From: Candidatus Daviesbacteria bacterium
GTDB taxonomy: Bacteria; Patescibacteriota; Microgenomatia; Daviesbacterales; UBA10151
Direction of reading: 5' to 3'
DNA length: 64,000 nucleotides
Assembly: GCA_016186955.1 (NCBI GenBank)
Contig: JACPKP010000003.1
Coordinates: 258,290 to 322,289 of the forward strand
Shown: positions 1 through 64,000 of the stretch, one piece after another
Layout: every line of letters begins with the position of its first letter
How positions within the stretch are numbered: position 1 is the stretch's first letter
Translations under genes and position numbers: made by a program
The notes under the pieces: generated by a model
Database searches by the model: none
The model's input: the letters and a program-made list of their open reading frames with translations, nothing else
Told to the model about the DNA's origin: nothing

Positions 1-166
1 AAGACATTGAAGAAGAAAGTGATGGATTAAGCGCTGAAGCCTTGGATATTTTACACAATCTCGGTATGTAACGCGCCTGCCTGAGCGGTTTTTCCTTGGT
101 GGCATATGTACATCATGTACATATGGGGAATTCTTGGTGGCCTAAGGGTTGAAATTTGATCAGGTA

Positions 167-694
167 TTAATAATCTTTAGGGTTAGGGGGAGTTTTTCCT
201 CTGATGAATGCGATAGTCTGATCTTTCATAAATTTGCCCATTTGCTTGGCCAAATTCTTCATATATGTATCAGCTTCCAGGCTTAAAACATCTATCTCAA
301 TGATATGCCATGGAGGGTTTAACTCTTTTGATTCAGAGACAATGTATGTCTTAATGCCTTCTTCCGCAGGAGTTATTCTGCACTCATAAACCCCCGAAGC
401 CTTTCTTTTAAGAAAATAAAGAAGCCTTTTTTCTTCTTGGTCTCTTTCATCAAAAGCCAAAGCCACTGGTTGTTCAGGAAAAACAGGTAACAGGTTTCGT
501 CTGTCATTCTCATCCCATTTAAAAAACCTGGCTGATAAAGTAAAGCTTTTTCCCAGGATGACAACTTCCGGTTTTGCTTCAGTTTTTATTACTCTTTGGA
601 TAAACTTCGGACTTTCTGTCATAAGCAGAAATATTATAACATGGATGTCAAATTCCGGAAGTGAAATAGTTCCACCCTTAACCAAACTATACAC
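167..694 (-). CDS. hypothetical protein (175 aa)
   Basis: Long ORF on minus strand; no motif recognised. Confidence 0.4.
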   Translation of the reverse strand: MYSLVKGGTISLPEFDIHVIIFLLMTESPKFIQRVIKTEAKPEVVILGKSFTLSARFFKWDENDRRNLLPVFPEQPVALAFDERDQEEKRLLYFLKRKASGVYECRITPAEEGIKTYIVSESKELNPPWHIIEIDVLSLEADTYMKNLAKQMGKFMKDQTIAFIRGKTPPNPKDY

Positions 695-787
695 GGCCGT
701 AGTACTTTTGGCAAAAATAAAACTCCGTAGCTTTTCGCATATTGGTTTGGAGCAATTTTAAGCCTGATTTGGTATACTTATCAGGTT

Positions 788-2113
788 ATGCCATCAAAAA
801 TTTTTGATTTAATTGAGGCTGAAAAGCAGAGGCAGAAAAACGGGTTGGAGATGATCCCGTCTGAAAACTATGTCTCGGAAGATGTTTTAAAAGCCCTCGG
901 GTCTATTTTAACCGACAAATATTCTGAAGGCTATCCCGGCAGACGCTACTATGCGGGTAACAGATTGATTGATGAGATAGAGATAGAAGCCCAGAAATTG
1001 GCCAATAAAATTTTCGGGACAATTTATGCCAATGTTCAGCCTTATTCAGGTTCCCCGGCAAATTTTGCAGTTGACTTAGCACTGGCAGGGCCGGGCGGTA
1101 CTGTTTTGGGTTTAGACCTGCCTTCCGGCGGGCATCTGACCCATGGAACTAAGGTCAGCTTTTCCGGGGTATTTTTTAATGCGGTAAACTATCATGTTGA
1201 TAAAGATGGGCGGGTTGATTTTACAGAAGCTGAAAAACTGGCCCAGGAACATAAACCAAAGCTGATTTGGGTTGGAGGGACGGCATATGTCTACCGATAT
1301 GAATTTAAAAAGTTTGCAAAAATTGCACAAAGTTGTGGCGCATTTTTAGCAGCAGACATCTCCCATGTTGCGGGACTTATAGCAGGAGGATCCCATCCTT
1401 CCCCTACGCCATATGTTGATGTGATCACCACCACCACCCACAAAACCCTGCGGGGCCCCAGAGGTGCGGTGATTCTTATTACACCAAAAGGATTCAAAAA
1501 AGACTCGGAGATAACAAAAAGGATCGACCAGGCAGTTTTTCCCGGGCTTCAGGGAGGGCCACATAACCATCAGACAGCTGCGATTGCAGTAGCGTTCCAG
1601 GAGGTTTTAAAGCCGTCTTTTAAAAAATATGCCTCACAGGTTGTAAAAAATTCCAAAATATTAGCACAGGAGTTGATGGCAGGAGACATAAAATTGGTTG
1701 GTAATGGTACAGAGAACCATCTGATGCTAATAGACCTGACCAGCTTAGGGTACGGGTTGGGATATCAGGCGCAAGTTGCCCTGGAAACAGCAGGAATAAC
1801 AGTCAATAAGCAAAGCTTGCCTTTTTCTGACGAAAAAGGTAAAAATACCTCCCCCTTTTACCCTTCAGGGATTCGTTTGGGCACCCCTGCTTTGACATCA
1901 AGAGGTATGAAAGAAAAGGAAATGATAAAAATTGCCGGGTGGATAAAACAGGCGCTGGGAGAGGTCAAAGGACATGATTTGCCAAAGGAAAAAACAAGCC
2001 GGGCGGAATTCATACAAAGTTATAAAAGGGAAGCTTTAAAAAACAAGAATCTGTTAAGGATTAAAAAAGAGGTGGAGGAATTTGCAAAAAAATTCCCGGC
2101 GCCGGGGTTTTAG
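788..2113 (+). CDS. glyA: serine hydroxymethyltransferase
   Basis: 441 aa; SHMT hallmarks MIPSENYVS, TTTTHKTLRGPRG (PLP-lysine region), tetrahydrofolate-binding segments. Confidence 0.95.
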   Translation: MPSKIFDLIEAEKQRQKNGLEMIPSENYVSEDVLKALGSILTDKYSEGYPGRRYYAGNRLIDEIEIEAQKLANKIFGTIYANVQPYSGSPANFAVDLALAGPGGTVLGLDLPSGGHLTHGTKVSFSGVFFNAVNYHVDKDGRVDFTEAEKLAQEHKPKLIWVGGTAYVYRYEFKKFAKIAQSCGAFLAADISHVAGLIAGGSHPSPTPYVDVITTTTHKTLRGPRGAVILITPKGFKKDSEITKRIDQAVFPGLQGGPHNHQTAAIAVAFQEVLKPSFKKYASQVVKNSKILAQELMAGDIKLVGNGTENHLMLIDLTSLGYGLGYQAQVALETAGITVNKQSLPFSDEKGKNTSPFYPSGIRLGTPALTSRGMKEKEMIKIAGWIKQALGEVKGHDLPKEKTSRAEFIQSYKREALKNKNLLRIKKEVEEFAKKFPAPGF

Positions 2114-2118
2114 ATTGT

Positions 2119-2180
2119 CATTGCGAGGAGCGTAGCGACGTGGCAATCTCTTGTAAATAAGATCGCCACGCTCCGCTCGC
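2119..2180 (+). promoter_or_regulatory. long imperfect inverted repeat (hairpin) between glyA and folD; terminator/attenuator or palindromic repeat element
   Basis: tgtcattgcgaggagcgtagcgacgtggc ... gccacgctccgctcgcgatgaca; shares gagcgtagcga core with palindromic element at 3128-3196. Confidence 0.4.
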
Positions 2181-2181
2181 G

Positions 2182-3033
2182 ATGACAAAGGAAGTAGATA
2201 TGGATGAGCAAAGCTCTTCTTTGAATAAAATCATTGACGGAAAAACATTGGCGCTAGAACATGAGGAAAAGTTAAGGCAAACCCTGGCCCAATTTAAAAA
2301 CGGGCGCCTGCCAAAACTGGTCAGTTTTGTAAACAAAAACGATGAACCTTCCGTAAAATATACAAACATGAAATCAAAAAAAGCAGAGGCACTCGGGATC
2401 CAATTTATCACCAGGAAAATTTCCCCCGGGACAAAATACTCATTGATCACCAGGGAGATTAAAAAATATAATGTTGACCCTTCAATAGACGGGATAATGG
2501 TGCAGCTGCCTATCCCTGAGAGTGTTTTAGATGGGAAATTACCCAAGGAGTTGTTGGATAAAATTTTACCAGAGAAGGACGTGGATGGTTTAACTGAGAG
2601 ATCTCAATATCTGCCTGCCACAGTCAAAGGGGTGATGACAATTTTAGAATCCGAGGGGGTTTTGGGGAAGGGTAAAGTGATCAGAGTGTTGGGAGGGGTG
2701 CATGGGATGGTGGGTTCAAGTTTGGTAAAAGCGCTTCATGGAATGCATGAGAAAGTGATAGGGGTGTCCAAATCTGATCCGGCAATAAAGACTTTAGCCA
2801 GGTGGGCGGATATTTTAATCAGTGCGGTGGGACAGCCTAATCTTGTAACTGAAGATATGGTCAAACCCGGGGCGGTGGTGGTGGATGTCGGCAAAGATGT
2901 TGATACTGAAAATGTAATGAAAAAAGTTTCCAGGATTACCCCCAAGATTGGTGGTGTCGGCCCCATGACAGTTATCTCTTTGATGGAAAATGTGACTGAG
3001 GCATTTTGCCGAAGTCATCCTGAGCGATCCTGA
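2182..3033 (+). CDS. folD: bifunctional methylenetetrahydrofolate dehydrogenase/cyclohydrolase
   Basis: 283 aa; N-terminal IIDGK, C-terminal GGVGPMTVISLMENV typical of FolD; nucleotide-binding loop divergent. Confidence 0.85.
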   Translation: MTKEVDMDEQSSSLNKIIDGKTLALEHEEKLRQTLAQFKNGRLPKLVSFVNKNDEPSVKYTNMKSKKAEALGIQFITRKISPGTKYSLITREIKKYNVDPSIDGIMVQLPIPESVLDGKLPKELLDKILPEKDVDGLTERSQYLPATVKGVMTILESEGVLGKGKVIRVLGGVHGMVGSSLVKALHGMHEKVIGVSKSDPAIKTLARWADILISAVGQPNLVTEDMVKPGAVVVDVGKDVDTENVMKKVSRITPKIGGVGPMTVISLMENVTEAFCRSHPERS

Positions 3034-3127
3034 GCTTGCCGAAGGAGAGTCGAAGGATCTGATAAATTTTCCTAGCTCGTGATTTCGCGAACCGTTTTCT
3101 AGAAATTAATTAGTATTTACCAGTAAA

Positions 3128-3196
3128 CTGTCATCCTGAGCGTAGCGAAGGATATAATTAAATTATATTCTTCGGCTTTCAGCCTCAGAATGACAG
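3128..3196. repeat. long imperfect palindromic element (GTCATCCTGAGCG...CGAAGGAT family)
   Basis: ctgtcatcctgagcgtagcgaaggatataatt/aattatattcttcgg...cagcctcagaatgacag near-perfect hairpin; related fragment at 3030-3060; spurious minus ORF 3117-3353 spans it. Confidence 0.6.
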
Positions 3197-3284
3197 GTCC
3201 GCTGGGAAACACTGAATAGTTACGTTTTCTATGCTCGCAATAATTTATGGAACATGTTAAAATAAATGCTAGAAATTTTAGGAG

Positions 3285-3509
3285 GTGAAAATTATGATAG
3301 AAAAAGAAAAAAGGAATGAACAGGAGAGAGAGTTTTTTAAAGCGCTTGCACAAATTAAATCATTAGCTGAGTTGAGAGCGCTGATTGGTGAATTTACTCC
3401 AGAAGAGAAGGCATTAATTGATAGTTTGGATCTGGATACCCCACTAACAGAGGAAGAATTAGAGTTTGCTCATGCTTTTAGAGAAAGAATGATGCAAGAA
3501 TTTAATTGA
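3285..3509 (+). CDS. small hypothetical protein (74 aa)
   Basis: ORF only. Confidence 0.3.
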   Translation: MKIMIEKEKRNEQEREFFKALAQIKSLAELRALIGEFTPEEKALIDSLDLDTPLTEEELEFAHAFRERMMQEFN

Positions 3510-3548
3510 GAATCTGCAAATCAAGCAAAAATGATATAATCACACCAT

Positions 3549-3827
3549 ATGGGTTTAATGGATAATATAAAACAGCTTGGGGATTTAAAGAAAATGCGCG
3601 ACCAGGCGATGGAGGTGCAAAAAAAACTCGCCGGGATAAAAATCACTGTGGAGCACAAAGGTGTAACTGTGGTGATGACAGCTGACCAAAAACTTATATC
3701 CATCTCCGGCGAGCAGGATTTTGAAAAAATTACGGAGGCTGTCAATGAAGCATTGAAACAATCCCAAAAAGTAGCCGCTGAGGAGATGAAAGGTTTAATG
3801 GGCGGGATGGGACTTCCCGGAATGTAG
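3549..3827 (+). CDS. ybaB: nucleoid-associated protein YbaB/EbfC
   Basis: 92 aa, KKMRDQAMEVQKKLAG... typical YbaB; sits directly upstream of recR as in the classic operon. Confidence 0.85.
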   Translation: MGLMDNIKQLGDLKKMRDQAMEVQKKLAGIKITVEHKGVTVVMTADQKLISISGEQDFEKITEAVNEALKQSQKVAAEEMKGLMGGMGLPGM

Positions 3828-3831
3828 TTAA

Positions 3832-4428
3832 ATGGCTACAATTCCCAAAGTGGTGCGCGATCTAATAGAAGCTTTTGAGCGGCTGCCGGGTATCGGGCCT
3901 AAAACTGCCCAGCGCCTGACGTACTATCTGCTGCATGCCCCAAAAGAGGAAGCAAAAGCTTTGGCAGAGTCAGCGCTGGCTCTGAAAGAAAAGACCGTTA
4001 TCTGTTCGGTATGTTTTAATATTTCAGAAGCTGACCCTTGTGAAATAGACCAAGACAGCGCCCGTGAGAAATCAATTATCGCTGTTGTGGAGGATCCCCT
4101 GGATGTTTTGGCGCTGGAGCGGGCCAATTTTCAAGGACTTTATCATGTTTTGCATGGGAGCATCTCTCCCATGGATAACATCGGCCCTGATGAGCTGCAT
4201 ATCCGCGAGCTTTTGCCCCGTTTAAAAGACGGGATAGTCAAAGAGATAATTTTAGCAACCAACCCGACAATGGAAGGGGAAGCAACTGCTATGTATATTG
4301 ACAGGTTGATCGGGCCGCTGGGTGTAAAAGTGACCAGGATTGCCAGGGGGCTGCCTGTAGGCGGGGATTTAGAATATGCTGATGAGACAACCTTAACTAG
4401 GGCTTTAGAAGGGAGAAAAGAATATTGA
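3832..4428 (+). CDS. recR: recombination protein RecR
   Basis: 198 aa; RLPGIGPKTAQRL helix-hairpin-helix, C4 zinc finger CSVCFNISEADPCEIC-like, Toprim. Confidence 0.92.
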   Translation: MATIPKVVRDLIEAFERLPGIGPKTAQRLTYYLLHAPKEEAKALAESALALKEKTVICSVCFNISEADPCEIDQDSAREKSIIAVVEDPLDVLALERANFQGLYHVLHGSISPMDNIGPDELHIRELLPRLKDGIVKEIILATNPTMEGEATAMYIDRLIGPLGVKVTRIARGLPVGGDLEYADETTLTRALEGRKEY

Positions 4429-4475
4429 TCATTTTGACTACGTCGCTAGACAACCTTCTCTTTGGGTGGGTGGGG

Positions 4476-5159
4476 CTAGTTAAAATCCTCAGGATTAATT
4501 TCCCAGGGTAGTACAAAACCATCATTTTCTTTTGCCAACTCGTAAAGCTTTACATGATCTTCTAAACTTTTTGCCTGGAAGTAAATTTTCCCGTCACCTG
4601 TAAATCTATCCACCTTTAATTCTAATCCTCTCCAGGTACAGTTTAAGCCATACCCCAAAGGATGCCCCGCAGTATTTTGGTTTCTTTTCTCCAACTCTTG
4701 CTTTGCCCTTTCCGTAATGTCGCTTAGTATAACTATTTGGGGGTTTGTCTGATTGGGATAAAATTTTTGCAATAATCCTCTTGAAAATGCTTCATATATC
4801 GGCGAAAATATGCCTGCAACAAAACTATCACTTCCTGCAATCATACTCCAGTCTCTCCCGCAGGCTTCTTTAGCAGCGGCAGCTGAATAAAGGATTTTCC
4901 AGTATAACCTGTGATCATCCCTGCCCTGATCCCAAACAGGCCTGCCCTTACTCTTTCTTGCAGCTATCACTGCCGGATCAGTTGGCGCTATGTGATTAAG
5001 GATTCCATCATTCCAGAGAATTTCAATAAAATCTTCCCTGGTTTGTTCATCTAAGATGAAAAAAATGTCCAAGGATTCCTGCAAAGAATCTTGCCAGGTA
5101 TATTTAGTCCGTTCGTTAAACATGGGAAAAATTATATCAAATTTTTGCACCAAAGTCAA
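4476..5159 (-). CDS. hypothetical protein (227 aa)
   Basis: ORF only; no recognisable family. Confidence 0.4.
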   Translation of the reverse strand: MTLVQKFDIIFPMFNERTKYTWQDSLQESLDIFFILDEQTREDFIEILWNDGILNHIAPTDPAVIAARKSKGRPVWDQGRDDHRLYWKILYSAAAAKEACGRDWSMIAGSDSFVAGIFSPIYEAFSRGLLQKFYPNQTNPQIVILSDITERAKQELEKRNQNTAGHPLGYGLNCTWRGLELKVDRFTGDGKIYFQAKSLEDHVKLYELAKENDGFVLPWEINPEDFN

Positions 5160-5173
5160 CCTATAGTGCGCTG

Positions 5174-6388
5174 TTATGATCTTTTTAGAGGGAGTGCAAT
5201 TGTAAAAGTTGTGCCTTTGCCCAAGGCGCTTGAGACTTTAATTTTACCCCCATGCACTTTTATAATTTGAGAGGTGATAAAAAGCCCTATGCCCAGGCCC
5301 TTTTTATATTCACCTGAACCAGATGCGCGTTTGAACAGATCAAAGATTACTTTTTGGTCTTCGGGGGAAATTCCCATACCCCCGTCACTAATTATAAATT
5401 TTGCCCAAGACCGGTCCTGGGTAATTTTGATATTAACCGGTTTTCCCGCACCATACTTTATTGCATTAGAAAAAAGGTTAGTGATTGCCTGTTCGATTTT
5501 GACCCTGTCCCACTTTCCTTTAACAGCATCTTGGCCATGAACTGTTACTTTATACTTTTTCTGCTTTAACATTTCAGAAAAACTCTGTTTTACCTGTTTT
5601 GTTATTTTAACCAGGTCAGTATCTGTAAGATTTAAATTCATTCTACCGGTTGTGATCAAAGAGACATCAAGCAGCTCACTGATCATTGAATTGATCCATT
5701 TTATCTGCTGCTGGGAATTCTCTAAGACTGCTGTTAATTGCTGGATTGAAAAATCTGCCATTGAGACGTTTCTGATGCTATTTAACATATCAGAAAGCTT
5801 TAAAAGCATTACTGTAAGAGGTGTTTTTAGTTCATGGGAGATTATGGAGAGGAATTCATCCCTGGCTTTAATTTTCCAAAGCGCAGCTTTGTGTTCATCT
5901 GACAACTTTGTAAATGCTATTGCATAAGATCTTTCCCGCTCTTTTAACCGCCTTACCTCATCACTTTTTTTGGCTAATTGAATTAAGTAAGAAATTACAA
6001 CTGATACAGATATAAAAAAAATAAGTTGAATAAGGAGTATTAAATACCCGTTGGGATTACTGAGTAGAAAGTATAGCTCCAGTGAAATAATCCCGGAGAC
6101 AAGTAGCGCCATTTTAAAGTTGGACAAAAAGGCGCTGAGGGCTGCAATGAGTAAAGAAAAAAGAAGGATAGGTGTTTTATCAGGGTAGTTTTTAAATGAA
6201 GAAATTAAAATATATATTAAAGAAGCTGAAAGTATATTGAAGCCAGTTATGAGGGCAAACCAAGAAAATTTTTGCGGAGTTATATTTTTAATACCAATCT
6301 TAGCCAGCCATTTATATGGAATGTGTTTTTTTGAATGGTTATATAAACTGATATATAGTTTGTTTTCAAAAAAACGGCTGTTTTCCAT
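5174..6388 (-). CDS. membrane sensor histidine kinase
   Basis: N-terminal multi-TM region; HisKA H-box SHELKTPL; HATPase_c N/G boxes NLFSNAIKYG, GGMGISPED, GLGIGLFI. Confidence 0.85.
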   Translation of the reverse strand: MENSRFFENKLYISLYNHSKKHIPYKWLAKIGIKNITPQKFSWFALITGFNILSASLIYILISSFKNYPDKTPILLFSLLIAALSAFLSNFKMALLVSGIISLELYFLLSNPNGYLILLIQLIFFISVSVVISYLIQLAKKSDEVRRLKERERSYAIAFTKLSDEHKAALWKIKARDEFLSIISHELKTPLTVMLLKLSDMLNSIRNVSMADFSIQQLTAVLENSQQQIKWINSMISELLDVSLITTGRMNLNLTDTDLVKITKQVKQSFSEMLKQKKYKVTVHGQDAVKGKWDRVKIEQAITNLFSNAIKYGAGKPVNIKITQDRSWAKFIISDGGMGISPEDQKVIFDLFKRASGSGEYKKGLGIGLFITSQIIKVHGGKIKVSSALGKGTTFTIALPLKRS

Positions 6389-6463
6389 TGTAATTACAAA
6401 CTATGAAAAATATAACAGATCCTGCTTCAAAAATCCAAAAGCGCCTGTCTCTTTACACAAAAA

Positions 6464-6472
6464 TGGTATAAT
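6464..6472 (+). promoter_or_regulatory. extended -10 promoter element (TGgTATAAT) for response regulator gene
   Basis: tggtataat ends 7 nt upstream of TTG start at 6480. Confidence 0.35.
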
Positions 6473-6479
6473 TTAAAGA

Positions 6480-7403
6480 TTGCAAAAAACTATCCTTGTC
6501 GTTGAAGATGACGACGAGCTGAGAAATTATTTAAAAAAAATTCTGGCTACGCATCACTATAAGGTAGCAGAGGCGGCTGATGGGGCAGCAGCGCTTGAGG
6601 CTGTTGAAAAATTTTCCCCTGATTTAGTGCTGCTTGATTTTGGACTCCCAAAAGTTCCGGGGGAAACTGTTTGTGTAAGGATTAAACAAGACCATCCCGA
6701 GATTATTGTCATTGCGCTAACTGAGAAAAAGCAAAGTAAAGATGTAGTCCACGGGTTGCAAATTGGGGTGGATGATTATATAAGCAAGCCTTTTGTGCCG
6801 GAGGAGTTAATAGCCAGAATTGATACCAGATTTAAAACAGTTCCAAATGGGAATATGGTATCCGAAGAAGAATCAAATACAAAGCAAGGGGAGGAAGCCG
6901 TCAGCAAAGGCAAGATAACTTTTAGGGAGAGCCTGGCCTTAATTGTTATAAGGATTATTTTAACTGAAGCTATTTTTGGATTTTCACTGTTTCTTTTGAG
7001 TATGCTAGATTCCCTTGCAAGCTCTTACGTAAACTTTAACCTTTTTGGTTTGTATGCCCTATTTTTTATAGCAGGATTTTTGGTTAATTTAGTAGTCATA
7101 TGGTATATTGCTTTAAAATGGACTTCAGAATATACAGAAGTATCCAGGGATGGGGTTATCAGGTATAGCGGGATTTTACATAAAAAAGAACAAAAGTTTG
7201 CCTGTAACTTTGTGGAGGCTGTAACTATTGAACAATCATTTTTAGGCCAAATTTTCAACTATGGCACAATTGAACTATATGACCCAGCTTTAAAAGAGCG
7301 CGTATATTTAATAAACATCTCAAGTCCTAAGGTATATAGTAAAAGGATAGAAAAAATTGTAGAAAAACCTGATACCCAACCCATGCCATTTGTCGCTCCG
7401 TAA
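6480..7403 (+). CDS. response regulator: receiver (REC) domain fused to two TM helices and a bacterial PH (bPH_2/YdbS-like) domain, no DNA-binding domain
   Basis: REC: LVVEDDDELR...DLVLLDFGLP...DDYISKPF; then two hydrophobic helices and RDGVIRYSGILHKKEQKFACNFVEAVTIEQSFLGQIFNYGTIEL matching bPH_2 pattern; TTG start. Confidence 0.75.
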   Translation: MQKTILVVEDDDELRNYLKKILATHHYKVAEAADGAAALEAVEKFSPDLVLLDFGLPKVPGETVCVRIKQDHPEIIVIALTEKKQSKDVVHGLQIGVDDYISKPFVPEELIARIDTRFKTVPNGNMVSEEESNTKQGEEAVSKGKITFRESLALIVIRIILTEAIFGFSLFLLSMLDSLASSYVNFNLFGLYALFFIAGFLVNLVVIWYIALKWTSEYTEVSRDGVIRYSGILHKKEQKFACNFVEAVTIEQSFLGQIFNYGTIELYDPALKERVYLINISSPKVYSKRIEKIVEKPDTQPMPFVAP

Positions 7404-7405
7404 TA

Positions 7406-8368
7406 CTAAAAATTTTGGAGAACTTGGATTAAATGCTGCAAGCTTTCCCAATTGTGTACTGATACTTGCAAGATTTGTTTTTTTGTCCTGCTCAAAGCTT
7501 GAATTTTAATATCCAAATCAGTTTTTTCTACGAGGTCGGATTTGGTGAGAAGAATGATTTCTTGTTTCCCTAAAAGCTTAGGATTAAATTTTTCAAGCTC
7601 ATGGTGGATGATTTTATAATCATTTAAAGGATTGGGGGATTGGGAGGAGATACAATGGATTAGAAGATTTACTTTCTCAATATGACCCAAAAATTTATGT
7701 CCCAACCCTTTACCTGTCCAAGCACCCTCAATTAAGCCTGGTATATCTGCCAGAATTTTACCCTCTAATACTCCTAAGTTAGGTTCCAGGGTTGTGAAAG
7801 GGTAGTCTCCTACCCGGGCCTGCGCTTTGGTAAGCTCGTTTAATAGGGAACTTTTGCCAGCATTAGGCAGGCCAATTAAACCAATATCAGCAATTAATTT
7901 AAGTTTTAGTTTTAGCTTTTTGACCTGACTTTTCAACCCGGGCTGAGCATATTTTGGAGTGGTATTTGAAGAAGATTTAAAAAAATGGTTTCCTCTCCCG
8001 CCCAAACCCCCTTTTGCCAGCAACACCCTTTGGTTTAAATGATTTATTTCAACCGTTGTACCTTCCTGATCTGTTAGAAGTGTTCCTATAGGGACTTCCA
8101 AGCTTAAGTCTTTTCCATTGCCGCCTGATTTTCTATTACTTCCTCCGGGTTGGCCATTTTGTGCTTGCCAGATATTTTTTGTTGAGAATTTGCTTAAGGC
8201 ATAAAGGTCAGAAGTTGAATTCACATAAACATCCCCACCTTTGCCCCCATCTCCTCCATCCGGGCCGGCTCCTGATTTAGGATAAAAAGACACACGTCCC
8301 GGACCGCCATTTCCTCCTAAAACAGTAATTTCTACCTCATCAATCAACATAAAGGTATGGTAACACAT
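7406..8368 (-). CDS. obg: GTPase Obg/CgtA
   Basis: Obg fold N-terminal glycine-rich GGNGGPG..GGDGGKGG; G domain GLIGLPNAGKSSLL, DIPGLIEGA. Confidence 0.9.
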   Translation of the reverse strand: MCYHTFMLIDEVEITVLGGNGGPGRVSFYPKSGAGPDGGDGGKGGDVYVNSTSDLYALSKFSTKNIWQAQNGQPGGSNRKSGGNGKDLSLEVPIGTLLTDQEGTTVEINHLNQRVLLAKGGLGGRGNHFFKSSSNTTPKYAQPGLKSQVKKLKLKLKLIADIGLIGLPNAGKSSLLNELTKAQARVGDYPFTTLEPNLGVLEGKILADIPGLIEGAWTGKGLGHKFLGHIEKVNLLIHCISSQSPNPLNDYKIIHHELEKFNPKLLGKQEIILLTKSDLVEKTDLDIKIQALSRTKKQILQVSVHNWESLQHLIQVLQNF

Positions 8369-8453
8369 GCCCTTGTTGTGCTACACTTAGCAAATCAACA
8401 AACCATTTTATGTCAGCGGGTTTCTTTATAACCTAAAACTACAAAAGATTCTT

Positions 8454-8846
8454 TTGCTTCAACAAAAAGATGATATAATCTCTGATTGGTCTACCCTAGG
8501 AGGAGAAAGCATAGAAGGTGAAAATGCTCAAGCTGCATTCTTGCGGGTAGTGAAAGAACTTCTTAGCATTGAGCTTAAAATGAAACAGATTTATCCTGTT
8601 TATGACTATTTTCATAACACTCTGGGTAAAATTAATTATGTATTCTACGCTGAAGTTAAAAAATCTTTAGACTTCAATCCTTTAAAAGAGAATATTTCAT
8701 CATCTTGGGTTACTTTTTCAGATACTTTAAAACTTCTATTTTCTGTTCATACCAAACAGGATGTAATAGTGGGAGAAAGGGTTATACACTTAAAAGAGCG
8801 CCAAGATGAAGCCAGCCAACAGCTTGACACCCTCCGGGTGTATTAG
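8454..8846 (+). CDS. hypothetical protein (130 aa), possibly degenerate Nudix-like; C-terminal codons lie inside repeat B
   Basis: weak REx2EExG-like LRVVKELLSIELK; last 7 codons (QLDTLRVY) are encoded by repeat copy starting 8826. Confidence 0.3.
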   Translation: MLQQKDDIISDWSTLGGESIEGENAQAAFLRVVKELLSIELKMKQIYPVYDYFHNTLGKINYVFYAEVKKSLDFNPLKENISSSWVTFSDTLKLLFSVHTKQDVIVGERVIHLKERQDEASQQLDTLRVY

Positions 8847-8916
8847 CCATGCACTACGAAGAGTGCATGGCCCTGAACCCCTAGTGGTTCATGGGCTTTC
8901 CACCTTCTCTTTGGGT
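8826..8916. repeat. 91-bp dispersed repeat B copy 1 (three internal hairpins)
   Basis: identical to 9486-9576: tgacaccctccgggtgtattagccatgcactacgaagagtgcatggccctgaacccctagtggttcatgggctttccaccttctctttggg. Confidence 0.9.
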
Positions 8917-8920
8917 AAAT

Positions 8921-8958
8921 GGGCAGATTACAATCCTGAGCTTGCCGCAGAACTTACT
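8921..8958. repeat. 38-bp repeat A copy 1
   Basis: tgggcagattacaatcctgagcttgccg..., near-identical copy at 10080-10117; related atcctgagcttgccgaagg at 3035-3056. Confidence 0.8.
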
Positions 8959-8981
8959 TCTTGTGCAATGGTATTCCACAT

Positions 8982-9445
8982 TTAGTCTTGCCTGTCTTGC
9001 AAGGCCAGGCCTTGTGAACTTTTTAGATCTTCACATATGTCAATTGATAATCTTTTACCTGCCCAGCTCCCAACTCGTCTTATATGAACTATATCTCCAG
9101 GCTTTGGTGTTACTTTTTTTAGATCATCAAACCCTACAAGCTCTACATCCGTTAATGTCACGTTTTCATCTGAATATCGTGTCGGATTTAATGGGTATAT
9201 GGCGCCCAACCCATATGCACTCCATCTCTATCTTTCGGATGATATTCTTCAACTTTTCCAATAATATATATTTCGTGAAATACCATTTCTCTTCCCCAAA
9301 AAGTTTTTATAAGTTCCCCACTCTCATTTGCTTGAACCAACAATTCATTTGCTGTTTTTTGTTTTCTGAGTATCTCCTCTACCACTTCAAGAGGACTTTT
9401 ACCCTGATTCAATTCAGTCATGATATGGTATATTAACAGGAACAA
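8982..9445 (-). CDS. hypothetical protein, two overlapping ORFs (8982-9209 and 9188-9445) probably one frameshifted gene
   Basis: ORFs overlap by 22 nt in different frames inside repeat-rich cluster. Confidence 0.3.
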
Positions 9446-9457
9446 AACAAATTATCA

Positions 9458-9482
9458 ACCCTAATCACTACGTGGGCGACGA
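9458..9482. repeat. 23-bp repeat C copy 1
   Basis: ccctaatcactacgtgggcgacg vs 10036-10058 ccctaagcactacgtgggcgaag. Confidence 0.7.
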
Positions 9483-9485
9483 GTC

Positions 9486-9576
9486 TGACACCCTCCGGGT
9501 GTATTAGCCATGCACTACGAAGAGTGCATGGCCCTGAACCCCTAGTGGTTCATGGGCTTTCCACCTTCTCTTTGGG
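9486..9576. repeat. 91-bp dispersed repeat B copy 2
   Basis: 100% identical to 8826-8916; partial copy of its 3' end at 4453-4472. Confidence 0.9.
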
Positions 9577-9682
9577 GTGGGTTTAAGACCGCCAGACCGC
9601 AAGCTTTGCTGACTTCATACCTAATTACTCAGAAAAATATGCAGGACAATATGCCAGTGCCTAAAAAAACAGATTTGATTAG

Positions 9683-9951
9683 TTACAATGCCGAGGTGGC
9701 TTTTTGATCTATATTATTTACTCTTTTCTCTAAATTATCGAATTCATCCCTGGTTGGGGTATCATCCTCCAAATATGCAAATTGTTTACCCAGTTTGTCT
9801 ATTCTAGCTGTTAGATTTTTTTCTACCTGATCCAACTTTATATCCAAACCACCTACTTTTTTGTCAACTTTATCAATTTTGTTTAGTAATTCCTGTTGAA
9901 GGGCGCTTTAACCATTAATAATAACCTGAAGCATTTTTTGAGTGTCATTCA
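9683..9951 (-). pseudogene. frameshifted small coiled-coil protein gene
   Basis: Minus strand: ATG at 9951 gives MNDTQKMLQVIING then stop; a shifted frame continues open to 9683 (SALQQELLNKIDKVDKKVGGLDIKLDQVEKNL...). Confidence 0.3.
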
Positions 9952-10035
9952 TTACACAGAAAGTATATATTGATAAATAGTTATTTTCAATTACCAAATA
10001 TACAAACATTATCTCAAATATGGATAAAGCAGGCC

Positions 10036-10058
10036 CCTAAGCACTACGTGGGCGAAGC
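10036..10058. repeat. 23-bp repeat C copy 2
   Basis: see 9458-9482. Confidence 0.7.
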
Positions 10059-10079
10059 CGCATTTGACGCGGGGGTAGG

Positions 10080-10117
10080 TGGGCAGATTACAATCCTGAG
10101 CTTGCCGAAAGACTTAG
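10080..10117. repeat. 38-bp repeat A copy 2
   Basis: gggcagattacaatcctgagcttgccgaaagacttag. Confidence 0.8.
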
Positions 10118-10146
10118 TTTGTACCCAACTACCAGAATTCAAACCT

Positions 10147-10842
10147 TTAAAACATCATTAGTTTTCTAGCACGTTCAAAGTCACCTTGAGTATTCAAATG
10201 CTGGGCTGCTAAAACTATGGCTGTAGTGATTTTAGGATCAACTCCTATTCTGGGAAATTCCGGATTAAGGCGGTTTTGCATGATTGTAGACGTAAAAAGT
10301 AAAACTTCGTCAATCGGTATTGTGAAGGGGATTATTAGTTCACCCCTATCTAATTTCTGTTGACTTACATCAAATTCAATCCCATCCGCAAAATAGAAAT
10401 AAGTTTCCTGAGGAGATCTACCAGCCAAAACCGGGCCTATGCCGAGCTGAACCACTGATAATTTACCGGAAGCTCCAAGTTCATCCTTTAATTCCTGAAG
10501 CGCATTAATCATTGGTTTTCCGTTTTCAACAGAATCTGCTGGGAGTTCAACCTGATAAAGTCTCTCCAGTCCAGGGCGCAACTGGAGTAAAAGAATCACA
10601 TTGCCTTGTGGAGTTAGAGCAAACACGTAAGAACCATCCCCATCCTTTAGTATTGACCGATCGCTTCTTTGGACCCTTCCACCTAAAGTGGCATCATACA
10701 CAACCTGTCTCACCGGTCTCCATTTACTGGCTGTCTGAAGAACATCATCGGTTATAACTGAGTAACCAAATTCAGGTATTCTTGTTTCTAAACTGCTTAC
10801 TACTGCAAGGATGTGTTGTTCCCTCTCAGAGGTAAAATTCAT
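10147..10842 (-). CDS. hypothetical protein, possibly Nudix-family hydrolase
   Basis: 231 aa; degenerate Nudix box GKPMINALQELKDELG; weak. Confidence 0.35.
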   Translation of the reverse strand: MNFTSEREQHILAVVSSLETRIPEFGYSVITDDVLQTASKWRPVRQVVYDATLGGRVQRSDRSILKDGDGSYVFALTPQGNVILLLQLRPGLERLYQVELPADSVENGKPMINALQELKDELGASGKLSVVQLGIGPVLAGRSPQETYFYFADGIEFDVSQQKLDRGELIIPFTIPIDEVLLFTSTIMQNRLNPEFPRIGVDPKITTAIVLAAQHLNTQGDFERARKLMMF

Positions 10843-10859
10843 TGTTTAATTATACATTA

Positions 10860-11060
10860 TCAAATAGTGAATTCAATCCTTGGTGGGTGGCTGACGGGTA
10901 ATGCTCCCGCTGCCTCCTGTTCCACAAACAGGCGTTCTACTTTTGAACTACAGCCACCAATCGGAGGAAACTTCAACTGATTAAGACGCGAAGCGTCATA
11001 AAAGTTTCCAAGATCGCCTGCCCGCCTAAATTTCAATTTTGGCGGGACAGGGGTAAACAC
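10860..11060 (-). CDS. small hypothetical protein (66 aa), relatively GC-rich
   Basis: ORF only; contains hairpin cccgcc-N14-ggcggg. Confidence 0.2.
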   Translation of the reverse strand: MFTPVPPKLKFRRAGDLGNFYDASRLNQLKFPPIGGCSSKVERLFVEQEAAGALPVSHPPRIEFTI

Positions 11061-11093
11061 TTGCCACCCAACTAATTTTACCAGCTTTGGAAT

Positions 11094-12026
11094 TTAAATG
11101 CCAAAAGGGGAATTTTTTTCAAAAGCTTTGGAAAAAGCATTGTTTTTGCCCAAAAAGGCATTGGCGGTTTTGCCAACAGTTGGTATGACCACAAAATCCA
11201 AAAAACCCCGGCATTTTTTTGCCAGTTCATGGTCCTGCCCGATAATCTGTATCCCTGAACCGGGGTTTGCCGCCTCCATCTCCTCCCTTAAATTTTTCAG
11301 GAGAGTGGGGAAGTAATCAACCCTGGCGACTTGGCCACCTAAGTCAGCAAGTTGAACCGATAAAGCCACAATCATTGCATCCTTTTTTTCCTCAGGCGTT
11401 TTAAAATTATCCAGAAGCTTTTGCCTTTCCATTTTTCTTTCTTCAGTAAAGGGAAAATAGGTGTTATGAATTCCGATTGTCCCCAGCTTGATGACCTTTT
11501 CTTTATCAATTCCCTCAGGCAGCCCTAAAAAATTAACAGCTTGCTGAAAAGTTTTTTTGCTTGCTTCAACATGCACCGGAGTTAATGCAGCATAATTTTG
11601 AGGGTTTTTTTCTGCTGTTACATACCCGGTGTCATAGTAAAGTGCACCTAAAACTATCGCCAGCATCCCTTCTAAGGTTAAATTTTTTGACAAAAAATCA
11701 TGCCTCATCATAATCCCTCTTGCCACCTGTACGGCGTCAAACCCTGCCTGATAAACTGCATGATGTTTATTGTGGTAATACAAATTTGCAGACTTCCCAT
11801 CCAAAATCCTGCTGATTGCCTCTTTAGAAAACAGAGCTGTTGCAAAATCAAAATACTGAAGGATGATTGCAATAAGTTCGGTTTTAGGACTTTGCGGGTT
11901 TTCAATTAATAAGCAGAATCTTAGGAGCGCACTTTTAAAGTGGGAGGTTATGATTTCATAATCCTCCTTGTAAGCATCCCCGTAATGGCCAAGTCCAAGA
12001 ATTTTTTCTTTGTTTTCTTTGTTCAT
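11094..12026 (-). CDS. hypothetical protein with HD-domain-like motifs (putative phosphohydrolase)
   Basis: 310 aa; YHNKHH...MRHD...LYYDTGY resembles H..HD..D metal-binding pattern. Confidence 0.35.
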   Translation of the reverse strand: MNKENKEKILGLGHYGDAYKEDYEIITSHFKSALLRFCLLIENPQSPKTELIAIILQYFDFATALFSKEAISRILDGKSANLYYHNKHHAVYQAGFDAVQVARGIMMRHDFLSKNLTLEGMLAIVLGALYYDTGYVTAEKNPQNYAALTPVHVEASKKTFQQAVNFLGLPEGIDKEKVIKLGTIGIHNTYFPFTEERKMERQKLLDNFKTPEEKKDAMIVALSVQLADLGGQVARVDYFPTLLKNLREEMEAANPGSGIQIIGQDHELAKKCRGFLDFVVIPTVGKTANAFLGKNNAFSKAFEKNSPFGI

Positions 12027-12077
12027 GAGTAGATATTAGGATAAGTGAAGTTTAAGTTCTGTTCTTTGGGGAACAAA

Positions 12078-12722
12078 TTATTTTATGCGGATTTTACGGT
12101 GAGAGAGGATGATTTTACCTTCCTTTTGCAGTTTATCAAGCATTTCAGTCACCCTGGCCCTGGTTGCACCGATAATCTCTGCCAGCTCTTCATGGGAAAG
12201 GGTAATTCCACTTCCGGGAAAATAGCCGGAAAGGGTTTTTAAGGCTTTCCAGGTTCTTTCTTCAAGGTTTTTTGAAAATAAATCCTTCATCTGCTCTCCT
12301 GTTTTGCGCAGCCTTGCGGATAAAACCTTAAGCAGGGATAGGGCAATGTCAGGATGGTTTAGTAGAATCTGTTTGAAACTTATCCTGTTTAAAACAAACA
12401 CATCGGTAGGTTGCATAGTTTCTACACTTGCAGAGCGTGGCTGTTCATCCAAAAATGCCATCTCACCCAAAATTTCTCCAGGTCCACAGATTGCCAAAGT
12501 AACTTCCTCACCTTCCTCAGTCAACCTGTAAACCCTGACGCTGCCTTTTGTAATAAAAAATATCTCACCGCTGTTATTGCCCTGTTCTATAAAAACCCTT
12601 TTTTCGGGTAGCTTTATTTCCCGAACAGTCTCTGCAATAATTTTAACTGCATTTTGAGGCAGGTTTCTGAACAGAGGCAGCGAGCTGATAATCTCCTCTT
12701 TTGTTAAAGATGTCATAAGCAT
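12078..12722 (-). CDS. Crp/Fnr family transcriptional regulator
   Basis: cNMP-binding beta-roll GEILGEMAFLD..RSASV and C-terminal HTH LSHEELAEIIGATRARVTEML. Confidence 0.85.
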   Translation of the reverse strand: MLMTSLTKEEIISSLPLFRNLPQNAVKIIAETVREIKLPEKRVFIEQGNNSGEIFFITKGSVRVYRLTEEGEEVTLAICGPGEILGEMAFLDEQPRSASVETMQPTDVFVLNRISFKQILLNHPDIALSLLKVLSARLRKTGEQMKDLFSKNLEERTWKALKTLSGYFPGSGITLSHEELAEIIGATRARVTEMLDKLQKEGKIILSHRKIRIK

Positions 12723-12744
12723 TGCCAGTTTATTCTATACAGTC

Positions 12745-14493
12745 TTAGTTTAAAAACGGCAGTAACTTCCAGAGTTCTACCGGGTGCAGTATTGCTGATG
12801 GGATGTCCGGCTGCAGGGCGCCAAAATCCAGGGTGTTAATCCCCGAAGAAACCCTGCGCCTGATTGTTTTAGGTTTGTAGTAAGGCTTACTCAGCGTAAA
12901 ATCAAAGGTATAGTCAGGAAGAAGTGTTGTTTCGATCTCCTGAGAATTACCTAATGCCGACAATTGGATATTTTTTAGGATTTCACCCATTACACCTACA
13001 ACCTTCAGTGCGTAATTGCCTGCAAAATTTTTCTTCCAGTCAAGCGAGGAGTGAAGTTTCAAGATAACGGGCGCTTTGACCTGTGTTAAAAATTCAAAAG
13101 GCGGGCTGTCAAACTGTTGAGCGCCGCTAAAAAGCGTAAGTTTGACATTAAACGACCCGGAATTCGGCGCCTTTAAAGAAACATTAAAAGTATGCTGTTG
13201 CCCCGGCTCAACTTTTTGCTCCTTAGGAATCATAACATCTTCTATTCCAAGTTCTTTGCCTCCCTCAGCTGCCGAAAGCCTTACTTGAGCGTATTCATTC
13301 CAGATAGATTGGCCGGTATTTTTTACAGTGATGGGAATGTTGTATTCCTCCTTTAAGACAATGGTTGTATAAATCCCGCCTGAGGTAATTTCAGCTTTAT
13401 TTTCCTGCACAGGCCTGCCGGCTGTTTTCTCCAAATCCTTGATGGTTTCAAATTGCGGGTAGTATTCGGGGAACGCAGCTCCCAGGATTTTTTGGGGTTG
13501 TTTTTCACCGGTCAGTTTTTTAAATGAAAAGTGGTCAAAGGGGACCTCCTGATAATTTAAGAGAAAGGGTGTAATTGCTACAATATCAGCATTTGTCCAG
13601 GCGTTTGTAAATGCCTGTTTGTAATACCCGGCTGCAGTCTCAACCGGGGGGAGGGATTTATCATACACTACCCCCTCAGCATGCTGCCAGCCGGTTTCCG
13701 TAATAAAAACCGGAAGTTTTTTATTTACCCCAAGCTCAGCCAGTTTTTGCAGTTCCCATTGCCATGTTCTGACGGAGCCTTTTCCGAAGCCGTTCGGCGA
13801 ACCTACAAAGCCGGGGTTGGGGTATGAATGTGAAGCCCAGCCATCCAGCTTTTCAAAAATCCCGGGTACTGCTTCTTCCATTTTCTGCAAAAAGAGATTC
13901 TCGTCAAAATAATTAGGCGGGTTAAAAGGCGCCGAAGCGTCAAAACCGGCGTTTAAGACAAAAAAATCATCGCTTTTAAGCTTTAAGGCAGTGATTGTTT
14001 TATCAAGTATCCTGGCATAATCATCAGGATCTACACGGTTGCCCCATTCTTTGGCCTGGTTAGGTTCGTTATAAATAATGACGTAACGGTTTTTGACAGG
14101 CCAGTTAAGTTTACCCAAAAATGAGGCCCAGGCCTCTTCTTCGCCCTCATACGGCCTTTTCCAGAAACTTTTTTCAGGCTGGGTGGCAAGCCTGACCAAA
14201 GGGATCAGATGTCTATGCCTAAGATTATTAAAAAAAGCCTGCCACTTATTGACATCCCTGTCTTTGCTCTCGGCCAAAACTGTAATATAACCCCAATCGC
14301 CCCCGGACGAGTTAACCAGTGTAGCCGCAGGAGAGGCTTCATGGTCAGTTGCTGAGATGATATGGATGCCGAATTTGTTATTGGGGACAGAAAGAGGGTC
14401 ATAGATGGCATGGATGGGAGTGTAAAATGCAAAGAGAAAAGTGAAAAGTAAAAAACCGGATAGCAGAAATTTTGCAAACCTCATCTTTTGCAT
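12745..14493 (-). CDS. secreted clan GH-A (GH5-like) glycoside hydrolase with C-terminal beta-sandwich domains
   Basis: Signal peptide; GH5 signature residues IIYNEPN (acid/base), WASHSYP (His-x-Tyr), FITETGW (nucleophile). Confidence 0.65.
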   Translation of the reverse strand: MQKMRFAKFLLSGFLLFTFLFAFYTPIHAIYDPLSVPNNKFGIHIISATDHEASPAATLVNSSGGDWGYITVLAESKDRDVNKWQAFFNNLRHRHLIPLVRLATQPEKSFWKRPYEGEEEAWASFLGKLNWPVKNRYVIIYNEPNQAKEWGNRVDPDDYARILDKTITALKLKSDDFFVLNAGFDASAPFNPPNYFDENLFLQKMEEAVPGIFEKLDGWASHSYPNPGFVGSPNGFGKGSVRTWQWELQKLAELGVNKKLPVFITETGWQHAEGVVYDKSLPPVETAAGYYKQAFTNAWTNADIVAITPFLLNYQEVPFDHFSFKKLTGEKQPQKILGAAFPEYYPQFETIKDLEKTAGRPVQENKAEITSGGIYTTIVLKEEYNIPITVKNTGQSIWNEYAQVRLSAAEGGKELGIEDVMIPKEQKVEPGQQHTFNVSLKAPNSGSFNVKLTLFSGAQQFDSPPFEFLTQVKAPVILKLHSSLDWKKNFAGNYALKVVGVMGEILKNIQLSALGNSQEIETTLLPDYTFDFTLSKPYYKPKTIRRRVSSGINTLDFGALQPDIPSAILHPVELWKLLPFLN

Positions 14494-14543
14494 TTTAACA
14501 CGGATGTTGATTTTTTTCTAAACTTATAGTAAAATTTAAAACT

Positions 14544-15434
14544 ATGATTGAGCGGTATCCTAATAAAAGGATTAATGATGATTATTTTAATATTTCAGAG
14601 ATAAGACCATTGACAAAAAAGCATGAGGAAAATATAACTCCTTCTTATCTGTTTGCGGTAGAGAACTATACGCCTATTCCTTATATCCCGAGAAGGATTG
14701 AGCCGGTGATGCCACCGCCTCAACCTCCTCCGGTTCGGGAGTGGTTTTCGCAGGGATGGGCAGCATACTTACTAGCCAATCCCGAGTATACTCATTCTGT
14801 GGATTCTGGATCCTGGCCTATTGTAGAATTCTTTAGCAGGACTTTGATGTCAGATATGAGAATTGCTATGGGGATAACCCCCTCAGAAAGGGTCTATGCA
14901 GGCAGGTGGTATGGCCAGGGATATGCACCTACCTGTAGTCCGTGGTCCCTTGTGAATGCATGCAGCGTAGCGGGTATAGAACTTCCTTCCCGCTTTGTGG
15001 CAAAGATACTTAATTTAGCTTTCGAAGATGGATATGCGCTGGAATCTTTGGCTGATTTGACAGTTACAGCCGGGGTGGATATGAAAAAGCTGTTGCTATC
15101 TCTGGTGGGGATTAGGCATGAGTATGAACCAATGTCTACACCAGTGTATAATATTCGTTTAAAAACGAATGCGGTAGTTATAAAAAGACTGATAGACCAG
15201 AGGCATCCTCTTGTGCTTAGTGTAACAAGCAGATTGTTTTACCCGAGGCCAAATTCCTACTCACTATTCGGCTCTCATGCAATATGCATCAGCGGATACC
15301 AGGTAACAGGGGAGGGTTATTTTAATGTCCAGGTAATAGATTCAAACAACGGTATTGTTTGGATGTCACTTGAGCATCTATCCCAAGCGGTTCAAAGAGA
15401 AAGAACCTTCGGGATATCCAGGCTAATTGCTTAA
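14544..15434 (+). CDS. papain-like (clan CA) cysteine peptidase
   Basis: Gln-x5-Cys QGYAPTCSPWS, His in GSHAICISGY, Asn in VIDSNNG in papain-like order and spacing. Confidence 0.55.
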   Translation: MIERYPNKRINDDYFNISEIRPLTKKHEENITPSYLFAVENYTPIPYIPRRIEPVMPPPQPPPVREWFSQGWAAYLLANPEYTHSVDSGSWPIVEFFSRTLMSDMRIAMGITPSERVYAGRWYGQGYAPTCSPWSLVNACSVAGIELPSRFVAKILNLAFEDGYALESLADLTVTAGVDMKKLLLSLVGIRHEYEPMSTPVYNIRLKTNAVVIKRLIDQRHPLVLSVTSRLFYPRPNSYSLFGSHAICISGYQVTGEGYFNVQVIDSNNGIVWMSLEHLSQAVQRERTFGISRLIA

Positions 15435-15480
15435 ACTCTATATTGACTTCGGGTAATATTCGGGTTATAAATAAACTAAA

Positions 15481-15726
15481 ATGTTTGACCTTCATGAGCC
15501 TATCAATGTCTGGGTTTTTTTTAAGGGGACTGTGATACAGCCTTATCTGTTTTTTTGGAAAGGGAGACAAGTTAAGGTAGATAAAATAAACTTAGTACAT
15601 ACATCCCGTGATGACGGGTCAACTGTTTATCATTTTTCAGTTTCAGGCGGGGGGAATTTTTACCGGCTAAGGTTTGATTTAAAAAATTTAAAATGGTTTT
15701 TGGAAGCAGTAGAAGAATCGGATTGA
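15481..15726 (+). CDS. small hypothetical protein (81 aa) upstream of dinB
   Basis: ORF only. Confidence 0.3.
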   Translation: MFDLHEPINVWVFFKGTVIQPYLFFWKGRQVKVDKINLVHTSRDDGSTVYHFSVSGGGNFYRLRFDLKNLKWFLEAVEESD

Positions 15727-15731
15727 GCGAA

Positions 15732-15761
15732 ACAACAATTATAATTAAAACTAATTGTTGT
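15732..15761 (+). promoter_or_regulatory. palindromic candidate operator upstream of dinB (ACAACAATT-N12-AATTGTTGT)
   Basis: perfect 9-bp inverted repeat 60-90 bp upstream of dinB start. Confidence 0.35.
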
Positions 15762-15820
15762 AAGCGAAGGAGATCGCTTGCAAAAATTGTCTAAATGACA
15801 CTTTTTGACAAGGGCAACAC

Positions 15821-17161
15821 ATGAGAACCATTTTGCATATTGATTTTAACAGCTATTTTGCAACAGTTGAGCAACAGGCAAATCCCAGACTGAGGGGTAA
15901 ACCCATCGGTGTTACAGGCGGGGACAGAATGGAAAGGACTGTTTTGGGGGCAGCATCTGTTGAGGCAAAGAGACTTGGGGTGAAAACAGGTATGCCTATT
16001 TGGGAAGCTCAAAAACTTTGTCCTGATTTGATTTTAGTGAGAGGTGACTCTGATAAATATTTAGAATGCACCAAAAGGTTTTTAAATATTTTAAAAGATT
16101 ATTCCCCCAAACTTGAAGTTTTTTCTATTGATGAGGTGTTTTTGGAAACAGAATCCGGGAAATATAACTTCTTTCTTGACTCTGGACTCTTGCAACTTGC
16201 TACTCAGATCAAATCCCGCATCCGCTCAGAAATAGGCGAGTGGATTACCTGTTCTGTAGGGATTTCTTATAACAAACTGATGGCAAAGTTGGCAGGGTCC
16301 CTGTACAAACCTGATGGGTTGGCAGTCATCGCAGATGAAACTGCTGCTATGGTGGTTTTGGACAGGATTGAGCTTGATGAGATTTGCGGGATCGGCCCGG
16401 GAATTAAAAAAAGGCTAAACAACATGGGGGTTTTCAGTTTTAAGGCTTTAAGGGGAGTACCTTTGGATAGCTTGCTGGCCTCTTTTAAAAGTTACGGACA
16501 AACACTTTATAACATGGCCCGGGGAATTGATAACACCCCGCTTGTGCCTTTTTATGAAAAGGAAGAAGTAAAATCCATCGGACACAGGCATACTTTAGAT
16601 CAGGATACAGGGGATTTGGTAGGGATAAAACAGGCGCTTTTAAAGTTGGCGGAGCTGGTGGCAAGAAGGTTGCGTGCCAAAAGATTGGCGGGGAAAACAA
16701 TACACCTGTGGTACCGCTCGGCATTCCAATCCCAGTTTCACCCCCGGGGTGTCTTACACTATGCCCACCCCGGGGGTGAATTTGCAGGCGGGGGCATGCA
16801 GACAACAATACCATACACCAATGATGGGTTGGAGATTTTTCAAAATACCTGGAGAGTGTTTTTGCAAATTTGGGATAGGGAAAAAATCAGGATGGTGGGA
16901 GTGTCTGTTTCTAACCTGAAATCGGAAAGCCCCAAAAACCTGAGCCTTTTGGAGGAAGATCAAAAAAATGAACAGATCATGAATGTTTTGGATAAGATAA
17001 ATGATAGGTTTGGGGAATTCACCCTGGAGCGTGCGGCACTTCTATCATCACCCAAAGTTTGCAGGAAGCCCAACCCCTTTCTGTCTGACAGAAGGTTTAA
17101 ATTGTCAGATAATCAGGTAAAAGGGGATCGCCGATGTCTTTTAAGCACAGATTTGTTCTAG
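15821..17161 (+). CDS. dinB: Y-family DNA polymerase IV
   Basis: ILHIDFNSYFATVEQQ, SIDEVFLE, HhH GIGPGIKKRL; 446 aa with extended C-terminus and GC-rich in-frame palindrome. Confidence 0.85.
   Translation: MRTILHIDFNSYFATVEQQANPRLRGKPIGVTGGDRMERTVLGAASVEAKRLGVKTGMPIWEAQKLCPDLILVRGDSDKYLECTKRFLNILKDYSPKLEVFSIDEVFLETESGKYNFFLDSGLLQLATQIKSRIRSEIGEWITCSVGISYNKLMAKLAGSLYKPDGLAVIADETAAMVVLDRIELDEICGIGPGIKKRLNNMGVFSFKALRGVPLDSLLASFKSYGQTLYNMARGIDNTPLVPFYEKEEVKSIGHRHTLDQDTGDLVGIKQALLKLAELVARRLRAKRLAGKTIHLWYRSAFQSQFHPRGVLHYAHPGGEFAGGGMQTTIPYTNDGLEIFQNTWRVFLQIWDREKIRMVGVSVSNLKSESPKNLSLLEEDQKNEQIMNVLDKINDRFGEFTLERAALLSSPKVCRKPNPFLSDRRFKLSDNQVKGDRRCLLSTDLF
16737..16780. repeat. perfect 15-bp inverted repeat (GC-rich) inside dinB coding sequence
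   Basis: ttcacccccggggtg-N14-caccccgggggtgaa; encodes FHPRGVLHYAHPGGEF. Confidence 0.85.
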
Positions 17162-17669
17162 CGATGCTTTTTTGCAGAATATCCGCATATCCCGGTAAAC
17201 TGACATTCGGATTTCTCAAGATAATCAAACCTCCTGTTGCGGGATTAGTCCGGATATTTTGACTCCATAGTGTAAAAAAAAGTACATAGGTACTGTATTG
17301 TCCATCCGGAAGATAGATTTTAGCGCCTGCCTGGTCAAATGTTTCCCTTGATAATGTAAGCAAATTACCTTTTACTTTTATAGCCCTTAAATCTTCAAAC
17401 AGCGGTAGAATATCCTCTATGATAAAAAGCGGCATGGGCATTTTCCAGCTGTAAATCGAGCCTCCAAAAATTTGCAGCTGGTTGTTGTTAGGTTTTTTCC
17501 AGGATGATTCAGACCCAATCTCAATACTTGATTGGACACTTTCAGGAGTAGTATCGTCATCAGCTCCGAGGTCTATCTCCAGGTCAGGCAGATTTTGCCG
17601 CATTAAGCGCTCAAAATCAAATTTTTCAGGTTCCTTAGAATCTTGTTCAGCCATAAAAATATTATACAA
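17097..17669 (-). CDS. hypothetical protein (190 aa), acidic N-terminus
   Basis: ORF; 65-bp convergent overlap with dinB 3' end. Confidence 0.4.
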   Translation of the reverse strand: MYNIFMAEQDSKEPEKFDFERLMRQNLPDLEIDLGADDDTTPESVQSSIEIGSESSWKKPNNNQLQIFGGSIYSWKMPMPLFIIEDILPLFEDLRAIKVKGNLLTLSRETFDQAGAKIYLPDGQYSTYVLFFTLWSQNIRTNPATGGLIILRNPNVSLPGYADILQKSIARTNLCLKDIGDPLLPDYLTI

Positions 17670-17736
17670 AAACCCATAGTTAAAAGCAAGTATTAAAAGA
17701 AACTGCTATCTTATAGTTTGACAAGGTCTTTAAATT

Positions 17737-17970
17737 ATGGTATGTTTTCCACAGATTATGCCTATACGCGAATATGAGTGTAAAAGTTGTGGTAAGGTTA
17801 TAGAGTTTCTTGAAAGCTTTTCTGAGGCACCAAAAACAATACATACCTTCTGCGGGGGTGAGTTAAAAAGGCTATTAAGCCTTTGCGCCCCTCCGGAATT
17901 TAAAGGAAAAGGCTTTTTCAGTACAGACTACAAAACATCAAAATCTGAGCCGAACATTTCGGATGCTTAA
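17737..17970 (+). CDS. FmdB-family zinc-ribbon protein
   Basis: YECKSCGKVIE ... FCGGELKRL CxxC...C zinc ribbon. Confidence 0.55.
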   Translation: MVCFPQIMPIREYECKSCGKVIEFLESFSEAPKTIHTFCGGELKRLLSLCAPPEFKGKGFFSTDYKTSKSEPNISDA

Positions 17971-18118
17971 TGCATGAACCTTTGAGCAACTGCGGCTTCG
18001 GAGGGACAATATGCCCTCGCCCTTTAGGCTCGAGCGAACCCCCAAAGTATAGCGCTGGCACCCCCAGAGGGATAGTATACCCACCATCTTCGATGGTGAA
18101 CGAACCCCCTTCGAGCAG

Positions 18119-18194
18119 TGGCGGCCCAGGAGGGATTCGAACCCCCAACCTAATGCTTAGAACGCACTCGCTCTATCCGTTGAGCTACTGGGCC
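18119..18194 (-). tRNA. tRNA-Arg (anticodon TCT)
   Basis: Reverse complement folds as cloverleaf GGCCCAG/CTGGGCC acceptor, D-arm GCTCAACGGATAGAGC, anticodon loop GTTCTAA, T-arm GGGGGTTCGAATCCCTC, encoded CCA; plus-strand ORF 17970-18197 is its antisense artefact. Confidence 0.85.
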
Positions 18195-18240
18195 TAAACT
18201 ATATTTTACCAATTTCAGCTCCTTTAAGCAAAATGGGTCT

Positions 18241-18270
18241 TGACAAGAACTTTTTGGTTGGGTAAGCTTT
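18241..18270 (+). promoter_or_regulatory. candidate sigma70-like promoter TTGACA-N17-TAAGCT
   Basis: -10 ends 6 nt before ATG 18275 (leaderless-type spacing). Confidence 0.35.
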
Positions 18271-18274
18271 AAAT

Positions 18275-18865
18275 ATGCGGTATTTCGTAACTGCTTTAAT
18301 CCTTGTATTTTTTGCAGCGCCTTTTTATCCTGCATATGCGGTTGATTCGACATCTTCAACAAAACCAAAACCCCCTAAACTTGCAAAACTGGAAAACAGG
18401 ATGGAGAATATTGCCTCGAAGGCCGCAATGTTAAAAGAAAAGCTCAAGGGTTTTAAAGACCAAAAAAAGGCTGCAATGGTTGAAAAAATAAATGATAACC
18501 TGGCTAAACTAAATAAAAACAGGACAGAGGCAATGGCAAAACACCTGGACAGGATGTCACAAATCCTGGCAAAAGTTGAGGACTATGTCAATAAACTGAC
18601 AGATAAAGATACCGCAGAGGCCAAAACAGCCATTGAAGATGCCAAAACAGCCATCAGTACTGCAAAATCAGCAGTTGATGCACAGAGCAAAAAGGATTAT
18701 ACAATAGAAGCATCCAGTGAAGCTACCATCAGACAGGATGCAAAGATTGCCAGGGATAACCTGCACAAGGATTTACAAGAGACCAGAAAACTGGTTATTG
18801 CAGCGAAAAAAGCAGTTGCAGATGCCATTAAAGTAACAGCCACAACTGTGAGAGGAAATAAATAA
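18275..18865 (+). CDS. secreted coiled-coil hypothetical protein
   Basis: N-terminal signal peptide ALILVFFAAPFYPAYA; K/A/E-rich helical repeats. Confidence 0.45.
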   Translation: MRYFVTALILVFFAAPFYPAYAVDSTSSTKPKPPKLAKLENRMENIASKAAMLKEKLKGFKDQKKAAMVEKINDNLAKLNKNRTEAMAKHLDRMSQILAKVEDYVNKLTDKDTAEAKTAIEDAKTAISTAKSAVDAQSKKDYTIEASSEATIRQDAKIARDNLHKDLQETRKLVIAAKKAVADAIKVTATTVRGNK

Positions 18866-19206
18866 TGGAAGAAAAAACCGCCACTGCTGCCGCAGCTCTC
18901 GAACCCCAACAAACAGTCCAAACCCCTGTTGTGGAAGCGGTGAATGCATCGGTATCAGCACAATCCGCAGGTAACAAAGGCGGGTCAGGCATGAAAATTG
19001 TATTAATTGTGCTGTTTTTAGCTCTGATAGCAGGGGCGGGGGGCTATTTATATTTTAATATGCAAAACAGCGCAGTCAATAAAGAGTCACAAAAACAGGT
19101 TGAAGACCAGACAATGACTGCGCTGGAAAATGAGGTAAACGGTGTTGATACAGGCAGTGATACTGAAGGATTTTCAGCCATAGACCAGGATCTTCAGAGC
19201 CTTTAA
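18865..19206 (+). CDS. hypothetical membrane-anchored protein (113 aa)
   Basis: single TM MKIVLIVLFLALIAGAGGYLYF. Confidence 0.4.
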   Translation: MEEKTATAAAALEPQQTVQTPVVEAVNASVSAQSAGNKGGSGMKIVLIVLFLALIAGAGGYLYFNMQNSAVNKESQKQVEDQTMTALENEVNGVDTGSDTEGFSAIDQDLQSL

Positions 19207-19241
19207 GCTATCCGGTAGCTTCTTCAGATTAAAATGCTGAC

Positions 19242-20423
19242 ATGAGAAACATTTTTTTGCTAACAGTCATTCTAATTGTAATTTCAGGAGGGATTTTTTT
19301 CGCCTTTAAAAAGATTGGGGATATAAGGCCTGCTATTTTGCCTCCGGCTATAAAGACTGATAATACCCCTTCATCAAATTACCAAACAGGTGACAGCGTC
19401 AGTTTTTCAATTAGCTTGCCATCGGGTTTTGAAGCCAGGATTTTTGCAAAAAATTTAAACCAAGCCAGGGATTTGGAGTTTAGTGATGGCGGGACGCTTC
19501 TGGTATCAGACCTTTCAGGCCAAATTTATGCACTGCCTGATCGTGATAAAAATGGTCGGGCAGATCAGACAGTCACGCTTCTTTCAGGGTTAAACCATCC
19601 CCACGGTTTAGCATTTTATAAGAGTAAGCTTTATATAGCAGAAGAAACCAGGCTTGCAAGATATAACTTTGATGAAGAAAATTTAAAGGCTAATCTGGAA
19701 AAAGTATTATTTAAAATCCCCGGAGGAGGCAGACATTTTACCAGGTCTATCGTGATAGATGACTCCGGTAAGCTATACCTTTCGATAGGTTCAACATGTG
19801 ATGTTTGTAACGAGAAAAATCCTTGGTATGGCAGTATCATTGCTTCCGATACAGAGGGAAACAACCCGCATGTATTTACAACTGGTTTAAGGAATTCAGT
19901 TTTTTTGACTTTACACAATGATCAAGTTTGGGCAACCGAGATGGGTAGGGATTTTTTAGGCGATAATGCGCCACCCGATGAAATAAATATTATCTCAGCA
20001 GGGGACAATTATGGTTGGCCCAAATGTTTTGGAAATAAAATACACGATAATAGTTTTGACAAAAATGTTTATGTGCGTAACCCTTGTGATGATACTAAAG
20101 CGCCGGTTTTTGAAATCCCGGCCCATTCAGCGCCATTGGGGCTCACTTTCATCAAATCTGAACAGTTTCCCAAAGATTGGCAGGGGGATCTGATTGTTGC
20201 TTACCATGGATCATGGAATAAGTCAACGCCGACAGGTTATAAAGTAGTGCATATGAAAGTGGAAGGTGATAAAATTTTAAGCGCAGAAGATTTTATAACA
20301 GGATTTTTGCAAGGTTCACAGGCTGCAGGCAGGCCGGTTGATTTAATTTTTGACAAAGGCGGAAGTTTATATATCTCTGATGACAAATCCGGCACAATAT
20401 ACAAAATTACCCGTCAGGAATAG
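19242..20423 (+). CDS. PQQ-dependent soluble sugar dehydrogenase-like beta-propeller (sorbosone/glucose dehydrogenase family)
   Basis: signal anchor; GLNHPHGLAF, RHFTRSIVIDDSGKLY, TGLRNS, GWPKCFG motifs of SGDH family. Confidence 0.7.
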   Translation: MRNIFLLTVILIVISGGIFFAFKKIGDIRPAILPPAIKTDNTPSSNYQTGDSVSFSISLPSGFEARIFAKNLNQARDLEFSDGGTLLVSDLSGQIYALPDRDKNGRADQTVTLLSGLNHPHGLAFYKSKLYIAEETRLARYNFDEENLKANLEKVLFKIPGGGRHFTRSIVIDDSGKLYLSIGSTCDVCNEKNPWYGSIIASDTEGNNPHVFTTGLRNSVFLTLHNDQVWATEMGRDFLGDNAPPDEINIISAGDNYGWPKCFGNKIHDNSFDKNVYVRNPCDDTKAPVFEIPAHSAPLGLTFIKSEQFPKDWQGDLIVAYHGSWNKSTPTGYKVVHMKVEGDKILSAEDFITGFLQGSQAAGRPVDLIFDKGGSLYISDDKSGTIYKITRQE

Positions 20424-20431
20424 AGTATTAA

Positions 20432-21013
20432 TTATCTTCTGGCAGCTAAAACTTCCCGCACACGCCTATCCCTGTTTGGGTCTTCTTTGTCAAGATCCTC
20501 TGTGACTGTGATCATATGTACCAACAACCTGGCTAGTGTAAAATTAGGAGCCATACCGTCTTCCAACAGTTGTTGTGAAGCCACAGTGTGTTTGGCAGAC
20601 CTGAGCTCATCTTGTTCCATCATTTCATCAGGTGATTGAGGACCTCTCATTAGCCTTTCTTTAGAGCGTATTTTCTTAAGTTCAGTAAAATAGCCGTTAA
20701 GCTTGAAATTAAAATCTTGTGAAAAAAATACCGGGTCATATTTAAAGGGATTTTGCCTAAAGTATTGCCAGAATAAATCTTTAACCTCGTCTGTTCTCAG
20801 GTAAGCATTTGTTGCATCTTGTGTGTCTTCTTCATCAAGATTAGGGTTTCTTAAGCGGACCTGTTCAAGACGCTCTGCTTTTTTTTGTAAGAACTCAGAG
20901 GATCCTAAGAAACCGGAAAAATATTGCCTTGGGTTTAAAGGCCTTGGTTCCGCAACTTCCCGCTGTGATTTTTGTTCAACTGATTCTGTCATATCTTCTC
21001 CTGCAACCGACAT
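20432..21013 (-). CDS. hypothetical protein (193 aa)
   Basis: ORF only. Confidence 0.4.
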   Translation of the reverse strand: MSVAGEDMTESVEQKSQREVAEPRPLNPRQYFSGFLGSSEFLQKKAERLEQVRLRNPNLDEEDTQDATNAYLRTDEVKDLFWQYFRQNPFKYDPVFFSQDFNFKLNGYFTELKKIRSKERLMRGPQSPDEMMEQDELRSAKHTVASQQLLEDGMAPNFTLARLLVHMITVTEDLDKEDPNRDRRVREVLAARR

Positions 21014-21080
21014 CGTATTATCCTATAATTATAGCACTTAAAATGATTAAAAGCAAATTAATGGTATAATCTAACTTAAC

Positions 21081-21512
21081 ATGGCTGATGCTGGAATAAA
21101 AGGGGTTGTTGCGGAAGCCCCGAAAAATTTGTTTGGAGCAAGCAAAGACCTTGCCAAAGATACAGTTGGAGAGATGATAGAGGAGGGTAAACAACAAGTG
21201 CAAGGTTATCCCGGGGCGCAGACACCACAGCAGCAACAGCAAAAACAACAACAGGAACAGCTTGAACAGCAGAAAAAAGCAAAAGAGGTGGGAAGAATTA
21301 AGCAATTTTTTGCAACTATCAAACAGGACCAGGAGAGGTTGGCTCAGGAAAAAGAATTTTTTGAGAAAGAAGAAGAGCAAAAAGAGATTAAAGAAGAACA
21401 AAAAGTAAAACAGCTTGAGGTAGTTAAGAAAAATGAAAGGGAAGAAAAAGAGCAGATAGCGGTCCAAAGGAAAAGGGCCAAAGTAGAGAACAAAGGGGTA
21501 GGCGGAGGTTAG
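21081..21512 (+). CDS. low-complexity Q/E/K-rich hypothetical protein
   Basis: co-directional with cysS; antisense ORF 21018-21467 (F/L-rich) judged artefact. Confidence 0.35.
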   Translation: MADAGIKGVVAEAPKNLFGASKDLAKDTVGEMIEEGKQQVQGYPGAQTPQQQQQKQQQEQLEQQKKAKEVGRIKQFFATIKQDQERLAQEKEFFEKEEEQKEIKEEQKVKQLEVVKKNEREEKEQIAVQRKRAKVENKGVGGG

Positions 21513-21515
21513 CTC

Positions 21516-22448
21516 ATGTTAAAACTATTTAACTCACTTTCGCGCAAAATTGAGGAGTTTGTTCCGCTTAATCCCCCAAAAGTTGGCGTATATGCCTGCG
21601 GGCCCACTGTTTATGACTTCGCCCATATCGGAAACTTAAGGAGTTTTGTAATGTATGATATTTTGCGCAGGGTTCTGGAAGCAGATGGGTATGAAGTAAC
21701 TTTTGTAGAAAACATCACGGATATTGATGACAAAATTATTAAAAAAGCCAAAGAAAAAAACCTGGATATGGCAGAATTTACAAAGCAGTATACGGAATAT
21801 TTCTTGGAAGACTTAAACAAACTAAATATAAAACTTCCTGATGTCCAGCCCAAAGCGACTGAGCATATCAGCCTGATGGTTAAATATATAGAGGTTTTAC
21901 TAGACAAAGGGTTGGCTTATGCCGAAAAAGACGGGTCGGTATATTTTGACATCTCAAAATTTCCGGATTATGGAAAATTATCCGGGGTTGAAAAACGCGA
22001 GCTTAAAACAGGGACCAGGGTGCTTTCGGATGAATACACAAAAGAAAATATCCAGGATTTTGCACTATGGAAAGGAGTTGAGGCGGATGAGTTTGGTTGG
22101 GACAGCCCCTGGGGAAAAGGCAGGCCGGGCTGGCATATCGAATGTTCGGTGATGAGCCAAAAGTATTTGGGTGATACCCTGGACATCCATGCAGGAGGAA
22201 TAGATTTGATGTTTCCCCATCATGAAAACGAAATTGCCCAATCAGAGGGAAAAACAGGCAAACTATTTGCCAAATTTTTTGTTCATGGCGAACATCTTTT
22301 GGTTGATGCCCAAAAGATGAGTAAATCCTTAAATAATTTTTATACATTAAAGGACATTGAGGAGAAAGGCCTGCCTGCCCTGCCCTGCCGGCAGGCGGGC
22401 GGCAGGCAGGGTTTTGATGCCTTGGCTTACCGCTTCGTGAAATGGTGA
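21516..22448 (+). CDS. cysS: cysteine--tRNA ligase, N-terminal catalytic part (gene apparently interrupted by frameshift near 22440)
   Basis: HIGN (HIGH) and KMSKS class I motifs; stops after GC-rich palindromic insertion. Confidence 0.85.
   Translation: MLKLFNSLSRKIEEFVPLNPPKVGVYACGPTVYDFAHIGNLRSFVMYDILRRVLEADGYEVTFVENITDIDDKIIKKAKEKNLDMAEFTKQYTEYFLEDLNKLNIKLPDVQPKATEHISLMVKYIEVLLDKGLAYAEKDGSVYFDISKFPDYGKLSGVEKRELKTGTRVLSDEYTKENIQDFALWKGVEADEFGWDSPWGKGRPGWHIECSVMSQKYLGDTLDIHAGGIDLMFPHHENEIAQSEGKTGKLFAKFFVHGEHLLVDAQKMSKSLNNFYTLKDIEEKGLPALPCRQAGGRQGFDALAYRFVKW
22370..22410. repeat. GC-rich palindromic element inside cysS
   Basis: cctgcctgccctgccctgccggcaggcgggcggcaggcagg; same family as 40205-40244; coordinates +/-1. 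Confidence 0.85.
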
Positions 22449-22807
22449 GGGATTGGGAGAAGCCAAAAATTGGCTGCGCCCAGTATGAAGAAGATTTTTT
22501 TAAAGCGCTGGACAACGACTTAAACACACCTCAAGCCTTGGCTGTTATGTGGTATTTAATCAAATCCGATTACCCTACTTCCGCAAAGGCAGAAAGCCTG
22601 CTCAAGATGGACAAAGTTTTGGGGCTTGGGCTTGATAAATATTTGGGTAAACAAATTGATGTACCCGGTCAAGTACAGAAATTGGTTGATGAAAGGGAAC
22701 AGGCTAGAAAAGACCGCGATTTTGAAAAATCCGACCAGCTTAGAAAAAGAATAAAAGATATGGGATTTGAGATAGAGGATACACCTGAAGGTCCAAAAAT
22801 CAGATGA
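22442..22807 (+). CDS. cysS: cysteine--tRNA ligase, C-terminal part in different frame
   Basis: DNDLNTPQALAVMW matches CysS anticodon-binding helix motif; overlaps 5' ORF by 7 nt. Confidence 0.75.
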   Translation: MVRDWEKPKIGCAQYEEDFFKALDNDLNTPQALAVMWYLIKSDYPTSAKAESLLKMDKVLGLGLDKYLGKQIDVPGQVQKLVDEREQARKDRDFEKSDQLRKRIKDMGFEIEDTPEGPKIR

Positions 22808-22895
22808 GCCTCTACAGACTCCGCTTCGCTTCGCCCGTAGTTTCTCTTCCTGCTCGCCTTCGGCGAGATTCGCCTGTCGGCGAAGCAAACTTTAT

Positions 22896-22922
22896 CCACG
22901 GATTAGCATCCGTGGTTTTTCG
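22896..22922 (+). terminator. rho-independent terminator after cysS
   Basis: ccacggattagcatccgtgg + TTTTT. Confidence 0.6.
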
Positions 22923-22947
22923 TTTGAAAGAATAACCCTACGCACGC

Positions 22948-22970
22948 AAGGCGTCCCCTTTTGAGGCTAA
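22948..22970. repeat. 23-bp direct repeat copy 1 (with left and right extensions 22934-22981)
   Basis: aaggcgtccccttttgaggctaa; right extension encodes C-terminus IEDG-stop of transposase. Confidence 0.85.
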
Positions 22971-23647
22971 CCATCCTCAATTATGATATTTTGTATTTCC
23001 AATAGATCATCACTTTTTTCAACAAAAGCCTTGTACGATAGGGTAGGGTTTGTTTTTGAGAAATATGCCAATACCTCTTGTGGTTTGACCCAATCTGTTT
23101 TTCTTATTTCTAAGTACTCGGGGTAAGAAGACGGTTGCCCCTGCAAGGCGTCCCCTTTTGAGGCTAAAGCCTGTTTATGGATGTATTTGGACAGGTAAAC
23201 GAATTGTTGGTCAGTAACAACATTAACAGCTTTGTATACATCTTGATATAATCCGCCTACTCGTTTGTATTTACGGTTAAAATACATAGTGTATCTAGTG
23301 CAAAGGGAATTCATGAATTTGTCAATGGATTGTGCACTTCTTTGTTTGATCAAGAAATGGAAATGGTTCGGCATCAAACAATACGCCAATAAATTAATCT
23401 CGTCAGCAAAATTATTTAAACGGAGTAATTGTAAAATTTTTGCCCGTTCCTTATAAGAAATATTGGGATCAGACAATTTTTTCTTTAAATCAGTTTCGTT
23501 TTTGGGAAGCAAGTATTCCTTTAGATAATACAAAAAAACACCATAGTCTTGTTGGTCTGAAAAGATTAATCTTTTTTCAACTCCACGATTATAAATATGG
23601 TAATAACTATTTTCTAAGTATTGTTTATTTGAATTACGTGAAGGCAC
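22967..23647 (-). CDS. REP-associated tyrosine transposase (RAYT) / IS200-family Y1 HUH transposase
   Basis: YHIYNRG N-terminus, HUH motif LMPNHFHFLI, GGLYQ and KYIHKQ tyrosine motifs; 226 aa. Confidence 0.75.
   Translation of the reverse strand: MPSRNSNKQYLENSYYHIYNRGVEKRLIFSDQQDYGVFLYYLKEYLLPKNETDLKKKLSDPNISYKERAKILQLLRLNNFADEINLLAYCLMPNHFHFLIKQRSAQSIDKFMNSLCTRYTMYFNRKYKRVGGLYQDVYKAVNVVTDQQFVYLSKYIHKQALASKGDALQGQPSSYPEYLEIRKTDWVKPQEVLAYFSKTNPTLSYKAFVEKSDDLLEIQNIIIEDG
23145..23167. repeat. 23-bp repeat copy 2, in-frame inside transposase ORF
   Basis: encodes LASKGDAL on minus strand. Confidence 0.85.
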
Positions 23648-23696
23648 GTTGTGTTAATAGCATACTTAATTTTAAATTGCAAGCTTCTACGATCAC

Positions 23697-23719
23697 AAGG
23701 CGTCCCCTTTTGAGGCTAA
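23697..23719. repeat. 23-bp repeat copy 3 (+ right extension to 23730)
   Basis: cacaaggcgtccccttttgaggctaaccatcctcaat. Confidence 0.85.
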
Positions 23720-23730
23720 CCATCCTCAAT

Positions 23731-23759
23731 TTGACACGGGGTAACTATTATGGGATAAT
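23731..23759 (+). promoter_or_regulatory. sigma70-like promoter TTGACA-N17-GATAAT for exonuclease gene
   Basis: -35 abuts the repeat right flank; -10 ends 6 nt before ATG 23766. Confidence 0.45.
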
Positions 23760-23765
23760 GTTAAA

Positions 23766-24413
23766 ATGAAGGAAGAGCAATCTTTAGCTGAAAAGCGGCA
23801 GTTAATTTACGACCGTGGCCGGGAAATAGTGATGAATGCCCCTCAGCTTTATGTAGACGTAGATGTTGAAGCTGATGGGATAGCAGGTTATGGATCAATG
23901 CTATCCATAGGCGCCCAAAGCCCTACAGGTGAAGCGTTCTATAGTGAAATTAAACCTTTATTTGAAGAATTCATTCCAGGTAACAGGAAATTTTGCGAAG
24001 ATCATAATTTATCTCATGAACGTTTATTATTAGAGGCTTCGGATTATCAGAGTGTTATGGGTAATTTTTACAAATGGATTGAAGGATTAAAAAAAGCGGA
24101 TATTGGAAAATCCGCTGTATTTACAGCATTTAATGCGGCGTATGATTGGGCTTTTATTGATTTATATTTTACAAAAGCCGGATTTGAAAATCCCTTTGGC
24201 ATCGCCCCTTTTGATTTAAAATCACTGGCTTTACCGTTGACAGGGAATTGGGATTGGAAAATGACCTCTAAAAGCAGGTTACCAAGCATTATTATACCGG
24301 ATGGGGATTTTACCCACCATGCTTTAGAAGATGCCCAATACCAACAAAAACTGCATTTTGGTATGGCAGGATTATTAGGAAAAAGAAACTATCTCGATAT
24401 CGCCCATTATTAA
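23766..24413 (+). CDS. DEDDh-family 3'-5' exonuclease (DnaQ/RNase T-like)
   Basis: Exo I YVDVDVEADG, Exo II FNAAYDWAFID, Exo III HHALEDAQ. Confidence 0.7.
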   Translation: MKEEQSLAEKRQLIYDRGREIVMNAPQLYVDVDVEADGIAGYGSMLSIGAQSPTGEAFYSEIKPLFEEFIPGNRKFCEDHNLSHERLLLEASDYQSVMGNFYKWIEGLKKADIGKSAVFTAFNAAYDWAFIDLYFTKAGFENPFGIAPFDLKSLALPLTGNWDWKMTSKSRLPSIIIPDGDFTHHALEDAQYQQKLHFGMAGLLGKRNYLDIAHY

Positions 24414-24425
24414 CCCTACGCACGT

Positions 24426-24448
24426 AAGGCGTCCCCTTTTGAGGCTAA
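24426..24448. repeat. 23-bp repeat copy 4 (+ left extension from 24412 overlapping exonuclease stop codon)
   Basis: aaccctacgcacgtaaggcgtccccttttgaggctaa. Confidence 0.85.
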
Positions 24449-24458
24449 AAAATAATGC

Positions 24459-24782
24459 TTGACAAAACGCATTAATTATAAGATCATACTAACCATGGCA
24501 GAATGTAAATTTGATTGTCCGAATATAGATAATTGTCCACAATTAAAAGGTCAATGCCCTGCTTTTCCTACTGATACAACTGAAAGTGCCCTAGATTGGT
24601 GTAACCAGGTAGTTTCAGGGCGGAAGCAAGTCACTGAGCAGGTGGTAAGGAGAGAAGAAGTTATCGGCAGAAACCCTTTATTCCATAGTTTTACTGACAG
24701 TAGGATAGTTGGCAGACATACCCGGAAAATTTTTTTGGACGGCGATGTGGATGATTTGGAGCCTGACGATTATTTGAAATGA
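24459..24782 (+). CDS. Cys-rich small hypothetical protein (107 aa)
   Basis: ORF only. Confidence 0.3.
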   Translation: MTKRINYKIILTMAECKFDCPNIDNCPQLKGQCPAFPTDTTESALDWCNQVVSGRKQVTEQVVRREEVIGRNPLFHSFTDSRIVGRHTRKIFLDGDVDDLEPDDYLK

Positions 24783-24840
24783 GCTTCTTCAAATTCTAAT
24801 TACCTTGTTTGATTTTGGGTAATCTGTTAACATATCCTTC

Positions 24841-26115
24841 ATGTATCAGTTGGTAACCTTCAAAAACGGCCTGACGCTTATCACCATTGATCTTCCTCAC
24901 CTTGATTCTGTCACAACGCTGGTGGCAGTGGGGGCAGGCTCCAGGTACGAAACTAAAAACATTAATGGTATCTCCCATTTTCTGGAACACATGTTTTTTA
25001 AGGGTTCGCGAAAGTATCCTACTGCAGAGCAAATTGCAACCATAGTTGACGGGATGGGTGCGGTAAACAATGCTGCAACCGGCAAGGAATACACATTTTA
25101 TTGGATCAAATCCTCAGCCAAACATCTGGAAGTTGCCATGGATATCCTGTCCTCCCAGCTTAAGGAGTCGTTGCTTTTGGAGGAAGAGATAGAGAAAGAA
25201 AAAGGGGTGATTGCTGAGGAATTGAGGATGTACAGGGATAATCCTACCCGTTATATATGGGACCTTTATGAAAATTTACAGTTTGGTGACACGCCTTTGG
25301 GTTGGGATATCGGAGGAAAGGAAAAGATTATTCAAAAATTCGGCAGGCCGGATTTTGTAAAATATCTTGATTCTTTATACTCCCCCCAAAACATGGTGTT
25401 GGTTTTAGCCGGGAAACTGCCTCAAGATGTTAAAAAATTAGCGGAAAACTTCTTTTTGGATCTGCCAAATAGATCGGATTATGATTTTGTGCCATTTAAA
25501 AAATTAAAACAGCACAAACCCAAAATCAATGTTTTTTATAAAAAAACTGACCAGGCCAACCTGGTACTTGGTGTTGAGGGTTATGACAGATATGATGCGG
25601 AAAGGTATGCAGCCAGGGTTTTGGGTGTGATTTTGGGAGAAGGTATGTCTTCCAGGTTGTTTATTCAGGTTCGTGAGAAACGCGGATTGGCTTATCATGT
25701 CAGCGCAGGTTTTGACCCCTATAAAGACACCGGCGCTTTTACAGTCTATGCAGGATTAAAGCTGGAAAAAGTTGAGGAAGGCCTAGAGGTGATTATTGCA
25801 GAGCTTTTAAGAATTATTAAAGAAAAAGTTACAGAAGATGAGTTAAAAAAAGCAAAAGAGATGATCAGGGGAAGGTTGGCGATCAGGGCGGAGTCAACAA
25901 ACTTTTTAGCGGAATATTTTGGTACTAACTTTATTTTGGATCGTAAAATAGAGGAATTTGGGGACTTGCAAAAAAGGATTGATGGTGTTAGTCTCGAAGA
26001 TGTAAGGCTTGTTGCGGGCGAACTTTTCAAAGAAGAAAAGTTTAACTTACAGGTTATCGGCCCGTTTAAAAACAGCAAGTCTTTTGAGCGGATTCTGGTT
26101 GGAGGACCCCGATGA
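24841..26115 (+). CDS. M16-family zinc peptidase (insulinase-like)
   Basis: inverted zincin motif HFLEHMFFKGS, downstream E. Confidence 0.85.
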   Translation: MYQLVTFKNGLTLITIDLPHLDSVTTLVAVGAGSRYETKNINGISHFLEHMFFKGSRKYPTAEQIATIVDGMGAVNNAATGKEYTFYWIKSSAKHLEVAMDILSSQLKESLLLEEEIEKEKGVIAEELRMYRDNPTRYIWDLYENLQFGDTPLGWDIGGKEKIIQKFGRPDFVKYLDSLYSPQNMVLVLAGKLPQDVKKLAENFFLDLPNRSDYDFVPFKKLKQHKPKINVFYKKTDQANLVLGVEGYDRYDAERYAARVLGVILGEGMSSRLFIQVREKRGLAYHVSAGFDPYKDTGAFTVYAGLKLEKVEEGLEVIIAELLRIIKEKVTEDELKKAKEMIRGRLAIRAESTNFLAEYFGTNFILDRKIEEFGDLQKRIDGVSLEDVRLVAGELFKEEKFNLQVIGPFKNSKSFERILVGGPR

Positions 26116-27422
26116 AGAGGTCCCGTAACAACCATATGAAAGAAAACCCGTTTGAAAATGCTTTGGCACAACTTGCTGAGGCAGGCAAAGTAGCAAATAT
26201 TGACCCTGCTGTTTTAGAGATTTTATCAAAACCTGAGCGGGAAATATACTTTCATTTACCCCTTAAAAGAGACTCCGGAAAATTTGAGATATACGAAGCC
26301 TACCGGGTGGAATATAACAACTGGCTTGGCCCCTACAAGGGCGGTTTAAGATACCATCCTGATGTTGATATTGACGAGGTGAAGGCGTTAGCCTTGTGGA
26401 TGACGATTAAATGTGCTGATTCAGATCTTCCTTTTGGTGGTGGTAAAGGAGGCATCAAAGTTGACCCCAAAGCCTTATCGGCAGGGGAGTTGGAAAGGCT
26501 GACCAGGCTTTTTGGCCACGAACTTGCCCCAAACATTGGTCCCACCACAGATGTTCCGGCGCCTGATGTCAATACAGGTCCTAAACAGATGGATCAGATA
26601 GAAGAAGAATATGAAAAATATGTCCAAAGCCAAATCGATAAGCATAAATTTTCAAAGGATGAACTTAAAAGAGCGCCGGGGGTTATCACCGGTAAATCAA
26701 TCGGGCATGGGGGGTCTGAAGGCAGGGGTGTGGCAACTGCACTGGGTGGGTTTTATGTCCTGGAAGCGCTTGTTGAGAAATTGGGACTCAAAAAACCGTT
26801 GACTGTTGCTATCCAGGGGTTTGGGAACGCCGGGATGCATGAGGCTGAGTTCCTCTATGCAAACGGATATCAAGTAGTTGCGGTATCTGATTCAAAGGGG
26901 GGTATCTACGATAAAACGCATAAAGGGTTAAATATTGACTTGGTAAAAAAAGTAAAAGAGGAAAAAGGCAGCCTACAGGTAGGATATAATAAAGGACATA
27001 TCTCTAACGAGGAATTGCTGGGACTTAATGTCGATATCCTGGTTCCTGCTGCTCTGGAAGGTGTTATCACTAAGATGAATGCAGATAATATAAGGGCAAA
27101 AATTATCCTGGAATTGGCAAATGGTCCAACTACCCTGGAAGCAGATAAGATTTTAGGTAAAAAGGGTTGTATAATTGCACCGGATGTTTTGACTAATGCT
27201 GGTGGGGTAATAGTTTCATACTTTGAGTTTGTTCAGAATTTGGAAAATGAGCATTGGACAGAAGAAGAGGTTTATAAAAAACTTAAAACTAAAATGATTA
27301 AAGAGTTTAACACAATTTGGGATATAAGTCAGGAAATGAAAATAAATCTCCGTATGGCAGCTTATGTTTCAGCTTTAAGAAGACTTCAGGCTGCAGCCCC
27401 AATTTTTGCCAAAGCAGCCTAA
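26112..27422 (+). CDS. gdhA: glutamate dehydrogenase
   Basis: GPYKGGLRYHPDV, catalytic-lysine region FGGGKGGIKVDP, Rossmann GFGNAG. Confidence 0.9.
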   Translation: MKRSRNNHMKENPFENALAQLAEAGKVANIDPAVLEILSKPEREIYFHLPLKRDSGKFEIYEAYRVEYNNWLGPYKGGLRYHPDVDIDEVKALALWMTIKCADSDLPFGGGKGGIKVDPKALSAGELERLTRLFGHELAPNIGPTTDVPAPDVNTGPKQMDQIEEEYEKYVQSQIDKHKFSKDELKRAPGVITGKSIGHGGSEGRGVATALGGFYVLEALVEKLGLKKPLTVAIQGFGNAGMHEAEFLYANGYQVVAVSDSKGGIYDKTHKGLNIDLVKKVKEEKGSLQVGYNKGHISNEELLGLNVDILVPAALEGVITKMNADNIRAKIILELANGPTTLEADKILGKKGCIIAPDVLTNAGGVIVSYFEFVQNLENEHWTEEEVYKKLKTKMIKEFNTIWDISQEMKINLRMAAYVSALRRLQAAAPIFAKAA

Positions 27423-27463
27423 GAGTTGTTTTTATCAGCCAAATGCGCTAAATTATCCATAAC

Positions 27464-28738
27464 ATGCATACTATTGAAACTTTGGATAATGGGTTGACAG
27501 TGATCACAGAAAATAATCCCCATATTTTTTCTTTTGATACCCAGGTATGGGTTAGAGCTGGTTCAAGGTATGAAAATGAATCAAATAACGGAATTTCGCA
27601 TTTCCTTGAACACATGTTTTTTAAGGGGTCGGAACGCTTTCCTACACAAAGAATGATAGAACGGTTGGTTGAAAGAACCGGCGGCGCTTCAAATGCTGCC
27701 ACATCAAAGGAATGGGTATTTTACATGGTCAAGTCTCCATCAAGCCAAATAGAACTTGCCAGTGATATTCTCTCCTCAATGCTTAAAGAGCCTCTTTTTA
27801 GGGAAACAGATATAGAGATGGAAAAAGGTCCAGTTGTAAACGAACTAAAAGGAAACCAAGATAACCCTAGTAATTATATATGGATTTTGTACGATAAACT
27901 GCAATTTGGAAACCAACCTTTAGGTTGGAATATCGGAGGCGATGAAAAGCAAGTCCAATCTTTTACGCGCAGCGATATTGCAAAATATATGGATTCTTTA
28001 TACTCACCCGAAAATATGGTATTGGTTTATGCGGGCAATCTTCCTAAAAATATCCTTGAAATAGCCGGCAAATACTACGGAGAGTTTCCAAGAAGGTCAA
28101 GTTATAAATTCAATCCCTATAAAGCAAGGAAGCAAACTAAACCTAAAGTAAACATAAAACCTTTAAAGAGTGAAAAAGTTCAACTTATTTTAGGGGTTGA
28201 AGGTTATAACCGTTTTAGCCCCCGGATAAACAGTGTAAATATCTTAAGCAATATTCTGGGCGAGGGGGGTTCTTCCCGTTTATTCTACGAGATAAGGGAT
28301 AAAAGAGGCTTGGCTTATGGAGTTCATACCTCTCACTTTCAATATCATGATACCGGTTCGTTTGTAGCTGCAACCGCCGTCCAACCGGAAAATCTGCAAG
28401 AAACACTTGAGATTATTCTTGCGGAATTTAATAAGACCAAAAATGAGCAAATAACGCAGGAGGAACTTATAGATGCTAAGGAAATGATTAAAGGAGAAAA
28501 GGCGATATCAATGGAAAACAACCATTATTTAGCGTTATCTATGGGTAAAAGTTTTCTCTTAAAAGGGAAGATTAAGCCTTATGAAGAATTTTGCAAAGAG
28601 ATTGATGGGGTTAATGCAGAGGATGTGGCGGAAGCAGCAAACGATTTGTTTAAACCGGAAAAATACAACCTGCAATTGGTTGGTCCAATACGAAAAAAGC
28701 AAAAAGAGAAATTATACGAAGCCCTTGCTGCTGCTTGA
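27464..28738 (+). CDS. M16-family zinc peptidase, second paralog
   Basis: HFLEHMFFKGSERFPT; same length and architecture as 24841-26115. Confidence 0.85.
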   Translation: MHTIETLDNGLTVITENNPHIFSFDTQVWVRAGSRYENESNNGISHFLEHMFFKGSERFPTQRMIERLVERTGGASNAATSKEWVFYMVKSPSSQIELASDILSSMLKEPLFRETDIEMEKGPVVNELKGNQDNPSNYIWILYDKLQFGNQPLGWNIGGDEKQVQSFTRSDIAKYMDSLYSPENMVLVYAGNLPKNILEIAGKYYGEFPRRSSYKFNPYKARKQTKPKVNIKPLKSEKVQLILGVEGYNRFSPRINSVNILSNILGEGGSSRLFYEIRDKRGLAYGVHTSHFQYHDTGSFVAATAVQPENLQETLEIILAEFNKTKNEQITQEELIDAKEMIKGEKAISMENNHYLALSMGKSFLLKGKIKPYEEFCKEIDGVNAEDVAEAANDLFKPEKYNLQLVGPIRKKQKEKLYEALAAA

Positions 28739-28769
28739 TTAGTTACTTTTAAATACCTACACTTAAGTC

Positions 28770-29426
28770 ATGGAACTTTTTGTTTCTAAAATAGTCTCAC
28801 TAAAACGCGCCCTGGGTTTTAAAAAATTATTGGCTATCTTATTTACAGCATTCGCAACTTTAACTTTTTTTGCAAAGTTTAACCCTTATTTTTCTTTTGA
28901 CCTGCTTATTTCTCAAAATATACAGTATTTCAGAAATCCGCTTTTAGACTTTTTTATGGAGACAATTAGTATGTTGGGTAATAAATCCGTTGCTTTAGTC
29001 TCCCTGGTTTTTATTTCATCGCTTGTATATTTATTGAAAAAAAGAAAAGAAGCAATTTTTATTTTCATCTCAGATTTTGGTATATATGCAGCAGGTGAAT
29101 TTATTAAATTTATTGTAGCCCGCCCAAGGCCTGACCCTAATTTGGTGATACAGATGGTTACCCAAACCAAACCTGATAGTTTTCCTTCAGGGCATGTGCT
29201 GCATTTTATGGGATTTTATGGTTTTTTACTATTTTTAATCATCATAAAATTTCAAAAAAGCACAACACAAAAAATTTTGGCATGGTTTTTAACACTGCTT
29301 ATTGTATTAATAGGTATATCTAGAATCTATTTGGGAGCCCATTGGTTTTCAGATGTTTTGGGCTCATACCTTTTGGGGACTTTTTGGTTGCTTCTTATGA
29401 CCCATATATACTATAAAATTTCATGA
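28770..29426 (+). CDS. PAP2-family membrane phosphatase
   Basis: KFIVARPRP, PSGH, SRIYLGAHWFSD acid phosphatase motifs. Confidence 0.8.
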   Translation: MELFVSKIVSLKRALGFKKLLAILFTAFATLTFFAKFNPYFSFDLLISQNIQYFRNPLLDFFMETISMLGNKSVALVSLVFISSLVYLLKKRKEAIFIFISDFGIYAAGEFIKFIVARPRPDPNLVIQMVTQTKPDSFPSGHVLHFMGFYGFLLFLIIIKFQKSTTQKILAWFLTLLIVLIGISRIYLGAHWFSDVLGSYLLGTFWLLLMTHIYYKIS

Positions 29427-29476
29427 GAATTTTGCAGTATTGACAACGTTATCCGGAATTTGGTAATTTAACTATA

Positions 29477-30025
29477 ATGTCAAATTTATCAGACCAGTTG
29501 AAAAATGCTCTGTCTTCAGTAATTTCCGGGACAGGTGATGTAGTTGCAACTACGAGGGATGTTGCCAAAGAAAATGCAATTGGGGTCTTACATGCAGGAG
29601 GTGACATGGCTATGGCAACAGGAGATCTGGTAACCGATGGAGTTAAGGTTGTTTCGGAGGTAGGCGTTTCTGTGACAGAAGGGGTAGTGGGTTTGGTGAC
29701 TGGTGTCATTGAGGGCGCTAAAGAAGTAGGTGCAGATTTAGGGGGTATTACCCTAAGTGCTACCCATGGAGCGATTAAGGGCGCTTCTGAAGTAGGTGCG
29801 GATTTGGGGGAGACTGCAGTTTCCGCTGTGGATGGGTCTATTAAAGCGGCGGATGCGGTAGGAGCTGATGTAGGGGAGCTCGCCAAACATGCAGTGATGG
29901 GAGCCTTAAAAGCCTCAGACGAAATAGGATCAGAAGCAGGTGATTTAGTGCGTAAAGCGCTACTTAATGCCGCAGCGCTTCCGCATGATGTCATTGACGC
30001 CCTTCTGACCGGTAAAACAGATTAA
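29477..30025 (+). CDS. G/A/V-rich internally repetitive hypothetical protein (182 aa)
   Basis: ~25-aa repeats (GAKEVGADLGG.../GASEVGADLGE.../AADAVGADVGE...); locally GC-richer; antisense ORF 29449-29994 considered artefact. Confidence 0.4.
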   Translation: MSNLSDQLKNALSSVISGTGDVVATTRDVAKENAIGVLHAGGDMAMATGDLVTDGVKVVSEVGVSVTEGVVGLVTGVIEGAKEVGADLGGITLSATHGAIKGASEVGADLGETAVSAVDGSIKAADAVGADVGELAKHAVMGALKASDEIGSEAGDLVRKALLNAAALPHDVIDALLTGKTD

Positions 30026-30067
30026 AATCCCCCTAAACTTCCGGTATTATGATATAATTTCCAACCG

Positions 30068-30991
30068 ATGACGGAATTTAAAGGTATACAGGGTTTTGAT
30101 ATCTCTACCAGCGCGTATATTTTCAACCCGGAAAAACTTTTTAAGTTAACGGACAGACTTAATCAGGGAAAGGGTGAAAGTGAGTGGGTGGGGATAGAGC
30201 TATATCCGGTACAAGAGCGGAAAGTTTTAGGACGTTTTTCTCTTCCGCCAGTATCGGTTGACACTGTTCATCAGTGGCAATACAAATACAACCAGACTAA
30301 AGTTTCCAGAGTCCATCTGGAATTCGCTTATGATGAACATGAGAGGAAATTCATGATAGAAAAAGGCGATTTTCACAGGTCAAGGATAAGCCCAATCCAG
30401 CACAAAATTTTGTATCATTACATCAGGCAAGCAACTTCAGGATATGGTATAGATTTGGCAAGCGCGCTGGGGGTTGGTGCAAATATGCATACCAATGTTG
30501 CACTGGGCCTTATAAAAACCGGCCAGTTGGGTACTGTCAGAGAGCGGGTAAAAGATCTTATTGTAGAAAACAGCATCAATTATAACAGTCCTGTAGAGCA
30601 GGGGCCAATTTTGTATGACCCGGAGGCCATCATAGATGGAATTGTGGAAAAACACGGGTTTAAAAAATTCCTTTTGGGAGTTGACCACCTGATTGATTAC
30701 TTCGACAAACAGGGTATTGACCCGATGGATGTTATAAAAAATGAAAAAGTCAGGCATTATACTGTGGCTTTGCATATAGCAAACCCGGGCCACGGACCTA
30801 TCAAAATAGGGGATCCTTGTTACCAGAAATTTTTTGAAACAGTGGCAGGGTTGCAATTTGAATATCCGCTGAGGGTGGTGTTTGATTACAGCCCGGTAGC
30901 GCTTTTGAGATACCCCTTGTTTTTGCAACAGGTTAGGCTTTTTGAAAAAACAATCAAATGGATTCAGGGGATCAAAGATAGCGCCCGTTGA
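30068..30991 (+). CDS. hypothetical protein (307 aa)
   Basis: ORF only. Confidence 0.45.
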   Translation: MTEFKGIQGFDISTSAYIFNPEKLFKLTDRLNQGKGESEWVGIELYPVQERKVLGRFSLPPVSVDTVHQWQYKYNQTKVSRVHLEFAYDEHERKFMIEKGDFHRSRISPIQHKILYHYIRQATSGYGIDLASALGVGANMHTNVALGLIKTGQLGTVRERVKDLIVENSINYNSPVEQGPILYDPEAIIDGIVEKHGFKKFLLGVDHLIDYFDKQGIDPMDVIKNEKVRHYTVALHIANPGHGPIKIGDPCYQKFFETVAGLQFEYPLRVVFDYSPVALLRYPLFLQQVRLFEKTIKWIQGIKDSAR

Positions 30992-31446
30992 TGGGAAAAG
31001 TAGACAGGTCCAAGTTTAAAAATTTACCATACATTAAAAAAGTTCCCAAGCCCTGGGGTTTCGAACTGCATTTTACCCCCGGCAACCTTCCTTATATGGG
31101 AAAGATTTTACACATTGTAAAAGGTAAAAGGCTTTCTTTGCAACTTCATGATAAAAAAATGGAAAGCTGGTTTCTTTTAAAAGGAAAAGCAGTGATGATC
31201 ATTGAAAATAACACCGGTGAGATGAAAAATGTTGAGATGAAAATGGGTTTTGGCTACACCACTCATATTGGGCAAAAACATCGCTTAATGGGGACTTCAA
31301 CCTGTGACATTTTGGAAGTTTCAACCCCTGAAATTGGCAACACTTACCGGTTGGAAGATGATTATGCCAGGGGGACTGAAACAGATGAGAGTAGGAAGGA
31401 TCCGCACAGAGGATGGAATAATTTAAAAGTAAAAAGTAAAAAGTAA
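30988..31446 (+). CDS. cupin-domain protein (mannose-6-phosphate isomerase type II C-terminal-like)
   Basis: KPWGFE...SLQLHDKKMESWF cupin motif pair. Confidence 0.55.
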   Translation: MMGKVDRSKFKNLPYIKKVPKPWGFELHFTPGNLPYMGKILHIVKGKRLSLQLHDKKMESWFLLKGKAVMIIENNTGEMKNVEMKMGFGYTTHIGQKHRLMGTSTCDILEVSTPEIGNTYRLEDDYARGTETDESRKDPHRGWNNLKVKSKK

Positions 31447-31470
31447 AAAGTAAAAAGTAAAAAGTAAAAA
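31425..31470. repeat. heptanucleotide microsatellite (AAAAAGT)x~6 overlapping the cupin stop codon
   Basis: aaaagtaaaaagtaaaaagtaaaaagtaaaaagtaaaaaa; encodes C-terminal KVKSKK. Confidence 0.85.
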
Positions 31471-31472
31471 AT

Positions 31473-32291
31473 TTAATTCAGGTTCTGTTTCAGGTATTCC
31501 AGCGCTCCATAAAGGCCTGCGTCATCCCCTAGTTTGGATATTGTAAGTGGAGGAATAGCGGTTTTAATTTTCAGTAAATTTTTAAGATTATGTTTTACTT
31601 GCTCAAGAGAAATCTTATTCATTAAAGCGCCTCCTAAAACAACAACATCCGGTGACCATTCCACAATAATATTATTTAGTGCTATGGCCAAATATTTTGC
31701 CTCATCATCCCAAGCTTTTGAATTTTCAATATCAGGTGGTTTCCTGCCGTATTTTTTTTCCAGGGCTGTCCCGGACATAAGGTTTTCCAATTTCATTATT
31801 TTTCCGTCTAAACTAATAACCTGTTGTCCGGGTTCAAAGCCTAAAGAATGGGCATCGATCTTTCCGTTTACTATTTTTACTCCGCCAATACCTGTTGAAA
31901 CGGTTAGAAAAGCCACTATTTTATATCCATGTCCTGCACCAAAAATTGCCTCACCCAAACCGGCCAGTGCAGCATCATTTTCCAAAAATATTTTATTGCA
32001 TATTTTATTTTGCAGCGTATTTTTGAGAGGTTTATTAACCCAATCTTGTAAATTGGGCGCCCCAATAAGTTTTGTACGGTTTTTGCCAAGCAGTCCTGCT
32101 ATTCCTGCAACGCAGGCCTTTGGTTTTTTACCCTCGCTTAATTTCAAGGATTTATTATGGATCAATTGCATGCTTTCTGAAAATTTCTTTAGAGTCTTGT
32201 ATTTTTCTTTTTTGAGGATAGTTTTACCATCGGATAGTGCAATCCTGGTATGTGTCCCGCCGATATCAAACAGCAAATACATAGCCTTCAT
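31473..32291 (-). CDS. ROK-family sugar kinase (glucokinase-like)
   Basis: LLFDIGGTHTRIAL N-terminal ATP site, ROK glycine-rich core. Confidence 0.75.
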   Translation of the reverse strand: MKAMYLLFDIGGTHTRIALSDGKTILKKEKYKTLKKFSESMQLIHNKSLKLSEGKKPKACVAGIAGLLGKNRTKLIGAPNLQDWVNKPLKNTLQNKICNKIFLENDAALAGLGEAIFGAGHGYKIVAFLTVSTGIGGVKIVNGKIDAHSLGFEPGQQVISLDGKIMKLENLMSGTALEKKYGRKPPDIENSKAWDDEAKYLAIALNNIIVEWSPDVVVLGGALMNKISLEQVKHNLKNLLKIKTAIPPLTISKLGDDAGLYGALEYLKQNLN

Positions 32292-33885
32292 TTCCTTGTA
32301 GTATCAGTTTATTTAAATCTACTATTTTTTCATGCTTGGTATCAAGGTATGAGTTTATAAGCATTTTTCCTTTAGCAAAGTTTTTAAAATTAATTGTTTG
32401 TTTTTTTGCCGAAAAATTTAACACGACTAGTAATTTTCCCGTTTCTCCTGCCCTGATATAAGCAAATATATCAGTTGAAACAGGCAAAGAATAGTACTTT
32501 CCTTCCTGTAAAACTTCAGAATTATTTCTTAAATGTATAAGCTTTTTGTATAAACTCAGAATTGATTTTTTATCTTTTAACTCTGAAGAGACATTAAATT
32601 TTTTAAAATCCCCAGATACAGGCAGCCATGGGGTAACTTTTGAAAAGCCTGCATGAGGTTTGTTATCCCATTGCATTGGTGTGCGTTCCGGATCCCGTCC
32701 CAACCCTTTGCCGGGGATATTTTTTTCAAAAGGATCGAAAACCATTTTTTTGGGGATAGTGACGTCTTTCATACCGATCTCATCCCCGTAATAGATAAAT
32801 GGAACTCCCCTTAGTGTGAGAAGCATTATTGCTGCCACTCTGGCTTGCAGGGTACCTATCCTTGTTGCAATCCTGGAGCGGTCATGGTTTCCTAAAACAT
32901 AATTGGGTAGTTCGCCGTTGCAAAGGGTTGCATCATATTCATCTATAAAGGTTTTATAAGCAGAAGCCTTCCATGGTAAACTGATCAACTGTAAGTTAAA
33001 AGGACAAAAAGCGATACAACCCTGCTTTTTTTTGGGTAGTTTTTTAGAGCAAGCTTGGTAAAATTTCATTAGCTGATATATCTCACCATAAACTTCAGTC
33101 ACAACAAATTTGTCTTTGTATTTGTTGATAAAATGGCAAAGATTTGCTGTTTCTTCAAACATCTCCGGCTGCCATTTTATATATAATGGTGTAAATTCAT
33201 CAAACGGGTCGTCTTTTCCGGGTTTAAATGAAGGGTTTTTAGGATTATTCCGTAACAGCTTGTCTTTATAAAGATGATGGATCGCGTCTACCCTGAAACC
33301 GTCTACTCCTAAGTCCAGCCAGAATTTCAGGACCTGAAACATTAATTTCCTGACAACCGGGTTCCGCCAGTTTAAGTCAGGCTGTTCTTTTAAAAACGAG
33401 TGCAGGTAATATTCCCCGGTTTGTTTGTCCCATTCCCAGGCAGAACCGCCAAAAACTGAAAGCCAATTGTTTGGAGGATGCCCATTTTTCTTTGGTTCAT
33501 GCCAAATATAATAATCCCGCCAGGGACTATCTTTAGAAGCGCTCGATTTTAAAAATAAAGGATGTTTGTCTGAGGTATGGTTTGGGACAAAATCCATAAT
33601 TATTTTAATATTCTTTTGGTGGGCTTTGCCAATCAGTAGCTTAAAATCCTCAAGGTTGCCAAAAATTGAATCAATTACGTAGTAATCTGAAATATCATAA
33701 CCGAAATCAACCATCGGTGATTTATAGACCGGGGAAAGCCAGATTCCGCCAACCCCTAAATCTTTAAGGTAATCCAGTTTTTCGATGATGCCGTTTAGGT
33801 CGCCAATGCCGTCACTGTTGGAATCCTTAAAGGACCTGGGATAGATGTGATAAAAAACTACAGAATTAATCCAAGAGTTTTGCAT
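32266..33885 (-). CDS. GH13 alpha-glucosidase / oligo-1,6-glucosidase-like
   Basis: YHIYPRSF, GGIWLSP, DFVPNHTS, GFRVDAI catalytic regions of GH13. Confidence 0.85.
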   Translation of the reverse strand: MQNSWINSVVFYHIYPRSFKDSNSDGIGDLNGIIEKLDYLKDLGVGGIWLSPVYKSPMVDFGYDISDYYVIDSIFGNLEDFKLLIGKAHQKNIKIIMDFVPNHTSDKHPLFLKSSASKDSPWRDYYIWHEPKKNGHPPNNWLSVFGGSAWEWDKQTGEYYLHSFLKEQPDLNWRNPVVRKLMFQVLKFWLDLGVDGFRVDAIHHLYKDKLLRNNPKNPSFKPGKDDPFDEFTPLYIKWQPEMFEETANLCHFINKYKDKFVVTEVYGEIYQLMKFYQACSKKLPKKKQGCIAFCPFNLQLISLPWKASAYKTFIDEYDATLCNGELPNYVLGNHDRSRIATRIGTLQARVAAIMLLTLRGVPFIYYGDEIGMKDVTIPKKMVFDPFEKNIPGKGLGRDPERTPMQWDNKPHAGFSKVTPWLPVSGDFKKFNVSSELKDKKSILSLYKKLIHLRNNSEVLQEGKYYSLPVSTDIFAYIRAGETGKLLVVLNFSAKKQTINFKNFAKGKMLINSYLDTKHEKIVDLNKLILQGNEGYVFAV

Positions 33886-33968
33886 GAATTTAATTTAAAA
33901 TTACAACTTATACAGATTTCAATCAAGAAGCAGTAATACCGAGCAAAATTTTGTGTTAGAATATCTAT

Positions 33969-34553
33969 ATGAAAGTTGGTTCCATCAGAAAATTAGAGGA
34001 GTTAAAGTCAGTACTTAAAGACACTCATGCAATCGGGCCGGATCCTGTTTACTGGGTTTTTAGTGAATTATCAGACTTGAATTGGGCCAATATGACTGTT
34101 ATTGCCCCAGGCAGCTACAGCGGTGAATACCCTAAAACATTTGGCCATTACCATCCTGAAGATGCCGCAGATGAAACATATCATTTGGTAGAGGGTGAAG
34201 GTGTTTTGATGATTCAAAAAAAACACACCGAAAACGGGGTTTGGGTCCCTGATATGGTTGACGAGGTATATTTAATCAAGGCCAAGCCGGGGGATGAGAT
34301 AATTATTAAACCTCAGTGGGGTCATGCATGGTCAAATACAGGAAAAGGGCCATTCGTCTCGTATGATAATTGGAGGAGCGGGCATACGAAAGCTGATTAT
34401 GAGGCTATAGAGAAGCTTCAGGGTTTGGCCTATTATCTGGTGGAGGAAAATGGTGAGCCAAAACCCGTTCCCAACCCAAACTATAAAAATTTACCCGAGG
34501 TTGTTTGGATAACAGAAGAGCAGTTCCAAGGAGGTGTTTTTTATAAGCATTAA
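33969..34553 (+). CDS. cupin-type glucose-6-phosphate isomerase (cPGI)
   Basis: TFGHYHP...ETYHLVEGEG and QWGHAW metal-binding cupin motifs characteristic of archaeal-type cPGI. Confidence 0.55.
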   Translation: MKVGSIRKLEELKSVLKDTHAIGPDPVYWVFSELSDLNWANMTVIAPGSYSGEYPKTFGHYHPEDAADETYHLVEGEGVLMIQKKHTENGVWVPDMVDEVYLIKAKPGDEIIIKPQWGHAWSNTGKGPFVSYDNWRSGHTKADYEAIEKLQGLAYYLVEENGEPKPVPNPNYKNLPEVVWITEEQFQGGVFYKH

Positions 34554-34791
34554 AATTTACACAACCACTACCTGCCCTTATTGTAAACTGGAAAAAGAAT
34601 ACCTTGACTTAAAAGGTATCAAATATGAAAATATCTTTGTAGACCAAAATCCAAAAGCTGCAGAGGAGATGGTCAATATCTCAGGCCAAATGGGTGTGCC
34701 GTTTACAGTTATCACCGATGATGCCGGTAAACAGATTACTATTTTGGGTTTTGATAAGGAAAAAGTGAACCAGGCCTTAAATATACCTTAA
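34534..34791 (+). CDS. glutaredoxin-like protein
   Basis: CPYC active site, IKIYTTTTCPYC...GVPFTVI. Confidence 0.7.
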   Translation: MFFISIKIYTTTTCPYCKLEKEYLDLKGIKYENIFVDQNPKAAEEMVNISGQMGVPFTVITDDAGKQITILGFDKEKVNQALNIP

Positions 34792-34810
34792 AAGTTTTCC
34801 GGTTTTTAAT

Positions 34811-35245
34811 TTATGGCTTGGTTTTAACCAGCTGAAAATAGTTCCCGTCGATGTCCTCAAAAGTTGCAATATATCCGTAATTTTCTATATGATATATATC
34901 CTGGATTTTTTTAACACCCGCGTCTTCCAGTTTCTTGACTGCCTCCTCAATATTACCGCTGACTTCTAAATTAAACATGAACCTTTCAGGTTCCTGACTG
35001 GATCCTTTTACCTTTGAATGGTTCATCATATAAAGTCCGGGCCCTCCACCAAAATCAAAGCCATAAAGTGATGTGTTTTCCTCTCCCATCTCAGCTTCTA
35101 GGGTTAATTTCAGACCAACCTTTTCTTTGTAGAAATCAGCCAATTTTTTTGCATCTTCGCTGAATAAGATAATACTTTCTATTCCTTGAAACATTTTGTT
35201 TTCACCCCCTTTTTGGCGATCTTTTAAAGATACAGTAAAAGGCAA
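34811..35245 (-). CDS. VOC/glyoxalase-family protein
   Basis: glyoxalase-like beta-alpha-beta modules; likely true start MFQGIE at ~35194. Confidence 0.55.
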   Translation of the reverse strand: MPFTVSLKDRQKGGENKMFQGIESIILFSEDAKKLADFYKEKVGLKLTLEAEMGEENTSLYGFDFGGGPGLYMMNHSKVKGSSQEPERFMFNLEVSGNIEEAVKKLEDAGVKKIQDIYHIENYGYIATFEDIDGNYFQLVKTKP

Positions 35246-35274
35246 ATAAAAGCAAGGAAGAGGTCTGCAAGAAT

Positions 35275-36078
35275 TTAGACGGAGATATTTTGGTAATAGC
35301 CCCGCAAGTTTTCAGGCAGCAGATTGGCGATTTTAATGCCGACTGCATCTGCAATAGTTTGGTTGTCCAACAGACAATCAGTCCTTCCAAAAACTACAGG
35401 TTCGCCTATATTAACCCTATAAATGTTTTCTCTTTTGTCAAACCAGGCGCCTACTGGAATGATTGGTATATTACGTTTTCCGGCAATCAGAAAAAGGCTT
35501 CCTGCTTTTTGGTCCATTTCATTTAGTTCAAGGTCTGGTTTGGCGGAGGGAAATATTCCCAAAACATCACCGTTTCGTAATGTTTCAATAATCTCCCTGG
35601 TTTGAAAAGTAGTAATCCCATCGAAGACTTTAGCAAAATTAGACATAATACCTTTGCTAAGGTTGGTAAATTTATGGCCGTTCATTATAAACCTGAACTT
35701 GGTATCTCCTTTTGGGTCAATAATATTAGCAATTGCCTCAACCATCACCGGCGCTTGCCAAAGCCCCTGTAACCGTCCGCGGTTGTAATGGTTCGCCGCA
35801 ATTACAAACGGAGGATTGGTTAGGTTATCTTTTCCCTCTAAACAGGTAGGAAATTCACTAAAGGTTTTCCACCTCTCTTTTATAAGCGGTTTGGATTTTG
35901 GCAAGCCTTCCTCTACTGCCTTGATTACCGCCTTAAACTCCCTGCGGGATTTCTCATCCGCTATCCTGAATTCTGCCGGGTTAATCCAACCTTTTTTCAG
36001 ATTACCAAATTCCAGCAAAGTCATATAAGAGCGGAAAAGCACTTTTTCAAATTTTGTTAAAGGGGTATTTTCTATCAC
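35275..36078 (-). CDS. hypothetical protein, weak lysophospholipid acyltransferase-like
   Basis: degenerate motifs AANHYNR, IFPSAKP, IPIIPVG. Confidence 0.3.
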   Translation of the reverse strand: MIENTPLTKFEKVLFRSYMTLLEFGNLKKGWINPAEFRIADEKSRREFKAVIKAVEEGLPKSKPLIKERWKTFSEFPTCLEGKDNLTNPPFVIAANHYNRGRLQGLWQAPVMVEAIANIIDPKGDTKFRFIMNGHKFTNLSKGIMSNFAKVFDGITTFQTREIIETLRNGDVLGIFPSAKPDLELNEMDQKAGSLFLIAGKRNIPIIPVGAWFDKRENIYRVNIGEPVVFGRTDCLLDNQTIADAVGIKIANLLPENLRGYYQNISV

Positions 36079-36171
36079 TTAAGAATTTTACAACATTTTC
36101 CCTCAGGAGGCCACCTGAAACTTGACTATTGTAATTAGATGGTTCATATTTAAATAAGTAAGGTTTCTGAT

Positions 36172-37002
36172 ATGCCCGCAGAAAAAAAACATCATTACAG
36201 CTTTGTAAAAATTTTTATTGTCATACTTTCTTTAATTGGTGTAGGCATAATGAGTTATCTAACCTATATCCATTATACCAACACCAGGTCTTTTTGCGAC
36301 TTGTCAGAGACTGTTTCCTGCGATGTTGTTACAACCAGCATCTATTCTGAAATTTTCGGGGTTCCGATATCAATCATGGGCTTGGGTTATTTCTTAACTG
36401 TTTTACTAATTATCTTGCTTAGCAAATCAAAAAAAGTGTTTCAGCTTATTTTCTTCCTGACCATATTAATGCTTATTCCATCACTTTATTTCTCAATCCT
36501 GGAAATTTTTGTCATTAAAGCCGTATGTATCCTTTGTGAAGCGTCAAAAACCTTGATGATATTAATACTTCTTAGCTCCTTTTTTGCGGCCAGAAAGATA
36601 ACCCCGGTTACTTTCAGAATTTTGGCGCCACTTATTATTACCGGGGTTGTGATGAGTTTTGTAATTTATTTTATGCAGACAGGCAGCGTGGTAAAAAAGG
36701 ATTACAGCAGCTTTGTGGCATGTTTGAATAAAAACGGGGTTGTTTATTACAAGTCTGTAAAATGCAATAATTGCAAAAGGCAGGAAAAACTTTTGGGCGA
36801 AGCATATAAAAAACTAAATTCAGTAGAATGTCACCCGGAAGGGCCTAATCCAAAACCGGAACTTTGCCTGGAAAAAAAGATCAGTAAAACCCCGACCTTT
36901 ATAATAGAAAAGAATGGTGTTGAGGGAAAAAGAGTGGAAGGGCTTCAACCCCTTGAAAAATTAGGCGCTTTTGGAGGTTGCCCATTGGAAGAGAAAAAAT
37001 AG
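36172..37002 (+). CDS. VKOR-family disulfide oxidoreductase fused to thioredoxin-like domain
   Basis: loop Cys pair FCDLSETVSCD, TM CxxC CILC, C-terminal CNNC Trx-like domain. Confidence 0.7.
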   Translation: MPAEKKHHYSFVKIFIVILSLIGVGIMSYLTYIHYTNTRSFCDLSETVSCDVVTTSIYSEIFGVPISIMGLGYFLTVLLIILLSKSKKVFQLIFFLTILMLIPSLYFSILEIFVIKAVCILCEASKTLMILILLSSFFAARKITPVTFRILAPLIITGVVMSFVIYFMQTGSVVKKDYSSFVACLNKNGVVYYKSVKCNNCKRQEKLLGEAYKKLNSVECHPEGPNPKPELCLEKKISKTPTFIIEKNGVEGKRVEGLQPLEKLGAFGGCPLEEKK

Positions 37003-37043
37003 CCCTTGCGTACTTAAGTTTGTTTGGTGTAATGTAAAAATAT

Positions 37044-37763
37044 ATGGAGGGACAAGGTTTGACTTTAGGACTGGTAATTGCTGCTGCTGTTGTAGACAGT
37101 ATTAACCCCTGTATGTTTGGGGTGTTAATTTTTCTCGTAGCATTTATGACGAGGGTATACAAAAGCCCCAAGAAAATGCTATTTTTTGGGCTACTTTATT
37201 CGGCAGTTGTTTATGTTACATACTTACTTTTGGGGTTTGGTATTTTAAAAACCGCTATCAGTTCCGGTTTATCCTCCATCTTTTACTGGATAGGCGCTTT
37301 AATAGCAATTTTTGCCGGGCTTTTGGAAATTAAGGATTATTTTTGGTATGGGAAAGGGCCCTCACTGCAGATTATTCCCGGCGGAGGGGAGAGGATTAAA
37401 TACTACACAAACCAGATAGAAAAAATGGAAAAGCGCCATCCTGCGCTTTTAGTGCTGACAACGGCAGTTTTGGGGGTATTTGTTGTAATGGTGGAATTAC
37501 CCTGCACAGGGGCCCCATATCTTGCAATTTTAGCCATGCTTTCCAAAGGTCTTTTTGCGGCCGCAGTTCCGTTCCTGCTTCTTTACAATTTTATATTTGT
37601 CATCCCACTTTTTATAATAATTGGAATCTCATATTTTGGGACCTCTTCGGATAAGCTTGAAAGCTGGAGAAAAGAGCACCGAGGGATTATGAGGCTTGGT
37701 ATAGGCCTTTTCCTGCTGCTGCTTGGATTTTATATGATCTATTCTCTAAATCCAATATTTTAA
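37044..37763 (+). CDS. CcdA/DsbD-family thiol-disulfide transporter
   Basis: conserved TM cysteines DSINPCMFG and ELPCTGAPY. Confidence 0.75.
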   Translation: MEGQGLTLGLVIAAAVVDSINPCMFGVLIFLVAFMTRVYKSPKKMLFFGLLYSAVVYVTYLLLGFGILKTAISSGLSSIFYWIGALIAIFAGLLEIKDYFWYGKGPSLQIIPGGGERIKYYTNQIEKMEKRHPALLVLTTAVLGVFVVMVELPCTGAPYLAILAMLSKGLFAAAVPFLLLYNFIFVIPLFIIIGISYFGTSSDKLESWRKEHRGIMRLGIGLFLLLLGFYMIYSLNPIF

Positions 37764-38273
37764 ATGAGTGAGTTTTTGGAAAAAATAATTGCCATACCTT
37801 TCTGGAGCAAATTTGCCGAAAGCCATGGTTTTTTGGCGATGCTGTCTCTGATCTTGTTTGGTGCATCACTGTCACTGTATTTTTTTTCCGATAAAATCAA
37901 ATCAGCGCTGATTTGGTTTAAAGTGGCAGTGACAGCTCTTTTTGTAGACATATTGTTGCTTGATATGTTCGGGTTAACTATTTATGTACCGTACAGGGCA
38001 GAGGGTGGGCCCAGAACATTGCTTAAAGCTTCCGCAGAAAATTCCTGGCTGCATAATATTGTTTTTGAACACAAAGAGTTTTTAGCATTTGCACCGTTGA
38101 TATTGACACTTATTGCCTGTTTAATAGTTTGGAAGCTTGGGGACTCTTTTTCTGATAAAGGTAAGGTTTATTGGCTTAGGAAAAGCGTATTATCTGCGCT
38201 ATTTTTATCACTTGTCTTTGTGCTGATAGTAGCAGGGGAGGCAGTACTGGTAACCAAAACAGCACCGCTTTAA
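37764..38273 (+). CDS. hypothetical membrane protein
   Basis: multiple TM helices. Confidence 0.4.
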   Translation: MSEFLEKIIAIPFWSKFAESHGFLAMLSLILFGASLSLYFFSDKIKSALIWFKVAVTALFVDILLLDMFGLTIYVPYRAEGGPRTLLKASAENSWLHNIVFEHKEFLAFAPLILTLIACLIVWKLGDSFSDKGKVYWLRKSVLSALFLSLVFVLIVAGEAVLVTKTAPL

Positions 38274-38278
38274 AACTC

Positions 38279-38605
38279 ATGGATAAAAAAATAATTGAGT
38301 CAAATTCAATAATTTATTCCTCAGGTACTGCCCTGACTTTTTTTTGGATTTTAAATATTTTTAAGGAAAGTTTCAATGTGGTAAAAGATTTTTTAAATTT
38401 CTATCCACCTGTTGGTCCGCTGCTGGGCCTTTTTTTATCATCATCTTTATTATTTATACTTTGTTTTGTTATCATCCCCACTTTTAAACCCATCAACCAG
38501 AAATTCTCGTTTATATTTTTATGGGTTTCTGCAGTTGTCTTTTGTTTGATGGTTTTCCCGCCCATCTCAGAACTATTCATAAAATTAATCAAAGAAAGCG
38601 GATGA
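38279..38605 (+). CDS. hypothetical membrane protein
   Basis: TM helices. Confidence 0.35.
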   Translation: MDKKIIESNSIIYSSGTALTFFWILNIFKESFNVVKDFLNFYPPVGPLLGLFLSSSLLFILCFVIIPTFKPINQKFSFIFLWVSAVVFCLMVFPPISELFIKLIKESG

Positions 38606-38612
38606 AAAACTC

Positions 38613-39071
38613 TTGAATAAATCTTTAATTCTGATTTTATTTGTGGTAGATTATATCTGGCTGAAAAGCAGCTTTGGGAAACTAACAGAGGGTAAATTTG
38701 TCGGCAGCTTGGCGCCTACCTTAACAAAATTTGCCAGTAATAACCCCTACCCCCCTGTTAAAGATTTCCTGCAAAATATTGCCATACCGAATAGCCAAAC
38801 TTTTGCCTACCTTACTATGTGGGGGGAAACGTTTGTAACGGTTGCATTACTTGTTTCCGCGTTGTTCCTATTTTTTAGTACTAAGGTAAACAAGTTAATG
38901 TTGTTGCTTTTGGTTCCAGCACTTTTCGTAGGTATGTTATTAAATCTGGTTTTTTGGCTTTCATCAGGTTGGGTTTCATCAGCAGCTGACGGTTTAAATA
39001 TGTTAATGTTTGTGGTAGAGGTTGTAGGCCTATTTTTAGCAGTAAGGATTTTGGTCAAGAAACCGAAATGA
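38613..39071 (+). CDS. hypothetical membrane protein (DoxX-like?)
   Basis: TM helices. Confidence 0.35.
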   Translation: MNKSLILILFVVDYIWLKSSFGKLTEGKFVGSLAPTLTKFASNNPYPPVKDFLQNIAIPNSQTFAYLTMWGETFVTVALLVSALFLFFSTKVNKLMLLLLVPALFVGMLLNLVFWLSSGWVSSAADGLNMLMFVVEVVGLFLAVRILVKKPK

Positions 39072-39184
39072 AAGCTTAGGTTTAATTTTGAGTGGTGGGA
39101 TAGTTATCAGCCTGTGGAACTTCATCAACCCCTCTGGATTTTAAGATTAAAGGAGTGTAATAATTACCTTGACTTAAAAGAAAA

Positions 39185-40138
39185 ATGGTATTTAGAAGAG
39201 GGGCAAAAAAACGTCTTGTGCGGCTTATATTTATTATTCTTGGTGTATTTTTGGTGTATTTTTTACTAAAACATTTTTTACCACAAAAACAGGAAAATCC
39301 ACCACAGTTAGTTGTCCCGGTTACCTCAAACAAGCAAAAATTAAACTTGCCGCTAGCAATTGGTAATCTCACCAATGACAAACTAAGACAAGAGATCGAG
39401 GAAGCATTAAAAGATACGAAAGGCACGTATGGGATTGTTGTTAAAAATTTGAAGACTGAAGAAAACTACCAACTAAATGAGCATAAAACTTTTCAAGTAG
39501 GAAGCCTTTACAAACTTTGGATTATGGCAACAGTCTTCAATAAAATCCAATCAGGGGTTTTAACGGGAGACGAGGAACTCAGTTCAAGTGTCGATGTTTT
39601 GAACGGAAAATTTAACATTGACCCGGATTTGGCAGAAATGACAGAAGGTACAATTACCCTGACTGTGGGCAGCGCATTAAAACAGATGATTACTATTTCC
39701 CACAACTATGCAGCGCTGCTTTTGACTGAAAAGATCCGGCTTTCCAATGTGGCGGCTTTTTTAAAAGAGCAAGATTTTAAAGAATCAAAGGTTGGGGTAA
39801 ATGGGGAAGCGCCAGTTTCTACACCTTTTGACATAGCTTCATTTTTTGAAAAATTATACAAAGGTAAGCTGGGAAATGCTGAAAGTACTGGAAAAATGCT
39901 TGAGCTTTTAAAACAACAAACGCTGAATAATAAACTTCCTAAGGGTTTGCCCCAGGGAATTGCAATAGCACATAAAACCGGTGAGTTAGGTTATTTTACC
40001 CACGATGCAGGCATAGTCTTTTCAGAAAAAGGGGATTATATAATAGTCATTTTATCCGAAAGTGATTATCCCCCCGGGGCAGAGGAGAGGATTGGGATGG
40101 TATCAAAAGCAGTGTATGAATACTTCCAAAAAAATTAA
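39185..40138 (+). CDS. class A beta-lactamase-like serine hydrolase
   Basis: SxxK GSLYK, SxN ISHN, KTG AHKTGELG. Confidence 0.7.
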   Translation: MVFRRGAKKRLVRLIFIILGVFLVYFLLKHFLPQKQENPPQLVVPVTSNKQKLNLPLAIGNLTNDKLRQEIEEALKDTKGTYGIVVKNLKTEENYQLNEHKTFQVGSLYKLWIMATVFNKIQSGVLTGDEELSSSVDVLNGKFNIDPDLAEMTEGTITLTVGSALKQMITISHNYAALLLTEKIRLSNVAAFLKEQDFKESKVGVNGEAPVSTPFDIASFFEKLYKGKLGNAESTGKMLELLKQQTLNNKLPKGLPQGIAIAHKTGELGYFTHDAGIVFSEKGDYIIVILSESDYPPGAEERIGMVSKAVYEYFQKN

Positions 40139-40186
40139 TTCCAACCGTACTTGTAATCCGTAAATATTAGTGGAATACTTTAAGTA

Positions 40187-41197
40187 ATGCTCAAAAACCA
40201 AAAAGGCCGTGCCTGCCCTGTCCGTCCGGCAGGCTGGCGGCAGGTAGGATTTGCTCCAATAATTTTGATAGTAGCTTTAGTAGTTTTAGTAGGAACTGGA
40301 GTATTTGTGTGGAGATCACAAAAGAATTCGACAACCCCATCTTCAACCCCGTCACCAACATTACCTACTAATATACCAGCAGAAGCCAAAACTTTGGTTC
40401 AACTAGCAATTAATGAAGCGGCCAAACAAGCTTTAGTAGATCCTAGCAAAGTGCAAATAATCAGTGTTGAAAAAATGGAGTGGTCAGATGGTAGTCTCGG
40501 TTGTCCTAAGCCTGGAATGGCGTATACCCAAGCCATAGTTTCTGGTTATTTGATTACCCTTGAGGTCACTGGCAGGCGTTTAGAGTATCACACAGACAAT
40601 GGCCAATTATTGGAACTTTGTAGTCAAAGCCAAACTTCAGATATTTCTAGTTGGAAAACATTTACTACCCCAGGAATAAATTCTGGCCTTATGCTTAAAT
40701 ACCCCCAAAATTGGTATTTTAAAGACTATGAACCGGCAACTCAAAAGGCTCACGCTCTTTACCAAAATGAACCATTTGATAGTCAAGATAATATTTCAAC
40801 CAAGGATGGCCTAATATTTGGAGAAATAAAAGTTATGACCACAGAAGCAATAAGAGGTTTAGAGTGGGCCAAGATCAAAGAACCAGAATTCTACAATCCT
40901 AATAGTGATTTTTGGTTAAAAGGAAGTGGTATAGGTGGCGGTCCTGGTTTCACTCAAGATATACCCACAGAAATCAAATTAGGCAGCAGACGAGCCATCC
41001 TACAAAGAACCTATCCTGATAAATCCTACGAATTTGTCTATCCTGACCAAATTACAAATAATTACTATGCTTATTTAGGAAATAGTTCAAATGAAGTTTT
41101 AATGATTTCTTTGACTTACGATCAGAAAAATCCAAAAGCAAAAAATGATTTAGATACTTTTGACCAAATCCTCTCCACCTTTAAATTCACAAATTGA
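40187..41197 (+). CDS. membrane-anchored hypothetical protein (336 aa) with GC-rich palindrome in N-terminal codons
   Basis: TM IILIVALVVLVGTGVFVW; true start may lie downstream of palindrome. Confidence 0.45.
   Translation: MLKNQKGRACPVRPAGWRQVGFAPIILIVALVVLVGTGVFVWRSQKNSTTPSSTPSPTLPTNIPAEAKTLVQLAINEAAKQALVDPSKVQIISVEKMEWSDGSLGCPKPGMAYTQAIVSGYLITLEVTGRRLEYHTDNGQLLELCSQSQTSDISSWKTFTTPGINSGLMLKYPQNWYFKDYEPATQKAHALYQNEPFDSQDNISTKDGLIFGEIKVMTTEAIRGLEWAKIKEPEFYNPNSDFWLKGSGIGGGPGFTQDIPTEIKLGSRRAILQRTYPDKSYEFVYPDQITNNYYAYLGNSSNEVLMISLTYDQKNPKAKNDLDTFDQILSTFKFTN
40205..40244. repeat. GC-rich palindromic element, second copy of cysS-type
   Basis: gtgcctgccctgtccgtccggcaggctggcggcagg. Confidence 0.85.
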
Positions 41198-41272
41198 AAA
41201 CTATGATTAAAAAACCTCTAATTCTCATTATAATTATCTTTTTTAGTACTATTTTACTGTCATTTCAGAAAA

Positions 41273-41362
41273 CCCCAGCTTTTTAAAGCTGGGGATGAAT
41301 GAAATTATGGATTCCCGCCTTCGCGGGAATGACAGGAAGATGCACCGCTTTTTAAAGCGGTG
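41273..41362. repeat. three consecutive hairpins in 535-bp non-coding region
   Basis: ccccagctttttaaagctgggg; tcccgccttcgcggga; caccgctttttaaagcggtg. Confidence 0.7.
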
Positions 41363-41735
41363 TAGATTCACTTTTGTATTTAGGGTTAAGACTAAGTTGT
41401 AATGCAGTTTTAATATTAAGAACCCATAAGGAGGGATACAAGATTAACTTAATTAACCAGTACCAATATAATGACCCTTATGAACCCATAAATTGTGGTT
41501 CAATACTTATGATTGCCACTGAGTAAACGTATCGGATTGAATGCTCCATTAATGGTATTTGAGTCTATGGCTTTACACACAAAGCATCATTAAATGCTAC
41601 AAGCATTGATGATAACAATGGAGGCAGAACTGAGCTTAACCAAGACGGGGAAGTTATTTAAGAAGTAAGCCCTTGAACTCCTTAAATTAAAATCCAATTG
41701 TTGACTGACTTGATAATAAAAGTGGTACTATTAAA

Positions 41736-42059
41736 TTGGTTATGGATAAGACAAAATCAACACACAAACCACTACTTACCTGGGTTTTGCTTTGGGTACT
41801 AGGAACCTTTTTAATCGGCACGAGGAATGACTTAAAATTACAAGGGTATCTTTCATCTCTTCAAGACACCATAATTGCAGATATATATTTTAATATATTA
41901 ACTATTCCAATTGTGTTGACTGTTTGGTTTGTAATTAAATTTGTCCTTAGGAAAATGGGTAAATCGCAGGTTCTTAATGGAAATAACGGAGTGAGAAATG
42001 CATTTATATTTTGGGTTGTTTTGTTCTCATTACTGTTTGGATGGGGTTTTATCGGCTAA
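41736..42059 (+). CDS. hypothetical membrane protein (107 aa)
   Basis: TM helices. Confidence 0.3.
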   Translation: MVMDKTKSTHKPLLTWVLLWVLGTFLIGTRNDLKLQGYLSSLQDTIIADIYFNILTIPIVLTVWFVIKFVLRKMGKSQVLNGNNGVRNAFIFWVVLFSLLFGWGFIG

Positions 42060-42606
42060 GATAATATTTATGGGAGAAAAGAAATTAGTAATCATTATAG
42101 TGGGTGCTTTAATTATTGGAGCTATATTATTAGTGACTCTTGTATTTCATAAAGAGTACACAGATTATGCACATTTCCAAATTACTGGTGCAGCAATGGC
42201 CCCGAACTTTGTTGAAGGTCAATCTTACCGTGTCGATACAAATATATATAAAACAGGCTCTCCTCAAAGAGGTGATGTTGTGGCTTTTAAGGATGTAAAG
42301 GATCCATCTAAAACATTTGCAAAAAGAATAGTAGGGTTGCCTGGAGAAAAAATAATGCTAAAGCAAGGTAAAATCTATATTAATGGTAAAGTCTTAGAAG
42401 AATCCTACCTTCAAGCAGGAACTATTTCAAATCCTGGAGAATTTCTACCAGCCGATAAAGAAGTAACAATTCCTCAGGAAAATTATTTCATAATGGGAGA
42501 TAACAGGGACTACAGCTCAGATTCTCGTATTTGGGGGTTTTTACCAAGAGAAAACATAGTTGGAAAGCTAACCGACTGCTATCAAAATTGTTCTCCTTCA
42601 AAATAA
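41998..42606 (+). CDS. lepB: signal peptidase I
   Basis: Ser box GAAMAP, KRIVGLPGE, GDNRDYSSDSRIWGF; likely start MGEKK ~42070. Confidence 0.8.
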   Translation: MHLYFGLFCSHYCLDGVLSAKIIFMGEKKLVIIIVGALIIGAILLVTLVFHKEYTDYAHFQITGAAMAPNFVEGQSYRVDTNIYKTGSPQRGDVVAFKDVKDPSKTFAKRIVGLPGEKIMLKQGKIYINGKVLEESYLQAGTISNPGEFLPADKEVTIPQENYFIMGDNRDYSSDSRIWGFLPRENIVGKLTDCYQNCSPSK

Positions 42607-42720
42607 ACCCTAAACTAGCTTTCAATTTGAACTAGCTTGACACCTTTTCTTTTAAACTCACCTTCTCCAAGTAATTTAGCTTAATAGAAAATTAACATTT
42701 GAAGTGATAGAGTTAATTTA

Positions 42721-43998
42721 ATGGTTCGACTACACTTACCACAAGTGACCAGTCAAAAAGGGTCCATAGCTGTTTTGATGATTATCTTACTTATTGCAGG
42801 GATAGCAGTGGGGACACTATTGGTAGAGCAAAGAACAAATTTTTTACCCCATGCCAAAGAACCAAAACCCAACCCTTCAGCAGCCACCAGGATTTGGAAG
42901 CCTGATTTTTTCCCGGTTGGGGTTTGGCTGCTTCTAAATGATATCAATAGCAATAATTTTCCCGGAATTGCCCAGGAATTTAAAGATAATGGTATAGATT
43001 TAATCCACTTAGTCTGGTTTAATAAAAATGAATTACCACTTTTAGATATTGCAGATAAAGTTGGGATAAATGTAGAAATAGACGAGCTTTACCTGGATGG
43101 TTCCTGGTGGAAAATTAAAGACCCCTCATTAATTACTTTAGAGAGAGCTAGAAGCTTAATTTATCCCGTAGTGGATCTTTATAAAACCCATCCTTCTGTT
43201 AAATCTTATTTTGTGGTGGATGAACCTGAAATTCAGTCTAATTATCTGCCCCAGTTAACCAAAAAAATAACTTTTGCCACTCAAGCTTTCCAGGAAAGAG
43301 ACCCTGCCCGTCCCGCCTATGTTAACAACCTTTCTCCATACTCTGTCAGGGAATATTCTACCAATACCGCCTCAGATATTTTATCAGCTGATATTTATAG
43401 CTATGATTATACTAAACAATCATGTACAGGCAGGGATAATTCCAGAGCCTCTTTCATAAATTCTATCAAAGCTTTTAATAATGCCCGGCCACAAACAAAA
43501 CCATTTTGGGTAATTTTGCAGGCCTTTTCTAATCCTACCTCCAGAATGCCTACTAAAAGTGAACTTAGGACTCAGCAGTGGATCTCAATAGGTGAGGGGG
43601 TTAAAGGCATTATCTGGTTTATCTATAATGGGGATTCTAATTTAACAGGTTTTAGTAATAATCCTGAAATAAAGCAAGAAATTTATAAACTGGCCAAAAG
43701 AATTGCTCCATTTAAACAGCTTTTATTAAGCTTAGAAAAGACCTCAAGCTTAAGTGACACCTCCTTAAGGTTTGATAAAGAACCAGGTTATTTAGGATAC
43801 TTAAAAGATAAGATTACAGGTAAACAATATGTAGTGCTGCTAAATCCAGATTGTAGAAGTAACAGCTTGCTCAAGGTTACAATTAGGGTCAGAAGATCAA
43901 CCCCCACTTTAAAAGATCTGGAAACAGGCCAAATTTATTCCTCAGGTGATCTTATCCCTTTTGAAGCCGGAGATGGCAGGATATTTGAGATTAATTAA
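42721..43998 (+). CDS. membrane-anchored hypothetical protein, possibly TIM-barrel glycosidase-like
   Basis: signal anchor; YFVVDEPE resembles GH-A acid/base region; weak. Confidence 0.35.
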   Translation: MVRLHLPQVTSQKGSIAVLMIILLIAGIAVGTLLVEQRTNFLPHAKEPKPNPSAATRIWKPDFFPVGVWLLLNDINSNNFPGIAQEFKDNGIDLIHLVWFNKNELPLLDIADKVGINVEIDELYLDGSWWKIKDPSLITLERARSLIYPVVDLYKTHPSVKSYFVVDEPEIQSNYLPQLTKKITFATQAFQERDPARPAYVNNLSPYSVREYSTNTASDILSADIYSYDYTKQSCTGRDNSRASFINSIKAFNNARPQTKPFWVILQAFSNPTSRMPTKSELRTQQWISIGEGVKGIIWFIYNGDSNLTGFSNNPEIKQEIYKLAKRIAPFKQLLLSLEKTSSLSDTSLRFDKEPGYLGYLKDKITGKQYVVLLNPDCRSNSLLKVTIRVRRSTPTLKDLETGQIYSSGDLIPFEAGDGRIFEIN

Positions 43999-44043
43999 TT
44001 TTTTTTGTATGCTGGTAGTTGAAGGATATTTTTAAAATCTGCC

Positions 44044-45279
44044 GTGAAGACAAAAGTTTTAATGTTTGGCTGGGAGTTTCCGCCATATAACAGCGGGGGG
44101 TTGGGGACTGCCTGTTTTGGCCTGACTAAAGCCTTATCTTCAAAAAACATTGACATAGTCTTTGTTTTACCAAAACCCGTCAATATAAAATCCGACAAGA
44201 TCAAGATAAAATTCGCAGAGGATCAAGCCGGCATGACAATCAACCCCCAAGATTACCTTCTTGCCCCTTATAAAAGCCCGGATCAATATCAAAATGATAA
44301 GTTGCCCGGAAGAGAAAGTGTTTATGGAAATAGCCTGTTTGATGAAATTGGGCGGTACGGTAAAAATGCCCGGTTTATTGCAAAAGAGTATGAGTTTGAC
44401 ATTATTCACGCCCATGATTGGATGTCTTTTCCGGCCGGTATAGAAGCTAAAAAAGTTTCAGGAAAACCCCTGATAGTACATGTCCATTCAACGGAGATTG
44501 ACAGGACAGGTGGAAATAATATCAATTCGGAAATTTTCCGGATTGAAAAGACGGGGATGGAGACGGCTGATGCAGTGATTGCAGTCTCAAACCTGACCAA
44601 AAAAATAATCGTTGATAATTACCATATTAATCCTGGAAAAATTCATGTAGTGCATAATGGTATTGACGTTTATGATTATCCGTCCATTGATGCAGATAGT
44701 GCAGCGGTCATCAAACTTAAAGAGATGGGGAATAAAATTGTCCTGTTTGTCGGCAGGATTACTGTCCAGAAAGGCCCTGATTATTTCCTGAAGGCGGCAA
44801 AAAAAGTTTTGCAGTACAACAGGGATGTATTTTTTGTGATTGCCGGTTCAGGTGATATGGAACATCAGATTATCACCGAGGCTGCAGAGTTGGGCATCTC
44901 AGACCGGGTCCTGTTTGCCGGTTTTCTGCGCGGGGAAGAGTTAAATAAGGTTTACCGGATGGCAGACCTTTTTGTCATGCCTTCGGTTTCAGAGCCGTTT
45001 GGGATTACAGCTTTGGAGTCTGTAGTCAACGGTACGCCGGTTTTAGTCTCAAAACAATCCGGTGTCAAAGAGGTCTTAACCCATGTTTTGACAGCTGATT
45101 TTTGGGATACCGATGAAATGGCAAACAAAATTTTAGCAGTATTAAACTATAAATCATTGGAATTAACTTTAAAGGAAAATAGTATTGAGCAGGTCAAAAA
45201 CTTAAGCTGGCAGGAGACTGCCAGAAAATGCATTGATATCTACCGCCAAATTCTGGACAGCTATTTCTTGAGAGTATGA
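44044..45279 (+). CDS. glycogen/starch-synthase-like glycosyltransferase (GT4/GT5)
   Basis: N-terminal FGWEFPPYNSGGLG (KxGGL-like) and C-terminal EPFGITALESV..GTPVL. Confidence 0.65.
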   Translation: MKTKVLMFGWEFPPYNSGGLGTACFGLTKALSSKNIDIVFVLPKPVNIKSDKIKIKFAEDQAGMTINPQDYLLAPYKSPDQYQNDKLPGRESVYGNSLFDEIGRYGKNARFIAKEYEFDIIHAHDWMSFPAGIEAKKVSGKPLIVHVHSTEIDRTGGNNINSEIFRIEKTGMETADAVIAVSNLTKKIIVDNYHINPGKIHVVHNGIDVYDYPSIDADSAAVIKLKEMGNKIVLFVGRITVQKGPDYFLKAAKKVLQYNRDVFFVIAGSGDMEHQIITEAAELGISDRVLFAGFLRGEELNKVYRMADLFVMPSVSEPFGITALESVVNGTPVLVSKQSGVKEVLTHVLTADFWDTDEMANKILAVLNYKSLELTLKENSIEQVKNLSWQETARKCIDIYRQILDSYFLRV

Positions 45280-45363
45280 GCATCCTGCTACTTGTTAGAA
45301 AAACTTAAAGACTCTACAATGGTTTTAGGCCCGGGGAAAGGGTTTAAAAAGAGTACTTAAAAT

Positions 45364-46614
45364 ATGCCCAAAGTTTGTTGTTACTTTCAAGTTCATCAAC
45401 CCTTAAGGATAAAAAAATACAGAATATTTAATATCGGGGTTGATGGGGACTACTTTGATGATAGTTCCGAATCTGATTTAAACAACAGGAGGGTATTTGA
45501 AAAAGTTGCCGGGAAATGCTATTTTCCGGCCAATGCCATAATCCTGGAACTTTTAAAGCAGTATCCGCAATTTAAGGCCAGCTTCTCACTCTCAGGAGTA
45601 TTTTTAGGGCAAGCGGAAAAATTCTCACCGCAACTTATTGAGTCATTTAAGGCTTTGGTTGATACCGGTCGGGTTGAGCTCTTGAGTGAAACTTCGCATC
45701 ATTCTCTAAGTTTTATCTATTCTCCGGCAGAATTCCGCCGTCAAATCCAGCTCCACCGCCGGAAAATAAAAGAGCTTTTTGGGGTTGAACCTAAAGTTTT
45801 CCGCAATACTGAGCTTATTTTCAATAACAATCTGGCAAATGAAGTTGAAGGGTTGGGTTTTGGGGGAATTTTGGCAGAAGGTGCAGACCATATTTTGGGA
45901 TGGAGGAGCCCCAACTTTGTCTATAAAACTAAAGGCGCTAAAAATATCAAAACACTTTTAAAAAATTACAGGTTATCGGATGATATTGCTTTCAGGTTTT
46001 CCTCTAAAGATTGGTCAGAGTATCCACTGACAGCCCCCAAATTTGCAAACTGGATTTCCGCAATAAACGGGAATGGGCAAATAGTCAACCTTTTTTTAGA
46101 CTATGAAACCTTTGGAGAACACCAATGGGAAGACACCGGGATATTTGAATTTTTAAAAAGTTTACCCGGTGAGATTTTAAAAAATCCCGGTAACAGTTTT
46201 ATAACACCATCAGAGGCGGTATCGGAGCTTGAACCCGTTGGAGAGATTGATGTGCCGCAATTTACTTCCTGGGCGGATACAGAAAGGGATTTATCCGCCT
46301 GGGTTTCCAACCCGATCCAAAAGGATGCGTTATCAAAATTATATGCCCTTGAGAACCTATTGACGGAACTGGATAACCCGGAACTTTTGGAGGATTGGAG
46401 GAAGCTTACCACCTCTGACCACTTCTACTATATGTGTACAAAATGGTTTTCGGATGGGGATGTGCACAAATACTTTAACCCTTATGAGACTCCATATGAA
46501 GCGTTTATATCTTTTATGAATGTTTTAACAGACTTGGAACTGCGTGCTAAAAATCAGAAAAAAGCCCGGCAGGCGCATGTTGAAAAAATCAGGCAGGAGC
46601 TAAAATATGCCTAA
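45364..46614 (+). CDS. GH57-family alpha-glucan enzyme
   Basis: N-terminal CCYFQVHQPLR and overall GH57 pattern. Confidence 0.7.
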   Translation: MPKVCCYFQVHQPLRIKKYRIFNIGVDGDYFDDSSESDLNNRRVFEKVAGKCYFPANAIILELLKQYPQFKASFSLSGVFLGQAEKFSPQLIESFKALVDTGRVELLSETSHHSLSFIYSPAEFRRQIQLHRRKIKELFGVEPKVFRNTELIFNNNLANEVEGLGFGGILAEGADHILGWRSPNFVYKTKGAKNIKTLLKNYRLSDDIAFRFSSKDWSEYPLTAPKFANWISAINGNGQIVNLFLDYETFGEHQWEDTGIFEFLKSLPGEILKNPGNSFITPSEAVSELEPVGEIDVPQFTSWADTERDLSAWVSNPIQKDALSKLYALENLLTELDNPELLEDWRKLTTSDHFYYMCTKWFSDGDVHKYFNPYETPYEAFISFMNVLTDLELRAKNQKKARQAHVEKIRQELKYA

Positions 46615-48571
46615 ATCTTTAGTGCTTGGAAATGGAAATACCCTCATAGGGTTGGATAAATATGCCCAGGTGGCTGATTTTTATTTCCCTTATGTTGGTT
46701 TGGAAAACCAGGTTGGGGGACACCATGTACATAAAATCGGGGTTTGGGTTGACAATAAATTAAGCTGGTTTGATGACGGGAACTGGGAGATTGGGATCAA
46801 TTATGTTTTTGAATCTCTGGTGAGCCGGATAGAAGCGGTAAACCATAATTTAGGGGTTAAAATTACTTTCCGTGATGCAGTCTATAACGAAACAGACATC
46901 TTTATCAGGGAACTGAATATATACAACTTGAGTGAGGAAAAAAGGATTATTAAAGTTTTTTTCCACCAGAAGTTTGAAATAAACCAGTCCAGGCGGGCTG
47001 ATACCGCTTATTACGACCCGGAGAAAAATGTCATTATCCATTATAAAGGCAGGAGGGTTTTTCTGATAAATGCTGCTTCAGGAACGGAAAATTTTGACGA
47101 CTTCGGTATAGGTAATTTTAATATCGAAGGGAAAGAGGGAACTTACAAAGATGCGGAAGACGGCATACTGTCTAAAAACCCAATTGAGCACGGTTTGGTA
47201 GATTCAGTGATTGGTTTTACCTGTCATTTGGAGGGGTTGTCAACGCAGGAGCTTTATTACTGGATAACTGCAGCCAGGCAGGTAAAAGAAGCACACCAGC
47301 TGAATGGATACCTTTTAAAAAAATCGCCTAAGCATTTAATACAGACTACAGAAGATTTCTGGCGGGCTTGGGTTAATAAACAAAGGTTTGATTTTTGTGA
47401 TTTTGATAAACAAGCAGTAGACCTTTTTAAAAAATCACTTTTTATTATGAGAACCCAGGTTGATAACAGGGGGGCAATCCTTGCATCAAGTGATTCGGAT
47501 ATGTTAAAGCACGGCAAGGATAATTACAGTTATGTTTGGCCAAGGGATGGGGCAATAGTTGCACAGGCGCTTGACCAAGTGATGGATAACAATATTACCC
47601 AAACTTTTTACCAGTTTGCCAATAAAATTTTAACTGATGGAGGTTATTTTATGCACAAATACCTTGCAGACCAGTCCTTGGGGAGCTCATGGCACCCGTG
47701 GATCAGGGCCAATAAGATAGAACTGCCTATACAGGAAGATGAGACGGCGCTGGTTGTTGTTGCCCTAAAAGATTATTACGATATAGCCAAAGATTTGGAA
47801 TTTATAGAAAGTATCTATAATTCTTTAATTAAAAAAGCTGCAGATTTTATGGTTTCTTATAGGGATGATAAAACCAAACTGCCAAAACCCAGTTATGACC
47901 TGTGGGAGGAGAAATTTGGTGTCCATACCTATACAGCTTCCTCAGTTTTTGCGGCATTAAATGCGGCCAGCCAATTTGCCAACCTGTTGGGTAAAGGTGA
48001 TGCAGCCTTAATGTATATGCAAACCGCCCAAGAGATCAGGGAAGCGATCATCAAATACCTTTACTCTGAGGAAGAAGGCTATTTTTATAAAAGCATTAAT
48101 TTTGAAGGAGATCAGTTAAAAACAGACAAAATACTTGATTTGTCAAGTTGCTATGGGGTTTTTAAATTCAAAGTTTTAGATGCGGATGATGAGAGGTTGG
48201 TTAAGTCTTTCAAGCTGACAGAAGAGAAGTTGTTTGTGCAAGGAGGAGTCGGCGGTTTTGCCCGTTACTTAGGTGATGATTATTACCGGGTCAGCCAGGA
48301 TACCCCTGGCAATCCTTGGTTTATTACTACGCTTTGGTATGTCCAATTCCAAATTGCAAATTCTAAAACCAAAGAAGACTTGGAAAAAACCAAACATTGG
48401 TTTGGTTGGGTGGTAAAGTATGCCTTACCTTCAGGGATTTTATCAGAACAGCTGCACCCTTTTACCGGTGAACAGGTATCTGCAGCGCCCTTAACCTGGA
48501 GCCATGCAGAATTTGTCTTGACAGTACTCCAGTATCTTAAGAAAATGTCATACCTGGGCTTTTGCGGTTAA
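46607..48571 (+). CDS. GH15-family glucoamylase/glucodextranase-like
   Basis: YSYVWPRDGA and DLWEE catalytic regions. Confidence 0.8.
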   Translation: MPKSLVLGNGNTLIGLDKYAQVADFYFPYVGLENQVGGHHVHKIGVWVDNKLSWFDDGNWEIGINYVFESLVSRIEAVNHNLGVKITFRDAVYNETDIFIRELNIYNLSEEKRIIKVFFHQKFEINQSRRADTAYYDPEKNVIIHYKGRRVFLINAASGTENFDDFGIGNFNIEGKEGTYKDAEDGILSKNPIEHGLVDSVIGFTCHLEGLSTQELYYWITAARQVKEAHQLNGYLLKKSPKHLIQTTEDFWRAWVNKQRFDFCDFDKQAVDLFKKSLFIMRTQVDNRGAILASSDSDMLKHGKDNYSYVWPRDGAIVAQALDQVMDNNITQTFYQFANKILTDGGYFMHKYLADQSLGSSWHPWIRANKIELPIQEDETALVVVALKDYYDIAKDLEFIESIYNSLIKKAADFMVSYRDDKTKLPKPSYDLWEEKFGVHTYTASSVFAALNAASQFANLLGKGDAALMYMQTAQEIREAIIKYLYSEEEGYFYKSINFEGDQLKTDKILDLSSCYGVFKFKVLDADDERLVKSFKLTEEKLFVQGGVGGFARYLGDDYYRVSQDTPGNPWFITTLWYVQFQIANSKTKEDLEKTKHWFGWVVKYALPSGILSEQLHPFTGEQVSAAPLTWSHAEFVLTVLQYLKKMSYLGFCG

Positions 48572-48623
48572 AGCGGCAGAATAAAGTAAAAGTTAGGTTG
48601 GTTTTCTGCTACAATCTAATAGT

Positions 48624-51050
48624 ATGTCCCAAAACTTCATTAGGCTTTTTGAAGATGTTGGTATTTTAGATGTCAGTGAAGTTGGCGGGAAAAATGCATC
48701 ACTGGGGGAGATGATCCGCGAACTTGAGGAAAAAGGCATCAGTGTGCCCGGAGGCTATATCGTTACTGCAACTGCCTACAGGTTTTTTCTCTCCGAAACA
48801 GGGTTGGACGGTTTTATCAAAGAAACTCTAAAGGGGTTAAATACCGGGGATATGGAGGATTTAAAAGAGCGGGGAGGTAAAATCAGAGAAAAAATAAAGT
48901 CTATGGATTTTCCGGATTCCCTGCGCGATGATATCCTCAAAGCCCATGATGCTGCAGAAAAAAGATACGGCAAAGGGGTTGATTTTGCCGTCCGCTCATC
49001 AGCGACTGCGGAAGACCTGCCGGATGCATCCTTTGCAGGCGAACACGAAACATTCCTAAACGTCAGAGGGGAGGGTATTTTAAACGCCATCAGGTCTGCC
49101 ATGGCCTCACTTTTTACCGACAGGGCGATCTCATACCGGGTGGATAAAGGTTTTGACCACCTCAAAGTAGCTTTATCGGTTGGTGTCCAAAAAATGGTTC
49201 GTTCTGATTTAGGCTGCTCAGGGGTGATGTTTTCCCTTGACACTGAAACAGGTTTTCCGGGTGTGGTTTTAATCAATGGCTCTTGGGGTTTGGGTGAGAT
49301 GATTGTCCAGGGTGAAGTTTCACCGGATGAATTTTTGGTTTTCAAAAAAACCTTAAATGTCTCCAGGCACAGCCATTTTAAGGTTTTTAGGCGGGGGTGC
49401 TTTAAGCCGGTAATTGATAAGAAACTGGGGGAGAAGCACAAAAAGATGGTCTACGGTGAAGATCAGCCAACCAAAATTGTAGAAACTTCCCAAAAAGAAA
49501 AAATTAGTTTTGTTCTGACTGATGAGGAGATCCTGAAACTGGCCGGTTGGGCGGTTTTAATTGAGGACCATTATTCAAAAAAACACGGCAGATGGACACC
49601 GATGGATATGGAATGGGCCAAAGACGGCCGGGAAAATAAACTGTATATGATCCAGGCCAGGCCTGAGACAGTCCATGCCGCCCGTGATTTTTCCGTTTTT
49701 AGGGAATATTCAAGGACCCAAGAGGGTGAAAAAATCGTGACCGGCGCATCTGTCGGTAATAAAATTGCAGCCGGAAAAGCCCGGATTATCTTTGACCCTA
49801 AAGACATCGGTAATTTCCAAAAAGGTGAAGTGTTGGTAACTGGGATGACTGACCCTGACTGGGAGCCGATTATGAAGATAGCATCAGCGATTGTGACAGA
49901 TAAAGGCGGCAGGACTTCGCATGCGGCAATTGTTTCAAGGGAGTTGGGGATCCCGGCAGTTGTTGGGTGCAAAGATGCAACGGGTAAAATAAAAACAGGG
50001 GAGCAGGTGACAGTTGACTGCAGTAGCGAGGAAGGGGTTGTGTTAAAAGGTATATTGAAATTTAAAGTTATGGAACATAACGTTTCCTCGCTTCCCCAGA
50101 CCAAAACCCATGTAATGGTAAATATCGCCACCCCTCAGAGCGCATTTGAAAAATCCTTTCTGCCAAACAAAGGAGTTGGGCTTGCCAGGGAGGAATTCAT
50201 TATAGCCTCAGAGATCGGTATCCATCCAATGGCCCTGGTTAATTTTGAACATCTGCCGGAAAGTCTAGCCCACAAAATTGATGTAAAGACAGTAGGCTAC
50301 AAGGATAAAGTGCAATATTTCATCGATAAACTATCTTATGGAATAGCCAAAATCTCAGCTTCATTTTACCCCAGTTCGGTGATAGTGCGTTTTTCGGATT
50401 TTAAAACCAATGAATACCGGAAGTTGTTGGGAGGGGAAATTTATGAGCCGGAAGAAGAAAACCCGATGATAGGCTGGCGCGGGGCTTCCCGTTATTATGC
50501 TTCGGATTTTGCCCCGGCTTTTATTCTCGAGATTAAAGCAATTAAAAAGGTCATTGACGGGTTTGGGCTTACCAACACCATGGTGATGGTGCCGTTTTGC
50601 CGGAGTGTGGAAGAGGGCAGGAAGGTGATTAAAATAATTAAGGAGAACGGGTTATCCAGAAAAACCCATAAAGAATTAAAAATTTATGTCATGTGCGAAA
50701 TTCCTGTTAATGTAATACTGGCTGATCAGTTTCTTGATATATTTGACGGAATGAGTATCGGATCCAATGACCTGACCCAGCTTACTTTGGGGATTGACAG
50801 GGACGGAAATGAAAAGATCAGGGGTATTGCCAATGAAAATGATGAAAGCGTCAAGATAATGATTTCCGAAGTTATTAAAAAATGCAAAGACAGGGGGAAG
50901 TACATCGGGATCTGCGGCCAGGCGCCCTCTGATTATCCGGAGTTTGTCAGGTTTTTGGTTAAAAAGGGGATAGAGAGCATATCATTAAACCCCGATTCGT
51001 TAATTAAGACTTTGGTAATGGTGCATAAATTCGAGCAGGAGTTGCGATGA
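48624..51050 (+). CDS. ppsA: phosphoenolpyruvate synthase (pyruvate, water dikinase)
   Basis: 808 aa; N-terminal VGGKNASLGEM, phosphohistidine domain GGRTSHAAIVSRELGIPAVVGC, C-terminal PEP-utilising TIM barrel. Confidence 0.85.
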   Translation: MSQNFIRLFEDVGILDVSEVGGKNASLGEMIRELEEKGISVPGGYIVTATAYRFFLSETGLDGFIKETLKGLNTGDMEDLKERGGKIREKIKSMDFPDSLRDDILKAHDAAEKRYGKGVDFAVRSSATAEDLPDASFAGEHETFLNVRGEGILNAIRSAMASLFTDRAISYRVDKGFDHLKVALSVGVQKMVRSDLGCSGVMFSLDTETGFPGVVLINGSWGLGEMIVQGEVSPDEFLVFKKTLNVSRHSHFKVFRRGCFKPVIDKKLGEKHKKMVYGEDQPTKIVETSQKEKISFVLTDEEILKLAGWAVLIEDHYSKKHGRWTPMDMEWAKDGRENKLYMIQARPETVHAARDFSVFREYSRTQEGEKIVTGASVGNKIAAGKARIIFDPKDIGNFQKGEVLVTGMTDPDWEPIMKIASAIVTDKGGRTSHAAIVSRELGIPAVVGCKDATGKIKTGEQVTVDCSSEEGVVLKGILKFKVMEHNVSSLPQTKTHVMVNIATPQSAFEKSFLPNKGVGLAREEFIIASEIGIHPMALVNFEHLPESLAHKIDVKTVGYKDKVQYFIDKLSYGIAKISASFYPSSVIVRFSDFKTNEYRKLLGGEIYEPEEENPMIGWRGASRYYASDFAPAFILEIKAIKKVIDGFGLTNTMVMVPFCRSVEEGRKVIKIIKENGLSRKTHKELKIYVMCEIPVNVILADQFLDIFDGMSIGSNDLTQLTLGIDRDGNEKIRGIANENDESVKIMISEVIKKCKDRGKYIGICGQAPSDYPEFVRFLVKKGIESISLNPDSLIKTLVMVHKFEQELR

Positions 51051-52234
51051 GAGTGCACTCTGTTGAACTGAAGATAATAGATGATTCCCGCTTGGATCCG
51101 ACAATAGAGGCAAGCCTTAATTTAGACGGACAGGAAGCTTCAGCCAGCGTACCTTCGGGGAAAAGTAAAGGCAAAAACGAGGCAGTTGTTGTAGAGCCCC
51201 AGAAAGCCCTGTACCTTCTTGAAGATATAAAATCCAGGATAACCCAAACTGATTTTAATGCACTGGAAGAGTTTGACTTGTTTTTGAATAAATTGGATGG
51301 AACAGCAGATAAGCACCGGTTGGGAGGCAACCTGATATTGGCGCTAAGCAGCGCCTTTACCAAAGCCTGGGCTAAACTGCAAAAATTGGAGACATTCCAG
51401 CTTATTGCAAAAATTTCCAACCAGAAAGCCGCAAGATCACCGCTCTTATTTTTTAACCTGATTGAAGGGGGCGTACATGTAAAAAACGGGCCGGCATTTC
51501 AGGAGTATCTGTTTGTGCCGGATTTACCCGGTGCAGAGCAATCTTTAAAATCAGCCCAGGGGATGATTAAGGTTTTGGGGGGAATCATTCAGGAACGATA
51601 CGGGCAGTTGGTTTATGGGGATGAAGGAGGTTTTAGCATTGGATCAGATAATCCGGAAGCAGGCCTTCAGTTGCTTGATACAGCCAGGAAGCAGTTAGGA
51701 CAGGAGCAGTCATTTTTAAGTTTGGATGTAGCAGCGTCAACTTTTTACCGGGACGGAAGATATAAAGTAGGGCAAAACTTTTTAACCTGGTCAGAGCTTT
51801 TTAATTTATACGTTGGATTTGTTGACAAATATAACCTGCTTTCAATAGAAGACCCGTACGGTGAATCAGATTACGGGGGGTTTGAGAATATCACTGCAAA
51901 ATTAGGCGGAAAAATATGGGTGGTAGGCGATGATTTAACAACAACCAATGTCCAGCTGATAAAAAGAGCCCAAAAGGATAATTTAGTTAATGCAGTCATC
52001 ATTAAACCGACCCAGATAGGGTCGGTCTCGGAAGCTATCCGGGCTGCGCTGCTGGCTAAATCTTACGGATGGAAGATTATTATCAGCCACAGGAGCGGGG
52101 AAACGATGGATGATTTTATTGCGGATCTGGCGTTTGGTTTAGGGGCAGACGGGTTAAAAGCCGGCTCGCCGTCGCAAAAGGAGAGGTTGGTCAAATATGA
52201 AAGGGTGGTTAGAATTGAAGAGCTTAGAGCTTAG
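51047..52234 (+). CDS. eno: enolase
   Basis: IDDSRLDPTIEA, VPSGKSKG, SHRSGETMDDFIADLA, KYERVVRIEE. Confidence 0.9.
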   Translation: MRVHSVELKIIDDSRLDPTIEASLNLDGQEASASVPSGKSKGKNEAVVVEPQKALYLLEDIKSRITQTDFNALEEFDLFLNKLDGTADKHRLGGNLILALSSAFTKAWAKLQKLETFQLIAKISNQKAARSPLLFFNLIEGGVHVKNGPAFQEYLFVPDLPGAEQSLKSAQGMIKVLGGIIQERYGQLVYGDEGGFSIGSDNPEAGLQLLDTARKQLGQEQSFLSLDVAASTFYRDGRYKVGQNFLTWSELFNLYVGFVDKYNLLSIEDPYGESDYGGFENITAKLGGKIWVVGDDLTTTNVQLIKRAQKDNLVNAVIIKPTQIGSVSEAIRAALLAKSYGWKIIISHRSGETMDDFIADLAFGLGADGLKAGSPSQKERLVKYERVVRIEELRA

Positions 52235-53508
52235 AGCTTTAGGCTGAGCATTAGATCAGAGACATTTGAACCGGTGGGGCCGGTTATAATCAGATCCCCC
52301 AGCTTTTCAAATACAGGATAGGAATTTAAATTTTCTTTTTCATCTGTATAACTGAAATGTTCATTTATTTTTTCAATTGATTTTTCGTCTATAACCGCCC
52401 CGTCTGCATCCGAATTATCCACCCCGTCGCTAGCAAAAGCGATAAAAACCTGGTTAGGGGAGATATAAGGAATTGATTCCAGAGCGAGTTGTTGGCACCT
52501 GCCGCCCTTGCCGTATCTGCCTTTGTAAGCCGTCAGGGAAGGTTCTCCCCCGGCAATCCTGACCTGTTTTTGAGATAAGTTTTCATTGAGGCGCCTGGCG
52601 ATTTCAGATAGAGGACTCATTAAGGATTCCGAAACGATTTCTGTTGAGAATCCAAGCTCAGTAGATTTTTTAGCCATCGCCTCAACTGCTTCATGGTTTG
52701 ACACCATCAATATATTTGTAACTTTTTGAAAATACTTTTCTTCTTTGGGCGTTTCGGAAAAATTAATGCCCGGAAAATTTAAGTTATATTTACGGATTAA
52801 GGCTTGCACATCCCCCAGGGTTGATTTATCCGGAAAAGTCGGGCCGGAGGCGACATTTTCCATATCCCCGCCGGGGATATCTGAAAAGACCAAACCGATG
52901 ACAGTGGCAGGATAGAGTAATTTTGCCAAGCCCCCGCCCTTTAGTGTTGATGTGTGTTTGCGGAGCGTGTTTAATTCATTAATATTGCCTCCGGTTTTCA
53001 GGAAAACATCATAGATAGCGATATCCCAGGCGCATTCGGTTTCAGAAGAGCAAAGCAGGCTTGACCCTCCGCCTGATACAATGCAGATAACCAGGTCATC
53101 TTTTGTAACTCCTTTTGCAACATCCATGATTTGTTGTGTTGCTATAACATTTGCCGGAGTTGGTTTCGGATGGCTGCCCTCATAAATTTTGATGTTGGGG
53201 TTTTCGCAATGAGCAGTCCGGATATCTATAGCGATACCTGATGTGATATGGGCGCTTAAAAGGTCATTGATGGCGATTATCCCGTCACAAGAGGCTTTGC
53301 CAAAACCGAATACGTAAATCTTTTTAAAAGGTTTTAAGTCAATTTTTTTATCTTTAATTGTTAAAACATTGCCGTCAAGTTTTAAGCTTGTTTTGATGAT
53401 GCGTTCAGTATTGATTGCTGCCAAACCTGCTTCAGCTATTTTTAATGCAGCAGATCTTGGCTCTGATGTAGCCAGTTTAGCAAAGTTTTTAACAGTATGG
53501 TTATCCAT
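52231..53508 (-). CDS. glycerate kinase (MOFRL family)
   Basis: IVSGGGSSLL, LRKHTSTLKGGGLAKLL typical of glycerate 2-kinase MOFRL. Confidence 0.7.
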   Translation of the reverse strand: MDNHTVKNFAKLATSEPRSAALKIAEAGLAAINTERIIKTSLKLDGNVLTIKDKKIDLKPFKKIYVFGFGKASCDGIIAINDLLSAHITSGIAIDIRTAHCENPNIKIYEGSHPKPTPANVIATQQIMDVAKGVTKDDLVICIVSGGGSSLLCSSETECAWDIAIYDVFLKTGGNINELNTLRKHTSTLKGGGLAKLLYPATVIGLVFSDIPGGDMENVASGPTFPDKSTLGDVQALIRKYNLNFPGINFSETPKEEKYFQKVTNILMVSNHEAVEAMAKKSTELGFSTEIVSESLMSPLSEIARRLNENLSQKQVRIAGGEPSLTAYKGRYGKGGRCQQLALESIPYISPNQVFIAFASDGVDNSDADGAVIDEKSIEKINEHFSYTDEKENLNSYPVFEKLGDLIITGPTGSNVSDLMLSLKL

Positions 53509-54511
53509 TGACTATATTTTGGGGAGCGCCGGACAAAAATGAGTTAATATTGTCAACTGTTGTCTGTCTGATTGATTGTTCCGCTTCTTTTGTGTAGAAA
53601 GCCATGTGCGGGGTAATAATTACCTGTGGCAGGCTTATCAGCATATGGTCCTCCAGGATATTTTTGTATTTCTCCTGAGGAATGGCATTTTTACTCAGCA
53701 GTTCGATTTCTTCCTTCAACTCTTCCTCCTCTTCTAAAACATCTAAGGCAGCCCCGCTGATACGGCCGCCTGAAAGCGCTTTAAACAAAGCATCTGTTTC
53801 TACTACACCGCCTCTTGATGTATTTATCAACAGACTTCCTTGTTTGATAAGTTGCAGGTTGCTGCTGTTTAAAAGATGATGTGTTTCTTTATTGTATGGA
53901 ACATGGATTGTTACAATATCGGATGACTGGAGTACTAAATCAAGTGAACAATACCGGAATTTTAAGTCATTTGCCAGGTCATGGTTGGGGAAAGTATCAA
54001 AAGCCATTATTTCCATCCCAAAACTTTTAGCAATCCGCATCACATTGCTGCCGATTTTGCCTGTTCCGATGACACCTAAAGTTTTGCCGAAAAGGTCCAT
54101 ACCCCGGAACCCCTCAAAGGAAAAATTCTTCTCTGTTTTTACCCTGTTTATTGCCAGGTAAGTTTTGCGGGTTAAGTTTAATATTAGTGAGAATGTAAAC
54201 TCAGCAACTGTATGGGAGCCATAAGCCGGTACATTGGAAACCGGGATATTTTTCTGTTTAGCGGTGTTGACATCAATATTATCAAAGCCTGTTGAACGGG
54301 GGAAAACCGCTTTTAAGTTTGGCAGCTCATTTAAAGCGGCGGCATCAATTTTACTGCTTACAAATACCGAGATCAGGTCAAAATCTTTTGCATTGGAAAT
54401 TGGGTTTGCATCTAAGGGTTCTTTGGAGAAAAAAAGGTCATGTTGGGAGAGTTTTTCTTTGAAAAAATTAATCTCTTCATCGCGTGTTATTTCAAAGAAA
54501 GCAATCTTCAT
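53501..54511 (-). CDS. D-isomer-specific 2-hydroxyacid dehydrogenase (hydroxypyruvate/glycerate dehydrogenase-like)
   Basis: GKTLGVIGTGKIGSNV NAD site, catalytic R..E..H pattern. Confidence 0.8.
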   Translation of the reverse strand: MKIAFFEITRDEEINFFKEKLSQHDLFFSKEPLDANPISNAKDFDLISVFVSSKIDAAALNELPNLKAVFPRSTGFDNIDVNTAKQKNIPVSNVPAYGSHTVAEFTFSLILNLTRKTYLAINRVKTEKNFSFEGFRGMDLFGKTLGVIGTGKIGSNVMRIAKSFGMEIMAFDTFPNHDLANDLKFRYCSLDLVLQSSDIVTIHVPYNKETHHLLNSSNLQLIKQGSLLINTSRGGVVETDALFKALSGGRISGAALDVLEEEEELKEEIELLSKNAIPQEKYKNILEDHMLISLPQVIITPHMAFYTKEAEQSIRQTTVDNINSFLSGAPQNIVNG

Positions 54512-54541
54512 CCTGAATCAATATAATACCAAACAAAGATA

Positions 54542-55786
54542 TTATGCGTCAATAAATGTTAAAGCAATGCCTGTTTTGCCAGCCCTGCCAGTTCTGCCAA
54601 TTCTGTGGATATAATCATCATAACTTTCCGGTAAATCATAATTGATAACATGGGTGACATTTTCTATATCCAGGCCCCGGGAAGCCACATCAGTGGCCAA
54701 AAGAACCTGGATTTCATTTTGTTTAAAGCGGGCCAAAGCGTGTTGTCTTTGGGATTGGCTTTTATTTCCATGAATTGCTCCTGCCTTAAAACCCCTAAAA
54801 GTTAAATTTTTATAAAGTTTTTCTATGCCATGTTTAGTCCTTCCAAAAACTAAAACTTTGTCAAAACCATCTTTAATTAAAAGATCATGGAGCAGGTTAA
54901 TTTTTTTGGAAGGGTCAGTTACTTTAATAACGTCTTGGTCCACATTTTCACAAGTTTCCTGTTTTTTGACTGAGATGGTTACAGGGTTTGTAACAAATGT
55001 ATTTAAAATACTTTGAGCTTTTGGCGGAATAGTAGCAGAAAAAAATAAAGATTGCCTTATTTTGGGCAAAAGAGAGATAAAATATCTTACATCGTTTATG
55101 AAACCGATATCAACCATTAAATCTACTTCATCAAGGACAATATTTGAATAATCGCCCAAATATATTAATTTTCTTTCCACCAGATCTTTTAGTCTCCCCG
55201 GAGTAGCAACGACTACTTGTGGATTTTGTCTTATGCCATAAATTTGCCTGTTCATATTTGCACCCCCGATAACCAGAGCCGAATGCAGTTTCATATTTAA
55301 GCTAAAATTTCTAAACTCTTCATTTATTTGCACCGCCAGTTCTCTGGTTGGGGCGATAATCAGTATTTTTTGATTTTGGGATATAAATATCTTATTAATT
55401 AAAGGGATTAAAAAGGCAGCGGTTTTACCGGTGCCTGTTCCGGCAAGCCCGATGACATCCCTGCCTTCTAAAATTGGCCGGATAGCCTGGTCCTGAATTG
55501 GAGTTGGCACTTTATACCCATGGTTTAAAATATTTTGTTTAAGTACTGGGACAATTTCAAAATCTTCAAAACTGTTCCGGGGAATATAATTTATGTTAAC
55601 CTCCTCTAAATCGGTTTTTTTAATATATAAGTTAGGGTCAATTATAAGCTTTTGGACTTTACGCATATTACCCCTTGCCCCGCTGGAAAAACGTTTGGGG
55701 TTGTTGAGCCTGCCGCCTGGTGACGTCCTAAAACTTCTCATATAGCCTCCTCTTATGGAGGATCTGTTGTTTGTATACTGATACAT
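54542..55786 (-). CDS. DEAD-box ATP-dependent RNA helicase
   Basis: Q motif, GTGKTAAF, DEVD, SAT, HRIGRTGRAG; R/G-rich N-terminal extension. Confidence 0.9.
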   Translation of the reverse strand: MYQYTNNRSSIRGGYMRSFRTSPGGRLNNPKRFSSGARGNMRKVQKLIIDPNLYIKKTDLEEVNINYIPRNSFEDFEIVPVLKQNILNHGYKVPTPIQDQAIRPILEGRDVIGLAGTGTGKTAAFLIPLINKIFISQNQKILIIAPTRELAVQINEEFRNFSLNMKLHSALVIGGANMNRQIYGIRQNPQVVVATPGRLKDLVERKLIYLGDYSNIVLDEVDLMVDIGFINDVRYFISLLPKIRQSLFFSATIPPKAQSILNTFVTNPVTISVKKQETCENVDQDVIKVTDPSKKINLLHDLLIKDGFDKVLVFGRTKHGIEKLYKNLTFRGFKAGAIHGNKSQSQRQHALARFKQNEIQVLLATDVASRGLDIENVTHVINYDLPESYDDYIHRIGRTGRAGKTGIALTFIDA

Positions 55787-56083
55787 ATTTAGTTCTTCTG
55801 ATCCTCACAAAAATGGAGGATCAGGAAGACAAAAATTTAAATTGAAAAAGAAAAAAGTTGGATTGCTCCAATGGAGCGCATTAAAAGAATGTAATCCCAC
55901 TACCTATATAGTATTCTGCGTAATTTCTGCAGTAATTTGAAGGGAAGAATTTTCTAAATAGCTCAAATTCTTAAATCAAGTAATAATACCATAACACATC
56001 TGAATCCAAAAAGCAAGTCCTATAACGAAAAGGAGTTGTACGGTAGCTTGTTTTATTAGGAGTTTATATTTAGAATAAATAGC

Positions 56084-56851
56084 ATGGGAATTTTGGCATA
56101 CATTATTATCTTTACCCTAGTAGGCAGCGTGGTGTCTTTGGTTGGAGGAATACTGCTTTTAATCAAGCAAAAATTTGCTCTTTCTGTCTCCCATTATTTA
56201 TCTTCATTTGCCGCAGGGGCGTTGCTTTCCGCTGCTTTTTTTGATCTGCTGCCTGAAGCTATAAAGCATATGGAGGAGTTGAAGGTGGATATGAATTTGC
56301 CACTTTGGATGTTGTTTGGCATACTGGCGTTTTTCCTTCTGGAGCGGTTTATCCATCACCACCACAATCACGCCGGTACCCCCAAAGAAGAAAAAAAATC
56401 AATCATTCCTTTGGTGGTAATCGGAGATACGCTGCATAATTTTACCGATGGTATGGCGATTGCTGCTACCTTCTTAATTAGTATTCCCTTGGGTATTGTG
56501 ACATCTTTGGCAGTGGCAGCGCATGAGATTCCCCAAGAAATAGGTGATTTTGGGCTACTGCTTAACAAGGGCTTGGAAAGAAAAAAAGTGCTTTTAATCA
56601 ATCTTTTTAGTTCCTTGGCAGCTTTAGCAGGAGCGGTCCTAGTTTATCTTTATCAGGCAAGTTTTGAAAAACTTCTGCCTGTTATTTTGGCTCTTACGGC
56701 AGGTTTTTTTACTTATATAGCTTTGGCAAACTTGATTCCGGAGATACATAACCAGGACGATCAAAAGATGGCTTTCTGGGAAACTGTGATGTTACTTTTG
56801 GGGGTAGTAGTGGTATATTTTGCTATTTCAACCCTGGAAGGCATCCGCTAA
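56084..56851 (+). CDS. ZIP-family zinc transporter (ZupT-like)
   Basis: His-rich loop HHHHNHAG, HEIPQEIGDF signature. Confidence 0.8.
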   Translation: MGILAYIIIFTLVGSVVSLVGGILLLIKQKFALSVSHYLSSFAAGALLSAAFFDLLPEAIKHMEELKVDMNLPLWMLFGILAFFLLERFIHHHHNHAGTPKEEKKSIIPLVVIGDTLHNFTDGMAIAATFLISIPLGIVTSLAVAAHEIPQEIGDFGLLLNKGLERKKVLLINLFSSLAALAGAVLVYLYQASFEKLLPVILALTAGFFTYIALANLIPEIHNQDDQKMAFWETVMLLLGVVVVYFAISTLEGIR

Positions 56852-56880
56852 TACTACGTCTTGCCCAAAGTCTCAACTGT

Positions 56881-57246
56881 TTAACTTTGGACATGGATAA
56901 TTTTTAGTTCCTTTAAATCCTGTTCTTTTTTATCCCTGGCGATCAATCCAATTTCCCAATCTTCCTTTTCTTTACCCTCATCTTCTGAAACATAATTTAA
57001 AATCCCGGGTTGGTCACCCGAAACTATCCAACCTGGTAAACCCTCAAGTTTCATTACCTGAAAATCTGCTGAAGGTGTTCCCGGAGTGGATGTACCGTAT
57101 TTTTGCAAAACCTCTTTTGCCTCAGTTTCCAAATCTCCTTTAGGATGGTAGAGGATCACACAGGTTCCACTGCTAAAAACCACCCAATTTTTAATCTTTG
57201 GCTCAATAACTTTTCTGTAAATATCTATAATTTGGTTAATATCCAT
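56881..57246 (-). CDS. hypothetical protein (121 aa)
   Basis: ORF only. Confidence 0.4.
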   Translation of the reverse strand: MDINQIIDIYRKVIEPKIKNWVVFSSGTCVILYHPKGDLETEAKEVLQKYGTSTPGTPSADFQVMKLEGLPGWIVSGDQPGILNYVSEDEGKEKEDWEIGLIARDKKEQDLKELKIIHVQS

Positions 57247-57446
57247 ATTAAGTTACTGATTTGTACCTGCCACAGTTTGATGTTGAGCATATTGTGTATG
57301 TATATTCTCCCAGTGTTTTAGTATAGTTTCCCAATCAAAGGGTTTGCTCAGATAATAATAGCTTGCATGCCCATCTCTTTCTAACAACATATCGTATTTG
57401 AGTGCATGCATTGAACCAACTGAGATTACATCTGGTCTTTCTTGGT

Positions 57447-58109
57447 CTATTTGTTGAAGTCCATATATATATCTCTTCTTACTGCGGTATAGAATGGTTG
57501 TAAATCTGGCGCTTGCGCAAATCCAAATGATTCTTCCTCATCACCCAATGCAGTATCTCTAGCTCTATCCTCTTGTATCCACTTCTTCACATCTGGATGT
57601 TCTATAGATTTAACCTCAATTCCATTGTCCAAGCACCATAGTACAAGATGTTCAGCATTATTACTCTGAAGTCTTCGTCGATAATCTTGCATACGTTGTA
57701 GTTCATCTGGTCTTGTAGGTTTTCCGCCTACTGTCCCGCTAGATTTACATTCAATCTCAGCTTCTAAGAACTCTGTCATCCATTGCAATTGTTGAGGGTC
57801 AATTTCTTGTAAGACTTTTAATTGTGGATTCTGTTGTTTAAGCTCTGCAAGTTTTTTCTTAATTGCCTCAATCTCCTCAGTGTGACCCGTATGAGCATAA
57901 CCAATTATGACTGGATTATATCCATCAGTTCTCATTCTTTCGATTGGTTCTTGGGGATAAACTCCTTCGCTTAGTTTTTGGAATCTCTGCCTAAAATCTG
58001 CTGGTAGAAGATGAGGTGTATCTCCTCTATATCCAAAGAATTCAGTATGTGGAGAGTAAGTATTTATTTGTTCTTCTGTTTCAATTCTGCTTGCATCTAT
58101 ATCTGACAT
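57447..58109 (-). CDS. hypothetical protein (220 aa)
   Basis: ORF only. Confidence 0.4.
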   Translation of the reverse strand: MSDIDASRIETEEQINTYSPHTEFFGYRGDTPHLLPADFRQRFQKLSEGVYPQEPIERMRTDGYNPVIIGYAHTGHTEEIEAIKKKLAELKQQNPQLKVLQEIDPQQLQWMTEFLEAEIECKSSGTVGGKPTRPDELQRMQDYRRRLQSNNAEHLVLWCLDNGIEVKSIEHPDVKKWIQEDRARDTALGDEEESFGFAQAPDLQPFYTAVRRDIYMDFNK

Positions 58110-58238
58110 AGGTAAGTTAATTTTATCAAACTTTCTTTAACCTTTTCACAGACGCATACTTTACTATTTAAAATGATATACTTTCTTTATGGTTGAAGAC
58201 AAGAAGAAGATATTGATTTTGATATTCCATCAGAGTTT

Positions 58239-58556
58239 TTGGGTAAAAAGTACAGTGAAAATGATTTATTGAGAGAATACTGGACTGAGGATATGGATCC
58301 AATAGAACCTGGAGAAATGGTAAAGTTACTTTCTAGGGAGGATTTTGGGGAGAAAATTGCAACTGCTATAAAACAAACCACTAAAGCAACCGCTACAAGC
58401 TTTCGGGGGAGAGAGTACGGTTTTGTCGGACTGCGGGATTTGGGCACTGAGGACAAAGAATTCCATTTAACTTCTTTATTTGAGGGTGAAGAAAGAACTA
58501 TTCCACTTTGGTCTCAAGCTGATCAATACATATATGAAAATCCAGAGGAACCTTGA
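58239..58556 (+). CDS. hypothetical protein (105 aa); a -1-frame ORF continues 58553-58729
   Basis: ORF; possible split gene. Confidence 0.35.
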   Translation: MGKKYSENDLLREYWTEDMDPIEPGEMVKLLSREDFGEKIATAIKQTTKATATSFRGREYGFVGLRDLGTEDKEFHLTSLFEGEERTIPLWSQADQYIYENPEEP

Positions 58557-58745
58557 CTAAAGGATTTGCATTCCACACTCACCCAGGTTTCCTTAAAATA
58601 GACAGGTTATTAGATGCCATGTCTGGTATGAAATCTGGTCTGAAGGTAACATTTAGCGACTTATTTTCAGAAAATGATTTAAAAGGATACATGGAAATTG
58701 CCAAATCACTAGAAAGTGGAATCTTTAAATAGAACAAGCAAGTAG

Positions 58746-59372
58746 TTAGGGAGTTTTAGTGGTAATTACAGATTGAGGTTTTTGGTGTTTGTAGATATGG
58801 GTTAACAGGTCAGCTGCTGTTTTTAATCCTAAAAAGAAAAATAACTGGATTTGGTTGGCAAAAAATGCCCCTAAAACTATAACTAAATGCATAGGAATAA
58901 TTCTTTTGTAAGGGGCAAACATGAGCGTACCTATATTTGGTGTTTTTTGTTGATCAATAATCCTGTTATGGTAATAGGAAAAAAAGTGGTTAATAAAAAA
59001 TACCAGACCCCCTAAAAAAAGATAAGTAAAATCAAAGGCTTTTGTGGATTTAAAAAAGTTAAAAATAAAAATGGCATAAATAAAATGGGAAAAACCATAA
59101 TGGAATAGGAAGAAAAAAGCAGTAAAAGTTTTGGTCTGTAAAGTAGGGGAGACAGGCTGGTTATTTATGGTGAAATTTTCAGTAGAAAAGTTTTTTAAAC
59201 TTAAAATCCTCAAAAACTGAAAAAATCCAATGATAATGCTTTGCATCCAGTAAACCCAAAGCACTGTTGCTACATCCCACCCCTGAACTATAGCCAGGAT
59301 AATTACAATGATGTTGGAAACTATCAAGCTAATAGATGAAGAATCTGCCAGATAATTCTTATTAGATTTCAT
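58746..59372 (-). CDS. hypothetical integral membrane protein
   Basis: ~6 TM helices. Confidence 0.45.
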   Translation of the reverse strand: MKSNKNYLADSSSISLIVSNIIVIILAIVQGWDVATVLWVYWMQSIIIGFFQFLRILSLKNFSTENFTINNQPVSPTLQTKTFTAFFFLFHYGFSHFIYAIFIFNFFKSTKAFDFTYLFLGGLVFFINHFFSYYHNRIIDQQKTPNIGTLMFAPYKRIIPMHLVIVLGAFFANQIQLFFFLGLKTAADLLTHIYKHQKPQSVITTKTP

Positions 59373-59431
59373 AAATCAAAAGCAATCCGGGCTAACTTGT
59401 AACTGATTAAACTTTTATTCTTGAACCAAAA

Positions 59432-59510
59432 TACCGCGCAGCTTGCTGCGGGGATGAATGGTTCACAGAAGAACTTTCCCGAAGGGATACCCCGCAGTTT
59501 ACTGCGGAGT
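59432..59510. repeat. two near-identical 23-nt hairpin units separated by 33 nt
   Basis: taccgcgcagcttgctgcgggga / taccccgcagtttactgcggagt. Confidence 0.75.
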
Positions 59511-59784
59511 AGTTCATTTCCAAAGGAAAGAACTTGTTCATAACCTCCTTCGGCCATACTTTGAGTATAACACCTGGAGGACTACTGCAATATTTAAGAA
59601 GCTTGAAATAAAGGTCATGCCTCTCAGCGCCTCCCAGCATCAAAAATTTTAAAAATCCTCAGGTTCCCGCTCAAACCACCCCCGGGTAGGAACACATACT
59701 AATTAACTCCTTGGAACATCGCAAATTCCTTTTACAAAACTTGACAGTTGCAAGTCTAAAATATAGGTATATAATTTTACTGTT

Positions 59785-60471
59785 ATGACACTCAGTCCTG
59801 AAAATATGCAAACTGACCCAACAGGTAATGTCTTTTGCTATGCTCCCATGGAGGCCGATATCACCCATATGGACAAAGAGCAACTTGACAAATACATCCG
59901 CATGACTTTCATGGGAAGGACAGATACGAAGACGCTTCCCTATCCATTCTGGGGTACCTACTATGAAGCTGGATTTCTTGGAGGTAGTGACGGCCATAGT
60001 CCAGCAGGACCAAACCGTTTATTTGGAAATATCTATTCAGCTGTCGGGAGAATACAGAGGGAAGGAAAGACTAGCTTTACAGCCCAATCCAGGAATGAAG
60101 TATTTGAGTACCCTGCTGATTTTGGTTACAGATTAAGATTAGAAAAAGTTCTGACAGGTATCTTAGATGAAAGTCAAAACGTTGATGGTAATCCAACACC
60201 AGAGCAGGTGAGACTTGGTATTTTTGCTGCTGCCACTATTCAAGACATTGCTTTATCAGATGGCCCTAATAGTCCAGAACAACAGTTTGTAGGAATGCTT
60301 CAGGAAAAAGGAACAACGACAATTGGTGTAGTTCGACAAATGGTAGGAAAACTTAAGCATCCGAAATCAGAAGACAATCCATTATTTGCACGGGCGGATA
60401 CGTTTTTAAGAGATCCTCGGTTTGGCTCACTTTATCAAGCAGCAATGTCCTCTTATAATCCGTTTTCCTAA
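59785..60471 (+). CDS. hypothetical protein (228 aa)
   Basis: ORF only. Confidence 0.4.
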   Translation: MTLSPENMQTDPTGNVFCYAPMEADITHMDKEQLDKYIRMTFMGRTDTKTLPYPFWGTYYEAGFLGGSDGHSPAGPNRLFGNIYSAVGRIQREGKTSFTAQSRNEVFEYPADFGYRLRLEKVLTGILDESQNVDGNPTPEQVRLGIFAAATIQDIALSDGPNSPEQQFVGMLQEKGTTTIGVVRQMVGKLKHPKSEDNPLFARADTFLRDPRFGSLYQAAMSSYNPFS

Positions 60472-60625
60472 TCTACCTTCAGAATTGTTATACGCAAATC
60501 CCATCTCTCCTTTTGTTTTTACTCAAAACTCATACCTGCTTGGCTGTTTGCTCATAGCTGAATCCCTAATTTAGGAAAAGAATTACCTGAATTCTATCCG
60601 CCCGCTTTCTGAGCTTACTATCATA

Positions 60626-63600
60626 ATGGGCTTCCCTCAGAATGACGAGTGGTATATACTAAATTTAGTGGTAAATTTTGCATCCAAAAGATTGTTTAGA
60701 GTATATTTTTTAGGAGAGAGTGGTGTTATACATATTTTTTTGCTGCTACTGCTTCTTTTGGGCATTGGGCTGGGGGTTTATTTAGTACAAAATAAAACTA
60801 ATATTTTTCCAAAAGCTGCTTTAGAGCAACCAAGTTTGAATTGGAGTGTTGATACAGATTTTGATCCAAACAGGAATTTTTCAACAGTCTCTAAACTAAG
60901 CAGGAATATCTCTTCCGGGCTTATGGCTACACCACTGGCATTCCATAATGGAGATATATTAGCTTGCTTTATTTCTGAGGATTTAAAGACTATGGTGGCA
61001 AAATCTTCTGATGGAGGGAAAAATTGGAGTTATAACCAGGTATCAGTAAATGTGGGTGATGACCCTCACTTTTTTTGTAGTTTAGGGGTTGATAAGGATG
61101 GTTATATTCATATTGCATATGATATGCAAAATGTCCCTTTAAAATATAAAAAGTCTGATAACCCGAATGATATAAACTCTTTTTCGCCCTCCTCTATGAC
61201 TGGTACAGCAGAGGATAGGGTGACTTATCCAAGCTTTCATAAATCACCAAATGGAGACCTTTATTTTTTATATAGAAATGGCGGATCCGGGACTGGAGAT
61301 CTATATATTAAAAGATATGACAGTTTAAACAAGGTCTGGGAAAATTTTGCCACACCTTTGATTTTGGGAAGCAGTTCAACTCCAGCAAAAAGTCCTTATT
61401 GGGGCAACATAGTTTGGGATAAAAATGGGGATATGCATATTGCCTGGACCTTTAGGGATTCCCAGATGCAGCAAAACTCTAACCTTTATTATGCAAAATA
61501 TAACCAGAGTTTAAAAAGGTGGGAGAAATCAGATGGCAGTGTCTACACTTTACCAATCACTCCTCAGACAGCTGAAGCAGTTGTTGTGCTAGATTACAGC
61601 CAGAACCTGGCAGAGTCAAATGGGATTTATATAGACTCATTTAACCATCCCCATATTGCTTATATAAAAAATGCAGCCTCGGGAAAAACTGAGGTTTTTT
61701 ACACCAGCTTTAATGGTTCTTCCTGGGTGAATAAACAGGTCACAAATTTAAACCCTGACAGGGCATTTTATACCGGCTTGAATGCTCCTCAGCTTGTTGT
61801 TGATGATAAAAATAAAGTTTATATTTTTTACACTGATCCAATTGGTGAGGATCTAATTGCGCCAGGCGACCTTTATATTAGTGTCAGCCCTGATAATGGA
61901 GAAAGCTGGGATACTATAAAAACAAGTTATCCAAAAAGCCGGGGGTTTAATTATGATGTAGCAAGCTTTAGGGAGACTGGCAAGCTGTGGTTTTTATACC
62001 AGGAAACTTTAGATAAATTTGGCAACTTATTTCTTTTAGGAGGGGTTAGTCCAGAAGAGTTTGCTAATGTTTCTTCTTATGCTAATACTTCAAGCTTACT
62101 TGCTAAAAAGGGAGAAGTTAAACTTGAAAACAAATTAGTGGGGTTTTGGAAGTTTGATGAAACAGGTGGAGAAGCGTTAGATTCCAGTGGAAATAATTTA
62201 AATGGAATAACCCAGGTTGGAAGAGGGGTTTTGGGAAAGGTTTTAAATAGTTATAGTTTTGGAGGTTTTGGGTCTGTCAGGGTGGCTTCTGACCCTTTAT
62301 TAAACTTTGATAAGGCAGATTTTACTGTTGAGGCCTGGATTAAGACAACTACCCCAAGTGGAATAGTGGTATCTAAGTACCAACAAGGGAGAACACCAGG
62401 ATTTACCCTAGCTTTAAATAATGAAGGCAAGCTCCAGGCTCAGATTAGGGATGGTACGGGAACAGGTGATGGGCCTGATGAACTGGCTTATGTGAGCGGA
62501 GAGACTGCCTTAACAGATGATAATTGGCATCATATTGCTGCAGTTTTTGATAGAGGAGGAAGCTTAACTATTTACGTAGATGGGAGGCAAGATGCTGCAG
62601 CTTTGGATATATCAAAAATATCAGACAGCATTAGTAATACCAGAGCTTTGGTGATTGGAGCAAGGGATTCTGATCCGGAAGGGAATTATTATAAAGGTTT
62701 GATTGATGAAGTGGCGTTGGTACGGGGTGTTTTAACTCCTGAGGAGTTTAATTTTACTAAAGATTATTCTGTTAATTCTTTTATAAAACCGGATAAAGGC
62801 ACTTATACAAGTTATTATAAAAAGATGGCAACCGGCTTTTACAGAGATCTGACTGTTGATACTTTACTTAACGGGGGGAGTGTTAGGGCGGTTGTTGAAA
62901 CATCTACAGATAGGTTTAAAACCATCCTGGGTTCTCAAGAGATAATATTGTCAGAGGGAATAAAGGTTTATCCTTTAGCGCTGCAAGGCTCAGCAAATGG
63001 CGAAGAGGTAAGAGTGACATTTGAGCTAACGAGTTTAACAGGTGCCAGCCCGGTTATTAGATCTTTTATAGTGAGTAAAACTGTTTTAAGCAGTCCAACA
63101 CCATCTTTAGACAAAAAACCGCTTGGGTTATTTAAATTTGACGATAATAAGGGAGATGTCGCTATTAATTCGGGGTCTTTAGGCAGTGTGATAGATGGCA
63201 AGCTCACAAATATTAAAAATACAGATAAATCCGGATGGACTGATTTAGGGAAGATTAACGGTGCATTAATGTTTGATGGTAATGATGACTTTGTTGACCT
63301 GGGATCAAACTCTAATTTGGCAGTAGATAGTAGTTTAACTGTTGTTTCCTGGTTTAAAACTGCAAGCAAGAAGCCAGGGTTTATTATTGATAGAAATGGG
63401 CCAGTCAGCACAAATTATAGATTAATGGTTAACCAATATGGTGCAAAAAATACAGTTGGTTCTAAATACTGCAAGGTTAATAAAGTCTGTGGAAACCTTC
63501 ACTTTAGTAATGGTGTCAACTTAGTGCTGGAGAGCAAAAAAAATGTTAATGATGGAAATTGGCACCACACTGCGTTGGTGTATGATTCAACATCAAGAGC

Positions 63601-63817
63601 TATTTTGCTCTTTGTTGACGGAGTATTAGAGGCTGGACCAATACCAGTTGGAAAAAGTGGAAAGTTGGTTGATCTGAATAATAAAACATTTATTGGGGTA
63701 AGAGGAAATGGACAGAAAGCAACTGATGGAAATTTTGAAGGCATTTTAGATGATGTCAGAATTTATAACCAAGCCTTAAGCCAGCAGGAGATTAATAATC
63801 TTATTGGCAGTTTTTAA
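60626..63817 (+). CDS. large secreted/membrane-anchored protein: BNR-repeat beta-propeller region plus two LamG-like (concanavalin A-like lectin) domains
   Basis: BNR motifs SSDGGKNWS, SPDNGESWD; LamG_3-like DNWHHIAAVFDRGGSLTIYVDG and GNWHHTALVYDSTSRAILLFVDG; N-terminal hydrophobic anchor. Confidence 0.6.
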   Translation: MGFPQNDEWYILNLVVNFASKRLFRVYFLGESGVIHIFLLLLLLLGIGLGVYLVQNKTNIFPKAALEQPSLNWSVDTDFDPNRNFSTVSKLSRNISSGLMATPLAFHNGDILACFISEDLKTMVAKSSDGGKNWSYNQVSVNVGDDPHFFCSLGVDKDGYIHIAYDMQNVPLKYKKSDNPNDINSFSPSSMTGTAEDRVTYPSFHKSPNGDLYFLYRNGGSGTGDLYIKRYDSLNKVWENFATPLILGSSSTPAKSPYWGNIVWDKNGDMHIAWTFRDSQMQQNSNLYYAKYNQSLKRWEKSDGSVYTLPITPQTAEAVVVLDYSQNLAESNGIYIDSFNHPHIAYIKNAASGKTEVFYTSFNGSSWVNKQVTNLNPDRAFYTGLNAPQLVVDDKNKVYIFYTDPIGEDLIAPGDLYISVSPDNGESWDTIKTSYPKSRGFNYDVASFRETGKLWFLYQETLDKFGNLFLLGGVSPEEFANVSSYANTSSLLAKKGEVKLENKLVGFWKFDETGGEALDSSGNNLNGITQVGRGVLGKVLNSYSFGGFGSVRVASDPLLNFDKADFTVEAWIKTTTPSGIVVSKYQQGRTPGFTLALNNEGKLQAQIRDGTGTGDGPDELAYVSGETALTDDNWHHIAAVFDRGGSLTIYVDGRQDAAALDISKISDSISNTRALVIGARDSDPEGNYYKGLIDEVALVRGVLTPEEFNFTKDYSVNSFIKPDKGTYTSYYKKMATGFYRDLTVDTLLNGGSVRAVVETSTDRFKTILGSQEIILSEGIKVYPLALQGSANGEEVRVTFELTSLTGASPVIRSFIVSKTVLSSPTPSLDKKPLGLFKFDDNKGDVAINSGSLGSVIDGKLTNIKNTDKSGWTDLGKINGALMFDGNDDFVDLGSNSNLAVDSSLTVVSWFKTASKKPGFIIDRNGPVSTNYRLMVNQYGAKNTVGSKYCKVNKVCGNLHFSNGVNLVLESKKNVNDGNWHHTALVYDSTSRAILLFVDGVLEAGPIPVGKSGKLVDLNNKTFIGVRGNGQKATDGNFEGILDDVRIYNQALSQQEINNLIGSF

Positions 63818-64000
63818 AATCCTACATCCGCTGGCTCACCTACAAATCTATATTGACTTAGGGTTAGGGGTGAATAATACTTAAATTAATGCCCAAAAGT
63901 TTAAACCAAAAAGGTGTAATAAACCCCCTTTTAATAATCTTCATAGTTTTAATTTGTCTTGTTGGTTTGTGGTTTTTTATTGGCCAGGCAAAATTTAGCT

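Follow-up and report, generated by a model that had tools for sequence, protein, structure and literature searches.

Genes and repeats at the locus

The DNA analysed here is a 64-kb stretch of a Candidatus Daviesbacteria genome, hereafter called the window. In a 1.5-kb block between cysS and M16, a transposase gene and an exonuclease gene lie divergently, and a 23-mer, AAGGCGTCCCCTTTTGAGGCTAA, occurs four times. The features of the locus are as follows.

22810..22933, no strand: GC-rich spacer of 124 nt with several small hairpins, from the cysS stop to unit 1; absent from the syntenic relative L004
22896-22915, +: terminator-like site in the GC-rich spacer
22934..22982, +: hairpin unit 1 (left flank AACCCTACGCACG, 23-mer, right flank CCATCCTCAATT)
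22967..23647, -: Y1 HUH transposase, 226 aa, class-2 (RAYT-like), from Pfam, homologues and an AlphaFold model
23135..23167, +: hairpin unit 2, in frame in the transposase gene at nt +480, codons about 161-171, directly after YIHKQ
23669..23698, -: promoter-like site for the transposase, TTGTGA-N18-TAAAAT, its putative -35 within a hairpin arm
23687..23731, +: hairpin unit 3, separating the divergently oriented genes for transposase and exonuclease
23731..23759, +: promoter-like site for the exonuclease, TTGACA-N17-GATAAT, adjoining unit 3 but outside it
23766..24413, +: DEDDh 3'-5' exonuclease, 215 aa, Cap18/Rv2179c-like, from profile and structure matches
24412..24448, +: hairpin unit 4 (left flank and 23-mer), solo, just upstream of orf3
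24495..24782, +: orf3, encoding a small protein rich in Cys (95 aa, counted from its ATG), conserved as the neighbour to the right of the insertion site

The window cysS, which adjoins the block, looks damaged.

The preliminary description of this DNA reported the 23-mer four times within 1.5 kb, and a scan of the 64 kb found exactly these copies, all on the + strand and without mismatch, at 22948, 23145, 23697 and 24426. No fifth match was found in the 64 kb when up to three mismatches were allowed, and the number of copies expected by chance is 0 (100 shuffles). The core is 100% identical in all four copies, and similarity extends beyond it: 22947-22982 and 23696-23731 are identical over 36 nt (core and right flank), and 22933-22970 matches 24411-24448 over 38 nt with one mismatch (left flank and core), which bears out the proposal of a longer unit with common flanks on the left and on the right. 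Over the window units the flanks follow the pattern L-core-R, X-core-R and L-core-Y. The right flank of unit 3 is that of unit 1 and is a 12-nt copy of the 3' end of the transposase gene, comprising its last four codons. An array of the CRISPR-like or tandem kind is ruled out by the irregular spacings of the copies (197, 552 and 729 nt) and by the fact that one copy is coding; a known structured RNA was also rejected, Rfam giving nothing near threshold over 22300-24900.

The positions of the copies relative to the two genes agree only in part with what had been described. Copy 1 does end the transposase ORF, whose TAG lies on the - strand at 22967-22969, the right flank encoding IEDG, and copy 2 is indeed read in frame within the transposase, where it encodes LASKGDAL. 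Copy 3 separates transposase from exonuclease as claimed, but does not supply the -35 of the exonuclease promoter-like site: TTGACA starts at 23731, so that the TTGACA-N17-GATAAT sequence begins 12 nt beyond the 23-mer and touches only the final base of the common flank. The claim that copy 4 overlaps the exonuclease stop codon was incorrect, since the TAA (24411-24413) overlaps the left flank and the 23-mer itself starts at 24426.

The transposase is a RAYT-like Y1 enzyme

In a profile search, the transposase matched Pfam Y1_Tnp PF01797 with 45.8 bits (cut-off 23). It carries the HUH motif NHFHF and the catalytic-tyrosine motif YIHKQ; H95, H97 and Y155 are invariant in 16 homologues, and the window ORF is intact, with all invariant residues kept. 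A sequence search of the PDB gave no match. In an AlphaFold model of moderate quality (pLDDT 70), Y155 lies on the C-terminal helix (146-162), and Foldseek matched this model best, at probability 1.00 and with TM up to 0.58 on target, to the ISDra2 and IS608 TnpA proteins and to E. coli TnpA-REP 4er8. Profile, motifs and fold therefore uphold the identification as a Y1 HUH transposase, and its assignment to the RAYT-like kind (class 2) stands as well. The E. coli-type RAYT equivalog was rejected, the score with NCBIfam REP_Tyr_transpos being 35 bits, under the cut-off of 80. The protein appears instead to be a member of an uncharacterised class-2 Y1 (RAYT-like) clade that is abundant in Microgenomates. 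Database searches gave more than 7700 homologues with 68-75% identity across the full length; nearly all protein clusters of the family are singletons, and no second transposase copy was found in the 64-kb window.

At loci L096 and L097, the transposase gene occupies the same position in the dcw cluster, and between the two it has 86% identity while the flanking genes show 66-82% identity. A dcw cluster was sought in the window and none was found. L004 lacks the gene that the window has, and in L108 and L110 the gene lies at different loci. The best reading of these comparisons is that the gene is largely domesticated and, in relatives, probably under vertical inheritance and purifying selection.

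A hairpin element at fixed positions in the transposase family

The 23-mer corresponds to the loop (CGTCC) and one arm of a palindromic hairpin element of ~33 nt, whose coding-strand consensus is TTAGCCTCRMAAGG-N5-CCTTKYGAGGCTAA. The canonical unit folds with a 14-bp stem and a 5-nt loop (-12.4 kcal/mol, z = -4.6). Eight transposase loci, out of thousands, were examined, from Daviesbacteria, other Microgenomates and Levyibacteriota. All eight have an upstream hairpin 31-76 nt before the start codon, seven by scan and L097 by eye. At six of the eight, an internal hairpin is read in frame just past the catalytic-tyrosine motif, at +480 in the window, L096, L097, L108 and L110 and at +504 in L013. 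At about six of the eight, the TAG of a hairpin is the transposase stop codon; besides the window these are L003, L009, L013 and L096, and L097 by eye. The flanking hairpins are in direct orientation in the window, L003, L009, L013 and L097. Three of the four window copies, those of units 1, 2 and 3, hold the stop-codon, internal and upstream positions of the family, respectively.

The loop varies between genomes, and within one genome the upstream loop is that of the internal hairpin: GGACG at all three positions in the window, AGACT at all three in L097 (the upstream and stop-codon copies by eye), AGACT upstream and internally in L096, with TCTGA in its stop-codon hairpin, ACCAA at both positions in L108 and CCACG at both in L110. 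The stems covary, with 79% of cells paired as compared to 27-54% when the alignment is slid, the percentage paired being inflated by the pre-filtering of the hairpin set at >=8/14 complementarity, and 9 of the 14 stem pairs are changed on both sides. These family-wide fixed positions support the view, advanced in the preliminary description, that the repeats belong to the transposase, as its cognate DNA element.

The transposase promoter may have its -35 in the hairpin arm. By eye, the same arm offers TTGTGT in L096 and, in L108, TTGCAA, with a -10-like hexamer following ~17 nt later in both.

An exact 20-mer of the element was found at 15 loci in five other MAGs, and seven to eight exact copies were counted at dispersed loci in two other MAGs. 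Most of the copies fall between genes, at gene ends; ThrRS, amidase and GT2 genes contain others. A phage or viral origin was considered by a search of IMG/VR, which does not contain the 20-mer. In the 64 kb of the window, no unit was found outside the locus and no well-formed hairpin of the canonical type at all. The second arm is degenerate in all four window copies (8-9 of 14 positions complementary), and their folding energies are no different from those of shuffled sequences. Because of these degenerate second arms and the lack of a canonical hairpin in the 64 kb, activity in the source genome is doubtful.

Comparison with known systems

REPtrons of RAYT (TnpA-REP) proteins, the class 2 TnpA-Y1 enzymes (Nunvar 2010, Ton-Hoang 2012, Bertels 2017, Quentin 2018, PMC6006769), are among the closest known systems. 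The present locus resembles them in having a Y1 HUH gene flanked by cognate palindromic hairpins, solo hairpins that other genomes carry dispersed at gene ends and within genes, an apparently low-copy, conserved gene with local synteny in L096 and L097, and a modelled fold that agrees with E. coli TnpA-REP 4er8. It differs from them in that the flanking hairpins are direct, whereas REPs are inverted (REPIN/BIME), in that the foot is [CT]TAG and not the REPtron 5' GT[AG]G, and in that the window protein has YIHKQ in place of the class 2 Y---NP (L003 and L009 have YIHRNP, L013 has YIHRNA) and falls below the NCBIfam REP_Tyr_transpos cut-off. A further likeness, one of motif and palindrome features, is to TnpA-Y1 subclass 2.4 (RAYT group 4; Quentin et al. 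2018): the HuH motif is NH[IFV]H, the palindromes are long and 'double-foot', here with symmetric TTAG...CTAA, and cognate palindromes occur in frame inside the transposase gene (PMC6006769). The family studied here differs from that subclass in its taxon (candidate-phyla bacteria) and in that its internal hairpin keeps, from genome to genome, a single codon position directly past the Y motif and has the loop of the upstream hairpin.

The TnpA proteins of IS200/IS605, subclass 1.1, have the motifs DH[VI]H and Y[IV]ENQ and are core-only, with ~150 aa (PMC6006769). By contrast, the window protein has NHFH and YIHKQ and 226 aa with a C-terminal extension, and membership in IS200/IS605 is ruled out by these motifs and this length. 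The locus does share with IS200, IS608 and ISDra2 two same-strand subterminal hairpins that bracket a small tnpA (a module of about 0.77 kb), and the predicted fold agrees with those of ISDra2 and IS608 TnpA. However, there is one copy in 64 kb, with no near-identical multiples and no tnpB, and an active IS is disfavoured by the conserved synteny and apparent purifying selection that relatives show.

The exonuclease is not linked to the transposase or the hairpin at the other loci examined

The exonuclease matched the Rv2179c-like exoribonuclease family PF16473 with 27.3 bits (cut-off 27), and its best solved-structure match was E. coli Cap18 (PDB 7T2S, E=1e-27); the PADLOC 'Effector exonuclease' model gave 111 bits. 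The residues of Exo I (DxE), Exo II (D) and Exo III (H-x4-D), namely D33, E35, D127, H184 and D189, are invariant in 19 homologues. These results confirm that the gene encodes a DEDDh 3'-5' exonuclease and place it closest to E. coli Cap18 and Rv2179c. Unlike Cap18, however, it has no CD-NTase or Cap17 gene beside it in the window, where its neighbours are the transposase gene and orf3, and membership in a CBASS operon was rejected for this reason. Distant homologues (about 35% identity) adjoin Cap17-like genes, which is a CBASS-type context, whereas the close clade in candidate-phyla bacteria (50-74% identity) occurs in variable, non-CBASS contexts.

The exonuclease had been proposed as a possible cargo of the RAYT or as a nuclease that processes single-stranded DNA intermediates. 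This proposal did not survive a search for linkage from both sides. At 83 exonuclease loci, 80 of them metagenomic and 36 of these 80 with at least 1 kb on both sides, neither a Y1 gene (0/83, tblastn and family HMM) nor a hairpin of the transposase-family type (0/83, 455 kb) was found. The two closest homologues of the exonuclease (73-74% identity) lie in other contexts without Y1 gene or hairpin, and none of the eight transposase loci examined carries the exonuclease. A normal tie of this exonuclease to Y1 genes or to the hairpin is thus ruled out by the 83-locus survey and the closest homologues. Nor do the repeats delimit a two-gene unit by design, as had been thought, since three of them are the family-standard hairpins of the transposase gene and the fourth is a pre-existing solo. 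The exonuclease gene is best read, from these genomic comparisons, as an accessory gene bracketed by chance and not as a conserved partner.

The cysS-M16 site in relatives

A comparison with related genomes for an empty site had been suggested, and one was found in L004, where the order is cysS-[one unit]-orf3-M16, with an intact cysS and neither transposase nor exonuclease. Unit 4 of the window is orthologous to the single unit of L004. In more distant relatives the site holds cmk or other genes, and never the exonuclease or the transposase. An exonuclease ancestral to the locus was ruled out, the gene being absent between cysS and M16 in L004 and L104-L107. For the same strain, Logan contigs end at unit 3 and offer no alternative junction. 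Unit 1 joins the left flank of unit 4 to the right flank of unit 3, and such a chimera is the signature of exchange within the core. On parsimony, with the direction judged from one close relative and three or four distant ones, insertion in the window is favoured over a deletion in L004 through recombination of unit 1 with unit 4. The locus records one gain or loss event at a hairpin site between close relatives.

Interpretation of the locus

On balance, the locus is probably REPtron-like and belongs to a largely domesticated RAYT-like gene that entered the variable cysS-M16 site at a pre-existing hairpin, an accessory gene being bracketed by chance. The Y1 enzyme would bind the hairpin, probably as folded single-stranded DNA, and would cut and rejoin DNA there. 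The upstream hairpin, which appears to overlap the transposase -35, may act as an autoregulatory operator. The 1.5-kb block would have come into the cysS-M16 intergenic site at the pre-existing hairpin, either by strand transfer directed to the hairpin or through recombination of one hairpin copy with another. The exonuclease would simply have ended up between two units, with no role in the transposase reaction.

It is unlikely, on the present evidence, that the block is a composite mobile unit bounded by hairpins, in which the transposase moves either the whole 1.5 kb or two adjacent cassettes, the exonuclease is true cargo and the hairpin is an att-like site duplicated on integration. L004, which lacks both genes and keeps one unit, would fit such a history, and so would the variable contexts of the exonuclease, as for accessory genes, and the GT4 gene in L012, which is likewise tightly bracketed by units. 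The flank pattern fits one or two integrations, targeted to the core, of circles that begin with R; recombination between dispersed repeats, however, yields the same pattern without cargo transposition. Moreover, no second instance of transposase plus exonuclease was found among the 83 and eight loci, and a search of 455 kb gave no hairpin beside the other exonuclease genes. The hairpins of the window are degenerate, and the transposase elsewhere seems to behave as a vertically inherited, conserved gene.

Little credence is given to the idea that the external copies are decaying relics of local duplication and gene conversion seeded by the transposase gene, with no present function or mobility here. 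The state of the repeats themselves speaks for it: no window copy has a proper second arm, folding is that of shuffles, the canonical hairpin is absent from the 64 kb and unit 3 carries the last four transposase codons, next to which may be set the damaged-looking cysS. Yet the four copies have 100% identity over their 23-nt core, their positions agree with the family-wide architecture, no invariant residue is lost from the intact transposase ORF, and the same variant arm, CTAsGCACG, is kept at three loci of the relative genome.

Slightly more doubtful again is the broader idea that, in candidate-phyla bacteria, the RAYT-like enzyme and its hairpins form a system for capturing and shuffling gene cassettes, in which single genes lying between two hairpin units would be cut out as circles that could then enter the genome at any solo hairpin. 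If true, the Cap18-like exonuclease here and the GT4 glycosyltransferase in L012 would be examples, and the cysS-M16 site an integron-like hotspot.

A functional partnership in which the DEDDh exonuclease trims single-stranded DNA intermediates of the Y1 transposase is very improbable: the genes are adjacent and divergent around a common control region at unit 3, and the HUH and DEDDh enzymes both act on single-stranded nucleic acid, but the two genes do not co-occur at other loci, whether searched from the exonuclease or the transposase side, the closest exonuclease homologues have unrelated neighbours, and more distant ones adjoin Cap17-like genes in a CBASS-type context.

The idea of a Y1 transposase functionally paired with an exonuclease thus fails on comparison with other genomes. 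The comparisons leave a large family of conserved Y1 transposase genes (>7700 database hits) in candidate-phyla bacteria, with an unusually regular architecture: flanking hairpins in direct orientation, one hairpin read through in frame after the catalytic tyrosine, and loops specific to the genome. The REPtron-like reading of this family extends the RAYT/REP picture to bacteria with reduced genomes and provides a small model in which the co-evolution of a domesticated HUH enzyme with its DNA element can be studied.

Window repeats and their hairpin family

The 23-mer AAGGCGTCCCCTTTTGAGGCTAA is present in four exact copies, as the preliminary description had it; all are on the + strand, and no additional match is found in the 64-kb window when up to three mismatches are allowed, the chance expectation being none. 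The shared flanks that had been reported are real: copies 1 and 3 have 36 nt in common, all identical (the core plus CCATCCTCAATT), and copies 1 and 4 have 38 nt in common with a single mismatch (AACCCTACGCACG plus the core).

22948, + strand: copy 1, core of unit 1; contains the stop codon of the 226-aa transposase ORF (minus strand)
23145, + strand: copy 2, core of unit 2; in frame within that ORF, encoding LASKGDAL
23697, + strand: copy 3, core of unit 3, between transposase and exonuclease
23731: start of a TTGACA-N17-GATAAT site, 12 nt past the 23-mer
24426, + strand: copy 4, core of unit 4, between the exonuclease end and orf3, a small Cys-rich protein gene

The roles assigned to copies 1 and 2 were thus confirmed, while those of the other two need slight correction: copy 3 does not itself supply the -35 hexamer of the promoter-like site, which begins 12 nt beyond it, and it is the left flank of copy 4, not the 23-mer, that overlaps with the stop codon of the exonuclease.

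A scan of species-representative genomes located the 20-nt core at 15 loci in five other MAGs: Levyibacteriota, Gottesmanbacteria and three that carry a Gammaproteobacteria label although they are syntenic with the window. In these genomes the core makes up the loop plus the right arm of a palindrome of about 33 nt, CTAGCCTCGAAAGG-CGTCC-CCTTTTGAGGCTAG, folding into a 14-bp stem (-12.4 kcal/mol, z = -4.6). The second arm of window units 1-4 is degenerate (8-9 of 14 positions complementary), and the 64-kb window contains no canonical hairpin. Three loci of a relative genome have this variant arm too, which marks it as a lineage variant and not random decay. Most solo copies lie directly beyond gene ends, some are in frame inside ordinary genes and one GT4 gene has a unit on either side; this is how a REP-type repeat behaves. 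The intragenic units suggest in-frame insertion into housekeeping genes.

Hairpin units within long ORFs of other genomes
L010, 2326-2345: ThrRS
L014, 1602-1621: amidase
L005, 3410-3429: GT2 transferase

Three further features of these genomes were recorded. The GT4 glycosyltransferase ORF (L012, 2154-3308) is tightly bracketed by units (2118-3375), with two tandem 37-bp units without spacer downstream of it. At L110, a transposase locus, the left half-arm GCTAGCTTCGCAAGT occurs three times in tandem before a complete hairpin 5' of the transposase (~4890-4960). Several "uncultured Gammaproteobacteria" MAGs have gene order in common with the window at 81-84% protein identity (L002-L007, L012, L013, L015; CAZFVS, CAZQTD and CAYSNN assemblies), and their label is almost certainly wrong.

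A transposase gene with standard hairpin positions

The 226-aa protein is, as proposed, a Y1 HUH transposase: it scores 45.8 bits on Pfam Y1_Tnp (threshold 23), its HUH (NHFHF) and tyrosine (YIHKQ) motifs are invariant across 16 homologues, and the AlphaFold model (pLDDT 70) best matches the folds of ISDra2 TnpA, IS608 TnpA and E. coli TnpA-REP (4er8). The hairpin-encoded residues 164-169 come after the tyrosine helix and are modelled with low confidence, as expected if they form a tolerated linker. The family has more than 7700 matches, the best 120 of which are 68-75% identical over their full length; full-text literature searches including candidate-phyla terms found no description of it.

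Eight transposase loci were examined at the DNA level (the window, L003, L009, L013, L096, L097, L108 and L110). A hairpin lies 31-76 nt before the transposase start in seven by scan, and a weaker one was read by eye in L097. In six of the eight, an internal hairpin follows the YIHKQ/YIHRN motif directly and in frame, at nucleotide +480 in five loci and +504 in L013; in about six of eight the TAG of a hairpin is the transposase stop codon. Flanking copies are in direct orientation, and loop sequence is the same within a genome and different between genomes.

Loop sequences at upstream, internal and stop-codon positions
Window: GGACG throughout
L096: AGACT (upstream, internal), TCTGA (stop codon)
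L097: AGACT throughout, some positions being read by eye
L108: ACCAA (upstream, internal)
L110: CCACG (upstream, internal)

Among 18 hairpins, pairing is preserved through two-sided changes at 9 of the 14 stem pairs; paired cells amount to 79%, versus 27-54% with the partner slid, the former value being inflated by pre-filtering of the set for at least 8/14 complementarity. Units 1, 2 and 3 of the window thus correspond to the stop-codon, internal and upstream elements that are standard in the family. The claimed link between repeat and transposase holds. In the window the upstream hairpin provides, with its right arm, the -35-like TTGYRA of a promoter-like site, an arrangement also seen by eye in L096 and L108, which suggests that the transposase may be autoregulated.

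The enzyme and its repeat would work like a RAYT/REP system, and the same-strand hairpins around a lone tnpA recall IS200. Assignment to IS200/IS605 subclass 1.1 was rejected on motifs and length. A canonical REPtron was also rejected: its flanking repeats are inverted whereas those of the window family are direct, its foot is GT[AG]G and not [CT]TAG, its motif is Y---NP where the window transposase has YIHKQ, and the NCBIfam model for E. coli-type REP-associated transposases gives 35 bits, below its threshold of 80. The closest match in the literature is subclass 2.4 as defined by Quentin et al. 2018 (PMC6006769), with an NH[IFV]H motif, palindromes of the "double-foot" type, and transposase genes into which cognate palindromes have been inserted in frame; the window family differs in that the internal hairpin has a fixed position after the Y motif and its loop matches the upstream copy.

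The transposase seems to behave as a conserved, vertically inherited gene, since it occupies the same position in the dcw cluster of L096 and L097 with 86% identity (flanking housekeeping genes 66-82%) and nearly all protein clusters are singletons. RAYTs have been described in these terms. The gene's location differs among L108, L110 and the window and it is missing at the corresponding site of a close relative (L004); on longer time scales it therefore moves.

The exonuclease

The 215-aa protein was correctly identified as a DEDDh exonuclease (PF16473, 27.3 against a threshold of 27; Exo I-III residues invariant in 19 homologues). Among solved structures the best match is 7T2S, the CBASS exonuclease Cap18 from E. 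coli (E=1e-27), and the PADLOC effector-exonuclease model gives 111 bits. The survey of homologues covered 83 loci, 80 of them from metagenomes (31-74% identity; 36 of the 80 extend for 1 kb or more on either side). A Y1 protein is encoded at none of the 83 (tblastn, family HMM), no window-type hairpin occurs in the 455 kb around the homologues, and none of the eight transposase loci carries the exonuclease gene. The proposed transposase-exonuclease unit is thus unsupported: the exonuclease is no partner of the transposase. The two closest homologues (73-74% identity) neighbour a dCMP deaminase and a CLC channel, a further one adjoins a methyltransferase, and distant ones adjoin Cap17-like genes or MFS transporters; the candidate-phyla clade may have left a CBASS-type context.

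Homologues of ~35% identity lie directly 3' of a Cap17-like ATP nucleosidase gene, and those of ~50% identity come after a conserved protein of 238 aa that weakly matches DUF7347 (L054-L057, L060, L076, L079 and L080, listed together with L034-L048). For both the exonuclease and orf3, the promoter-like site has its -10-like hexamer only ~6-8 nt 5' of the ATG (23753-23768, 24482-24497), suggesting leaderless or near-leaderless mRNAs. Three short-read Logan contigs of the same strain (L098-L100; SRR12113420/22/24) all start inside unit 3, at a point 64 nt before the exonuclease. Assemblies are broken there by the repeat.

The probable insertion site

The empty site sought in relatives exists in L004, whose gene order is that of the window (M16 peptidase 84%, CysRS 81% identical). 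A single hairpin unit lies there between intact cysS and orf3, with the left flank and right-hand sequence of window copy 4, and neither transposase nor exonuclease is present. In Daviesbacteria and Microgenomates that are less closely related, cysS and the M16 peptidase are retained and flank cytidylate kinase or other genes, so this is a variable spot. Most simply, the 1.5-kb block would be a gain in the window lineage.

Flanks of the hairpin units
Unit 1: left L, core, right R
Unit 3: left X, core, right R
Unit 4: left L, core, right Y
L004 unit: left L, core, right Y

By its flanks, unit 1 is apparently a chimera of units 4 and 3, the footprint of an exchange within the core. Hairpin-targeted integration of one or two circles could have produced it, as could recombination between repeat copies. 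R reproduces the 12 nt of the transposase's last four codons, so unit 3 originated from the 3' end of a transposase gene.

Nearby, the cysS stop and unit 1 are separated by 124 nt of GC-rich sequence containing several small hairpins (22810-22933), where L004 has only 6 nt. The window cysS (21516-22807) appears damaged near 22430-22445: by comparison with L004, ~90 nt (residues LVLTAHYRDKLNFTWKSLEAAQNALNNLRET) are missing and the frame shifts, so that the gene is split into two ORFs of 310 and 121 aa, reflecting either a pseudogene or an assembly error. A second, unrelated repeat, the GC-rich palindrome GGCCTGCCTGCCCTGCC...GGCAGGCGGGCGGCAGGCAGGG (genome 40% GC), lies at 22368-22412, in frame in cysS, and at 40206-40248, in the 5' end of ORF 40187-41197.

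Capture of a gene cassette bounded by hairpins is an unlikely account of the locus. The locus is a RAYT-like gene with its cognate hairpins, and it documents one gain or loss at a hairpin site.
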